Assembly: GCA_036702135.1 (NCBI GenBank)
Contig: JAUBSB010000012.1
From: Microcoleus sp. LAD1_D3
GTDB taxonomy: Bacteria > Cyanobacteriota > Cyanobacteriia > Cyanobacteriales > Microcoleaceae
DNA: 32,000 nucleotides
Reading direction: 5' to 3' (one strand)
The first letter of the stretch is position 1, and each line of letters opens with the position of its first letter. The notes below the pieces were generated by a model. The model saw only the letters and a list, made by a program, of their open reading frames with translations, searched no databases and was not told the origin of the DNA. A program made the translations under genes and the position numbers. Shown here one piece after another: positions 1 through 32,000 of this stretch.

Positions 1-90
1 ATAAGTGTAACTCGGTTCGCTTGGGAGCACAAAATCCTGATTCATCTAAATATTTTAAGTCGATTTCTCCCGCAGCACACTTTTTAACGC

Positions 91-333
91 TTAAACTTTG
101 AGCGGCAATTGTGTTTGAATTGGAACGCTGTTTTCATCCAATACAGACACCGCATTTACGAACACAATTGTATGCGGGACTGCCGGCATTAAGCGGCGCA
201 GCGCGTTCAAGTAAGATTCGGCATCGGGGCGGCGGGCGAAACGGGCGACTGTTAACCGCTGACAGTTGGGGAGGTGGCGAATTAGATGCCAAGGTTGAAG
301 TCGATCGCGATATGTCGATTGTTTTGGTATCAT
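91..333 (-). CDS. small basic hypothetical protein (80 aa), no recognisable domain
   Basis: ORF-track ORF. The minus-strand translation looks protein-like (ARFARRPDAESYLNALRRLMP helix-like segment), whereas the overlapping plus-strand ORF 111-335 is an Arg/Gly-rich shadow. Divergent from the XRE pair. Coding status itself is uncertain. Confidence 0.4.
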   Translation of the reverse strand: MIPKQSTYRDRLQPWHLIRHLPNCQRLTVARFARRPDAESYLNALRRLMPAVPHTIVFVNAVSVLDENSVPIQTQLPLKV

Positions 334-433
334 AGGAAAATCCTTCCCACTTTTGTGGGTGGTGAATGAAAGGCGATCGCTCTAGATTTCTCAGGTCAGG
401 GGGCGATCGCTAATTTGATAATATTAATCTTAT

Positions 434-447
434 GATACGTTCGTATC
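434..447. promoter_or_regulatory. 14-bp palindrome GATACGttCGTATC, candidate XRE operator
   Basis: Perfect 6-2-6 dyad ending 17 nt upstream of the ATG of the first XRE gene (464). A related copy lies at 956-969. Confidence 0.35.
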
Positions 448-463
448 GACTGTCAAGTGCAAG

Positions 464-676
464 ATGGGTCTAATTCGGTTGCGGGTTCGAGAACTAGCTG
501 AAGAGAAGGGTTGGACGTTGAAAGAAGTTTCTGAGCGATCGGGCATTCCTTACAGTACGGTTAGAAGCTATGCCCATTCTCCCAAGCTGGCAACGGTAGA
601 TTACACAGCTTTAAACAAAATGGCTCGCGTGTTTGATATTGCGATCGAAGATTTAGTTGAGATTTTGGAAGAGTAG
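464..676 (+). CDS. XRE/Cro-C1-type helix-turn-helix transcriptional regulator (70 aa)
   Basis: Typical short HTH_3-like pattern: LRVRELAEEKGWTLKEVSERSGIPYSTVRSYA (helix-turn-helix) followed by a short C-terminal helix. ATG start. Confidence 0.85.
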   Translation: MGLIRLRVRELAEEKGWTLKEVSERSGIPYSTVRSYAHSPKLATVDYTALNKMARVFDIAIEDLVEILEE

Positions 677-696
677 GCTGATTTTTTGCTGGGAAT

Positions 697-909
697 ATGG
701 GACGAATTAGGCTGCGAGTTCGAGAATTTGCTCAAGAGAAGGGTTGGAATCTGACAGAAGTCTCCAACAGAACAGGTATTCCATATACCACGATCATTAC
801 CTATGCCAATTCTCCAGGCATGGCTACCGTTGACTACACAGCTTTGGACAAGATGGCCAGTGCGTTCGATATTGCGATCGAAGATTTAGTCGAGATTTTG
901 GAACAGTAA
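697..909 (+). CDS. XRE-type HTH regulator, tandem paralog of 464-676 (52/70 residues identical by my alignment)
   Basis: Same length and architecture, 233-bp duplication register. The 3' ends are nearly identical at nucleotide level (gatattgcgatcgaagatttagt[t/c]gagattttggaa). Differences cluster in the predicted recognition helix (YSTVRSYAH vs YTTIITYAN). Confidence 0.85.
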   Translation: MGRIRLRVREFAQEKGWNLTEVSNRTGIPYTTIITYANSPGMATVDYTALDKMASAFDIAIEDLVEILEQ

Positions 910-955
910 ACTGATTGTGCGTAAACGACGGCTCTTGCGTTAGCACTTTTTACAC

Positions 956-969
956 GATACTTGCGTATA
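956..969. promoter_or_regulatory. degenerate copy of the 434-447 dyad (GATACttgCGTATa), candidate operator upstream of the STAND locus
   Basis: 11 of 14 positions identical to the 434-447 palindrome. Lies about 60 nt upstream of the probable ATG (1030) of the N-domain ORF. Confidence 0.25.
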
Positions 970-1029
970 TTGGAATTTTCCGGCTGTAGACTAGAGTCAG
1001 GAGTTGTTCAGTCTGCCGGAGTTATATCA

Positions 1030-1521
1030 ATGCCAATTAATCGTCTGTCTGACATAGAAGAAAACTTGGAATTGCTGCAAGAGCAATTAGTGGGCAAGCA
1101 GAAGGCTCTAAATTTAGCACCGCAAGAAGACAAGATCCGAATTAAACTGCAAATTCGAGAGCTACGCAAGGATATTCGGGAGCAGGAAGAGGATTATTGG
1201 CAGGTTTTCGCTCGGCAAACGAAAACAGAAGAAATTCCCGAACATGAGGCTGAGGTTATTGTTGCCGAGATTGTCGAAGAAGTTGGACAAATTGAAGTGC
1301 GGCGACAGTATCCCGATGAGGTAGTTCAGATTTTGCAGGAAATTCGGGACAAGCTAAACCAACCGGGACCGACAGCGGCCGCGAAACTTAAAGGCGTAAT
1401 CTCAAGCATTCCGCCGTTTGTAGGAATTTCCTACGAGGCAGAATTGGATACAGAGAATGTTTTACAGCAGCATTTCCCAACGTTTCGGAAATGGGCTAAG
1501 GTATTTGCAAAAAAGTCTTAG
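1030..1521 (+). CDS. coiled-coil / helical N-terminal-domain protein (163 aa), probably the N-terminal module of the downstream STAND NTPase
   Basis: The ORF-track ORF 961-1521 begins at TTG. The ATG at 1030 is preceded by GGAG 8 nt upstream. Heptad-like charged helix (LSDIEENLELLQEQLVGKQKALNL...IRIKLQIRELRKDIREQEEDYW), then an acidic helix and a short hydrophobic patch (KLKGVISSIPPFVGISYEAEL). Ends AAA AAG TCT TAG, overlapping the open NB-ARC frame. Confidence 0.7.
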   Translation: MPINRLSDIEENLELLQEQLVGKQKALNLAPQEDKIRIKLQIRELRKDIREQEEDYWQVFARQTKTEEIPEHEAEVIVAEIVEEVGQIEVRRQYPDEVVQILQEIRDKLNQPGPTAAAKLKGVISSIPPFVGISYEAELDTENVLQQHFPTFRKWAKVFAKKS

Positions 1522-1551
1522 ACCTGGAGCCCAAAACACCTAATCCAGGTT
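1509..1551 (+). promoter_or_regulatory. candidate programmed -1 ribosomal frameshift cassette (A_AAA_AAG heptamer, 6-nt spacer, 7-9 bp hairpin)
   Basis: The heptamer at 1509-1515 is phased X_XXY_YYZ in the upstream frame. The 0-frame stop is at 1519-1521. Hairpin arms are ACCTGGA 1522-1528 and TCCAGGT 1544-1550, with a 15-nt loop. The -1 frame is the NB-ARC frame, open from 1500. Confidence 0.4.
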
Positions 1552-1625
1552 TCACAAGTTTTTACCAACTATACGATATTCCCTCTGAACTCGGTTCAAA
1601 AAACTTTGTCGGACGGGATGAGGAA

Positions 1626-4046
1626 ATGCAGCAGTTGCACGGATTGTTGCAGGATGGGAGCCGCGTTGCCATTGCCGCTGCGTCGGGAATGGGCGGCATC
1701 GGCAAGACAGAATTGGCATGGCAGTATGCAAACTTTCACCGCGAACACAACACCTATCCAGCGGGGATTTGGTGGCTGTTTGTCCGGGACAACGATTTAG
1801 CGCCGCAGGTGTTGCAGAAAGCGCTGCGAATGGGAATTCAGCCGCCGGATACTCTCGACAATCTGGAGGAACGGTTGCAGTTTTGCTACGAAGAGTGGGC
1901 AAAACAAACCTCTGGCAATGCTCTGCTGGTATTGGATGATGTCAACGATTACCGCGCGGTGCAGCGGTTGCTGCCTAGAAATCCCCGCTTTAAGGTGTTG
2001 CTGACAGCGCGACAATTTGTGCCGTCGCCTGTGGGGTGTTTGCCGTTAAAAGTTTTGAAACCAGAGGCGGCGCTAAACTTGCTGCGGCTGACGGCTGGGG
2101 ATTTGCCGGGAAACGGGCTGGGACGGATTGATGCCCAGCTTGAAGATGCTCAAGCGCTTTGTCAGTGGTTGGATTATTTGCCTTTGGGCATTGAACTGGT
2201 GGGGCGCTATCTGCGGCGCAAGCGGGCGCTGTCCTTGGCAGAAATGCTGCAACGGTTGCAGAGTCAGCGATTGGAGGCACGGGCATTGCGGGAGGCGGAA
2301 GCTGGGATGACGGCTAGGCGCGGAGTGGCGGCAGCTTTTGAGTTGAGTTGGGCGGAGTTGAAATCTCCGGCGCGGACGCTGGGGTGTCTGCTGAGCGTGT
2401 TTGCTCTGGCTCCGATTCCTTGGGAGTTGGTAGCTGAGTGTTTGCCGGATTGGGATGAGGAGGAGTTGGAGGATTGTCGGGATTACGAACTGCTGGAACA
2501 AAGTTTGCTGTCCCTGGTGGAGGATGAAACCTCAGATTCGGGTCAATCTGGGCTGGTGCAGCCACGCTATCAACTTCATGGTTTGATTCGGGAGTTTTTT
2601 GCGGCAAAATTGCAGGGGCGCGCCGATACTGAGATTTTGCGGAGCAACTTTGCAGTGGTGCTGACAGCGGTGGCGAAGACGATTCCGCAGACTGTGACGC
2701 TGGAGGTGCAGGAACGGGTGAAGGAGGCGCTGCCCCATTTGGAGGTGGTGGCGGAGCAATGGTCGCATTTGCTGGAAGATAAGGATGCTGTGTGGTCTTT
2801 TACGAGCTTAGGGTGGGTTGCTCAGGGACAGAGTTCTTGGGTAGAGGCGGAGAAGTGGTTCAAAGCTTGTCTCCAGATGACACAGCAACGCTGCGGAGCC
2901 GACCATCCCGGTACGGCAACCAGTTTGAACAATCTGGCAGACCTATACCGTGCAATGGAACGCTACCCGGAGGCGGAACCGTTATTAGTGCGATCACTCG
3001 CCATCATAGAGCAACAGCTCGGAGCTGACCATCCCCAGACGGCTATGAGTTTGAACAATCTGGCAGCCCTGTACTATGCAATGGGTCGCTACGCGGAGGC
3101 GGAACCGTTATTAGTGCGATCGCTCTCTATTTACCAGCAGCAGCTAGGAGCCGACCATCTCAATACCGCTCCGACTTTGAACAATCTGGCAGAGCTATAC
3201 TGTGCAATGAGACGCTACTCGGAGGCGGAACCCTTCTTCGTGCGATCGCTCGCCATCATAGAGCAGCAGCTCGGAGCCGAGCATCCCCACACGGCTATGA
3301 GTTTGAATAATCTGGCAACTCTGTACTATGCAACGGGACGGTACGCGGAGGCGGAACCGTTATTAGTGCGATCGCTCGCCATCATAGAGCAGCAGCTAGG
3401 AACCGAGCATCCCCATACTGCTCAGAGTTTGAACAATCTGGCAGAGCTATACCGTGCAATGAGACGCTACTCGGAGGCGGAACCCTTGTTAGTGCGATCG
3501 CTCTCTATCCATGAGCAGCAGCTCGGAGCCGACCATCCCACTACGGCAAAGAGTTTGAACAATCTGGCAGGGCTATACGAGTCAATGGGACGCTACCCGG
3601 AAGCAGAACCCTTGTTAGTGCGATCGCTCTCTATCAACAAACTGCTGTTCGGAGCCGACCATCCTCATACGGCAACGAGTTTGAACAATCTGGCACATCT
3701 GTACCATGCAATGGGACGCTACCCCGAGGCGGAATTCTTGTATCTGCGATCGCTCACGATTAACGAGCAGCAGTTCGGAGCCGACCATCCTCATACGGCA
3801 GCTAGTTTGAACAATCTGGCATGGCTCTACTATGCAATGGGTCGCTACCCGGAGGCAGAACCGTTTTTTCTGGGAGCATTAGAAATCTTGTTTAACCAAT
3901 TGGGGAAGAATCATCCCGACACCCAAAGAGTTTGTAGGAATTTCATTAATTTTCTCCAGCAGGCCACATCAACTGGTCAAGACTCGCAACTTTCCCAGCA
4001 TCCAACAACGCAAGCAATGGTTAAGCGAGTTCGGGAGACGGAGTAG
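1626..4046 (+). CDS. STAND NTPase, NB-ARC domain + TPR (TPR_10/TPR_12, kinesin-light-chain-like) repeats
   Basis: Walker A GMGGIGKTELA, Walker B LLVLDDVND, LLTAR (RNBS-B-like), YLPLGIELVG (GLPL motif), then a helical/winged-helix region and eight 42-aa TPR units plus a cap. The frame is open from 1500 with no ATG/GTG/TTG before 1626, and the pre-P-loop segment NFVGRDEEMQQLH spans the first ATG. The true N-terminus is therefore probably upstream (see frameshift cassette). Confidence 0.9.
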   Translation: MQQLHGLLQDGSRVAIAAASGMGGIGKTELAWQYANFHREHNTYPAGIWWLFVRDNDLAPQVLQKALRMGIQPPDTLDNLEERLQFCYEEWAKQTSGNALLVLDDVNDYRAVQRLLPRNPRFKVLLTARQFVPSPVGCLPLKVLKPEAALNLLRLTAGDLPGNGLGRIDAQLEDAQALCQWLDYLPLGIELVGRYLRRKRALSLAEMLQRLQSQRLEARALREAEAGMTARRGVAAAFELSWAELKSPARTLGCLLSVFALAPIPWELVAECLPDWDEEELEDCRDYELLEQSLLSLVEDETSDSGQSGLVQPRYQLHGLIREFFAAKLQGRADTEILRSNFAVVLTAVAKTIPQTVTLEVQERVKEALPHLEVVAEQWSHLLEDKDAVWSFTSLGWVAQGQSSWVEAEKWFKACLQMTQQRCGADHPGTATSLNNLADLYRAMERYPEAEPLLVRSLAIIEQQLGADHPQTAMSLNNLAALYYAMGRYAEAEPLLVRSLSIYQQQLGADHLNTAPTLNNLAELYCAMRRYSEAEPFFVRSLAIIEQQLGAEHPHTAMSLNNLATLYYATGRYAEAEPLLVRSLAIIEQQLGTEHPHTAQSLNNLAELYRAMRRYSEAEPLLVRSLSIHEQQLGADHPTTAKSLNNLAGLYESMGRYPEAEPLLVRSLSINKLLFGADHPHTATSLNNLAHLYHAMGRYPEAEFLYLRSLTINEQQFGADHPHTAASLNNLAWLYYAMGRYPEAEPFFLGALEILFNQLGKNHPDTQRVCRNFINFLQQATSTGQDSQLSQHPTTQAMVKRVRETE
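2895..3902 (+). repeat. 8 tandem 126-bp (42-codon) coding repeats, plus a degenerate ninth unit to about 3960
   Basis: Unit starts fall at 2895, 3021, 3147, 3273, 3399, 3525, 3651 and 3777, in exact 126-bp register. Consensus is GADHPxTAxSLNNLAxLYxxMGRYxEAEPLLVRSLxIxEQQL. Most units carry a HIP1 site (gtGCGATCGCtc). Confidence 0.95.
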
Positions 4047-4208
4047 CTGTTACTGCTAGAACGATTGTTGCCAATTTCTCACTCAAATTTTTGGCGCATC
4101 GCTTCATCTACAAAACTCCAGTTTCCAGACAGGAAGACAATGATTTGCAATTCGTCGCCTGCGAAAATGTAAACTTCATCGCTTTGTGGATCACAGCGGA
4201 ATAGTGAG

Positions 4209-4454
4209 TTACACAACCTCTTCTAATTCAGGAATATGTTCAGCTTCATAGTTTTCGATTAAAACACCAATAACGTCCATCATCGAAGCCAGGGGATGAC
4301 TTTCATCCTCGCCCACTCGCTCGATAAGGCTATCTAGTAGTTCGACTAAACGCTCGTATTCCTGTTCGGTGTGAGGGACAAAAACCATTTTAGCAATGGA
4401 TGACCAAGCACCAATTGTTTGATCGAGATTAAGACTTTGCATCATTCTTTCCAC
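4209..4454 (-). CDS. HigA-like antitoxin, N-terminal (toxin-binding) domain only; no HTH domain
   Basis: Immediately downstream of, and overlapping, higB. An alternative ATG at 4445 gives the classic ATGA stop/start overlap. The sequence (TEQEYERLVELLDSLIE...DESHPLASMMDVIGVLIENYE) resembles the N-terminal half of E. coli HigA as I recall it. The ORF stops where the HTH would begin. Confidence 0.6.
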   Translation of the reverse strand: MERMMQSLNLDQTIGAWSSIAKMVFVPHTEQEYERLVELLDSLIERVGEDESHPLASMMDVIGVLIENYEAEHIPELEEVV

Positions 4455-4729
4455 CTTTCTTCATCGTATTCTGAGTGAGTTAATACAGCTCGAATGTAGA
4501 CTTTGTGCCGATTGTAATGAATAGCAGCAATGAGTCTAACTTTATTCCCTCCAATGTTGAAAACAGTCAATTTCCCGACTCGATCCGCCGATGGAAATAT
4601 TTCGCGGAGTTCAACGAATGTCGCAAATTCATTTTGTTTGACGAGTTTGTACCACTGAACCAAGGCATTTGTTGTATCTGGATGAAGTTTAGCAAACTCA
4701 TTCAGCCGTTTGCGGGTGATCACGTGCAT
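4442..4729 (-). CDS. higB: type II toxin HigB (RelE-superfamily mRNA interferase)
   Basis: MHVITRKRLNEFAKLHPD...FPSADRVGKLTVFNIGGNKVRLIAAIHYNRHKVYIRAVLTHSEYD matches the E. coli HigB/YgjN pattern (MHLITQKAL...VFNVGGNELRVVAMV...YIREVMTHKEYD). Toxin-first gene order is typical of hig loci. Confidence 0.85.
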   Translation of the reverse strand: MHVITRKRLNEFAKLHPDTTNALVQWYKLVKQNEFATFVELREIFPSADRVGKLTVFNIGGNKVRLIAAIHYNRHKVYIRAVLTHSEYDEERWKE

Positions 4730-4864
4730 ATTAATTTACTCATGCCTCCTCCTCTTTAATTTTTGGCGTTAGTCCTGTCAACGAAGCATCGAGCCAGATT
4801 CTTCGCTTCGCTCAAAATGACAGAATTACCTTAAAATGCGTAAATCCAGTTTATCAAACTCCCG

Positions 4865-4892
4865 AAAAAAAAGGGAGAAATTCTCTCTCCCC
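4865..4892 (-). terminator. intrinsic terminator downstream of ubiD
   Basis: The minus strand reads GGGAGA-gagaatt-TCTCCC followed by T8, about 30 nt after the ubiD stop (4923). Confidence 0.65.
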
Positions 4893-4922
4893 TTCTCCTC
4901 TACGCCTTTACGATTCCTTCCC

Positions 4923-6431
4923 CTACTTCATCTCATATCCAAACAAATTCGGATCGACTTCTCCCAAATTCAAATCTGCCAAACCATACTCAGCCCAACG
5001 CCGATCGACCATCGCGGCCACATCCGGATCGGACTCCAAAACTTCCCCCCATTCGTGATCGGTTTCCGGCGGCATCTTCGTAGTAGCATCAATCCCCATT
5101 CTGCCTCCCAAACCAATCTTTTCACTGGCAAAATCTAACGTATCAAAAGGCGTATTCGGCAGAATAAATACATCCCGAACCGGGTCAACTTTAGAACTAA
5201 TTGCCCAAACTACTTGACGCGGGTCGCGAATGTTGATACTTTTATCCACAACAATCACAAACTTAGTGTAAGTAAACTGCGGTAATGCACTCCAAAATGC
5301 TAAAGCAGCCCGGCGCGCTTGACCGGGATATGCTTTATCAATCGAGATAATTGCCGCTTTATAACTCAGGGCTTCCATCGGTAAGAAGAAATCGACAATT
5401 TCCGATACTTGCTGCCGCAAAATAGGGGTATAAATACGGTTAAGCGCGATCGCCATCATTGCTTCTTCTTTCGGCGGCCGCCCGCTAAATGTGGTCAGAT
5501 AAATCGGGTCTTTGCGGTGCGTCATGCAGTGGAACCGCACCAAGGGCGAATCTTCCACGCCGCCGTAATAACCCATGTGATCCCCGAAGGGCCCGTCGGG
5601 CAGAACTTCCCCTGGCGTAATCGTTCCTTCTAACACAATTTCCGAGTCCGCCGGTACTTCCAAATCTACGGTTTTGCACTTCGCCAATTGCACGCCGGAA
5701 CCGCCGTAAAGTCCGGCAAATAACCATTCCGATAAATCTACAGGAATTGGGGTTGCTGCGGCGAGAATAATCAGGGGATCGACTCCAAGGGCGATCGCAA
5801 CTTCCAACTTTTTACCAGCCTGCGCCGCTTTCCGCAAGTGTCGCGCCCCGCCCCGCACCGATAACCAGTGTACAGTCATCGTGTTTTTTGACTGCAACTG
5901 CAACCGATAAACCCCCACATTCGGAGTGCCCGTTTCGCAATCTTTGGTAATTACCAAACCCAGGGTGATAATTTTGCCCGCATCTCCCGAATAAGGGCGA
6001 ATCATCGGGATTTTGTTCAAATCCACCCCTTCTCCCTCAAATACCACTTGCTGACAAGCTGGGAAAAAGTCGCGGCCCGGTTTGGCTTTCACTACGTCGA
6101 ACAACACTTTGCCGAATTCTATCGCTTGGGAAATCTTTTTCGGCGGTTTCGGCTGTTGCAGCATTCCCAGTTTTTTGCCGAGCTCTTCTAGTTCGATCGG
6201 CTTTTCCATGTTCATCGCCCAGCAAACGCGCTCTTCCGTACCCAAGAGGTTGATTGCGACGGGGAATTCGGCCCCTTTGACGTTTTCAAACAGCAGTCCA
6301 GGGCCACCTTTTTGCAGCATTTGGTTGGAAATTTCGGCAATTTCGAGGTCGGAATCGACTAAGGCGCTAATCCGGCGCAGTTGTCCCCGTTCTTCGAGTA
6401 GTTTTAGGAATCCCCGTAAGTCTCTAGCCAT
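4923..6431 (-). CDS. ubiD: UbiD-family (4-hydroxy-3-polyprenylbenzoate) decarboxylase, plastoquinone/quinone biosynthesis
   Basis: 502 aa. The N-terminus MARDLRGFLKLLEERGQLRRISALVDSDLEIAEISNQMLQKGGPGLLFENVKG is collinear with E. coli UbiD (LRDFLTLLEQQGELKRI...GGPALLFENPKG). Confidence 0.93.
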   Translation of the reverse strand: MARDLRGFLKLLEERGQLRRISALVDSDLEIAEISNQMLQKGGPGLLFENVKGAEFPVAINLLGTEERVCWAMNMEKPIELEELGKKLGMLQQPKPPKKISQAIEFGKVLFDVVKAKPGRDFFPACQQVVFEGEGVDLNKIPMIRPYSGDAGKIITLGLVITKDCETGTPNVGVYRLQLQSKNTMTVHWLSVRGGARHLRKAAQAGKKLEVAIALGVDPLIILAAATPIPVDLSEWLFAGLYGGSGVQLAKCKTVDLEVPADSEIVLEGTITPGEVLPDGPFGDHMGYYGGVEDSPLVRFHCMTHRKDPIYLTTFSGRPPKEEAMMAIALNRIYTPILRQQVSEIVDFFLPMEALSYKAAIISIDKAYPGQARRAALAFWSALPQFTYTKFVIVVDKSINIRDPRQVVWAISSKVDPVRDVFILPNTPFDTLDFASEKIGLGGRMGIDATTKMPPETDHEWGEVLESDPDVAAMVDRRWAEYGLADLNLGEVDPNLFGYEMK

Positions 6432-6606
6432 TTTTTTTAAGAATTGTTAACGTTCTTTTGTTATTATGAGCCGATCGACTGCCACAATTTACTCTTGAAC
6501 CCCTCAAAGAATATCTATTTAACGAGCCGCGAAGACGCGAAGGGCGCCAAGAAAGAGAAAGAAGAAGATAGGTAATGCCTTGTTCGGTTCAGGAGTAGGC
6601 TGCATA

Positions 6607-8049
6607 ATGGGTTACATGAAATGTCCAAGATGCGAATCAGACGAAGTTCGTAAAAACGGCCGTCCCAACGGGCACCAGCGGTATCTTTGCAAAGCTTGCC
6701 GCAAACATTTTTTTGAGCGGTTGAGTCCGCAGTCTTTCAGTCGCCAATGCACCGAAACAGAGTTAAGCGAAGCTATCCCGCAAGGAATCGAGTCTGCAAC
6801 AACCACAGAGTCCGGCGGGATTTCGATTTTGCTGTTAGATGCCGAAAATCTGAAACTTAAGGTTAATACAGAACAATTCTTAGCGGGTTTGTGCGACTAT
6901 CCCCTGCAAGTTAAAATTGCTTTTGCTAACTGGAAAAACCCAAGTATCGGCAAGTTGGATGCTGAACTTTATGATCGCGGTTACGAACTGATTCACGTTC
7001 CGGGCGGTGCTAATAGTGCGGATGGTAAAATGATTGCTTTTGGCGCTGCTATTTTATATCGATATCGGGATGTAAAACAAGTTTTTGTCTGTTCTTCGGA
7101 TGGTTTGTTAAATCATCTTTGCAATCAGTTGCAAAATCAGGGATTGACTGTCTTTCGGGTGCGTCGGCAAAATTCTGTTTTGTCTGTAGAAAACTGTCAG
7201 AATGGTGAGAGCAAGCACTATTCTTGCGAAAGAGAAGAGGAAATCCCTAGTTTTGAAGAATTGGCTAATCAAGTTACAGAGTTGTTGAAGGCTGAACACA
7301 AATCTATTGATGAGCGAATCGCTCGTTTTTCTACTGTGGCTGAGCTTTTTCAAGAGCGCCACACTATTGTTTTCCCTTCTACAACTTCCCCTGCTGCACT
7401 GTCGGATTCAGCAGAAGACAAAATTTCTTCTGGGACTAAAGAGTGTGTAACTCCTCTTGTCGTGGATCTAGATATTGAATCCCAAAAAGTTCCCGAAACC
7501 AAGTCAGTCAATTCAATTGGGATTAATTCGCTGGATGATTTAGAAAAGATACTTGTAGCAATGATTGCGAAAGCGATAGTTGAGTTAAAACAAAATGCTA
7601 TTTTCGTCACAAGAATCAAGAAACAATTTTATACGAAATATCAGTGTCATGCCGATTTACTTGTGAAAAAGTTTTTGCCTGATTCTAGTCTAATTAATTA
7701 TTTTAAATCGCGTCCGTCTGTTTTCAAAATGGAATTGCTCGGTAACGAACATCAAGTGGCGATCGCTCCCAAAGCAGCAGCAGCTTCAAAAACAGATCCC
7801 TCAGCCGCCCTGGAAGCATCTATAGAAAATATTGTACTGGCATTAACTGCTAAATCTCCAGGCAATTACATTGGCATTAACCAGGTAGCCACCGAATTTC
7901 ACAAGCAATACGGTCAACCGATTACTAAAAAGCTGCAATCGCTGCATTTGGGTAGCAATTTTTACGATTTTTTGCAGTCATGCCAAAAATTTAAAGTTCA
8001 GAAAAAGGGTAAGGAGCATCAAGTGGCGATCGCCAAAGTTACGGATTAA
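6607..8049 (+). CDS. Zn-ribbon + NYN (LabA-like, PIN-fold RNase) + two OST-HTH/LOTUS domains
   Basis: CPRC...x17...CKAC zinc ribbon of IS1 InsA-N type. NYN motifs ILLLDAENL, GGANSADGKMI, VFVCSSDGLLNHL...GLTVF. Two C-terminal modules each end in G.EHQVAIA. Start is ambiguous (TTG 6580, ATG 6607 or 6616). Confidence 0.8.
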   Translation: MGYMKCPRCESDEVRKNGRPNGHQRYLCKACRKHFFERLSPQSFSRQCTETELSEAIPQGIESATTTESGGISILLLDAENLKLKVNTEQFLAGLCDYPLQVKIAFANWKNPSIGKLDAELYDRGYELIHVPGGANSADGKMIAFGAAILYRYRDVKQVFVCSSDGLLNHLCNQLQNQGLTVFRVRRQNSVLSVENCQNGESKHYSCEREEEIPSFEELANQVTELLKAEHKSIDERIARFSTVAELFQERHTIVFPSTTSPAALSDSAEDKISSGTKECVTPLVVDLDIESQKVPETKSVNSIGINSLDDLEKILVAMIAKAIVELKQNAIFVTRIKKQFYTKYQCHADLLVKKFLPDSSLINYFKSRPSVFKMELLGNEHQVAIAPKAAAASKTDPSAALEASIENIVLALTAKSPGNYIGINQVATEFHKQYGQPITKKLQSLHLGSNFYDFLQSCQKFKVQKKGKEHQVAIAKVTD

Positions 8050-8074
8050 ATATATGACTCCAAAGTCATATATT
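8049..8074 (+). other. AT-rich 11-bp hairpin overlapping the stop codon of the NYN gene
   Basis: aaTATATGACT-ccaa-AGTCATATAtt. There is no U-run, so terminator function is uncertain. Confidence 0.3.
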
Positions 8075-8531
8075 GTGAGGGTAAGGTGCGCTTGGACGTA
8101 CCTTACAAGCTATAGCAGTCGCCAAGGTGCTTAGGCCACACTCGCCCTTCGACTACGCTCATGTACTCCCTGGCGATCGTATTCAAGATTGAGGTCAAAC
8201 AGACAACTTTTCGCCTGTCAGGTTTTAATGGGGCGGCCCACTTTTCTTTCAACCAGTCCGAGGTTTTAACCCTCTGTTATCGAATTGCTTACCTATTTTT
8301 AACCATTTTTGATTAGCTATTGTGATAAATTATCAGAGGACATCAGTTGTTTTAAATAACCATCTACTAGCAATCATTAGTTATTAGTTTTTAAAGCTGA
8401 ATTTTTGAGTCAGTTTGCAGCGACTCAATTACTGAATAATAATTAATCCCTCACTAACTAGCACGAAAAATTAATTATTTTTAAACTATCAATACACTCT
8501 CGATCGCCAACAATCAAAAGCCCAGGTTTAA

Positions 8532-10457
8532 ATGAAAACTGCCCCTTCGCATCTGCCACCCCCTGAGTCTAAGCTTTGGCAGCGCAATTTAACCTCAGCT
8601 ATGTGGGAAGAGTATGCTTTACACGTTCTATTGGCGATACTTGGGTGTATTCCCGCATTGATCACCCTAGGAATTATTACAGTCCTGATTTATGAAACAG
8701 CAATTTTCTTCCAAGAAGTACCTTTGTGGAGATTTTTGACAGATACGCAGTGGACGCCACTGTTTCCCAATAAAACCTTTGGCATTATGGTACTTGCCAG
8801 CGGCACATTGTTGACAACGGCGATCGCCATGACTGTTGCCGTGCCTATTGGCTTGCTCACCGCCATCTACCTCAGCGAATATGCTCCCCATACAGTGCGT
8901 TATCTGCTCAAACCATTTATAGAAACTCTATCGGGAATCCCCACTGTAGTCTATGGCTATTTTGCTCTGTTATTTGTCACCCCGCTGCTGCAAAAAATTA
9001 TCCCCACTCTAGCCGGGTTTAGTCCTTTAAGTGCAGGTTTAGTCACTGGCATAATGATTGCACCTATCGTATCTTCAATGAGTGAAGACGCCATTCACAA
9101 TGTACCTCATAAATTACGCGAAGCCGCTTATGCTTTAGGTTTTACTCAACCTGAAATTATCACTAAAATAATTTTACCCGTCGCATTTCCCGGCATCGTC
9201 GCCTCTTTTACATTAGCAGCTTCTCGCTGTTTGGGAGAAACCCTAATCGCCTCCATTGCAGCCGGACAAAATCCCCATTTGGCTCTAAATCCGCTAGAAC
9301 CAGTATCGACCATGACTGCTTTTATCATTCAAGTAAGTTTGGGCGATGTACCTATAAATTCGCTAGAATTTCACACTATTTTCACAGTAGGAACTGTCAT
9401 ATTTTTGATGACATCGCTCCTTAACACACTGAGTCACTTGCTTGTCCGGCGCCACCGCGTTCTAATGTTAGAACTCCCACTCTCCAGCCCGGAGGGCAAT
9501 CAAGAAATTTTAGCGATTAATTCCCGGTCAGATATCGATCAATACTCCCCTCAAAAAACACCAAATTCTCCTCACATTTTTCAGTCTAATTTCGCCAAAC
9601 GTCACTTCGTCGATCGAATATTCATAATTCTCACAGCTATTCCACCTTTAGTTCTAATAACCGTTATCGGGCTTTTATTATTTGATGTTTCTCAAGATGG
9701 TCTCTCGCGTCTTAACTGGCAATTTATCACGTCATTTGCTTCCAGAAATCCCGAAGAAGGAGGAATTTACGTAGCCTTAGCAGGAACTTTTTGCTTGCTG
9801 GGATTAACTGCCATTTTCGCTACCCCCATTGGAGTAGGAGCAGCAATTTATCTCGAAGAATACGTCCCCAATAATCTATTTAGCGAATTCCTCGAAATTA
9901 ACATTGCAAATTTAGCAGCAATGCCCTCTATTATTTATGGCTTGCTAGGGCTGGGAGTATTTGTTCACGGATTAGGATTCTTGACTGGCAAGTACAGTTT
10001 ACTTTCTGCGTCCCTCACTCTATCAGTAATCGCTTTACCCACAATAATTATAGCTACTCGTTCAGCGCTGCGCGCCGTTTCCTATAGCTTGCGCGAAGGA
10101 GGCACCGCTACAGGAATGACTCGGTGGCAGGTTTTGTGGCATCTAGTCCTGCCATCTGCAATGCCCGGTATTTTAACGGGAATTTCTTTATCCCTTTCCC
10201 GCGCAATTGGCGAAACAGCCCCGCTAATTGCGGTAGGTGCATCGGCTTTTATTACCTTTACGCCTGCTTTATCTCTGGAGGGGTTGCACAGTCCTTTTAC
10301 CGCTCTACCCGTTCAAATATTTAACTGGGTTTCTCGAAGTCAAGCCGATTTCCAACAAAATGCAGCAGCAGCAATTATCTTGCTAATTGGCATTCTATTT
10401 GTGATGAACATTTCAGCTATAATATTGCGAGATTGCTATAGCAAAAAACAAGCATAA
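8532..10457 (+). CDS. pstCA: fused PstC-PstA phosphate ABC transporter permease (641 aa)
   Basis: The N-half is collinear with the separate PstC at 13353-14282 (WTPLF, GIPTVVYGYFALLFVTPLLQK, QVSLGD). The C-half is collinear with PstA at 12306-13229 (LSRLNWQFITSF, AIYLEEY, IFNWVSR). They are joined by a low-complexity linker of about 60 aa. Confidence 0.9.
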   Translation: MKTAPSHLPPPESKLWQRNLTSAMWEEYALHVLLAILGCIPALITLGIITVLIYETAIFFQEVPLWRFLTDTQWTPLFPNKTFGIMVLASGTLLTTAIAMTVAVPIGLLTAIYLSEYAPHTVRYLLKPFIETLSGIPTVVYGYFALLFVTPLLQKIIPTLAGFSPLSAGLVTGIMIAPIVSSMSEDAIHNVPHKLREAAYALGFTQPEIITKIILPVAFPGIVASFTLAASRCLGETLIASIAAGQNPHLALNPLEPVSTMTAFIIQVSLGDVPINSLEFHTIFTVGTVIFLMTSLLNTLSHLLVRRHRVLMLELPLSSPEGNQEILAINSRSDIDQYSPQKTPNSPHIFQSNFAKRHFVDRIFIILTAIPPLVLITVIGLLLFDVSQDGLSRLNWQFITSFASRNPEEGGIYVALAGTFCLLGLTAIFATPIGVGAAIYLEEYVPNNLFSEFLEINIANLAAMPSIIYGLLGLGVFVHGLGFLTGKYSLLSASLTLSVIALPTIIIATRSALRAVSYSLREGGTATGMTRWQVLWHLVLPSAMPGILTGISLSLSRAIGETAPLIAVGASAFITFTPALSLEGLHSPFTALPVQIFNWVSRSQADFQQNAAAAIILLIGILFVMNISAIILRDCYSKKQA

Positions 10458-10640
10458 AGTATCAAAAAGCAATTAGCAACCCGTAATTGCGAAGTAAAAT
10501 CTCACCCCAGTAGAAATAAATTTTCGCACCCTGTAAACCGAAAAATCAAGGATTAGGAGTGTAACGGATAAATTATTGGTTTTTTCTTGCACTCCCCTAT
10601 CCGCAATTCCCAATCCCCAGTCGCCAGTTTCTTTGTACCT

Positions 10641-11456
10641 ATGCAAACAGATTTTGAATTGCCAACCCCCCTAGAAGCTATTTTGCGCGTCCAGCAACTA
10701 TCCGTATCCTACAATAACACTTTAGCCATACAAGGAATCAATATGGAAATTTACAAAAATCAAGTTACAGGATTTATCGGCCCTTCTAGCTGCGGAAAAA
10801 CTACTCTGCTGCGCTGTTTTAATCGTATCAACGACTTAGTTAAAGGCGCCCAAGTAACTGGAAAAATTACTTTTGACGATCGAGACATCACAGAGTTCAA
10901 TCTCATAGAGATTCGCCGCCGCATCGGTATGGTATTTCAAAAACCCAATCCATTCCCCAAATCTATTTACGAGAACATCGCTTTGGGACTTCGCGTCAAC
11001 GGCTATCGGGGAAATATTGACGAGCTTGTCGAAGATTCTCTCCGTCAAGCAGCGCTGTGGGATGAAGTAAAAGACCGGCTTAATAAAAATGCTATGACTT
11101 TATCAGGGGGCCAGCAGCAGCGACTTTGCATTGCTAGAGCCTTAGCACTGCAACCAGAGGTGATTTTGATGGATGAACCTTGTTCAGCGCTCGATCCAAT
11201 TTCAACTTTACGCATAGAAGAATTGATTAACCGACTTAAAAAGCATTACACAATTGTTATAGTCACGCACAATTTACAGCAGGCTTCAAGAGTTGCTGAT
11301 CTTGTTGCCTTTTTCAATATCAAGATTCAAGAAGGAAGGCGAGTGGGCGAACTTGTAGAGTATGCTTCAGCTCCTTCTCTATTTCTCAGTCCTCAACATA
11401 AAACGACTTGTGATTATGTGGGTACTTACAGCCGCATAGATAGTGTAATTAATTAA
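10641..11456 (+). CDS. pstB: PstB-like phosphate ABC transporter ATPase with a divergent C-terminus
   Basis: Walker [11 protein letters not shown]-loop, signature [15 protein letters not shown], Walker [13 protein letters not shown]-loop VTHN. The ORF-track start at 10587 is TTG; the ATG at 10641 (MQTDFEL) is more plausible. Confidence 0.88.
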
Positions 11457-11458
11457 AA

Positions 11459-11498
11459 AATTAAGGTGCGTTACAAGTAGATATAACGCACCTTAATT
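11459..11498. terminator. shared hairpin terminator between the convergent pstB genes
   Basis: Perfect 15-bp stem AATTAAGGTGCGTTA / TAACGCACCTTAATT with a 10-nt loop. Read on the minus strand it is followed by T6, which is good for the pstSCAB operon. There is no U-run on the plus strand. Confidence 0.75.
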
Positions 11499-11508
11499 CA
11501 GTCATTGA

Positions 11509-12312
11509 TTATCCAAATCGACCTTCTACATATTCTTGCGTTTGCTGCTTGGCAGGATTGTTAAAAATAGTCTTAGTTTGATTAAACTCCACCATTTCGC
11601 CTAAATACATGAAAGCCGTATAGTCAGAAACCCGTGCGGCTTGCTGCATATTGTGAGTGACAATTAAAATTGTCACTTGTTCTTTCAACTCGGCAATTAA
11701 AGCTTCGATGCTGGAAGTTGCGATCGGGTCGAGCGCAGAAGTTGGTTCATCAAATAAAATTATTTCCGGTTCGGTTGCGAGAGCTCTCGCAATGCACAAC
11801 CGCTGCTGTTGACCTCCCGAAAGATTAAACGCCAAATCATTTAATCTGTCTTTTACTTCATTCCACAAAGCTGCGCCCTGCAGAGCTTTTTCGACTTTTT
11901 CATCCATGACGCTGCGCTTCGTTTGACCTCGCACCCGCAACCCGTAGACTACATTTTCATAGATTGACTTGGGAAAAGGATTTGGCTTTTGAAACACCAT
12001 GCTGATCCGCATCCGAACTTCGATGGGATCTACCTTACGGCTGAGGATATTAATCTCATCGGAGTCCAGCAAGATTTCCCCTTCGTAGCGATTGCCGGGA
12101 TAGAGGTCGTGCATCCGATTGAAACACCGCAGCAGCGTAGTTTTGCCGCAGCCAGACGGGCCAATCAGCGCGGTCACTTTTTTATCATCCACAACTAGGT
12201 TGATGTTTTTCAGTGCCTGAGTTGAACCGTAGAAAAAATTCAGATTTCTGACCTCAGCTTTTGCCTTAACGGCAGTTGAAGACGAAGAGTTGGTTGTGAT
12301 TTTTTTTACCAT
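11509..12312 (-). CDS. pstB: phosphate ABC transporter ATP-binding protein PstB
   Basis: [58 protein letters not shown]-terminal EYVEGRFG. The ORF-track start at 12486 lies inside pstA. The ATG at 12312 overlaps the pstA stop (aaATGGTAA). Confidence 0.92.
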
Positions 12313-13229
12313 TTGATGTTTTTGCGGAAAATATAGCGGAGATAAATTGCCAAGCCATTCATTGCCAAGGTCATCGCCAGTATTATGAGGCCTGCTGCGG
12401 CGGCGTTGTTTTGAAATTCCGGTTGCGGGCGCGATACCCAGTTGAACATTTGCATGGGCATGACTGTGAAGGGTGACATCAGCCATTTAAAGGAAACATA
12501 AGGAAATTCGGCTTGCAGGGGAGAGTCTGGCAAAAAGGCAATAAAGGTGAGGGCTCCAATTGTAATCAGAGGTGCTGTTTCTCCGATCGCCCTTGACAAC
12601 CCCACAATTACTCCTGTCATAATACTGCCAGCGGAGTATGGCAAAACGTGATCCGAAATCGTTTGCCACTTGGTAGCGCCTGTGGCGTAGGAAGCTTCCC
12701 TGATCTCATTAGGAATAGCCCGAAGTGCCTCGCGAGTAGTAACAATTACTACTGGTAAAATCAGCAGTGCTAAAGTCAAACCAGCGGTGAGAATACTCTG
12801 ACCCAAGTTTAATTGATATACAAAGAAACCTAAAGCTAAAAGTCCATAAACAATTGAAGGAACGCCTGCTAAATTAGTGACATTAATTTCGATAAAATCA
12901 GCAACCCAATTTTTCCTGGCGTACTCTTCCAAGTAAATACCCGACGCAATACCCAAGGGAACTGCGGCTAAAGCGGTTACTAACATTACTAAAGTCGAGC
13001 CTACCCAACCAGACAGTACGCCTGCATTTTCCGCGCGACGGGAGGGGAAGGATGTCAAGAATTGCCAGGAAAGACGCGGTAGACCGTCGATCGCCAAATC
13101 AATGATTAATGCTAACAGGACAACCACGCCTAATAGCATAAACAATAAGCCTATCGCAGCGAAAATGCTGTCCCAGAGCTTAGCTTTTGCAATTATTTTT
13201 CTGATTTCCTGTATATTTTTTACTGCCAT
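12306..13229 (-). CDS. pstA: phosphate ABC transporter permease PstA
   Basis: Typical PstA motifs ([41 protein letters not shown]). The first 21 codons of the ORF-track ORF (to 13292) are translated heptamer repeats (ITNNQLPITNYQ). The ATG at 13229 (MAVKNIQ) is preferred. Confidence 0.9.
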
Positions 13230-13276
13230 ATTTTGGTAGTTAGTAATTGGCAATTGATTATTGGTAATTAGTGAGT

Positions 13277-13330
13277 AGTTTTGACTTTTCAATTGTGAAT
13301 TATCAACTCTTTAACTCAAAAGTCAAAACT
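13277..13330 (-). repeat. 13-bp perfect hairpin in the pstC-pstA intercistronic spacer
   Basis: AGTTTTGACTTTT (13277-13289) pairs with AAAAGTCAAAACT (13318-13330), with a 28-nt loop. It is flanked by AATTGGC/AATTGAT/TATTGGT-type heptamers. Confidence 0.6.
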
Positions 13331-13352
13331 TGCTTTTTACCCTTCCCTAGTA

Positions 13353-14282
13353 TTAGTAAATTTCTCTGTAACGCTTGCTCAGAAAATGCCCAATTATGTT
13401 AAATACCAAAGTCATCAACACTAGGGTCAACCCGGCCACAAAAATTGTTTGATACTCTATGCTGGCGTGCGGCAAATCGCCGAGACTCACTTGCACGATA
13501 TAAGAAGCAATTGTAGCACCGGGTTCCATTGGATTCCAGGTGTAATTTGGCTGCAAACCAGAGGCGATCGCGGGGACCATTGTAAGGCCCACAGCACGAG
13601 AAATTGCCAAAATGTAAGAAGCAGAAATTCCTGAAAGTGCAGCGGGAAAAACTACCGACGTTGCTGTCTGAAATCGTGTTGCTCCCATTGCATAAGCGCC
13701 TTCTTTGAGATATACTGGCACTGATCGCATTGCATCTTCGCCGATCGAACTAATGAAGGGTACAATCATAATCCCCACCACCAATCCAGCGCTCAACATA
13801 TTGAAGCCCGGTAAACCTGGCAGCACTTTCTGCAATAGCGGGGTTACAAATAAGAAGGCAAAGTAACCGTAGATTACTGTGGGAACTCCCGCCAGCAATT
13901 CCAACGCTGGCTTCATCACCTCTCGCACCCGACTGTCAGCAAATTCGCTCAGGTAAATCGCAATGATTGTACCCATAGGAATTGCCACCATCATTGCAAC
14001 TCCCGCAATTACCAAAGTACCCGAAACTAGGGGCAAAATCCCGTAGCGAGGCTCGGAAAACAGCGGTGTCCATTCTGTACTCGTGAGAAATTCCACCAAA
14101 GAAACTTTTTGGAAGAAACCCAAGGACTCCGAAACTAGGATGTAAAGAATAGCGAAAGTAGTTAGTACCGATGAAAAGGCTGCAAGGAACAGCAAGAAGG
14201 CGATCGCGCCTTCGCGTAAATCCCTCACTACCTTTGGGGAAAACGCGGCTTGTTTGGATAATTTCACTGATTTTTGAGCCAT
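13353..14282 (-). CDS. pstC: phosphate ABC transporter permease PstC
   Basis: 309 aa; WTPLF, GVPTVIYGYFAFLFVTPLLQK, EAA-loop GEDAMRSVPVYLKEGAYAMGATRFQ. Confidence 0.92.
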   Translation of the reverse strand: MAQKSVKLSKQAAFSPKVVRDLREGAIAFLLFLAAFSSVLTTFAILYILVSESLGFFQKVSLVEFLTSTEWTPLFSEPRYGILPLVSGTLVIAGVAMMVAIPMGTIIAIYLSEFADSRVREVMKPALELLAGVPTVIYGYFAFLFVTPLLQKVLPGLPGFNMLSAGLVVGIMIVPFISSIGEDAMRSVPVYLKEGAYAMGATRFQTATSVVFPAALSGISASYILAISRAVGLTMVPAIASGLQPNYTWNPMEPGATIASYIVQVSLGDLPHASIEYQTIFVAGLTLVLMTLVFNIIGHFLSKRYREIY

Positions 14283-14456
14283 TAGTTATCAACAATTAGT
14301 CATTGGTTATTAGTTATCAGTCATCAGTCATTAGTCGTGACTCTCCGATTTGCACCCCGAAATATAGATATAATTTTTGTAAGTAAATACAGCGCCACGA
14401 TCTGGATTTACTCCCGTAACTAATGACTGCTGACTAAATAAATACCGACAAACTTG
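14283..14456. repeat. heptamer-repeat tract with dyad symmetry in the pstS-pstC spacer
   Basis: TCATTAG/TTATCAG/TCATCAG/TCATTAG units at 14283-14338. An inverted copy (taactaatgactgctgacta) lies at about 14419-14440; the arms share CAGTCATTAGT. Confidence 0.6.
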
Positions 14457-15482
14457 CTATCTGGCTTCGCGCTTCAACATTTCCTCAATCGTCAAACCTA
14501 CAGCTTCTTCGCCACCGAAAATAGTGCCTACACGACGCTTTGTAAAATGACTCATAGCAGTTGTATAAGCCTGGGGAGGTAGAGCTACGTACTTGACCTC
14601 GCTCGCTAGTTTAGCACCGTTTTTGATATAGTATTCGACAAACTGCTTCACTTCCGGCTTATCTGCTGACTTGGCATTAACGTAGATGAACAGAGGACGC
14701 GATAGCGGTTGATAACTGCCATTTTGCACTGTCTGCGTAGAAGGCAATACTGCACCTTTGCCACCATTAATTCCCACTGCTTTGAGCTTGCCCTTATTTG
14801 CTTCGTAATAAGCGTAGCCGAAGTAGCCTATGGCATTTTTGTCGCGAGAAACACCGTTGACTAACACATTGTCGTCTTCGCTGGCCGTGTAGTCGCCCCG
14901 GCTAGATTTAGATTTGCCGACGATCGCTTCAGTAAAATAGTCAAAGGTTCCAGAAGCAGTACCCGCACCAAACAGCTTCAGAGGTGCGTTGGGAAATCCC
15001 GCCCGGATTTGGTTCCAATTATTGATTTTGCCCTGAGCTCCGGGTTCCCACATTTTCTTGAGTTCGGCAACTGTCAAGTTTTGCGCCCAGGTATTTTGGG
15101 GGTGAACCACGACAGTCAAAGCATCATAAGCAACGGGTAGTTCTATATATTTAATCCCAGCTTGAGCGCAAGCCTGCATCTCCGCTTTCAAAATCGGTCG
15201 GGAACCGTTGGAAATGTCAGTTTCGCCGCGGCAGAATTTTTTGAAGCCGCCACCCGTACCGGAGACGCCCACGGTAACTTGTATGCCTTTGTTGGTTTTT
15301 TGGAACTCTTCAGCGACTGCTTCGGTAATCGGGTAGACGGTGCTGGAACCGTCGATTTTAATTGTTCTTTGTCCTTGAGCCTGAATCGCTGGGACTGACA
15401 TACCGATCGCCGCAGCTACAAATGCCGATGCACCCGCTATTGTCAAGCCGTTAAGCTTAAATTTCATCAAATTGAGCGCCAT
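14457..15482 (-). CDS. pstS: phosphate-binding protein PstS (periplasmic substrate-binding component)
   Basis: Signal peptide ([31 protein letters not shown]), then [18 protein letters not shown] and GTGGGFKKF motifs typical of PstS-family proteins. An alternative ATG is at 15467. Confidence 0.92.
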
Positions 15483-15544
15483 ATAATTTGATCCTGTGCG
15501 TTAAGTATGATGAGCAGCGAATCCTATAGGAGGATAACAGTCGA

Positions 15545-15590
15545 TCTTTAAATTTTGAATTAATTTAGATTATGAACAGTTTAAATTTTT
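15545..15590 (-). promoter_or_regulatory. candidate Pho box array (SphR/PhoB-type), four TTAA/TTAT cores at roughly 11-bp phasing
   Basis: TTAA at 15548, 15560 and 15581, and TTAT at 15570 (spacings 12, 10, 11), 65-125 nt upstream of pstS. The region is AT-rich, so chance occurrence is a real possibility. Confidence 0.35.
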
Positions 15591-15743
15591 CCCACTAACT
15601 GAGATAATGGACTGTTGAACAAAGCTTTTGATGACTATAAAATTGATCGGGAAAAAGCTTAAACTAGAAACGGCAGCGACAATAGTCTTTTTAAATGTGC
15701 GATTTGCGATCGTCTTGAAAACTTTGTAAGGTTTTTTGCAAAA

Positions 15744-17015
15744 ATGTCTTCACCACTGCTGAAGCGAGAGTTGGGTGTTTTCGGCGCAACTCTCATGGGC
15801 CTGGGCTCAATCCTCGGTACCGGAGTATTTGTGAGTATCGGCATTGCTGCGGAAATTGCTGGGCCGGGAGTGATTTGGGCTGTAGGTATTGCGGCTTTAG
15901 TGGCTGTTTGCAATGGCCTCAACAGTGCTCAATTAGCAGCAAATCATCCTGTTAGCGGCGGTACTTATGAATATGGCTACAAATATCTCAATCCTTGGCT
16001 CGGTTTCACTGCCGGCTGGATGTTTTTGTTGGCGAAAACGGCTTCTGCGGCTACTGCTGCTTTAGGTTTTGCAGGGTATTTTTTAAATGCAGTTGGTGTA
16101 ACCGATCGCACTTACGTAATCCTAACAGCTTTATTCGCCCTCGCCACCCTCACTCTGGTTGTCTTAACGGGAATTAGGCGATCGAATATTGCGAATACTG
16201 CCATAGTCTCAGTTACACTTCTATCCTTAGCAGTGTTTGTTGCTGTCGGTTTGCCAGAGGTAAGGTGGGAAATGCCCGCCCTACAGAATGATAGCTCGAT
16301 CGGCTCCATCTTCCAGGCCACCGCCCTGATGTTTGTCGCTTATAGCGGTTACGCCCGCATCACCACCATGAGCGAGGAAGTGCGGGAACCGAGGGAAACC
16401 ATTCCCAAAGCCATAATTTTCACTTTGGTGCTGACAATGCTGCTTTACGTGGGGGTAGCAGTAGTTGTCGCGGGTGCGGGGGGAGCCGATAAATTGTCTT
16501 TACAAATAGGCGGTACGACTGCACCTTTGGAAGTCATCGCCCGCAGTTTCCCAATTCCAGGAGTTTCTCAACTGCTAGCCGTCGGTGCAATTACCGCTAT
16601 GTTGGGAGTCTTGCTGAACTTAATTTTAGGGCTGTCGCGCATCTGGCTGGCGATGGGGCGGCGCTTGGATATGCCGAGAGTCTTGGCGCGGCTGAATCCT
16701 TCGGGGACAACTCCCTACGTGGCTGTGGTGGTTGTGGAAGTTACGATCGCACTTTTAATCCTCGTCGGCGATGTCAAAACCACTTGGTCATTTAGCGCTT
16801 TTAGCGTTTTGATTTACTACGCTATCACCAACCTCGCCGCGCTGCAACTTTCCCCCGCCGAAAGGCTTTATCCGCAGTGGTTGGCTTGGGTGGGTTTGGG
16901 GAATTGTCTGTTTCTGGCTTTCTGGGTGGAGAGGCAAATTTGGCTGACAGGATTGGCATTAATTGCCGCCGGTTTAATTTGGCGGGCGATCGTCCGACTC
17001 CCGGCGAGAAACTAG
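15744..17015 (+). CDS. APC-superfamily amino acid/polyamine permease
   Basis: 423 aa, about 12 hydrophobic segments. The N-terminal signature LGVFGATLMGLGSILGTGVFVSIG...NSAQLAANHPVSGGTYEYGYKYL is typical of APC transporters. Confidence 0.88.
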   Translation: MSSPLLKRELGVFGATLMGLGSILGTGVFVSIGIAAEIAGPGVIWAVGIAALVAVCNGLNSAQLAANHPVSGGTYEYGYKYLNPWLGFTAGWMFLLAKTASAATAALGFAGYFLNAVGVTDRTYVILTALFALATLTLVVLTGIRRSNIANTAIVSVTLLSLAVFVAVGLPEVRWEMPALQNDSSIGSIFQATALMFVAYSGYARITTMSEEVREPRETIPKAIIFTLVLTMLLYVGVAVVVAGAGGADKLSLQIGGTTAPLEVIARSFPIPGVSQLLAVGAITAMLGVLLNLILGLSRIWLAMGRRLDMPRVLARLNPSGTTPYVAVVVVEVTIALLILVGDVKTTWSFSAFSVLIYYAITNLAALQLSPAERLYPQWLAWVGLGNCLFLAFWVERQIWLTGLALIAAGLIWRAIVRLPARN

Positions 17016-17057
17016 AAGTGTGATAAATTGAAACAGCATCCCGCATTGTAGAGGGTC

Positions 17058-18467
17058 ATGCCCGATCGAACTCCCGAGCTTGCGACTCAAGAATCTCCCG
17101 CATTCAGCGCCATCAGTCGCTATATCGCTCAAACACTAATTACCATTCAGGAAAAGCATCCCGAATGGATAGCTGAAAAATACAGGAACACCCCCTGGGC
17201 AAAACCTGATTTTCAGTCAGTTTTGATTGGAAAATTGACAAAAAGTTTCACAGTAGCCAGCGATACAGATTCCCTGCTGCTGACTGCGAAAAAATACCTA
17301 CAAATTCTGCTGGTTCCAGAATTCGTTAATTCTCCTCAATTCAGCAAATTATGTGCCAAAATTCAGCAGCTAGCCCAATCTGAAACAGCACCCGCTAAAT
17401 CACAAAACTCAGTTTCCTCAAAACCTCCCACTCCCACCACCAATCAAACAAATTCGCTTCCTCTGGGCATTGCTATCTTGCTGCTAGATGTCGAAAACTT
17501 GCAACTCACCATCGAAACCGAAAAATTCCTAGAGGGAATTTGCCACTATCCCATCCAAATCAAAGTTGCCTTTGCCAATTGGCGCAGCATGGGCAAGAAA
17601 GATGCCGAATTTCACCAGCGCGGCTATCAACTGATTCACGTCCCCCCCGGCAAAGACAGCGCCGACTTAAAAATGGCTACAGTCGGCGCATCGATTTTCG
17701 TACATTATCCCACAGCGAAAGAGATTTTTGTCTGTTCGTCCGATCGCGCCCTCACTCACCTCAGCAATACACTGCAAGCCCACGGATTAACCGTATTTCA
17801 AGTCCGCAAACAAATAGATAAAATTATAGTTTTAAACAGCAAAACCGGACAAGTGGAAACCCATTCCCTGGTAACTATACCGGAAATTACACCCCTAGAA
17901 CAATTAGTTATTCAGCTAAAGGAATTAATCAAAAAAGAACAAAAACGCACATCAGCTCAGTGGATAAAACTTTCTACTGTTTCAGCTTTATTTAAGGAGA
18001 ATCATGGTTTAGTCCTCAATCAAGTTGTTGCCCATCATTTGCTCGGCACTAAAACCAGGGATATCTTTCTCAAATATCCCACGGATTTTGTCCTCCACAA
18101 ACCATCAGAAACTTCTCAAACTTATGTTACTCTTTTTGAAGTGAGATTGTCGCCCCCACCGCCAATACTGAGCCAAGAGACTCTGAATAACCACCAGGCA
18201 GCACCTGCAAGTTTGACAGATATTAATTCTTTGGAAGACTTGGAAAGAGCTCTTGTCAAAATAGTTGGTGACTTAACCGGCAACTCTCCTGACAATTCTG
18301 TATTTCTTTCCAATGTAGGCAGCGAATTTCACAGACAATACGGCAAACAAATTACCCAAATAATTAAAGATTTTAATCTCGGTAGGAAATTTACTAAATT
18401 TTTGCAATCCTGCGCTTCTCTCCAGCTAAAAAAAGCCGACAAAGGCTGGCAAGTTTCCCTCAATTAA
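17058..18467 (+). CDS. NYN (LabA-like) + two OST-HTH/LOTUS domains, paralog of 6607-8049 without the Zn ribbon
   Basis: ILLLDVENL, PPGKDSADLKM, IFVCSSDRALTHLSNTLQAHGLTVF. The C-terminal NVGSEFHRQYGKQITQIIKDFNLGRKFTKFLQSC is collinear with QVATEFHKQYGQPITKKLQSLHLGSNFYDFLQSC of the first paralog. Confidence 0.8.
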   Translation: MPDRTPELATQESPAFSAISRYIAQTLITIQEKHPEWIAEKYRNTPWAKPDFQSVLIGKLTKSFTVASDTDSLLLTAKKYLQILLVPEFVNSPQFSKLCAKIQQLAQSETAPAKSQNSVSSKPPTPTTNQTNSLPLGIAILLLDVENLQLTIETEKFLEGICHYPIQIKVAFANWRSMGKKDAEFHQRGYQLIHVPPGKDSADLKMATVGASIFVHYPTAKEIFVCSSDRALTHLSNTLQAHGLTVFQVRKQIDKIIVLNSKTGQVETHSLVTIPEITPLEQLVIQLKELIKKEQKRTSAQWIKLSTVSALFKENHGLVLNQVVAHHLLGTKTRDIFLKYPTDFVLHKPSETSQTYVTLFEVRLSPPPPILSQETLNNHQAAPASLTDINSLEDLERALVKIVGDLTGNSPDNSVFLSNVGSEFHRQYGKQITQIIKDFNLGRKFTKFLQSCASLQLKKADKGWQVSLN

Positions 18468-18477
18468 TTAAAAATTA

Positions 18478-18589
18478 GGCGTTGCTTAATCAGGGTATGA
18501 AAAAAATAACTTTAAAATCCAAAAGCTTTGTGGATACTGGTTTTTATGACGGGCATATTTAACGTTTCATACCGTAAATCAGCAACGCC
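18478..18589. repeat. 112-bp element bounded by bipartite inverted repeats (MITE-like or structured RNA)
   Basis: GGCGTTGCT-7nt-GGTATGAAA (18478-18502) faces TTTCATACC-7nt-AGCAACGCC (18565-18589). That gives two perfect 9-bp helices separated by a 7x7 internal loop. Confidence 0.5.
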
Positions 18590-18670
18590 AAAAATTAAAA
18601 TATATAAGCATCCCCATTACTAGCAACTTGAGTTATCATACAATCGGGACGTAAAGATATGTAAAGGGAT

Positions 18671-19378
18671 ATGCAGGACAAAGTTGTAGTTGTGGTGGGT
18701 GCGACTGGCGGCATCGGTTCAGCGGTGGCCCGCCAACTCGCCGATGCGGGTGCGAAGCTAGTGCTCGTAGCCAGAGACAGCAGCAAGTTAGACGCTTTAG
18801 CTAGCGAACTTTCGGCAACAGAGGTACTGTGCGTGCCCACAGATATCACCGATTTGCAGCAAGTCGAGACGCTGATGCAGACAACTGTGGAACATTTCGG
18901 ACAAATTGATGCTCTCGTAAACGCCGCTGGTGCCGGAATTCTCAAGCAGTGGAACAAGTTAGAACCGACGGATTTAGACGCCATGCTTGACTTGAACTTG
19001 AAAGGCAGTTTTTACACGTCTCAAGCAGCGGCGAATGTGATGAAAGAGCGCAAATCCGGCCACATTTGCAATGTCATCGGGATTTTGGGCAAGCATTCGA
19101 TGGCGATGGGAACCGCTTATTGCGCTTCAAAGTTTGGGGTAGTTGGTTTCAGCAAGTGCATGGCAGATGAACTGCGACGCTACGGCATTAAGTTTACACT
19201 ATTCTATTTTGGCGGGGTGGATTCTCCGTTTTGGGATAATGTGAGTTTGAAGGTAGACAGGTCAAAAATGCTGAGTACCGAAACTGCTGCAAATGCGATT
19301 ATGTTTGCTCTTTCGGCTCACCCGCAAGCTGTGCCGATGGAGATTAATATTCAGCCGGAAAGTCATTTGTTCTTTTAG
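18671..19378 (+). CDS. short-chain dehydrogenase/reductase (SDR) family oxidoreductase
   Basis: VVGATGGIGSAV (TGxxxGxG), NAAG, YCASK (YxxxK) catalytic motif. Confidence 0.9.
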   Translation: MQDKVVVVVGATGGIGSAVARQLADAGAKLVLVARDSSKLDALASELSATEVLCVPTDITDLQQVETLMQTTVEHFGQIDALVNAAGAGILKQWNKLEPTDLDAMLDLNLKGSFYTSQAAANVMKERKSGHICNVIGILGKHSMAMGTAYCASKFGVVGFSKCMADELRRYGIKFTLFYFGGVDSPFWDNVSLKVDRSKMLSTETAANAIMFALSAHPQAVPMEINIQPESHLFF

Positions 19379-19779
19379 CTATTGAGGAGTGATTTGAAGG
19401 CAGAAGGCAGCGGAAGCTGCAGGCAAGAAAAATTATGAGATTTTTAGGTTTGAGAACTTGTACAGCACTTAATTATGTAGGGTGTACGGGCTCGCGCACC
19501 TTACCCATATAAGTAGCACGTCAAACCATTTTTTGGCCTTAGTCCTATTGGCGAAAGCTTAGCGGTCAAAGCGAAGCTATGGCAGACACGGGGTTTCTTT
19601 TAATTGCCGACTTATTTCTGCCTTCAGAGGGAGCGAGGATATTCAATCTTTAGGTTATTATTAACTGGGCGCGCAATAAAAAGTATGAAAAATATCCATT
19701 ACTCAGTCCCTCCCTTGCAGTTTCGCCTTGAAAATCAGCAGATTTTCCATTTTTCAGTTTCCATTTTCAATTATTGATT

Positions 19780-20841
19780 ATGGAGTTCGATCGCATTCAA
19801 TTTTACGTTGAAAACGCTAAAGTATCCCGCGACTGGTTTGTCAGCCAGTTAGGCTTTCAATCAATAGCAGGTTATGCCAATAGCCACACTCACACTGAAG
19901 CTGTCAGCAGCGGCAATGTATGTTTTGTTTTATCTTCGCCCCTGACACCCGCTAGTCCCGCTGCTAGTTGGTTGAAGTTTCATCCTCCAGGGATTGCCGA
20001 TGTAGGTTTTCGGGTAAAAAATATCGAATTAGTGATAGCTAGAGCGGCTGCACAAGGCGCTAAAATCCTGGAACCCATTCAAGAAGACCTAAACGCAGGA
20101 GGCTATTTTAAGCGGGCAAAAATCGCGGGCTGGGGAGATTTAAGCCATACGCTCGTTGAGCGAATTGGCAGCCATTCACTGCTATCGGCTTCGGATCAGC
20201 GGCCGCTGTTTACCCGGATTGACCACGTAGTGTTAAATGTTGAATCGGGCGATTTGTCAAGTGCTGTGAGTTGGTATCAAAAAATATTAGCTTTTCAACC
20301 GCAGCAAAATTTTGACATTCAGACTGAGAAATCGGCTTTGCGGAGCCAAGTTATGGTGCATGCTGAAGGTGGGGTGCAATTCCCGATTAATGAACCGGCA
20401 ACAGCTAATTCTCAAATTCAAGAGTTTTTGAGTGCAAATCGAGGGCCGGGAATTCAGCACATGGCTTTGCAAACTAATAATATCGTGGGGGTTGTTGCCG
20501 ATTTGCGATCGTGCGGTTTGCCTTTTCTACCGGTTCCTCCAACATACTACTCCGAATTGCAGCAGCGACAAAACTATTTGCCCGCAGATTGGCAAGAAAT
20601 TGCAGCTTGTCAAGTTTTGGCCGATTGGCAAGAAGATACTCCCGCAGCGATGCTGCTGCAAATCTTTACCCAGCCAATTTTTGCAGAACCGACTTTCTTT
20701 TTCGAGATTATTGAGCGCCGAGTTAGTTTAGTTAACGGCAAACAGGTGCAAGCTGGAGGTTTTGGGGCGGGGAATTTTCGAGCTTTGTTTGAGGCGATAG
20801 AACGGGAACAAATGAAGAGGGGAAGTTTGATCGATGATTGA
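19780..20841 (+). CDS. hppD: 4-hydroxyphenylpyruvate dioxygenase
   Basis: Two VOC/glyoxalase-fold halves. GIQHMALQT, LLQIFTQP, FFFEIIERR and the C-terminal GFGAGNFRALFEAIEREQ are HPPD hallmarks. The ORF-track start at 19774 is TTG; an ATG is at 19780. Confidence 0.92.
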   Translation: MEFDRIQFYVENAKVSRDWFVSQLGFQSIAGYANSHTHTEAVSSGNVCFVLSSPLTPASPAASWLKFHPPGIADVGFRVKNIELVIARAAAQGAKILEPIQEDLNAGGYFKRAKIAGWGDLSHTLVERIGSHSLLSASDQRPLFTRIDHVVLNVESGDLSSAVSWYQKILAFQPQQNFDIQTEKSALRSQVMVHAEGGVQFPINEPATANSQIQEFLSANRGPGIQHMALQTNNIVGVVADLRSCGLPFLPVPPTYYSELQQRQNYLPADWQEIAACQVLADWQEDTPAAMLLQIFTQPIFAEPTFFFEIIERRVSLVNGKQVQAGGFGAGNFRALFEAIEREQMKRGSLIDD

Positions 20842-20861
20842 CAAAAGTTCCAGTTTTTAAG

Positions 20862-21395
20862 TCAGACAGGCGTGTTAATCAGCAGTGCGATATCTTTCCA
20901 CCCGTAGGCAATTTCTTTGAGTGAAACTCCGGCTCTACTTGTTTGCTGTTCGTCTACTTTTTCACCTCCTAACAATTCATAAAATTTATAGGCTGAATTG
21001 TCTCCTAGTACCCAAACAAGCATCGAGTTCAAACTTAATTCTGCCAATTTTGTGGCAACGGTTCTCACGAGTTGCCGTCCGATTCCTTGACGCTGATATT
21101 CCTCCAAAATATAGATGGCAAATAATTCTCCTTTATATACATATTTGCCAGTTCGCTCGCCACCACCCGCAGCAAAACCCACAATTTGTTCCGAGTCATT
21201 CTCAGCAACGCAGACAAAAACCCCAGTATTTTTGACGTTTGTCAGGATTTCTTGCCAACGGCTTTCTGCTTTTTCATAGGACAGTTGCGCGAGGTAATCT
21301 GCTGGTACAATTTTTCGGTAAGCTGTCCGCCAAGTATCTAGATTCACCCGTGTTATTGCAGGTGCGTCAGCGATTTTAGCTTCTCTCACAATCAT
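20862..21395 (-). CDS. GNAT-family N-acetyltransferase
   Basis: 177 aa; acetyl-CoA loop YQRQGIGRQLV. The start overlaps the upstream cyclase gene by 20 nt. Confidence 0.88.
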   Translation of the reverse strand: MIVREAKIADAPAITRVNLDTWRTAYRKIVPADYLAQLSYEKAESRWQEILTNVKNTGVFVCVAENDSEQIVGFAAGGGERTGKYVYKGELFAIYILEEYQRQGIGRQLVRTVATKLAELSLNSMLVWVLGDNSAYKFYELLGGEKVDEQQTSRAGVSLKEIAYGWKDIALLINTPV

Positions 21396-23532
21396 CAGAA
21401 AATACTCCTTTCGGGCCCTGAAATTCTCTTTTCAAGTCTAGGCAAACTATACGATCGCGCCCTTCTAGTTTAGCTCGATACAGCGCTCGATCGGCCTGTC
21501 CAATTAACTCCTCAATCGATAAACCAGCACCAGGTACAGTAGTAGCGATCCCCATACTAAGAGTTATAAACTTACTTACCTTGGAAGCAGCATGAAAAAT
21601 TGCCGCTGCTTTCAAACCGCTGCGAATTGCTTCAGCTACCTGCTTTGCTCCTTGCACATCAGTTCGTGACAAAATTACCGCAAATTCTTCGCCCCCGTAG
21701 CGAGCGGCTAAATCTCCTGCCCGCTGAGCGTTGCTAGCTAAAATCTCGGCTACTTGTTTTAAACATTCGTCGCCTCCTTGATGCCCGTAATGATCGTTGT
21801 AAAGTTTGAAAAAATCGATATCGCACAAAATTAAAGACAGCGACTCTTTTTCTCGCTCCATCAACTGCCATTGTAACTCCAATTTTTTGTCAAAACAGCG
21901 GCGGTTGGGAATTTGAGTCAATCCATCCACCGAAGCGAGGCGCTGCAATTCCATGTTCGCTGCTTGTAATTCTAATTTGGCTTGTTCTAAAGCTAAATTT
22001 TGCCGAGCTAATTCTTCACTTTGACGTTTTTCTTGTTCGTACAAAAATCGGATTGAAGCTTCAGCTTCTTGCAATTCTTTCTCTGCATATTTGCGCTTGA
22101 CAAATTCCCCTAATTGAGAACTTACCACAGCTATGATCTGAAGTAAATCTTGATCCGGTGGCAGTTCTTCCCGGCAAAAAAAAGTCATTACTCCTACAAC
22201 TTGGCTCCTAGCGTGAATGGGGAAACCGAATCCCGATCGCAGTCCCGCTTCCTCGGCCAAGCGCGATCGCACGAAATTGCGATCGCCCACAAGATCAGTA
22301 ATCCACTGCGTAGAACCGCTTCTGGAAACCGCTCCCGGCAAACCCTCACCCGCAGCCAAAGTAATCTGCTGATCGTTTTCGGCAAACTCCCTAACTTCCT
22401 CCGCTGCCTGCCAAACTGCCACCCGCCGCCAACAAGGATTTTCCTCGATCGGACAGCAAAGCGGCAGGCACCAAAGCGGATCTTTTTCAGATTTTATTTC
22501 TTCACCCAATCTAGTTTCTTTCTCCCCCTCTGCAGGCGTCCAAAGTTCGCCAAAATCCCACCCAAAACTTTGGCAAATAGCTTGCAAAATTTTCGGAGTT
22601 GCGCTATCTAGAGAAGTTGATTCTGACAGGATATGAGTCACAGCATACTGTGCTTCTTGACACTTTTTTATGCGTTGTTGCTTGGTAATGTCTTTGCCTA
22701 TATAAACAAAATCTTGTATAACCTCCCTATCTGCATCCTTGCTTCCTGTGCTTGTCTCAAAATTAGAGCATGAAAACGCAACAATCACCTTTAAACCTAT
22801 TTTCGTTTGGCAAGCTACTTTTACTTGAGGCCAATATTCGCTTTTAAGTGCAGGAGGTAGCTGGCTGACTTTGCGTAACAATTCCTCCTCAGCCGTAATC
22901 ATGGATATGGATTGGCCGATTAATTCCGATTCGGTATATCCAAATAATTGCTGTGCAGCTTGATTCACTTTTTTGATTTGGCCCGATGTTCCTGTTACGA
23001 ACAAAACATCGCCTAGGGAATTAATAATTTTGTCAATATAATCGCCAGCAGCAGCTACGTGATCGCCTTTAATACTTGTTTTGTTGGCAGCCTGAAGCAT
23101 GGTTGGCTGAGCTCCCATGCTATCTGTTACATCTTCGCATAAAATAATCAATCTGTCAGCATTCGCTTGTCCCTTATAACCAAATATGTACAAATTTAGA
23201 TACAAATAAGAGCCGTCTTCGAGAACTCGGCTAATTGATTTTAACTGGCAATCTTGCTGTCTTTCTTCAATAATATCTTCCAGGATTCCTTCAATTCCCA
23301 TTAATTCGGGAAAACAATCGCGCACGTCTTTTCCTTCGCCTACTTCCTCATGAATGTAGGCAAAATCTTGCACTTTCACAGATATTTCTTTAATCTTAAG
23401 TTCGCGATCGACTGTGAGGTATTCAATCCTGCGTAAGGATAACAGCTTATAAAGAAGAATATTAATACTTCTTGGGCTGCTCTCTACAGTCAATGTTGGA
23501 AGCATCTCGTTATTGTAGAGCATCTCTCTCAA
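21376..23532 (-). CDS. PAS-PAS-GAF-coiled-coil-GGDEF diguanylate cyclase
   Basis: GGEEF active site with RAGD (RxxD I-site) five residues upstream. PAS-like LGDVLFVTGTSGQIKKVNQAAQQLFGYTESELIGQSISMI. A GAF-like segment precedes a long coiled coil. Confidence 0.9.
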   Translation of the reverse strand: MREMLYNNEMLPTLTVESSPRSINILLYKLLSLRRIEYLTVDRELKIKEISVKVQDFAYIHEEVGEGKDVRDCFPELMGIEGILEDIIEERQQDCQLKSISRVLEDGSYLYLNLYIFGYKGQANADRLIILCEDVTDSMGAQPTMLQAANKTSIKGDHVAAAGDYIDKIINSLGDVLFVTGTSGQIKKVNQAAQQLFGYTESELIGQSISMITAEEELLRKVSQLPPALKSEYWPQVKVACQTKIGLKVIVAFSCSNFETSTGSKDADREVIQDFVYIGKDITKQQRIKKCQEAQYAVTHILSESTSLDSATPKILQAICQSFGWDFGELWTPAEGEKETRLGEEIKSEKDPLWCLPLCCPIEENPCWRRVAVWQAAEEVREFAENDQQITLAAGEGLPGAVSRSGSTQWITDLVGDRNFVRSRLAEEAGLRSGFGFPIHARSQVVGVMTFFCREELPPDQDLLQIIAVVSSQLGEFVKRKYAEKELQEAEASIRFLYEQEKRQSEELARQNLALEQAKLELQAANMELQRLASVDGLTQIPNRRCFDKKLELQWQLMEREKESLSLILCDIDFFKLYNDHYGHQGGDECLKQVAEILASNAQRAGDLAARYGGEEFAVILSRTDVQGAKQVAEAIRSGLKAAAIFHAASKVSKFITLSMGIATTVPGAGLSIEELIGQADRALYRAKLEGRDRIVCLDLKREFQGPKGVFSDDCERS

Positions 23533-24001
23533 AGGTTAGCCGGTAAAGTTAGTTGTTGTTTGGCTGCGATTTATCATGGGAATTTTTCTACTGGCATATG
23601 TCTTCACCTGTTACCGCTGGCTAATTTATGCAAACAGTACACTTGGGATTCTCCAAGCTGTTTTTTGCTTATTTTAAAAAGGGAACCAAATATTAATAGG
23701 ATCAACTTTTTTGGAGAAAGCGCAGTCAAAACCAGCCTCGATAGAGGTTGAGATTTATGAAGAATATGTAGCGGTTTACACTATTTGTGCGACACATTTT
23801 AATTTTAAATTCCCCGATATGGCTTACAACCGCTAAAGTTGATGAACAGCACAGTTTAATTCAAAAATTTCCTTTAATTAGCACCATTCCTATAGACCTT
23901 ACCTCCCCTAGGTATTTGTGTCAATTTTTGTAAAGAAAGTGTTACCTTTAAATGATATAGTATCGAAGAATTTGTATAAAAACTTAAAAACACTCTGCTA
24001 A

Positions 24002-24700
24002 ATGCTGAGACTTATTACCGACTTTGACGGCCCGATCATGGACGTGTCCGATCGCTACTACCGAGTTTACCAGGAGTGTCTCGCCGAGACTAAGCGTTCG
24101 GGCCAACCAGTGCGCGAACTCCCCAAAGCCGAGTTTTGGGACATGAAGCGCGCGCGGGTTCCCGAAACCGAAATTGCCATCCTCTCAGGATTAGACGCAG
24201 CCCAAGCGCGCGATTTTGCTCAGAAACGCCGTCAAACCGTCCACACCCTACCCTACATGATTTACGATCAACCAGTCCCCAGCGCTCTGGAAACTCTCGA
24301 AAAGGTGCAGCGCGCTGGAGTAGACTTAGCTGTGATGACCATGCGCCGCGTTAGGGAACTAGACGAAGCCTTCAACCGCTGCAATTTAGGGCATTTTTTC
24401 CCAGAAAACCGCCGCTATTGCCTCCCCAACGATTACGTTAAAACCGGGGATGTCAAAGATAAGCCGCTGTTGATGGCAAAAGCTCTCGCCGAACTGCCGC
24501 CTGCTTCTGACATTTGGATGGTGGGGGATACGGAGGCGGATATTGTAGCAGCAAAAACCCACGGTATCAAGGTAATAGGTGTTTTGTGCGGAATTCGCGA
24601 TCGTACCCAACTAGAAATGCACCAACCGGATTTAATTGCCAACAATTTGAGCGAAGCAGTTGAGATTATTTTAGATAATCAGTTGTCAGTTGTCAGTTGA
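24002..24700 (+). CDS. HAD-superfamily hydrolase (phosphoglycolate-phosphatase-like)
   Basis: Motif I ITDFDGPIMDVS and motif IV MVGDTEADIVAA. The last six codons (QLSVVS) are encoded by the STRR heptamer tract. Confidence 0.88.
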   Translation: MLRLITDFDGPIMDVSDRYYRVYQECLAETKRSGQPVRELPKAEFWDMKRARVPETEIAILSGLDAAQARDFAQKRRQTVHTLPYMIYDQPVPSALETLEKVQRAGVDLAVMTMRRVRELDEAFNRCNLGHFFPENRRYCLPNDYVKTGDVKDKPLLMAKALAELPPASDIWMVGDTEADIVAAKTHGIKVIGVLCGIRDRTQLEMHQPDLIANNLSEAVEIILDNQLSVVS

Positions 24701-24900
24701 CTGTTGACTGTTGACTGTTGGCAGTGGTTAATTATTGTTATTGGTTAATTGTTATTGGTTGGTTCGTAGGTTTTAGGTGTTAGTAGTTAGTTGATTGTTA
24801 CCAATTAACAATTACCAATAACTAATGACAGTTGATAGTTGACTAATGATTGATGACTGTTGACAACTGACAACTGCCAACTGTCAACTGTCAACTGACT
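24680..24900. repeat. STRR-type heptanucleotide repeat tract arranged as a large imperfect palindrome
   Basis: The left block has CAGTTGT x2, CAGTTGA, CTGTTGA x2, CTGTTGG, then TTATTGG/TTAATTG units. The right block has the complementary units (GACAACT, GCCAACT, GTCAACT). ACTGTTG is the complement of STRR3 CAACAGT. The tract fills the spacer between convergent genes. Confidence 0.9.
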
Positions 24901-25510
24901 ATCGGAGAAAACCGCTGACCAGCCACAGAATTAAAAACGTAAACAAAGCGATAAATTTCTCTGTTGTTATAAATGCCGGACTGACCAAAGAACCCAAAAA
25001 GCCTCCCAGCAACAAACCTATAACCAAGCCAGCCACAGTCAGCAGCACAGCCCGACCAAATTTTTGTTCCTTGCGATTAACAAAATAAAGACAACAGCCG
25101 ACCCCAAGAGCCAGAGTCAACTGTAGTAAACCATCATTAGCCGCCGGATAAATACTCAGTCCGCCCAACCCCACATACACCCCAGCCGGCCACAAAATGT
25201 CCGATCGACTAGGAGTATCGATTAGCCGCTGCAACCAAGCTGGGCTGCCACTCGGAGGAGACGGAGTAAAGCTTGCGGGCGGGGGCGTCAGCCGCTCAGG
25301 AAAGCGGATGCGTTCGGGTACTTTAATTTTACCTTCCTGTCGCTGCCGCAGGCGATCCATGAGGATGGCGTCGTAAGCTGCTTCGATCAATTCCAAACGT
25401 TTCTTGTCACCGCTGTACTGCTCACCTAGGCGCATGCGGGCCTCTTGGACTTCATCAAAGGAAGCATCTTCATCGACTTCAAGCAGTTGATAGGGAGTTG
25501 GCTCACTCAT
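24899..25510 (-). CDS. J-like-domain membrane protein, CPP1/CDF1-like (DUF3353-type)
   Basis: SEPTPYQLLEVDEDASFDEVQEARMRL...IEAAYDAILMDRLRQRQEGKIKVPERIRFPE, followed by 3-4 hydrophobic segments. The ORF-track start at 25639 adds an implausible leader; the ATG at 25510 is preferred. Family assignment is from memory only. Confidence 0.65.
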   Translation of the reverse strand: MSEPTPYQLLEVDEDASFDEVQEARMRLGEQYSGDKKRLELIEAAYDAILMDRLRQRQEGKIKVPERIRFPERLTPPPASFTPSPPSGSPAWLQRLIDTPSRSDILWPAGVYVGLGGLSIYPAANDGLLQLTLALGVGCCLYFVNRKEQKFGRAVLLTVAGLVIGLLLGGFLGSLVSPAFITTEKFIALFTFLILWLVSGFLR

Positions 25511-25754
25511 TGTAATAACCCGCTGAAGACTCTCGTTATAGAGTAATCTTAACAAGAGAGGAAAGCGGGGCGGGGGCGATCGCCGCTTTCCCAAAAGTTT
25601 TGCTGCTAGTTTTTGGTGCTTTAAAACAGGAACCAGCAAACCTTAGGAAGGTAGAAGATAGAAGGCATTTGGCATTTGGAAATAAAAAATAATGAATCCA
25701 AAGATTTTTATTTTTATCTTGGCGGTCTAAAATTTTACCTTCTGCCAAATGCCC

Positions 25755-26633
25755 TCAGAAGGAACTTGTCCCGCCGGCGCTCACAATTCCCGACCACTGG
25801 ACTTTTTTAAGTCGATCGCGGCGGTACGAAAAAAAGTGAGCCGAGTCAGAATAAGTACAGAAAGGAGCGATCGCCACTTGAGAAAAATCGATTCCCAACT
25901 GCTGCAATTGCAAAGCATTGCAGAGGCGAACATCCAAGCGTACCTTTCCCGGTTCTGGATCGGCCAAGACAGGCGTTTCCGGCAGTTGGTGCAAAAACTC
26001 TAGAATGCCGTCGGCTGTAGCACTAACGGCACTCTTAGGAGCAATAGTGGCTCCCAGTTCCGCTGCTACTTCCACAGATACCTGGTAAACCTCTCCAGCG
26101 ATCGCCGGCCCCATAGCAATCTTCAGATTTTCTAGTTGACTGCCTTGTGCCACAAGTTGAGCGATCGCCTCTGGTAATATCTTAGCAGCAGTCCCGCGCC
26201 AACCCGCGTGAACTGCAGCAACGAGTCCCGTGCGATCGTCAGCAATCAGCACCGGCACGCAGTCAGCCGAGCAAACCCACAGCGCCTCCAATTCTCGCTC
26301 GGCCACCAAGCCATCAGCCTCAGCATAGCTTGCTGCAGCGGTTTCCGGGCCCGGAGCCACAACCGGGGACAACTCACTCGTTTTGAGTACCGCATTGCCG
26401 TGTACCTGTTGGAGTCGGTAAACCTTAGCTCCGGGTTCGAGAACTTCCGTCAGAGCGATCGGTCCCTGGGGCGAGAAATCGCGAGTAAAAAAGCCGTGAG
26501 ACCATCGAGAAAGCAAGCTACAAGTCAGATAAGGCAAGCCTTGCCAGCTCTGCCAGTCCCAACTGATACCGTCAGGTTGTCCGGCGCATTCAGAGTCAGG
26601 AAAATTTGTCAAGCGATCGCCAGCTAAAGTCAT
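25755..26633 (-). CDS. pgeF: peptidoglycan editing factor PgeF / YfiH (DUF152, laccase-domain) protein
   Basis: QQVHGNAV, ADGLV, CSADCVPVLI, AAVHAGWRGT, CTYSDSAHFFSYRRD. The ORF stays open to 26855, so the start is uncertain (26633 chosen). Confidence 0.82.
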   Translation of the reverse strand: MTLAGDRLTNFPDSECAGQPDGISWDWQSWQGLPYLTCSLLSRWSHGFFTRDFSPQGPIALTEVLEPGAKVYRLQQVHGNAVLKTSELSPVVAPGPETAAASYAEADGLVAERELEALWVCSADCVPVLIADDRTGLVAAVHAGWRGTAAKILPEAIAQLVAQGSQLENLKIAMGPAIAGEVYQVSVEVAAELGATIAPKSAVSATADGILEFLHQLPETPVLADPEPGKVRLDVRLCNALQLQQLGIDFSQVAIAPFCTYSDSAHFFSYRRDRLKKVQWSGIVSAGGTSSF

Positions 26634-26911
26634 GAAAACCCATCCATCCCCAAGCGAATCATTTAGCTTGTATTCTAAACAATCAACAATTTTGTCCGCG
26701 TAGTTTAAAGGCAGCGCCAGCTTTAAGGAAAAAATCGCGAGGACTTGGCGGTTTGACAACGACCGACTGCGCCGAAATTTTGCAGAATCTGAGAAATATA
26801 GGCAACTAATTAACATAGAGGAACGCCAAAGCGCTATCATCAGTGTGGCCGTCACAGACTTCTAGGCAAGTTCCATCGGGATCAAAAAAACCGGATATCG
26901 ATCGCGACTGA

Positions 26912-28843
26912 ATGTGCAAGGCATTCGAGCTTGTTCTATGTGCAAAAAAAATTGCCTCAAGCCCGGTAAAATCAGTTAGGCCTGTATATAAAGACAAGGA
27001 TTGCCATACATTCGATCCTGACTTCGAGATCCTTGTGCCCCCTGTTGAGTTGGGAAAAAAAATCGTGAAACCAGTTCCAGACAAGCAAATAACAGCCCAT
27101 TTGAACACCAAACAGCAAAAAAAGAACCCTACAGGCGCCCGGACTCGATCGCGCCTTTTGTCCGATCGCTCACTGCTGGTGGGACTGGGTTGCCTTGCCA
27201 GTCTGGGACTGCTCAGCAAAGGCGTAGTTTGGGCCCAAGCCGAAACTCCGCCAGCAGAACAAGCCGTCCCCGGCGCAGCAGAACTCCAGCCATTATTTGA
27301 AGCTCCTCTCCCGCCCCCGGAACCCGAATACAGCCAAGGGTCGCCAGAACCATACCCTGAACCGCAGGCAGAAGTTCCACCGTCCGAGCCTTTCGATGCC
27401 CAACCGCCGTCAGAGCCTGAGTACGCCAGCGAACCACCTCCCACCGAATATTATCTGCCGGAGCCCGCGCTGATTCCCCTGCCAGAAGCGACGGCTCAGG
27501 AGCCGCCTTTTGAAGCACCGGTTAACCCGGCCCACGCTGAAATCGACCAAACAGACTACAGTGTTGGCGCTACCAGCGAGTACGAAGCGCCAACCAGAAT
27601 AGAGTTTGCAGAACGATCTACCGGCTGCGAAGGAGAAGGCGGTTGGTGCGCGCCTCCTCCTGTTTCCGAGCCGGTGACGGCAGATGCCGGAGAACCAAAC
27701 TACAGACAGGAAACTCCGATCGCAGACGATCGCTATATTGCAGCCCCTCCTCCTCGAAATCTGCCAGAAAGCATTCCAGAAAATGTTCGGGAAACTGTGG
27801 CCGGAAATAGTAGCGGGAATCCTGTCAGTAAAATCGGTCAAGCCGTTCAACAAATAGGCAGCCAGGTGTGGAGGGGTTCAAACCCGCCGGAATCTGCCTA
27901 CGCACCCCCGCGCTACTCGGCAGGCGCAGGATACTCCGCAGACGCAGGATACTCCGCAGACGCCGGATACTCGGCTAACATCGGCTACTCCGCAGACGCT
28001 GGATACTCCGCAGACGCTGGATATTATGCCGGATCTGCATCTTACGGCGGCGGCGCTCCAGCGCCCAGCATGGGACTCGGGCCGGTTCAAGTCGGTGCGG
28101 TTAGTGTCAGCAGCGGCAGCAATACCGGTTTTGCTTACTACAATCTCACGCCGCGCCCCGCAGGCCTCCCCGGAAATGGCAACACCAGCTTGCTGTTTCC
28201 GCTATCTATTGCTTCGGCCATTACTTCGCCGTTTGGGTGGCGGACTCATCCGGTTATGGGCTACGGCAGGTTTCACACCGGAACTGACTTGGGAGCCCCG
28301 ATGGGAACGCCCGTACTGGCGGCCTATGCCGGTCAAGTGGCGATCGCCGATTGGTTGGGCGGCTACGGTTTGACGGTGGTTCTCAACCACAGCAAAAAGT
28401 CTCAGGAAACTCTCTACGCCCACCTTTCGGAACTGTTTGTGAAACCGGGAGAGTTCGTGAAACAGGGAGAGACGATCGGCCGCGTCGGCAGTACGGGAAT
28501 GTCTACAGGGCCTCACCTCCACTTTGAGGTTCGGCAAATGACTGACCAGGGTTGGGTGGCGATCGACCCGGGCTCTCAGCTAGAATTCGCTCTGGCAAAA
28601 ATGATCGGCAGTTTGGAAACCGCCAAAGTACCGCAAATGCCGAAAATGGTGGAAATACAAACCGCTAGCGGACTCAAGGATTTGGAAAACGATCTGCCCC
28701 AGCTTCCACCTCTGCCACTGGGAATGGACATCGAAGTTCACAACCTCCAGCCGCCATTCCCGGAACTCTTAAAAGCTGACACTTCTAAGCCCAAAGATGC
28801 CGAAGCAGTCAAACCCAAAATTCAGAAGCAAGCTAACAGGTAA
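26912..28843 (+). CDS. M23 (LytM-type) metallopeptidase with Pro-rich and hexapeptide-repeat linker
   Basis: HTGTDLGAP (HxxxD), GPHLHFEV (HxH), GSTGMSTGPHLH. The N-terminus has a basic stretch plus a TM segment (LLVGLGCLASLGLL). The true start may be internal (GTG 27064). Confidence 0.87.
   Translation: MCKAFELVLCAKKIASSPVKSVRPVYKDKDCHTFDPDFEILVPPVELGKKIVKPVPDKQITAHLNTKQQKKNPTGARTRSRLLSDRSLLVGLGCLASLGLLSKGVVWAQAETPPAEQAVPGAAELQPLFEAPLPPPEPEYSQGSPEPYPEPQAEVPPSEPFDAQPPSEPEYASEPPPTEYYLPEPALIPLPEATAQEPPFEAPVNPAHAEIDQTDYSVGATSEYEAPTRIEFAERSTGCEGEGGWCAPPPVSEPVTADAGEPNYRQETPIADDRYIAAPPPRNLPESIPENVRETVAGNSSGNPVSKIGQAVQQIGSQVWRGSNPPESAYAPPRYSAGAGYSADAGYSADAGYSANIGYSADAGYSADAGYYAGSASYGGGAPAPSMGLGPVQVGAVSVSSGSNTGFAYYNLTPRPAGLPGNGNTSLLFPLSIASAITSPFGWRTHPVMGYGRFHTGTDLGAPMGTPVLAAYAGQVAIADWLGGYGLTVVLNHSKKSQETLYAHLSELFVKPGEFVKQGETIGRVGSTGMSTGPHLHFEVRQMTDQGWVAIDPGSQLEFALAKMIGSLETAKVPQMPKMVEIQTASGLKDLENDLPQLPPLPLGMDIEVHNLQPPFPELLKADTSKPKDAEAVKPKIQKQANR
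27914..28033 (+). repeat. about six tandem 18-bp coding repeats (AGYSAD hexapeptide)
   Basis: GCAGGATACTCCGCAGAC units starting at 27926, 27944, 27962, 27980, 27998 and 28016. The translation is AGYSAD AGYSAD AGYSAN IGYSAD AGYSAD AGYYAG. Confidence 0.9.
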
Positions 28844-28861
28844 AAATTGGGGATTGGCTAG

Positions 28862-28912
28862 ATTAATTTTCTTGTGGAACGGTCGAAAAGCGCACCCCAC
28901 AAGAAAATTAAT
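28862..28912 (+). terminator. perfect 16-bp hairpin downstream of the M23 gene
   Basis: ATTAATTTTCTTGTGG (28862-28877) pairs with CCACAAGAAAATTAAT (28897-28912), with a 19-nt loop. It is followed by gTTTTg only, so terminator function is plausible but not assured. Confidence 0.5.
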
Positions 28913-28941
28913 GTTTTGTGCAACCAGCACGCAAACTCGTT

Positions 28942-28984
28942 GTTTTTCCTCGTTACCAGGCTTTTTAGGGTAACGAGGAAAAAC
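28942..28984 (+). other. second perfect 16-bp hairpin, 26 nt upstream of the next gene start
   Basis: GTTTTTCCTCGTTACC (28942-28957) pairs with GGTAACGAGGAAAAAC (28969-28984), with loop AGGCTTTTTAG. Confidence 0.5.
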
Positions 28985-29010
28985 TGATAAAAAATGGTAA
29001 CTTGCAGCTT

Positions 29011-31278
29011 ATGCTAATAGCGCAGCATTTTTGGGAATTAATTTTATTTCTGATTATTCTAGTCGGGCCGATTCCCTTAAGCTTGTCTCTTGCCTTCGAG
29101 AATCAAAAAGAAAACAATAACTATTCATTTCCCCATTTTCTCCTCGTACTCCTGACGGGATGGAGTATTGCACAAGTTTGTACAGGCTTGATTTTAGGAA
29201 GTGCCGATCGCCTAAATATTGCTGGGGTGATTATAGCAGAAATGCTGATTTGTGCGATCGGCTTGAGCCTGATTTATGCCAAAAACCACACAGCTTTTAC
29301 CTTCTCGCAGTGGCAGATTCCCCCACTAAAGCAACCTTTGGGCTACTCAGAATCCCTAATTATTGTTGCCACCGCTGTTGTAGGAGTTGTGCTGTTGGAA
29401 ACTCTGGCAACCAAACCCACAACCAATTATGACTCATTGTGGTTTCACCTACCTGCGATCGCCCGATGGTATCAAACCCATTCATTTACTTTATTAGATG
29501 CCGCCGGAAATTGGATTTTTGAACAAGAACAAGCCAGAGTATATCCCTACAATTGGCACGTTTTATCTGCTTTGTGTGTAATCCCATTCAAAGAAGACTT
29601 TCTCGCAGCTTTTCCCCTGCTGATTGCTTGGGTACTTGAGGGAATTGCCGTCTATCTCTTGAGCGTAAAATTTGGAGCAAGGCGAATTCACGGTATGGCA
29701 GCAGCATCTTTAGTATTGACAGTACCCATGATGCTCAACCAAGTTAACACCATTCACCCCGACTTACCGCTAGCTGCAATATTTACAGTGGGTTTGTATC
29801 TAGGTTTATCCTATCATAGCAGCCGATCGCAATCCGAACTTTCCCTATTTTTGGCAGCCACAGGAATGCTAGCTGGAATAAAAATTACTGGAATCGTCTA
29901 TGCAGCCTCACTTTTAGGAGGATTAGCAATATTAGAAATTAAAAGATTCGCGGTTGATAAAAAATCTACACCAGCTAATTTTAGAATTCGCCACTTTCTC
30001 AAACCAGTCTTGCTGTGCGGCATAGCTTGTTGCTTGCTTTTAGGAGGTTTTTGGTATGCGAGAAACTTGCTGCAAATCAATTATCCTGTCGCCGAAGTCG
30101 GCGATATTAAAATTCCCTTAGAGCCTGTTCCCTTACCGTCTCCAATACCTCCGGTAAAGCAGCCGCCCGCTTCGCCACTTCTAAAGATTTGGCAAAGCAC
30201 TTTAGCAGCTCAATTTAATCCTAACAATATTTCCCACTGGCAAACTGTCGGCTTACAAATTATCATTAGATTGCAACTGCCCTTTCTGGCGATCGCACTT
30301 CAGGTATTGGCAGGACTTCTGGCTTTTATCCAGGGTAAAACCAGAATAATTAATCACAATAATATTATTTTAATTATACTTCTCGCCAGTACAGGAATTC
30401 TGTATTTAATTACACCTTACACCTCCGGTACTGTCGGAGAGTCGATCGGTCAACTCAGCCCTATACTCGGTTTTAACCTCAGATACGGATTTCCCTTTTT
30501 AAGCGTACTCGCCATCGCCGCAGCAGCTACAGCAACTCTCTTGAAAACTCAAAATCAAGTTGTTCTGGCCGTGGTTTTGGTTAGTGGTTTTTTCGGAATT
30601 ACTAGCAACACAATTTTTGATTATATTAAAAATGCTTCTTTCACCGGAGATAGTATTGTTTGGGGGAGTTTGTTGATTGACAATTTGAAGTCTAACCCAG
30701 GAGAAGCTATTAATAGGATAGGAAAAATATTACGCCCCAGTTGGCAATATATATTACCATATCCGATATTTTATATTGTGTCACTGACTCTAGCTGCGAT
30801 ATTGTTGAAAATTAATCCTGGCTTCGGATTGCTGAATCATCTATTTCCCACCCGCAAAAAATCGATTTACATAGTAATAATTGGTGTCTGTATAGGATTG
30901 ATAGTAATTGGTCATTGGAGGGAAAAGCGAGATTTTGCACGCACCGAACTGTATCGTGGTATTTACGAATATATTGATAAAAATACAGTACCAGATGAAA
31001 GAATAGGCTTCTTTTTAAGTTCGCGCAGCTACCTGTTTTACGGGAGAAATTTGGACAGACAAGTTTTATATGTGCCGTTTAGAGCCGATCGACTTTCGGC
31101 ATGGATTGACAACCTGCGGCACAATAAAATTAGGACTGTGGGATTCGGGCCCCTGACTGAGACCAACGCAGCTACCAGAAAAGCTCTATCTTGGCTGACA
31201 AGTGCCCAGGGCCCGCTGCAACCAGTTTTTGGGAAAGATTTTAATACTGAGTCGGTGCTATATCGCTTGAAAAATTAA
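29011..31278 (+). CDS. large polytopic membrane protein, tentatively a GT-C-fold (ArnT/PMT-like) glycosyltransferase
   Basis: About 755 aa with many hydrophobic segments and a C-terminal soluble region of about 100 aa. It lies next to a GT2 gene. No catalytic motif was confidently recognised, so the functional call is weak. The ATG at 29011 is preferred over the TTG at 29002. Confidence 0.8.
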   Translation: MLIAQHFWELILFLIILVGPIPLSLSLAFENQKENNNYSFPHFLLVLLTGWSIAQVCTGLILGSADRLNIAGVIIAEMLICAIGLSLIYAKNHTAFTFSQWQIPPLKQPLGYSESLIIVATAVVGVVLLETLATKPTTNYDSLWFHLPAIARWYQTHSFTLLDAAGNWIFEQEQARVYPYNWHVLSALCVIPFKEDFLAAFPLLIAWVLEGIAVYLLSVKFGARRIHGMAAASLVLTVPMMLNQVNTIHPDLPLAAIFTVGLYLGLSYHSSRSQSELSLFLAATGMLAGIKITGIVYAASLLGGLAILEIKRFAVDKKSTPANFRIRHFLKPVLLCGIACCLLLGGFWYARNLLQINYPVAEVGDIKIPLEPVPLPSPIPPVKQPPASPLLKIWQSTLAAQFNPNNISHWQTVGLQIIIRLQLPFLAIALQVLAGLLAFIQGKTRIINHNNIILIILLASTGILYLITPYTSGTVGESIGQLSPILGFNLRYGFPFLSVLAIAAAATATLLKTQNQVVLAVVLVSGFFGITSNTIFDYIKNASFTGDSIVWGSLLIDNLKSNPGEAINRIGKILRPSWQYILPYPIFYIVSLTLAAILLKINPGFGLLNHLFPTRKKSIYIVIIGVCIGLIVIGHWREKRDFARTELYRGIYEYIDKNTVPDERIGFFLSSRSYLFYGRNLDRQVLYVPFRADRLSAWIDNLRHNKIRTVGFGPLTETNAATRKALSWLTSAQGPLQPVFGKDFNTESVLYRLKN

Positions 31279-31293
31279 AAGTTATTAGTTATC

Positions 31294-32000
31294 ATGAACC
31301 AAGCTAAAACTCTATTTTCAATTATTGTTCCGACCTACAATCGCCCCGATAAATTAGCAGAGTGTCTTCAGTCTTTTGTTGAAATTGAATATCCGCGCGA
31401 TAAATTTCAAGTTATCGTCGTCAACGATAGCACCGAAATCTCTGTCGAAAATACAATTTCCCCTTTTAAAAATCAGCTAAATATCACCCTTCTGACACAA
31501 CCAAACTCAGGCCCTGCAACGGCGCGAAATACTGGATCTTTTGCAGCAGAAGGCAAATTTTTAGTGTTTACAGACGATGACTGTACTGTGGGGGTAGATT
31601 GGCTGCAAAATCTGGAAAAGCGATTTGTGGAAACACCAGATTGCTTAATCGGAGGTCGAACTGTAAACGCGCTGCCGGATAACATTTATTCTACTGCCAG
31701 CCAGCAACTGATCGATTACCTTTACAGTTACTATAATGCTCTTGGCGATCGCGCGCAATTTTTCACTTCTAACAATTTTGCCCTTCCCGCTGAGGCTTTC
31801 CAAAAAATCGGCGGGTTTGACACGACTTTTTCTCTAGCGGCTGGAGAAGACCGGGAATTTTGCGATCGGTGGTTGCATTCGGGCAATGCCGCAATTTACG
31901 CTCCCGAAGTTATAGTTTATCACTCACACGCACTCACTCTTCGCAAATTTTGGAAACAACAATTCAATTATGGTAGAGGTGCTTTTTTGTTTCAGCAAAT
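31294..32000 (+). CDS. family 2 glycosyltransferase (partial, runs off the window end)
   Basis: Not in the ORF track because no stop is reached. My own translation from the ATG at 31294 gives MNQAKTLFSIIVPTYNRPDKLAECLQS...NSGPATARNTG...FLVFTDDDC...AAGEDREFC, with no stops to 32000. IIVPTYNR and the DDD (DxD) motif are GT2 hallmarks. Confidence 0.85.
   Translation, partial: MNQAKTLFSIIVPTYNRPDKLAECLQSFVEIEYPRDKFQVIVVNDSTEISVENTISPFKNQLNITLLTQPNSGPATARNTGSFAAEGKFLVFTDDDCTVGVDWLQNLEKRFVETPDCLIGGRTVNALPDNIYSTASQQLIDYLYSYYNALGDRAQFFTSNNFALPAEAFQKIGGFDTTFSLAAGEDREFCDRWLHSGNAAIYAPEVIVYHSHALTLRKFWKQQFNYGRGAFLFQQ

Follow-up and report, generated by a model that had tools for sequence, protein, structure and literature searches.

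Positions 1030 to 4046 of the window (the whole 32,000-nt stretch of DNA that was analyzed) probably constitute a single recoded gene that encodes an NLR-like STAND receptor, rather than two genes. Its predicted products appear to be a free 163-residue head and a 1005-residue receptor that carries the same head. Comparative sequence analysis shows that the putative recoding site is conserved, that a linker lacking a start codon is coding, and that the fused architecture exists. We found no published precedent for frameshift-joined bacterial NLR-like immune genes.

Gene structure and the candidate recoding site

All ORFs listed in the preliminary description of this DNA were recovered at the same positions. 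The main features of the predicted gene are the following.

1030 to 1521, + strand: zero-frame ORF, free head domain, 163 aa (all-alpha; unnamed family, adaptor-like distribution)
1509 to 1515, + strand: slippery heptamer A_AAA_AAG, proposed -1 frameshift site, in phase with the 163-aa ORF (read from the sequence)
1519 to 1521, + strand: zero-frame stop TAG, one codon past the heptamer
1520 to 1552, + strand: predicted hairpin, candidate 3' stimulator (9 bp, AGACCTGGA / 15-nt loop / TCCAGGTTT), beginning 5 nt past the heptamer
1515 to 1625, + strand: start-less linker in the -1 frame, VLDLEPKTPNPGFTSFYQLYDIPSELGSKNFVGRDEE, containing the pre-P-loop FVGR motif (1605 to 1616)
1515 to 4046, + strand: portion of the trans-frame product read in the -1 frame, 843 aa; head residues 1 to 162 bring it to a 1005-aa head-NB-ARC-TPR protein
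1686 to 1709, + strand: Walker A, GMGGIGKT
1923 to 1940, + strand: Walker B, LLVLDD
2178 to 2189, + strand: GLPL-type motif, LPLG
2574 to 2591, + strand: MHD-like motif, LHGLIR
2894 to 3862, + strand: regular TPR array of the kinesin-light-chain (KLC) type, presumed sensor, 42-aa (126-nt) units

The head and NTPase ORFs lie in different reading frames. The 163-aa ORF (1030 to 1521) ends in ...GCA_AAA_AAG_TCT_TAG. From position 1500 onward the NB-ARC/TPR frame is open, and its first ATG, GTG or TTG is at 1626, where the NTPase ORF as first listed (1626 to 4046) begins. The pre-P-loop FVGRDEE motif is encoded in this frame upstream of that ATG. The helical module had initially been read as a separate ORF beside the NTPase, or as a plain in-frame domain. 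Both versions are superseded by a conserved, predicted -1 frameshift site, since a -1 slip on A_AAA_AAG (1509 to 1515) joins the two ORFs into a protein that measures 1005 aa when the fusion is built.

The core of the receptor is, as first proposed, an NB-ARC STAND NTPase with a TPR array, matching Pfam NB-ARC (E 9.5e-14) and carrying nine TPR_12 units. Tandem Repeats Finder (TRF) reports a period of 126 nt in the array, with 7.7 copies and 81% matches, and the nearest solved structures are KLC TPRs. The number of TPR repeats differs among orthologues. Between strains, NTPase identity is 69 to 93%, versus 98 to 99.6% for the neighboring UbiD; this much faster evolution fits a conflict gene.

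Conservation of the site and competing explanations

An in-phase slippery heptamer located 0 to 6 nt before the stop, followed by a continuing -1 ORF, was found in about 50 related loci (26 to 94% identity), in the versions A_AAA_AAG, A_AAA_AAA or G_GGA_AAA. The 11 genome loci all share this combination of heptamer, stop and -1 ORF, with the heptamer identical to that of the window. The combination also recurs, again with the heptamer in phase, in 46 of 48 related loci drawn from the metagenome scan with locus L012 added (35 to 94% identity). The distance from heptamer to stop is 0 to 6 nt in all related loci. This layout is also kept at 26% identity (L060/L061) and is present in Stenomitos frigidus and Anabaena. 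At the protein level, nearly all of more than 120 head clusters (71 to 94% identity) are 163 aa long and end in KK followed by S, P or L. The codon preceding KK has A at its wobble base in all 30 distinct tails, while the encoded residue varies between A, L, P, V, S and K. Because wobble A and heptamer are kept across six different preceding residues, protein constraint cannot account for the pattern. G_GGA_AAA stands at the equivalent place in two lineages, where it is likewise followed by the stop, a hairpin and the -1 ORF. Among heptamers, A_AAA_AAG shifts most readily in Escherichia coli, where it is the natural dnaX site (PMC5009743; PMC3711429). Across the window, slippery-heptamer matches number 14 versus 19 expected, so the heptamer by itself is not rare.

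The predicted hairpin in the window (1520 to 1552) has a minimum free energy of -11.6 kcal/mol (z = -2.4 against dinucleotide shuffles) and is conserved in Microcoleus-type loci, with a stem mismatch in two of them. Within Microcoleus, no compensatory changes occur in the stem, whose conservation cannot be disentangled from coding. Most sampled lineages have a hairpin beginning 3 to 7 nt past the heptamer, with sequences unrelated between lineages, and the folding energies of 11 of 26 loci fall under the 5% tail of dinucleotide shuffles. No convincing 3' hairpin was found in L024, L035, L038, L044, L045, L047, L052 and L053. Any Shine-Dalgarno (SD)-like stimulator upstream of the site cannot be told apart from the Lys/Gly codons.

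The fusion frame could also be restored without the ribosome if RNA polymerase added one A to some transcripts. By reasoning, one extra A in the A6 run suffices. Runs of A7 to A9 are present in L024, L035, L038 and L068, and slippage on A9 is established in Thermus dnaX (PMC3711429). However, the run in most loci is A6 with a G after it, optimal for tandem tRNA-Lys slippage but short for efficient RNA polymerase slippage (PMC5009743). In addition, long homopolymers are missing from the G_GGA_AAA variants, and a hairpin 3 to 7 nt downstream together with an adjacent stop is typical of ribosomal stimulators. We consider such transcriptional slippage improbable.

Still less probable is that two independent genes are present, with the NTPase starting at its own ATG and the frame continuity being incidental or reflecting translational coupling. 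The 35 codons 5' of ATG 1626, which encode FVGR, argue against this. Across 19 loci, purifying selection on the start-less linker is confined to the -1 (NTPase) frame, where pN/pS is 0.20 (0.198); the two remaining frames give 4.5 and 0.85. In L036 and L047 to L050, even Walker A is encoded before any ATG, GTG or TTG that could serve as a start. Neither the wobble-A and heptamer conservation across six preceding residues, nor the replacement by G_GGA_AAA, itself a canonical slippery pattern, nor the natural in-frame fusions of the head described below are expected of separate genes. This reading does draw on the ATG at 1626, on gene callers that annotate two genes in public records, and on the Bell/BASS precedent for small helical genes directly 5' of NLR genes. 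A start codon also precedes the FxGR motif in a few lineages (L044, L046, L056 and L059), in which independent initiation is possible.

Least probable of all is a broken gene, a DNA-level phase-variable poly-A switch or a homopolymer sequencing error: one-base A-tract differences are the commonest sequencing and replication error, and disrupted copies (L020, L057) and short -1 ORFs (L045, L053, L054, L058) do occur, but an identical "off" layout is shared by over 120 protein clusters and by some 60 independent contigs of differing projects and sequencing platforms, no A7 "on" allele is found among close relatives, both ORFs are under purifying selection down to 26% identity, and the 840-aa ORF is open in every strain, unlike a pseudogene.

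The head domain and a model for the recoded receptor

The head is predicted to be all-alpha, with eight helices (AF2, pLDDT 89). Its placement outside named families is borne out, as it has no Pfam or NCBIfam match and its predicted fold has no structural relative in the PDB. Among the models for effector-associated domains (EADs), none is significant for the window head; EAD9 matches weakly in 6/70 family members (best E 0.008).

Across lineages, the frameshift layout joins the head to NB-ARC+TPR, NACHT, nSTAND3/4, NPHP3_N/AAA_16, VMAP-C, GUN4 and TM+TPR modules. Natural in-frame fusions in relatives link it to STAND NTPases, namely nSTAND1 and AAA_16+TPR (P0186, P0243). In other proteins, the head is C-terminal to TRADD-N, TIR/SEFIR, an SNF2 helicase, LRR-Roc-COR and a NACHT-like NTPase, and a TRADD-N-head paralogue is present in another Microcoleus genome. 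The predicted frameshift cassette belongs to the head domain and not to the NTPase, and these architectures indicate that it is spliced onto many conflict-system cores in filamentous cyanobacteria. The head itself appears to be distributed like an effector-associated adaptor domain. The earlier suggestion that it is the output domain finds no support as regards a killing activity. Its distribution is that of an adaptor, and no membrane segment is predicted: the hydrophobic patch (maximum Kyte-Doolittle value over 19 residues, 1.04) is not a transmembrane segment.

In the model that we propose, ribosomes on the head ORF would reach A_AAA_AAG (1509 to 1515) and then the near-adjacent TAG and hairpin. 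The majority would terminate there, releasing the helical head as a free 163-aa protein, and a fraction would slip back one base into the NB-ARC-TPR frame, yielding the 1005-aa head-NTPase-TPR protein. From the architectures and from knowledge of STAND/NLR proteins and effector-associated domains, we infer that the TPR array may sense a trigger and the NB-ARC module may oligomerize; on the same basis, the clustered heads would bind like-with-like to the pool of free heads and to head-tagged effectors. Frameshift efficiency would presumably set the ratio of free to receptor-bound heads. An anti-phage, defense or cell-death function is likewise putative, as are the output mechanism, the homotypic binding between heads and the part played by the free head.

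The layout resembles that of E. coli dnaX (tau/gamma) and IS3 OrfA/OrfAB, which have an in-phase A_AAA_AAG with a hairpin a few nucleotides downstream (PMC5009743; PMC3711429) and give two products with a common N terminus, as predicted here. As in IS3, the zero frame stops just past the site and the -1 frame gives a long fusion. In contrast, the gene at hand encodes an NLR-like STAND receptor instead of a replication or transposition function, its cassette is tied to a mobile protein domain that precedes at least seven unrelated downstream modules, no upstream SD-like element is demonstrable, and the frameshift is a predicted one.

Like the EADs (Kaur, Burroughs, Iyer, Aravind 2020, PMC7159879; Kaur et al. 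2021, PMC8195603), the head is small, non-catalytic, all-alpha and terminal, sits N-terminally on STAND/VMAP-type cores and C-terminally on effector or signaling domains (TRADD-N, TIR, Roc-COR), and occurs in filamentous cyanobacteria; its homotypic binding is putative. It differs in lacking a significant Pfam EAD match and in its link to the core via a frameshift, a word that appears 0 times in PMC7159879 and 0 times in PMC8195603. Bell/BASS pairs of multicellular cyanobacteria (Dyrka et al. 2020, bioRxiv 10.1101/2020.01.06.895854) also place a small helical-domain gene directly 5' of and collinear with an NB-ARC-TPR gene, often with overlapping ORFs. However, those are separate proteins that signal via a short amyloid motif, present both at the C terminus of one and, repeated, at the N terminus of the other, whereas here no such repeated motif is visible, the head C terminus is predicted to be helical and the ORFs would be read into one chain. 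Avs and bacterial NLR-related proteins are tripartite in the same order, with an N-terminal module, then a STAND NTPase and a TPR-like sensor at the C terminus, and likewise have a fast-evolving locus (PMC13581612). The earlier comparison with Avs gains no support from PADLOC, in which the locus matches no Avs HMM and a generic TPR model alone. Moreover, the N-terminal module is not a recognized enzyme effector, and the NTPase is of the NB-ARC/AP-ATPase family with KLC-type TPRs, typical of cyanobacteria.

Flanking XRE genes and HigB cassette

Four smaller genes flank the receptor gene.

464 to 676, + strand: XRE1, 70-aa Cro/C1-type HTH protein, first unit of a tandem array (HTH_26 E 1.6e-8)
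697 to 909, + strand: XRE2, 70-aa Cro/C1-type HTH protein, second array unit (HTH_26 E 9.5e-8)
4209 to 4454, - strand: 80-aa HigB partner ORF ("short HigA"), a real conserved ORF
4442 to 4729, - strand: HigB-family toxin gene, adjoining optional cassette (HigB_toxin E 2.6e-30)

The tandem XRE pair was confirmed: both proteins match HTH_26/HTH_3, and the genes form a 233-nt direct repeat with 77% DNA identity. The head-plus-frameshift cassette is kept in other lineages, which lack the XRE genes; these occur at the Microcoleus locus only and number one to five copies across its syntenic versions. Control of the receptor by XRE proteins therefore stays a local suggestion.

Of the pair described as HigB and a short HigA, the toxin stands, but its partner has no HTH and no Pfam or NCBIfam match, and PADLOC gives it a weak PD-Lambda-2_B match alone. 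HigB is present in some syntenic loci only, accompanied by the partner in L003, L008 and L016. The two had been listed as part of the locus; this patchy occurrence points to an independent, optional insertion outside the receptor module.

Composition of the locus and its NTPase

A six-frame ORF list of the window recovers, at its coordinates, every element named in the preliminary description, which confirms that observation as correct. The elements are as follows.

Features of the NLR-like locus in the window
464-676 and 697-909, plus strand: two genes for 70-aa Cro/C1-type HTH (XRE) proteins (HTH_26 match)
1030-1521, plus strand: ORF of the 163-aa head, with GGAG eight nucleotides 5' of its ATG
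1626-4046, plus strand: NTPase ORF as listed, with NB-ARC (E 9.5e-14) and nine TPR_12 units
4079-4729, minus strand: cassette with the HigB gene, its partner and a DUF6888 fragment
4209-4454, minus strand: 80-aa HigB partner without a recognisable HTH
4442-4729, minus strand: HigB-family toxin gene (PF09907, E 2.6e-30)

Promoter and terminator scans were uninformative, and neither a tRNA gene nor a second copy of the head was found in the window.

The NB-ARC match of the NTPase (PF00931) scores 51.7 bits over residues 4-219, well above the cutoff of 23.5. In the proposed 1005-aa head-NB-ARC-TPR protein discussed below, Walker A (GMGGIGKT, residue 220), Walker B (LLVLDD, 299), a GLPL-type motif (LPLG, 384) and an MHD-like motif (LHGLIR, 516) follow one another in order. 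By its sequence, the protein qualifies as a predicted STAND NTPase of the NB-ARC (AP-ATPase) clade. The likeness to Avs antiviral proteins suggested in the preliminary description did not extend to a family assignment, as no family-specific Avs HMM of PADLOC-DB v2 matched and only the generic 'TPR' model PDLC01169 did.

The C-terminal repeats comprise nine TPR_12 stretches, and at the nucleotide level they form a tandem array with a 126-nt period (7.7 copies, 2894-3862). The number of units differs among orthologues, in which the trans-frame part measures 762, about 805, about 846 or 929 aa. These steps of about 42 aa are consistent with repeat shuffling in the sensor. Between strains, identity amounts to 69-93% for the NTPase, 76-90% for the head and 98-99.6% for the neighboring UbiD. 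Fast divergence of NTPase and head, combined with TPR variation, is the pattern expected of a gene under conflict.

A candidate -1 recoding site and its conservation

The head and NTPase ORFs lie in different frames, and the frame of the NTPase is already open 5' of its ATG. Translated 5' of position 1626, it reads ...KKVLDLEPKTPNPGFTSFYQLYDIPSELGSKNFVGRDEE-MQQLHGLL... and remains open back to position 1500. STAND NTPases usually carry an FVGR-x-E-L lead-in ahead of the P-loop; here, this lead-in is coded 5' of the only start codon of the NTPase frame. An independent start upstream of 1626 is ruled out, since no in-frame ATG, GTG or TTG occurs between 1500 and 1625. The 3' end of the head ORF, GCA AAA AAG TCT TAG, contains an in-phase A_AAA_AAG heptamer (1509-1515) with the stop one codon on. 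A -1 slip at this site links residues 1-162 of the head to 843 more, giving the 1005-aa head-NB-ARC-TPR product. The same heptamer is the most shift-prone one in Escherichia coli and its natural dnaX site (PMC5009743; PMC3711429). One mRNA with a conserved -1 recoding site should thus be able to deliver both a free 163-aa head and a 1005-aa receptor, as judged from the sequence. The motif itself occurs 14 times in the window, with 19 occurrences expected by chance. Because it is not enriched, its rarity was dropped as an argument for recoding, and the case rests on comparison between loci.

A protein search with the head and the linker, the -1 frame stretch before the ATG at 1626, yielded more than 120 clusters (71-94% identity). 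In nearly every cluster, the length is exactly 163 aa or exceeds it only because a start further upstream was called, and the C-terminus is KK[S/P/L] throughout. A genome scan gave 11 Microcoleus loci. Heptamer and TAG are identical in all of them, and the -1 frame, open from 9 nt 5' of the heptamer, extends over 762-929 codons. The comparison was extended to 48 loci, drawn from a metagenome scan and look-ups, with head identities down to 35%. Of these, 46 carry A_AAA_AAG or A_AAA_AAA in phase, with the stop 0-6 nt further on and a continuing -1 ORF, and the +1 frame is always short. The head ORF is disrupted in the two exceptions (L020 and L057). Four loci (L045, L053, L054 and L058) keep the heptamer with a -1 ORF of only 44 codons; all six are probably decaying copies.

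The arrangement also recurs in more divergent members. The most distant one, at 26% identity, still has TCA_AAA_AAG_TAA and a -1 ORF, and Stenomitos frigidus ULC029 carries A_AAA_AAG, TAA and a 12-bp hairpin followed by NB-ARC-TPR. In members ending in -GK (L066, about 820-870; L067, about 775-830), G_GGA_AAA replaces A_AAA_AAG, with the stop and a hairpin directly after it; the product of the -1 ORF is an ATPase in L066, and in L067 it is a TM/Pro-Ser-rich protein. A second head branch (L063, L064 and L065) ends in ...NRPK, NHPR or ENPQ followed by TAG GCN CRT CG. No slippery heptamer was found in this non-KK branch, and the gene that follows the head in L065 starts at an ATG of its own.

Within the family, 83 representatives have the domain at the end of the ORF; KK lies within the last eight residues in 55 of them, and in 34 it forms the very C-terminus. 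Ahead of the two lysines, the codon varies among GCA, CTA, CCA, GTA, TCA and AAA, with a wobble A in all 30 of 30 distinct C-terminal tails. The heptamer is, on this codon usage, conserved beyond the needs of the protein sequence. Selection on the linker was assessed in 19 Microcoleus-type loci over the 35 codons from the zero-frame stop to the ATG, where the -1 frame has a pN/pS of 0.198, compared with 4.5 for the frame of the head and 0.85 for the remaining one. Across the last 18 codons of the linker, the protein is invariant in these loci despite many synonymous changes. In L036 and L047-L050, no ATG, GTG or TTG occurs in the -1 ORF before Walker A, and the P-loop therefore requires read-in from the head ORF. 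In addition, the same head occurs in in-frame fusions to nSTAND1 (protein P0186) and to AAA_16+TPR (protein P0243), so the fused architecture is real.

Downstream of the heptamer, the window contains a 9-bp hairpin after the stop (1520-1552; -11.6 kcal/mol, z -2.4). In most lineages, a hairpin begins 3-7 nt past the heptamer, with stem sequences that are unrelated between lineages (ACCTGGA/TCCAGGT, CTGGCCC/GGGCCAG, CGCTCCC/GGGAGCG and GGTCTCCCGATC/GATCGGGAGACC); in L034 the stem reaches 20 bp. Compared with dinucleotide shuffles, 11 of 26 representative loci lie in the lowest 5% (p<0.05). The hairpin is common and not universal, since about eight lineages show no clear one after the heptamer, and no compensatory stem changes were seen within Microcoleus. 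Upstream, AAGG, AAAGG or GGAG is often found 6-14 nt 5' of the heptamer, a pattern confounded with conserved Lys/Gly codons.

Taken across loci, the comparative evidence argues for a frameshift. It is possible that transcriptional slippage makes the shift in the A7-A9 variants, and for the nine-A run ahead of the nSTAND NTPase in Anabaena sp. UHCC 0451 (L068, about 4470-4510) it is as plausible as ribosomal slippage; however, it leaves the preference for A6G, the G_GGA_AAA variants and the hairpins without explanation. DNA-level phase variation does not fit the comparative data. Sequencing error or a recent pseudogene is ruled out, as the split repeats in more than 120 clusters and on about 60 contigs.

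The head domain, its partners and a possible mechanism

The preliminary description did not recognise the N-terminal domain as any named family, and the searches agree: nothing significant was found for the head in Pfam, NCBIfam or PADLOC. AlphaFold2 with a 70-sequence alignment confidently predicts an all-alpha fold of eight helices (pLDDT 89, pTM 0.78). Foldseek with this model found no structural analogue in the PDB (best E 0.54, TM <0.4) or in BFVD, and a profile search of PDB sequences found no relative. For the window head, a threshold as permissive as E<=1 gave no match to the Pfam families EAD1-EAD11; among 70 relatives, six match EAD9 weakly (best E 0.008). An exact copy of the 163-aa protein is absent from the contig index searched, and an exhaustive family search yielded 214 head representatives at 50% clustering. 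Their shared signature is ...AAKLKGVISSIPPF(V/I)G(I/L)SYEAELDTE...FPTF.... The hydrophobic patch that had been pointed out earlier is part of this signature, and a Kyte-Doolittle maximum of 1.04 rejects it as a transmembrane helix.

The head is about 160 aa long, non-catalytic and always terminal or directly before the frameshift. Through the frameshift, it joins different cores lineage by lineage: NB-ARC+TPR, NACHT, nSTAND3/4, NPHP3_N/AAA_16, VMAP-C, GUN4 and TM+TPR. It also occurs as the C-terminal domain behind TRADD-N, TIR/SEFIR, a SNF2 helicase, LRR-Roc-COR or a NACHT-like NTPase. Both kinds, with the head on a core NTPase and with the head on an effector or signalling partner, are found in the genus Microcoleus. 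Microcoleus sp. A006_D1 (contig L062, 4001-5221) encodes a TRADD-N-head protein, its head 62% identical, that adjoins a CyanoTRADDas_TM gene. The TRADD-N-head gene retains GCAAAAAAGTCCTAGACCTGGAG, with the heptamer, the TAG and the hairpin's 5' arm, and diverges from there, within the hairpin; its -1 frame ends after eight codons. It is therefore derived from a head-NTPase locus, and its product is likely the partner of the head on the effector side.

Such a distribution agrees with the 'EAD principle' described by Kaur et al., whereby a core NTPase and effector proteins share a small helical domain at a terminus, and like-with-like contacts of EADs are proposed to couple the two (PMC7159879; PMC8195603). 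In contrast to the present case, frameshifting is not mentioned in PMC7159879 or PMC8195603. A second known arrangement is the Bell/BASS amyloid pair, which features a short motif at the C-terminus of a small protein and at the N-terminus of an NLR. A pair of this kind was rejected here: the head C-terminus is predicted to be helical, the linker (VLDLEPKTPNPGF...) is unlike the head tail by inspection, and no Pfam match was obtained.

By analogy with STAND and NLR proteins, the TPR array would bind the trigger and the NB-ARC domain would oligomerise on nucleotide exchange. The heads, brought together in this way, might then interact with free heads and with effectors that carry a head, among them the TRADD-N-head protein, as is proposed for EADs. 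Frameshift efficiency would set the ratio of free to tethered head, with the free head acting either as the recruited species or as a capping inhibitor. We raise, as a tentative and rather doubtful possibility, that head, heptamer, stop and hairpin form a portable cassette ahead of many immune or conflict cores of filamentous cyanobacteria, by which one mRNA supplies free head in a fixed excess over the receptor-tethered form. The activated, oligomerised receptor would then nucleate assembly of free and effector-tagged heads, an ASC/CARD-like amplification within a single gene. A capping role, in which the free head inhibits the receptor and sets a threshold, is the alternative. Because tRNA-Lys alone decodes the site, frameshift efficiency, and hence receptor dosage, could also respond to infection-induced changes in tRNA-Lys or translation.

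NB-ARC-TPR proteins and adaptor domains in filamentous cyanobacteria are already known, as is -1 frameshifting at A_AAA_AAG. No precedent for an NLR-like gene with a frameshift, or for a frameshift cassette borne by a domain, was found in Kaur 2020/2021, Dyrka 2020 (BASS/Bell), the 2026 Avs survey, the GeneTack survey, the 2016 recoding review or full-text searches; an earlier description elsewhere is possible. Should the frameshift be real, public records systematically mis-annotate a family that is common in filamentous cyanobacteria, listing a 'hypothetical protein' plus an N-terminally truncated NTPase, and surveys of predicted proteins would miss the N-terminal head module on these receptors.

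Programmed frameshifting has established uses in replication, mobile elements, phage tail chaperones and carboxysome CsoS2. The arrangement proposed here would, if true, add a new cellular use to these and provide an example of a frameshift site moving together with a protein domain. Bacterial NLR-like receptors are much studied as ancestors or analogues of animal and plant immune receptors, and the seven-nucleotide site would give a handle on the ratio of free to tethered adaptor as a control of such a receptor.

Genes flanking the head and NTPase

At the Microcoleus locus, the gene order is an 80-aa ORF (minus strand), one to five XRE genes, head, NTPase, an optional HigB cassette, UbiD (minus strand) and an InsA-Zn-ribbon/NYN gene. 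The XRE genes of the window form a tandem direct repeat with a 233-nt period (461-916), the two units being 77% identical. Between Microcoleus strains, one to five copies of three sequence types occur in varying order (L001, L006, L008, L010, L011, L014, L015 and L018), and the array looks like a recombination-driven expansion and contraction of regulators. It is found wherever the upstream flank was recovered at the Microcoleus locus, and XRE regulation of this locus is plausible. An XRE gene was not found upstream of the cassette in 18 other loci, which rules it out as a family-wide partner.

The small ORF without a family match that opens this gene order (window 91-333, minus strand) is divergently oriented to the XRE array at all syntenic loci. 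A divergent pair of small ORF and XRE gene occurs twice more near the TRADD-N-head gene (L062, 2862-3101 and 6130-6369), which suggests a repeated two-gene module.

At the other end of the locus, the PF09907 match bears out the toxin as a HigB-family RelE-like protein. The 'short HigA' antitoxin named beside it does not stand: in addition to lacking an HTH, the 80-aa partner has no Pfam or NCBIfam family match, and among PADLOC models it weakly matches the N-terminus of PD-Lambda-2_B. The toxin-antitoxin pair also drops out as part of the module, as HigBA is missing from most syntenic loci. The cassette is present in a minority of them, namely the window, L003, L008 and L016, and partially in L002. 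It is therefore an independent insert, present or absent from locus to locus, in the interval that separates the NLR gene from UbiD.

On its far side, UbiD is flanked by a gene (6580-8049) whose 489-aa product combines an InsA-type zinc ribbon with an NYN nuclease domain. This protein is unusually divergent, at 56-89% identity between strains, in contrast to the 98-99.6% of UbiD.

What the first reader, a model, noticed from the sequence alone, without database searches (positions are those of the whole stretch)
1497..1551. dnaX/IS-like A_AAA_AAG -1 frameshift cassette joining the N-domain ORF to the NB-ARC NTPase
Seen directly: the upstream ORF ends GCA AAA AAG TCT TAG (stop 1519-1521). The NB-ARC frame is open from 1500 and has no ATG, GTG or TTG before the ATG at 1626. 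It nevertheless already encodes ...SKNFVGRDEEMQQLHGLL..., the conserved segment that precedes the Walker A in STAND/AAA NTPases, so starting at 1626 would clip the domain. The two frames overlap exactly on A_AAA_AAG (1509-1515), phased X_XXY_YYZ in the upstream frame. This is the slippery heptamer of E. coli dnaX and of IS orfAB fusions. After a 6-nt spacer comes a hairpin, ACCTGGA (1522-1528) with TCCAGGT (1544-1550), extendable to 9 bp, with a 15-nt loop. That is canonical stimulator spacing. An AAGG Shine-Dalgarno-like tetramer sits at 1498-1501; this is weaker evidence. A -1 slip would give a fusion of about 1005 aa (junction ...KWAKVFAKK|VLDLEPKTPNPGF...). Unshifted ribosomes stop two codons later and release the free 163-aa domain. 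Inference: a fixed-ratio supply of a free copy and an NTPase-tethered copy of the same domain, which NLR/EAD-type systems usually achieve with two genes. Alternatives are an under-called homopolymer (A7 instead of A6 gives one continuous ORF) or a genuine inactivating frameshift.
Basis: partly seen in the sequence, partly recalled or inferred. Interest (0 to 1): 0.8.

Follow-up and report, generated by a model that had tools for sequence, protein, structure and literature searches.

The report
Conserved -1 frameshift joining adaptor to NLR-like NTPase
A cyanobacterial (Microcoleus) immune-type NB-ARC/TPR protein can only get its N-terminal helical domain if ribosomes slip back one base at A_AAA_AAG, and this signal is conserved across many cyanobacterial lineages, so it looks like an undescribed case of programmed frameshifting in a cellular, NLR-like gene.

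Summary
A 163-aa ORF (1030-1521) ends GCA AAA AAG TCT TAG. The NB-ARC/TPR frame (-1) is open only from 1500 and has no ATG/GTG/TTG before 1626. A 9-bp hairpin starts 4 nt after the heptamer.

It is not a sequencing error or a pseudogene. In 24 further syntenic Microcoleus-type sequences the heptamer and the TAG are invariant, although the flanking protein sequence has diverged to 75-94% identity. None of the 120 closest protein clusters is a fused ORF. The 17 codons upstream of the first ATG have pN/pS 0.016 in the NB-ARC frame.

The same layout recurs in eight more distant cyanobacterial lineages: a slippery heptamer, a 0-frame stop 0-1 codons later, and usually a hairpin of unrelated sequence. 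One of these uses G_GGA_AAG instead. The downstream modules include NB-ARC-TPR, NACHT, nSTAND1-WD40 and a TM-FGE protein.

Of 91 family representatives (50% identity clusters) that carry the domain at their C-terminus, 56 end in KK or KKx.

Best reading: a programmed -1 ribosomal frameshift makes a free adaptor-like domain and an adaptor-NTPase fusion from one mRNA. I found no description of this in the searchable literature. No trans-frame protein has been observed here.

The parts
464..909 (+). Two tandem paralogous 70-aa HTH_26 (Cro/C1-type) genes (464-676 and 697-909). They form a conserved upstream neighbour array. Whether they belong to the system is uncertain.
   Evidence: Pfam HTH_26 E = 1.6e-8 and 9.5e-8. 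The same array, in 1-5 copies, precedes the X gene in nearly all syntenic loci.
1030..1521 (+). 0-frame ORF 'X': a 163-aa all-alpha domain. It is the product released when no frameshift occurs. GGAG lies 9 nt upstream of its ATG.
   Evidence: No Pfam or NCBIfam match. AlphaFold model from 76 sequences: pLDDT 83, eight helices. No PDB fold match. More than 110 protein clusters of 163 aa at 75-94% identity, nearly all ending ..KKS*.
1497..1499 (+). TAA that closes the -1 (NB-ARC) frame 9 nt upstream of the heptamer. It confines any productive frame change to 1500-1518.
   Evidence: The same 9-nt distance is seen in the Microcoleus loci checked and in L027, L028 and L034.
1498..1501 (+). SD-like AAGG, 7 nt upstream of the heptamer. 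A possible upstream stimulator, with weak support.
   Evidence: It reads AAAG in 7 of the 24 aligned Microcoleus-type sequences. SD-like motifs lie 6-13 nt upstream in 4 of the 5 other lineages whose upstream sequence was inspected.
1509..1515 (+). Slippery heptamer A_AAA_AAG in the X_XXY_YYZ phase of the X frame.
   Evidence: Invariant in all 25 Microcoleus-type sequences, including the wobble A of the preceding codon, which is GCA, CCA, ACA or AAA. Present in 7 further lineages; it is G_GGA_AAG in L036.
1519..1521 (+). 0-frame stop TAG, one codon after the heptamer.
   Evidence: Invariant in all Microcoleus-type sequences. In the other lineages the stop follows 0 or 1 codons after the heptamer.
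1520..1552 (+). Stem-loop: 9 bp (1520-1528 paired with 1544-1552) and a 15-nt loop. It starts 4 nt after the heptamer; the 7-bp G+C core starts after 6 nt.
   Evidence: -11.6 kcal/mol, z = -2.9. 98.9% of cells are paired across 20 distinct sequences. The only stem changes are two A-U to G-U changes and one mismatch, while the loop varies freely. All 6 wobble positions in the stem are invariant.
1515..4046 (+). -1 frame ORF entered by the slip, 843 codons: linker, NB-ARC NTPase, TPR array.
   Evidence: Pfam NB-ARC E = 2.8e-14 (aa 35-256), TPR_12 E = 7e-147. pN/pS for 1575-1625 is 0.016 in this frame, against 3.9 and 6.0 in the other two frames.
1686..1709 (+). Walker A motif GMGGIGKT of the NB-ARC domain.
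   Evidence: Read directly from the sequence.
1626..1628 (+). First canonical start codon in the NB-ARC frame. It lies inside the conserved FVGRDEEM motif, so it is the only possible internal start and would clip the domain.
   Evidence: The Met is replaced by Leu in L028/L029 and L033, whose -1 frames have no start codon ahead of this motif.

Best explanation
This is a programmed -1 ribosomal frameshift site of the dnaX/IS3 type.

Mechanism (inferred from anatomy and conservation):
- Ribosomes start at ATG 1030 and translate the 163-aa helical domain 'X'.
- With tRNA-Lys on AAA (P site) and AAG (A site), a fraction of ribosomes slips back one base on A_AAA_AAG (1509-1515).
- The hairpin 4-6 nt downstream probably helps. 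The SD-like AAGG upstream and the adjacent stop may also help.
- Ribosomes that do not slip stop at TAG 1519 and release free X.
- Ribosomes that slip continue through a short linker into the NB-ARC-TPR frame and make a 1005-aa X-NB-ARC-TPR protein.
- The NB-ARC frame has no start codon of its own ahead of its conserved N-terminal motif, so the slip is the route by which the complete NTPase is made.

What is shown: the anatomy, its conservation, purifying selection on the pre-ATG codons in the -1 frame, and recurrence in distant lineages with different stems and one different heptamer.

What is inferred:
- The slip happens in vivo. Its efficiency is unknown.
- X acts as a homotypic adaptor or oligomerisation module that the system needs in both a free form and an NTPase-tethered form. 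In some relatives the free form carries an effector such as TRADD-N. If so, recoding sets the ratio of the two forms from one mRNA.
For: 1. Within the Microcoleus group:
- There are 25 sequences (the window plus 24 loci) from separate assemblies. They are syntenic: HTH_26 array, X, NB-ARC-TPR, then (HigBA) and UbiD.
- All have A_AAA_AAG and a TAG one codon later, and none has A7.
- UbiD is 95-100% identical, whereas X has diverged to 75-94% and the NB-ARC N-terminal part to 62-97%. The cassette is therefore the fixed point of a fast-evolving locus.
- All 9 wobble positions of the heptamer and stem are invariant, against 53% variable third positions in the flanks (P about 0.001, ignoring relatedness).

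2. The -1 ORF is kept open. It is 730-930 aa, or runs to the contig end, in 22 of the 25 sequences. The other three are L014, L021 and L008 (contig end).
- In each of the 13 sequences where this was computed (the window and 12 loci) the first canonical start in the -1 frame is the ATG at +117.
- An indel in the linker is 12 nt, so it keeps the frame.

3. For codons 1575-1625, upstream of that ATG, pN/pS is 0.016 in the NB-ARC frame and 3.9 and 6.0 in the other two frames.

4. The query spanned the junction, yet none of the 120 best protein clusters covers more than 68% of it. No close relative is a single fused ORF.

5. Distant lineages with X at 34-58% identity show the same layout.
- L027, L028/L029, L030, L031, L033 and L034 have A_AAA_AAG followed by a stop 0-1 codons later.
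- Most have stable hairpins of unrelated sequence: L028 -18.5 kcal/mol (z -3.5); L030 -25.7 (z -5.4).
- L036 has G_GGA_AAG, TAA and an 11-bp hairpin (-26.2 kcal/mol, z -5.2).
- The -1 ORFs encode NB-ARC-TPR, NACHT, NACHT/AAA_16-TPR, nSTAND1 and nSTAND-WD40.

6. Of 99 representatives at 50% identity whose match reaches the end of the X profile, 91 have X at the extreme C-terminus. Of these, 45 end ..KK* and 11 end ..KKx*. About 0.5% would be expected from Lys content.

7. The trans-frame product of L036 is collinear, at 53% identity and straight through the junction, with the single-ORF protein P0192 (1169 aa).

8. An internal control: a second in-phase A_AAA_AAC at 1598-1604 does vary at its wobble A (TCA/TCC) among the loci.
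Against: - No protein, ribosome-profiling or reporter data exist. The trans-frame product has not been observed.
- Within the Microcoleus group the stem shows no compensatory double changes (0 pairs). Two loci (L006, L017) carry a mid-stem mismatch that weakens the fold to -7.6 kcal/mol (z -0.4).
- The 24 loci come from closely related genomes, so they are not independent.
- In some distant lineages a GTG or TTG lies 21-54 nt after the heptamer (L027, L030, L031, L036). Independent initiation is possible there.
- L026 ends GCG AAA AAG TGA, which is not a canonical heptamer, and has no downstream ORF. So a KK terminus can exist without recoding.
- L035 has A9G and no adjacent hairpin.
- Whether Microcoleus lacks tRNA-Lys(CUU) was not checked. 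That lack is the condition that makes A_AAA_AAG so efficient in E. coli (Tsuchihashi & Brown 1992, cited in PMC4066793).
Confidence: 0.82

Rival explanations
1. These are two ordinary genes. X ends at TAG 1519. The NB-ARC protein initiates on its own, either at ATG 1626 (GAGG lies just upstream) or at a non-canonical codon such as ATT 1578 or CTG 1524, perhaps by termination-reinitiation. On this view the heptamer is conserved only because the X protein needs a Lys-Lys tail.
For: - Gene callers annotate two genes everywhere.
- GAGG sits 2-3 nt before ATG 1626.
- Some distant lineages have GTG or TTG 21-54 nt after the heptamer.
- L026 keeps a KK terminus with no downstream partner.
Against: - The 17 codons before ATG 1626 are the most constrained of the locus in the NB-ARC frame (pN/pS 0.016). 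They belong to the IPxxLG...FVGRExE motif shared with lineages at under 50% identity.
- No ATG/GTG/TTG lies ahead of them in any of the 13 Microcoleus-type sequences where this was computed, nor in L028/L029.
- CTG 1524 is CGG in L006 and L017.
- The Met of FVGRDEEM is Leu in L028 and L033.
- A Lys-Lys tail does not explain three things: the invariant AAA-AAG codon choice; the invariant wobble A of the preceding Ala, Pro, Thr or Lys codon; or the G_GGA_AAG replacement in L036, where the tail is EGK.
Confidence: 0.09
2. The cause is transcriptional slippage. RNA polymerase adds an extra A in the A6 run, so a fraction of the mRNAs carry A7 and encode the fusion directly.
For: - The product would be identical (A7 gives ...AKKVLDLE...).
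- L035 has a run of nine A. That length is known to support slippage, for example in Thermus dnaX (A9; PMC3711429).
Against: - The run is only six A in the window and in 7 of the 8 other lineages, and in L036 the site is GGGAAAG. Per PMC3711429, realignment sites have n > 7 for A runs.
- The strict X_XXY_YYZ phasing, the terminal G and the hairpin 4-6 nt downstream are ribosomal features. Polymerase slippage does not need them.
Confidence: 0.05
3. It is an artefact or decay: an under-called homopolymer (true A7), or a recent inactivating frameshift in a gene that was once continuous.
For: Homopolymer runs are prone to indels. Two related loci do show real decay of the NB-ARC part (L014, L021).
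Against: - The same A6G state is seen in 25 separate assemblies, including a complete genome (CP031705), and in finished plasmids of other genera.
- No fused variant occurs among the 120 closest clusters.
- The 843-codon -1 ORF is intact and under purifying selection (pN/pS 0.37).
Confidence: 0.02

Closest known systems
E. coli dnaX tau/gamma programmed -1 frameshift
   Same: It has the same heptamer A_AAA_AAG, a 3' stem-loop about 6 nt downstream and an upstream SD-like element. It is a cellular (non-mobile) gene that makes two proteins sharing an N-terminus (PMC3711429, PMC6771820).
   Different: In dnaX the shifted ribosome stops almost at once, so the frameshift product is the shorter protein. 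Here the shifted ribosome reads 843 further codons and the unshifted one stops. The SD-like element here is only partly conserved.
IS3-family orfA/orfAB transposase frameshift (IS2, IS150, IS911; cyanobacterial IS895 is listed in PMC2246112)
   Same: It uses A_AAA_AAG, the orfA stop lies close to the motif, and a downstream stem-loop or pseudoknot is present. The frameshift creates the long fusion protein while the unshifted product is a small N-terminal domain protein (PMC2246112, PMC4066793).
   Different: This locus is not a mobile element. It is a syntenic chromosomal locus with no transposase domains. The fused partner is a STAND NTPase.
Phage lambda tail assembly chaperones G/GT
   Same: A short protein and a -1 fusion are made at a set ratio. 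The slippery sequence GGGAAAG is, from my memory of Levin, Hendrix & Casjens 1993, the same heptamer seen here in L036. PMC13581612 mentions the long and short tail-chaperone isoforms made by programmed frameshifting.
   Different: Different proteins and biology. As I recall, lambda needs no downstream structure, whereas L036 has an 11-bp hairpin.
E. coli copA / CopA(Z) frameshift (from memory: Meydan et al. 2017)
   Same: A cellular gene in which -1 recoding releases a free copy of the N-terminal domain alongside the full-length protein.
   Different: In copA the frameshift product is the short protein. The heptamer and stimulator also differ. This comparison is from memory and was not checked here.
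Effector-associated-domain (EAD) logic of prokaryotic STAND/ternary conflict systems, and TRADD-N proteins next to AP-ATPase-TPR genes (Kaur et al., PMC7159879, PMC8195603)
   Same: X behaves like an EAD. It is found at the C-terminus of varied modules (TRADD-N, SNF2 helicase, Roc-COR GTPase, NACHT-TPR, DUF8370/8371), and through the frameshift it sits at the N-terminus of STAND NTPases. PMC8195603 describes TRADD-N proteins in two-gene neighbourhoods with AP-ATPase-TPR genes.
   Different: X matches no Pfam EAD or Death-like model; the best is EAD9 at E = 0.15 for one homologue. Neither paper contains the word 'frameshift'. There the two copies of the adaptor are encoded by separate genes. 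Here one gene would supply both.

Membership tests
Programmed -1 ribosomal frameshift site (dnaX / IS3 type) | X_XXY_YYZ slippery heptamer in the phase of the upstream frame | tested here: met
   A_AAA_AAG at 1509-1515, with 0-frame codons GCA AAA AAG. Seven other lineages have the same heptamer and L036 has G_GGA_AAG.
Programmed -1 ribosomal frameshift site (dnaX / IS3 type) | A long ORF in the -1 frame that overlaps the end of the upstream ORF and has no start codon of its own | tested here: met
   The -1 frame is open from 1500 to 4046 and its first ATG/GTG/TTG is at 1626, inside the NB-ARC domain. The same was found in each of the 12 Microcoleus loci where it was computed. Some distant lineages do have GTG or TTG 21-54 nt downstream.
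Programmed -1 ribosomal frameshift site (dnaX / IS3 type) | Stable RNA structure starting about 4-9 nt 3' of the heptamer | tested here: met
   Window: 9 bp, -11.6 kcal/mol, z -2.9, spacer 4-6 nt. L022 -20.5, L028 -18.5, L030 -25.7 and L036 -26.2 kcal/mol, with spacers of 4-6 nt and unrelated stem sequences. Weak or absent in L006/L017 and L035.
Programmed -1 ribosomal frameshift site (dnaX / IS3 type) | Conservation of the signal at synonymous sites among homologues | tested here: met
   All 9 wobble sites of the heptamer and stem are invariant, against a background of 53% variable third positions. The preceding codon changes (GCA, CCA, ACA, AAA) but always ends in A.
Programmed -1 ribosomal frameshift site (dnaX / IS3 type) | Compensatory base-pair changes in the stimulator | tested here: inconclusive
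   Within the Microcoleus group no pair changes on both sides: there are two A-U to G-U changes and one mismatch. Between lineages the stems are entirely different sequences at the same position. That supports a structural role, but it is not column-by-column covariation.
Programmed -1 ribosomal frameshift site (dnaX / IS3 type) | Upstream SD-like stimulator (specific to dnaX) | tested here: inconclusive
   AAGG at 1498-1501, but AAAG in 7 of the 24 aligned sequences. SD-like motifs lie 6-13 nt upstream in 4 of the 5 other lineages inspected.
Programmed -1 ribosomal frameshift site (dnaX / IS3 type) | Trans-frame protein observed, and efficiency dependent on the heptamer and the stimulator | not testable with these tools
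   Needs a reporter assay, a western blot, mass spectrometry or ribosome profiling.
Programmed -1 ribosomal frameshift site (dnaX / IS3 type) | AAG decoded only by tRNA-Lys(UUU), the condition for high efficiency in E. coli | not tested
NB-ARC (AP-ATPase) STAND NTPase with TPR sensor | NB-ARC domain above Pfam's gathering score, with a Walker A motif | tested here: met
   PF00931: 53.4 bits against a cut-off of 23.5, E = 2.8e-14. GMGGIGKT at 1686-1709.
NB-ARC (AP-ATPase) STAND NTPase with TPR sensor | C-terminal array of repeats | tested here: met
   TPR_12 E = 7e-147 and TPR_10 E = 2e-105, nine stretches each.
Effector-associated / Death-like adaptor domains (Kaur et al.) | Sequence match to a described EAD or bDLD model | tested here: not met
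   No Pfam hit for X at E <= 1. One homologue matches EAD9 at E = 0.15. No PDB fold match.
Effector-associated / Death-like adaptor domains (Kaur et al.) | The same small domain is found both on varied effector or signalling proteins and on the N-terminus of the NTPase | tested here: met
   X sits at the C-terminus of TRADD-N, SNF2, Roc-COR, NACHT-TPR and DUF8370/8371 proteins. It sits N-terminal to an NTPase in the single-ORF proteins P0192 and P0217, and in the predicted trans-frame products.
Transcriptional slippage site | Homopolymer run long enough for RNA-polymerase realignment (A n > 7 according to PMC3711429) | tested here: not met
   The run is A6 in the window and most lineages, and the site is GGGAAAG in L036. 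Only L035 has A9.

The most novel reading that the evidence does not exclude
The X domain and its -1 frameshift cassette form a portable recoding module used across cyanobacteria. On this reading, NLR-like and other conflict systems (NB-ARC-TPR, NACHT, nSTAND1-WD40, TM-FGE) use it to make two proteins from one mRNA at a ratio set by the RNA signal: a free adaptor (or effector-adaptor, for example TRADD-N-X) and the same adaptor tethered to the sensor NTPase. That would be a new design principle for prokaryotic NLR-like immunity, and one of very few family-wide cellular -1 frameshifts in bacteria. A more speculative extension is that the slip rate at the Lys codons responds to the state of translation or tRNA-Lys during infection, and so tunes the sensor level.
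Probability: 0.6. Interest if true: 0.88.

Novelty: new variant of a known kind. Interest (0 to 1): 0.82.

Why it matters
Proven programmed -1 frameshifts in bacterial cellular genes are very few. dnaX and copA are the usual examples, and nearly all the others are in IS elements and phages.

This would add a whole family, with hundreds of 50%-identity clusters, in a class of genes of high current interest: the bacterial STAND/NLR-like immune and cell-death systems of multicellular cyanobacteria.

Three consequences follow.
- Annotation would change. The 'hypothetical 163-aa protein' and the 'N-terminally short NB-ARC protein' would be one recoded gene, and the NTPases would have an N-terminal domain that current catalogues miss.
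- It gives a concrete, testable model of how an adaptor and its sensor are kept in proportion.
- It explains why TRADD-N and other effector proteins sit immediately 5' of AP-ATPase genes.

Tried and rejected
- **Naming X.** Pfam and NCBIfam give no match. PADLOC gives only a faint hit, Aga_Helical-REase at E = 1.8e-4. The first AlphaFold model, from a shallow alignment, was poor (pLDDT 64). The deeper one (pLDDT 83) has no PDB neighbour with E < 0.5.
- **Rfam.** No known frameshift element matches 1300-1800.
- **Terminator reading of the hairpin.** There is no + strand terminator-like site. A - strand 'terminator' at 1537..1515 is a by-product of the A6 run and of a loop that varies among loci.
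- **Covariation within the Microcoleus group.** None is seen, because the stem is almost invariant.
- **P0175 as an in-frame X-NB-ARC homologue.** Rejected. Its DNA (L033) shows that the real X tail..FPTFGKW..KKS*, is in another frame and ends with TTA AAA AAG TCG TAG. P0175 therefore results from an upstream indel that runs into the same cassette.
- **Collection scans.** The metagenome scan returned only 7 loci.
- **L032.** This is the subfamily without a KK terminus. The contig is too short to tell what follows.
- **Literature.** Searches for frameshifting combined with NB-ARC, STAND, NLR, TRADD-N or cyanobacteria found no prior description. A search with a '-1' term was rejected by the tool.
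Full report
**1. The observation**

- A 163-aa ORF (ATG 1030, with GGAG 9 nt upstream) ends GCA AAA AAG TCT TAG, with the stop at 1519-1521.
- The heptamer A_AAA_AAG lies at 1509-1515 in the X_XXY_YYZ phase of that ORF.
- The -1 frame is closed by TAA at 1497-1499 and is then open to 4046. Its first ATG/GTG/TTG is the ATG at 1626.
- That frame encodes an NB-ARC domain (Pfam E = 2.8e-14) whose match begins at residue 35, about nt 1617, followed by nine TPR_12 stretches. The Walker A motif GMGGIGKT is at 1686-1709.
- A 9-bp stem (1520-1528 paired with 1544-1552, 15-nt loop) folds at -11.6 kcal/mol with z = -2.9.
- A -1 slip gives a 1005-aa protein with junction ...KVFAKK|VLDLEPK....
- A_AAA_AAG occurs 14 times on the two strands of the window, so the heptamer alone proves nothing. 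Its phase and its position inside the only 19-nt overlap of the two ORFs are what count.

**2. Not an error and not a pseudogene**

A protein search with the first 240 aa of the predicted fusion returned 389 hits.
- The 120 best are almost all 163-aa proteins from Microcoleus and soil or biocrust metagenomes, 75-94% identical.
- None covers more than 68% of the query, so none reads through the junction.
- Nearly all end ...AKKS*, and a few end ...KKP*.

I retrieved DNA for 24 related loci from genome and metagenome assemblies.
- They are syntenic orthologues: HTH_26 array, X, NB-ARC-TPR, sometimes HigBA, then UbiD.
- UbiD is 95-100% identical, X only 75-94%, and the N-terminal part of the NB-ARC protein 62-97%. 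The locus evolves fast on a nearly identical background, as immune genes often do.
- Even so, A_AAA_AAG and the TAG one codon later are invariant in all 25 sequences, and none has A7.
- The codon before the heptamer changes its amino acid (GCA, CCA, ACA, AAA) but always ends in A.
- The -1 ORF is full length or runs to the contig end in 22 of the 25 sequences. The exceptions are L014 (NB-ARC interrupted), L021 (truncated at 142 aa) and L008 (contig end).

**3. The region upstream of the first ATG is translated in the NB-ARC frame**

This analysis used 21 aligned loci.
- For codons 1575-1625, pN/pS is 0.016 in the NB-ARC frame and 3.9 and 6.0 in the other two frames.
- For comparison, pN/pS is 0.46 in X and 0.37 in the NB-ARC domain.
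- These 17 codons encode DIPSELGSKNFVGRDEE. This is part of an IPxxLG...FVGRExE motif that also precedes the P-loop in lineages under 50% identical.
- No canonical start precedes them in any of the 13 Microcoleus-type sequences where this was computed.
- CTG 1524 is not conserved; it is CGG in L006 and L017.
- The Met of ...DEEM is Leu in L028/L029 and L033.
- The linker just after the heptamer (1527-1574) is less constrained (pN/pS 0.61). It stays open, and its one indel is 12 nt.

**4. The RNA signal**
- All 9 wobble positions of the heptamer and of the stem are invariant, against 53% variable third positions in the flanks.
- Loop positions vary, including non-synonymous changes.
- Across 20 distinct sequences, 98.9% of stem cells pair. 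The changes are two A-U to G-U changes and one mismatch, in L006 and L017, which weakens the fold to -7.6 kcal/mol. L022 extends the stem by two pairs, to -20.5 kcal/mol.
- No pair changes on both sides, so covariation within the group is uninformative.
- A second in-phase heptamer (TCA AAA AAC, 1598-1604) serves as an internal control: its wobble A does vary (TCA/TCC).
- The SD-like AAGG is AAAG in 7 of the 24 aligned sequences. This is weak evidence.
- Rfam has no matching family, and the hairpin is not terminator-like on the + strand.

**5. The wider family**

A profile search against representatives at 50% identity found 253 proteins.
- Of 99 whose match reaches the end of the X profile, 91 have X at the extreme C-terminus.
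- Of these 91, 45 end ..KK* and 11 end ..KKx*. About 0.5% would be expected from Lys content.
- The N-terminal partners of X include TRADD-N, an SNF2 helicase, STAS-LRR-Roc-COR, NACHT-TPR and DUF8370/8371.

DNA for eight further lineages shows the same layout.

| Locus | Site and 0-frame stop | Structure | -1 ORF |
|---|---|---|---|
| L027 | GCA AAA AAG TAG | stem-loop -17.9 kcal/mol | NB-ARC-TPR, 732 aa |
| L028/L029 | GCA AAA AAG TAA | 12-bp stem, -18.5 kcal/mol, z -3.5 | ..FVGREQE (contig ends) |
| L030 | GAA AAA AAG TAA | 13-bp stem, -25.7 kcal/mol, z -5.4 | nSTAND1 |
| L031 | CGA AAA AAG TAG | -22.3 kcal/mol (plain MFE, no shuffle control) | NACHT/AAA_16-TPR |
| L033 | TTA AAA AAG TCG TAG | -24.9 kcal/mol (plain MFE, no shuffle control) | NB-ARC-like |
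| L034 (Crinalium PCC 9333 plasmid) | GCA AAA AAG TTG TAG | -13.6 kcal/mol, z -1.9 | NACHT; first start at +150 nt |
| L035 (Nostoc C057 plasmid) | A9G TAA | no adjacent hairpin | TM + FGE-sulfatase domain |
| L036 (Calothrix PCC 7716 plasmid) | GAG GGA AAG TAA (G_GGA_AAG) | 11-bp stem, -26.2 kcal/mol, z -5.2 | nSTAND-WD40, 1242 aa |

- The stems have unrelated sequences at the same position.
- In L036 the protein tail is EGK, not KK, yet a canonical X_XXY_YYZ heptamer is still there. This argues that the slippery pattern is what selection keeps, not a Lys-Lys tail.
- The trans-frame product of L036 aligns at 53% identity, straight through the junction, with the single-ORF protein P0192. The fused architecture therefore exists in nature.

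Counter-examples:
- L026 ends GCG AAA AAG TGA, with no downstream ORF.
- L013 has A_AAA_AAC followed by a remnant of an NTPase.
- L032 is too short to judge.

**6. Mechanism**

Best explanation, confidence about 0.8: a programmed -1 ribosomal frameshift at A_AAA_AAG, stimulated by the 3' hairpin and perhaps by the upstream SD-like motif and the adjacent stop.
- Unshifted ribosomes release X.
- Shifted ribosomes make X-NB-ARC-TPR.

X is a helical bundle with a long N-terminal helical hairpin (pLDDT 83) and no known relative. Its domain partners follow the 'effector-associated domain' logic of Kaur et al. (PMC7159879, PMC8195603). I therefore infer that X is a homotypic adaptor needed in both a free form and a sensor-tethered form, and that recoding fixes their ratio. 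This functional step is inference only.

Rivals:
- Independent initiation of the NTPase, about 0.09.
- Transcriptional slippage, about 0.05. It is plausible only for the A9 site of L035.
- Artefact or pseudogene, about 0.02.

**7. Comparison and novelty**

The signal is that of dnaX and of IS3-family orfAB. The outcome, a short protein plus a long fusion, is that of IS3 orfAB and of lambda G/GT.
- Kaur et al. 2021 describe TRADD-N proteins in two-gene neighbourhoods with AP-ATPase-TPR genes. The word 'frameshift' does not occur in either Kaur paper.
- It is also absent, in connection with STAND or NLR genes, from the recoding surveys and reviews I checked and from papers on bacterial NLRs.
- Within the searchable library, this recoding is undescribed.

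I file it as a new variant of a known kind. The frameshift signal is canonical, but it is attached to a portable adaptor domain and used across cyanobacterial NLR-like systems.

**8. Limits**
- There is no experimental evidence for the trans-frame protein, and the efficiency is unknown.
- The tRNA-Lys complement was not checked.
- The Microcoleus loci are closely related.
- DNA was examined for only nine lineages of a family with about 250 representative clusters.

Noticed in passing
window 464-909; L001, L009, L021 and others: A tandem array of near-identical 70-aa HTH_26 (Cro/C1-like) genes sits directly upstream of X. The copy number varies from 1 to 5 between otherwise 99%-identical genomic backgrounds (2 in the window, 5 in L001 and L009, 4 in L021). 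Its role is unknown; it might be a regulator or part of the system.
   Followed up: partly
L021 4569-6586 (same chromosomal slot as window 900-4800): In another strain the slot between the HTH_26 array and ubiD holds a CyanoTRADDas_TM gene (minus strand) and a 387-aa TRADD-N-X fusion. The fusion ends with the same A_AAA_AAG TCC TAG cassette and hairpin. The NB-ARC frame behind it is truncated at 142 aa and there is no HigBA. The locus looks like a strain-variable island.
   Followed up: partly
window 1598-1604: A second in-phase slippery heptamer A_AAA_AAC (TCA AAA AAC) lies in the NB-ARC frame. A -1 slip there would stop after 5 codons. Its wobble A is not conserved among loci (TCA/TCC), so it is probably not functional. 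It is useful as an internal control.
   Followed up: yes
window 4209-4729 (minus strand): A HigB toxin (Pfam E = 2.6e-30) and a small upstream partner, presumably HigA, lie between the NB-ARC-TPR gene and ubiD. The pair is present in only some of the syntenic loci.
   Followed up: partly
window 6580-8049: A 489-aa protein combines an InsA-type zinc ribbon with a NYN (predicted RNase) domain and has a long uncharacterised C-terminal part. A shorter Zn_ribbon_InsA gene sits at the same place in L021.
   Followed up: no
L035 4372-5355 (Nostoc sp. C057 plasmid p057_E): Here X ends CTA AAA AAA AAG TAA (A9G). The -1 frame encodes a transmembrane segment plus a formylglycine-generating-enzyme (FGS) domain, not an NTPase, and there is no adjacent hairpin. 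This may be a transcriptional-slippage variant of the same theme.
   Followed up: partly
L026 308-2290: A 660-aa DUF8370/DUF8371-X protein ends GCG AAA AAG TGA, which is a non-canonical heptamer, and no ORF follows in the -1 frame. An X domain with a KK terminus can therefore exist without a recoding partner. This may be a free effector-X protein or a decayed locus.
   Followed up: partly
L014 3480-4140: The NB-ARC frame is interrupted just after the ATG by unrelated sequence. A second, diverged X-like fragment (57% identity) follows about 450 nt downstream, which suggests recombination between X-bearing loci.
   Followed up: no
P0217 (1315 aa): This single-ORF protein has X at its N-terminus fused in frame to an NTPase. 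It ends ...RYFPTTPAKKV, which resembles the FPTF...KK tail of X. It may carry a second X-tail and cassette at its own C-terminus.
   Followed up: no
window 1515-1537 (minus strand): The scan reports a terminator-like site on the minus strand: a G-U-rich stem followed by TTTTTT. It is made from the reverse complement of the A6 run and the variable hairpin loop, and is most likely a by-product.
   Followed up: yes
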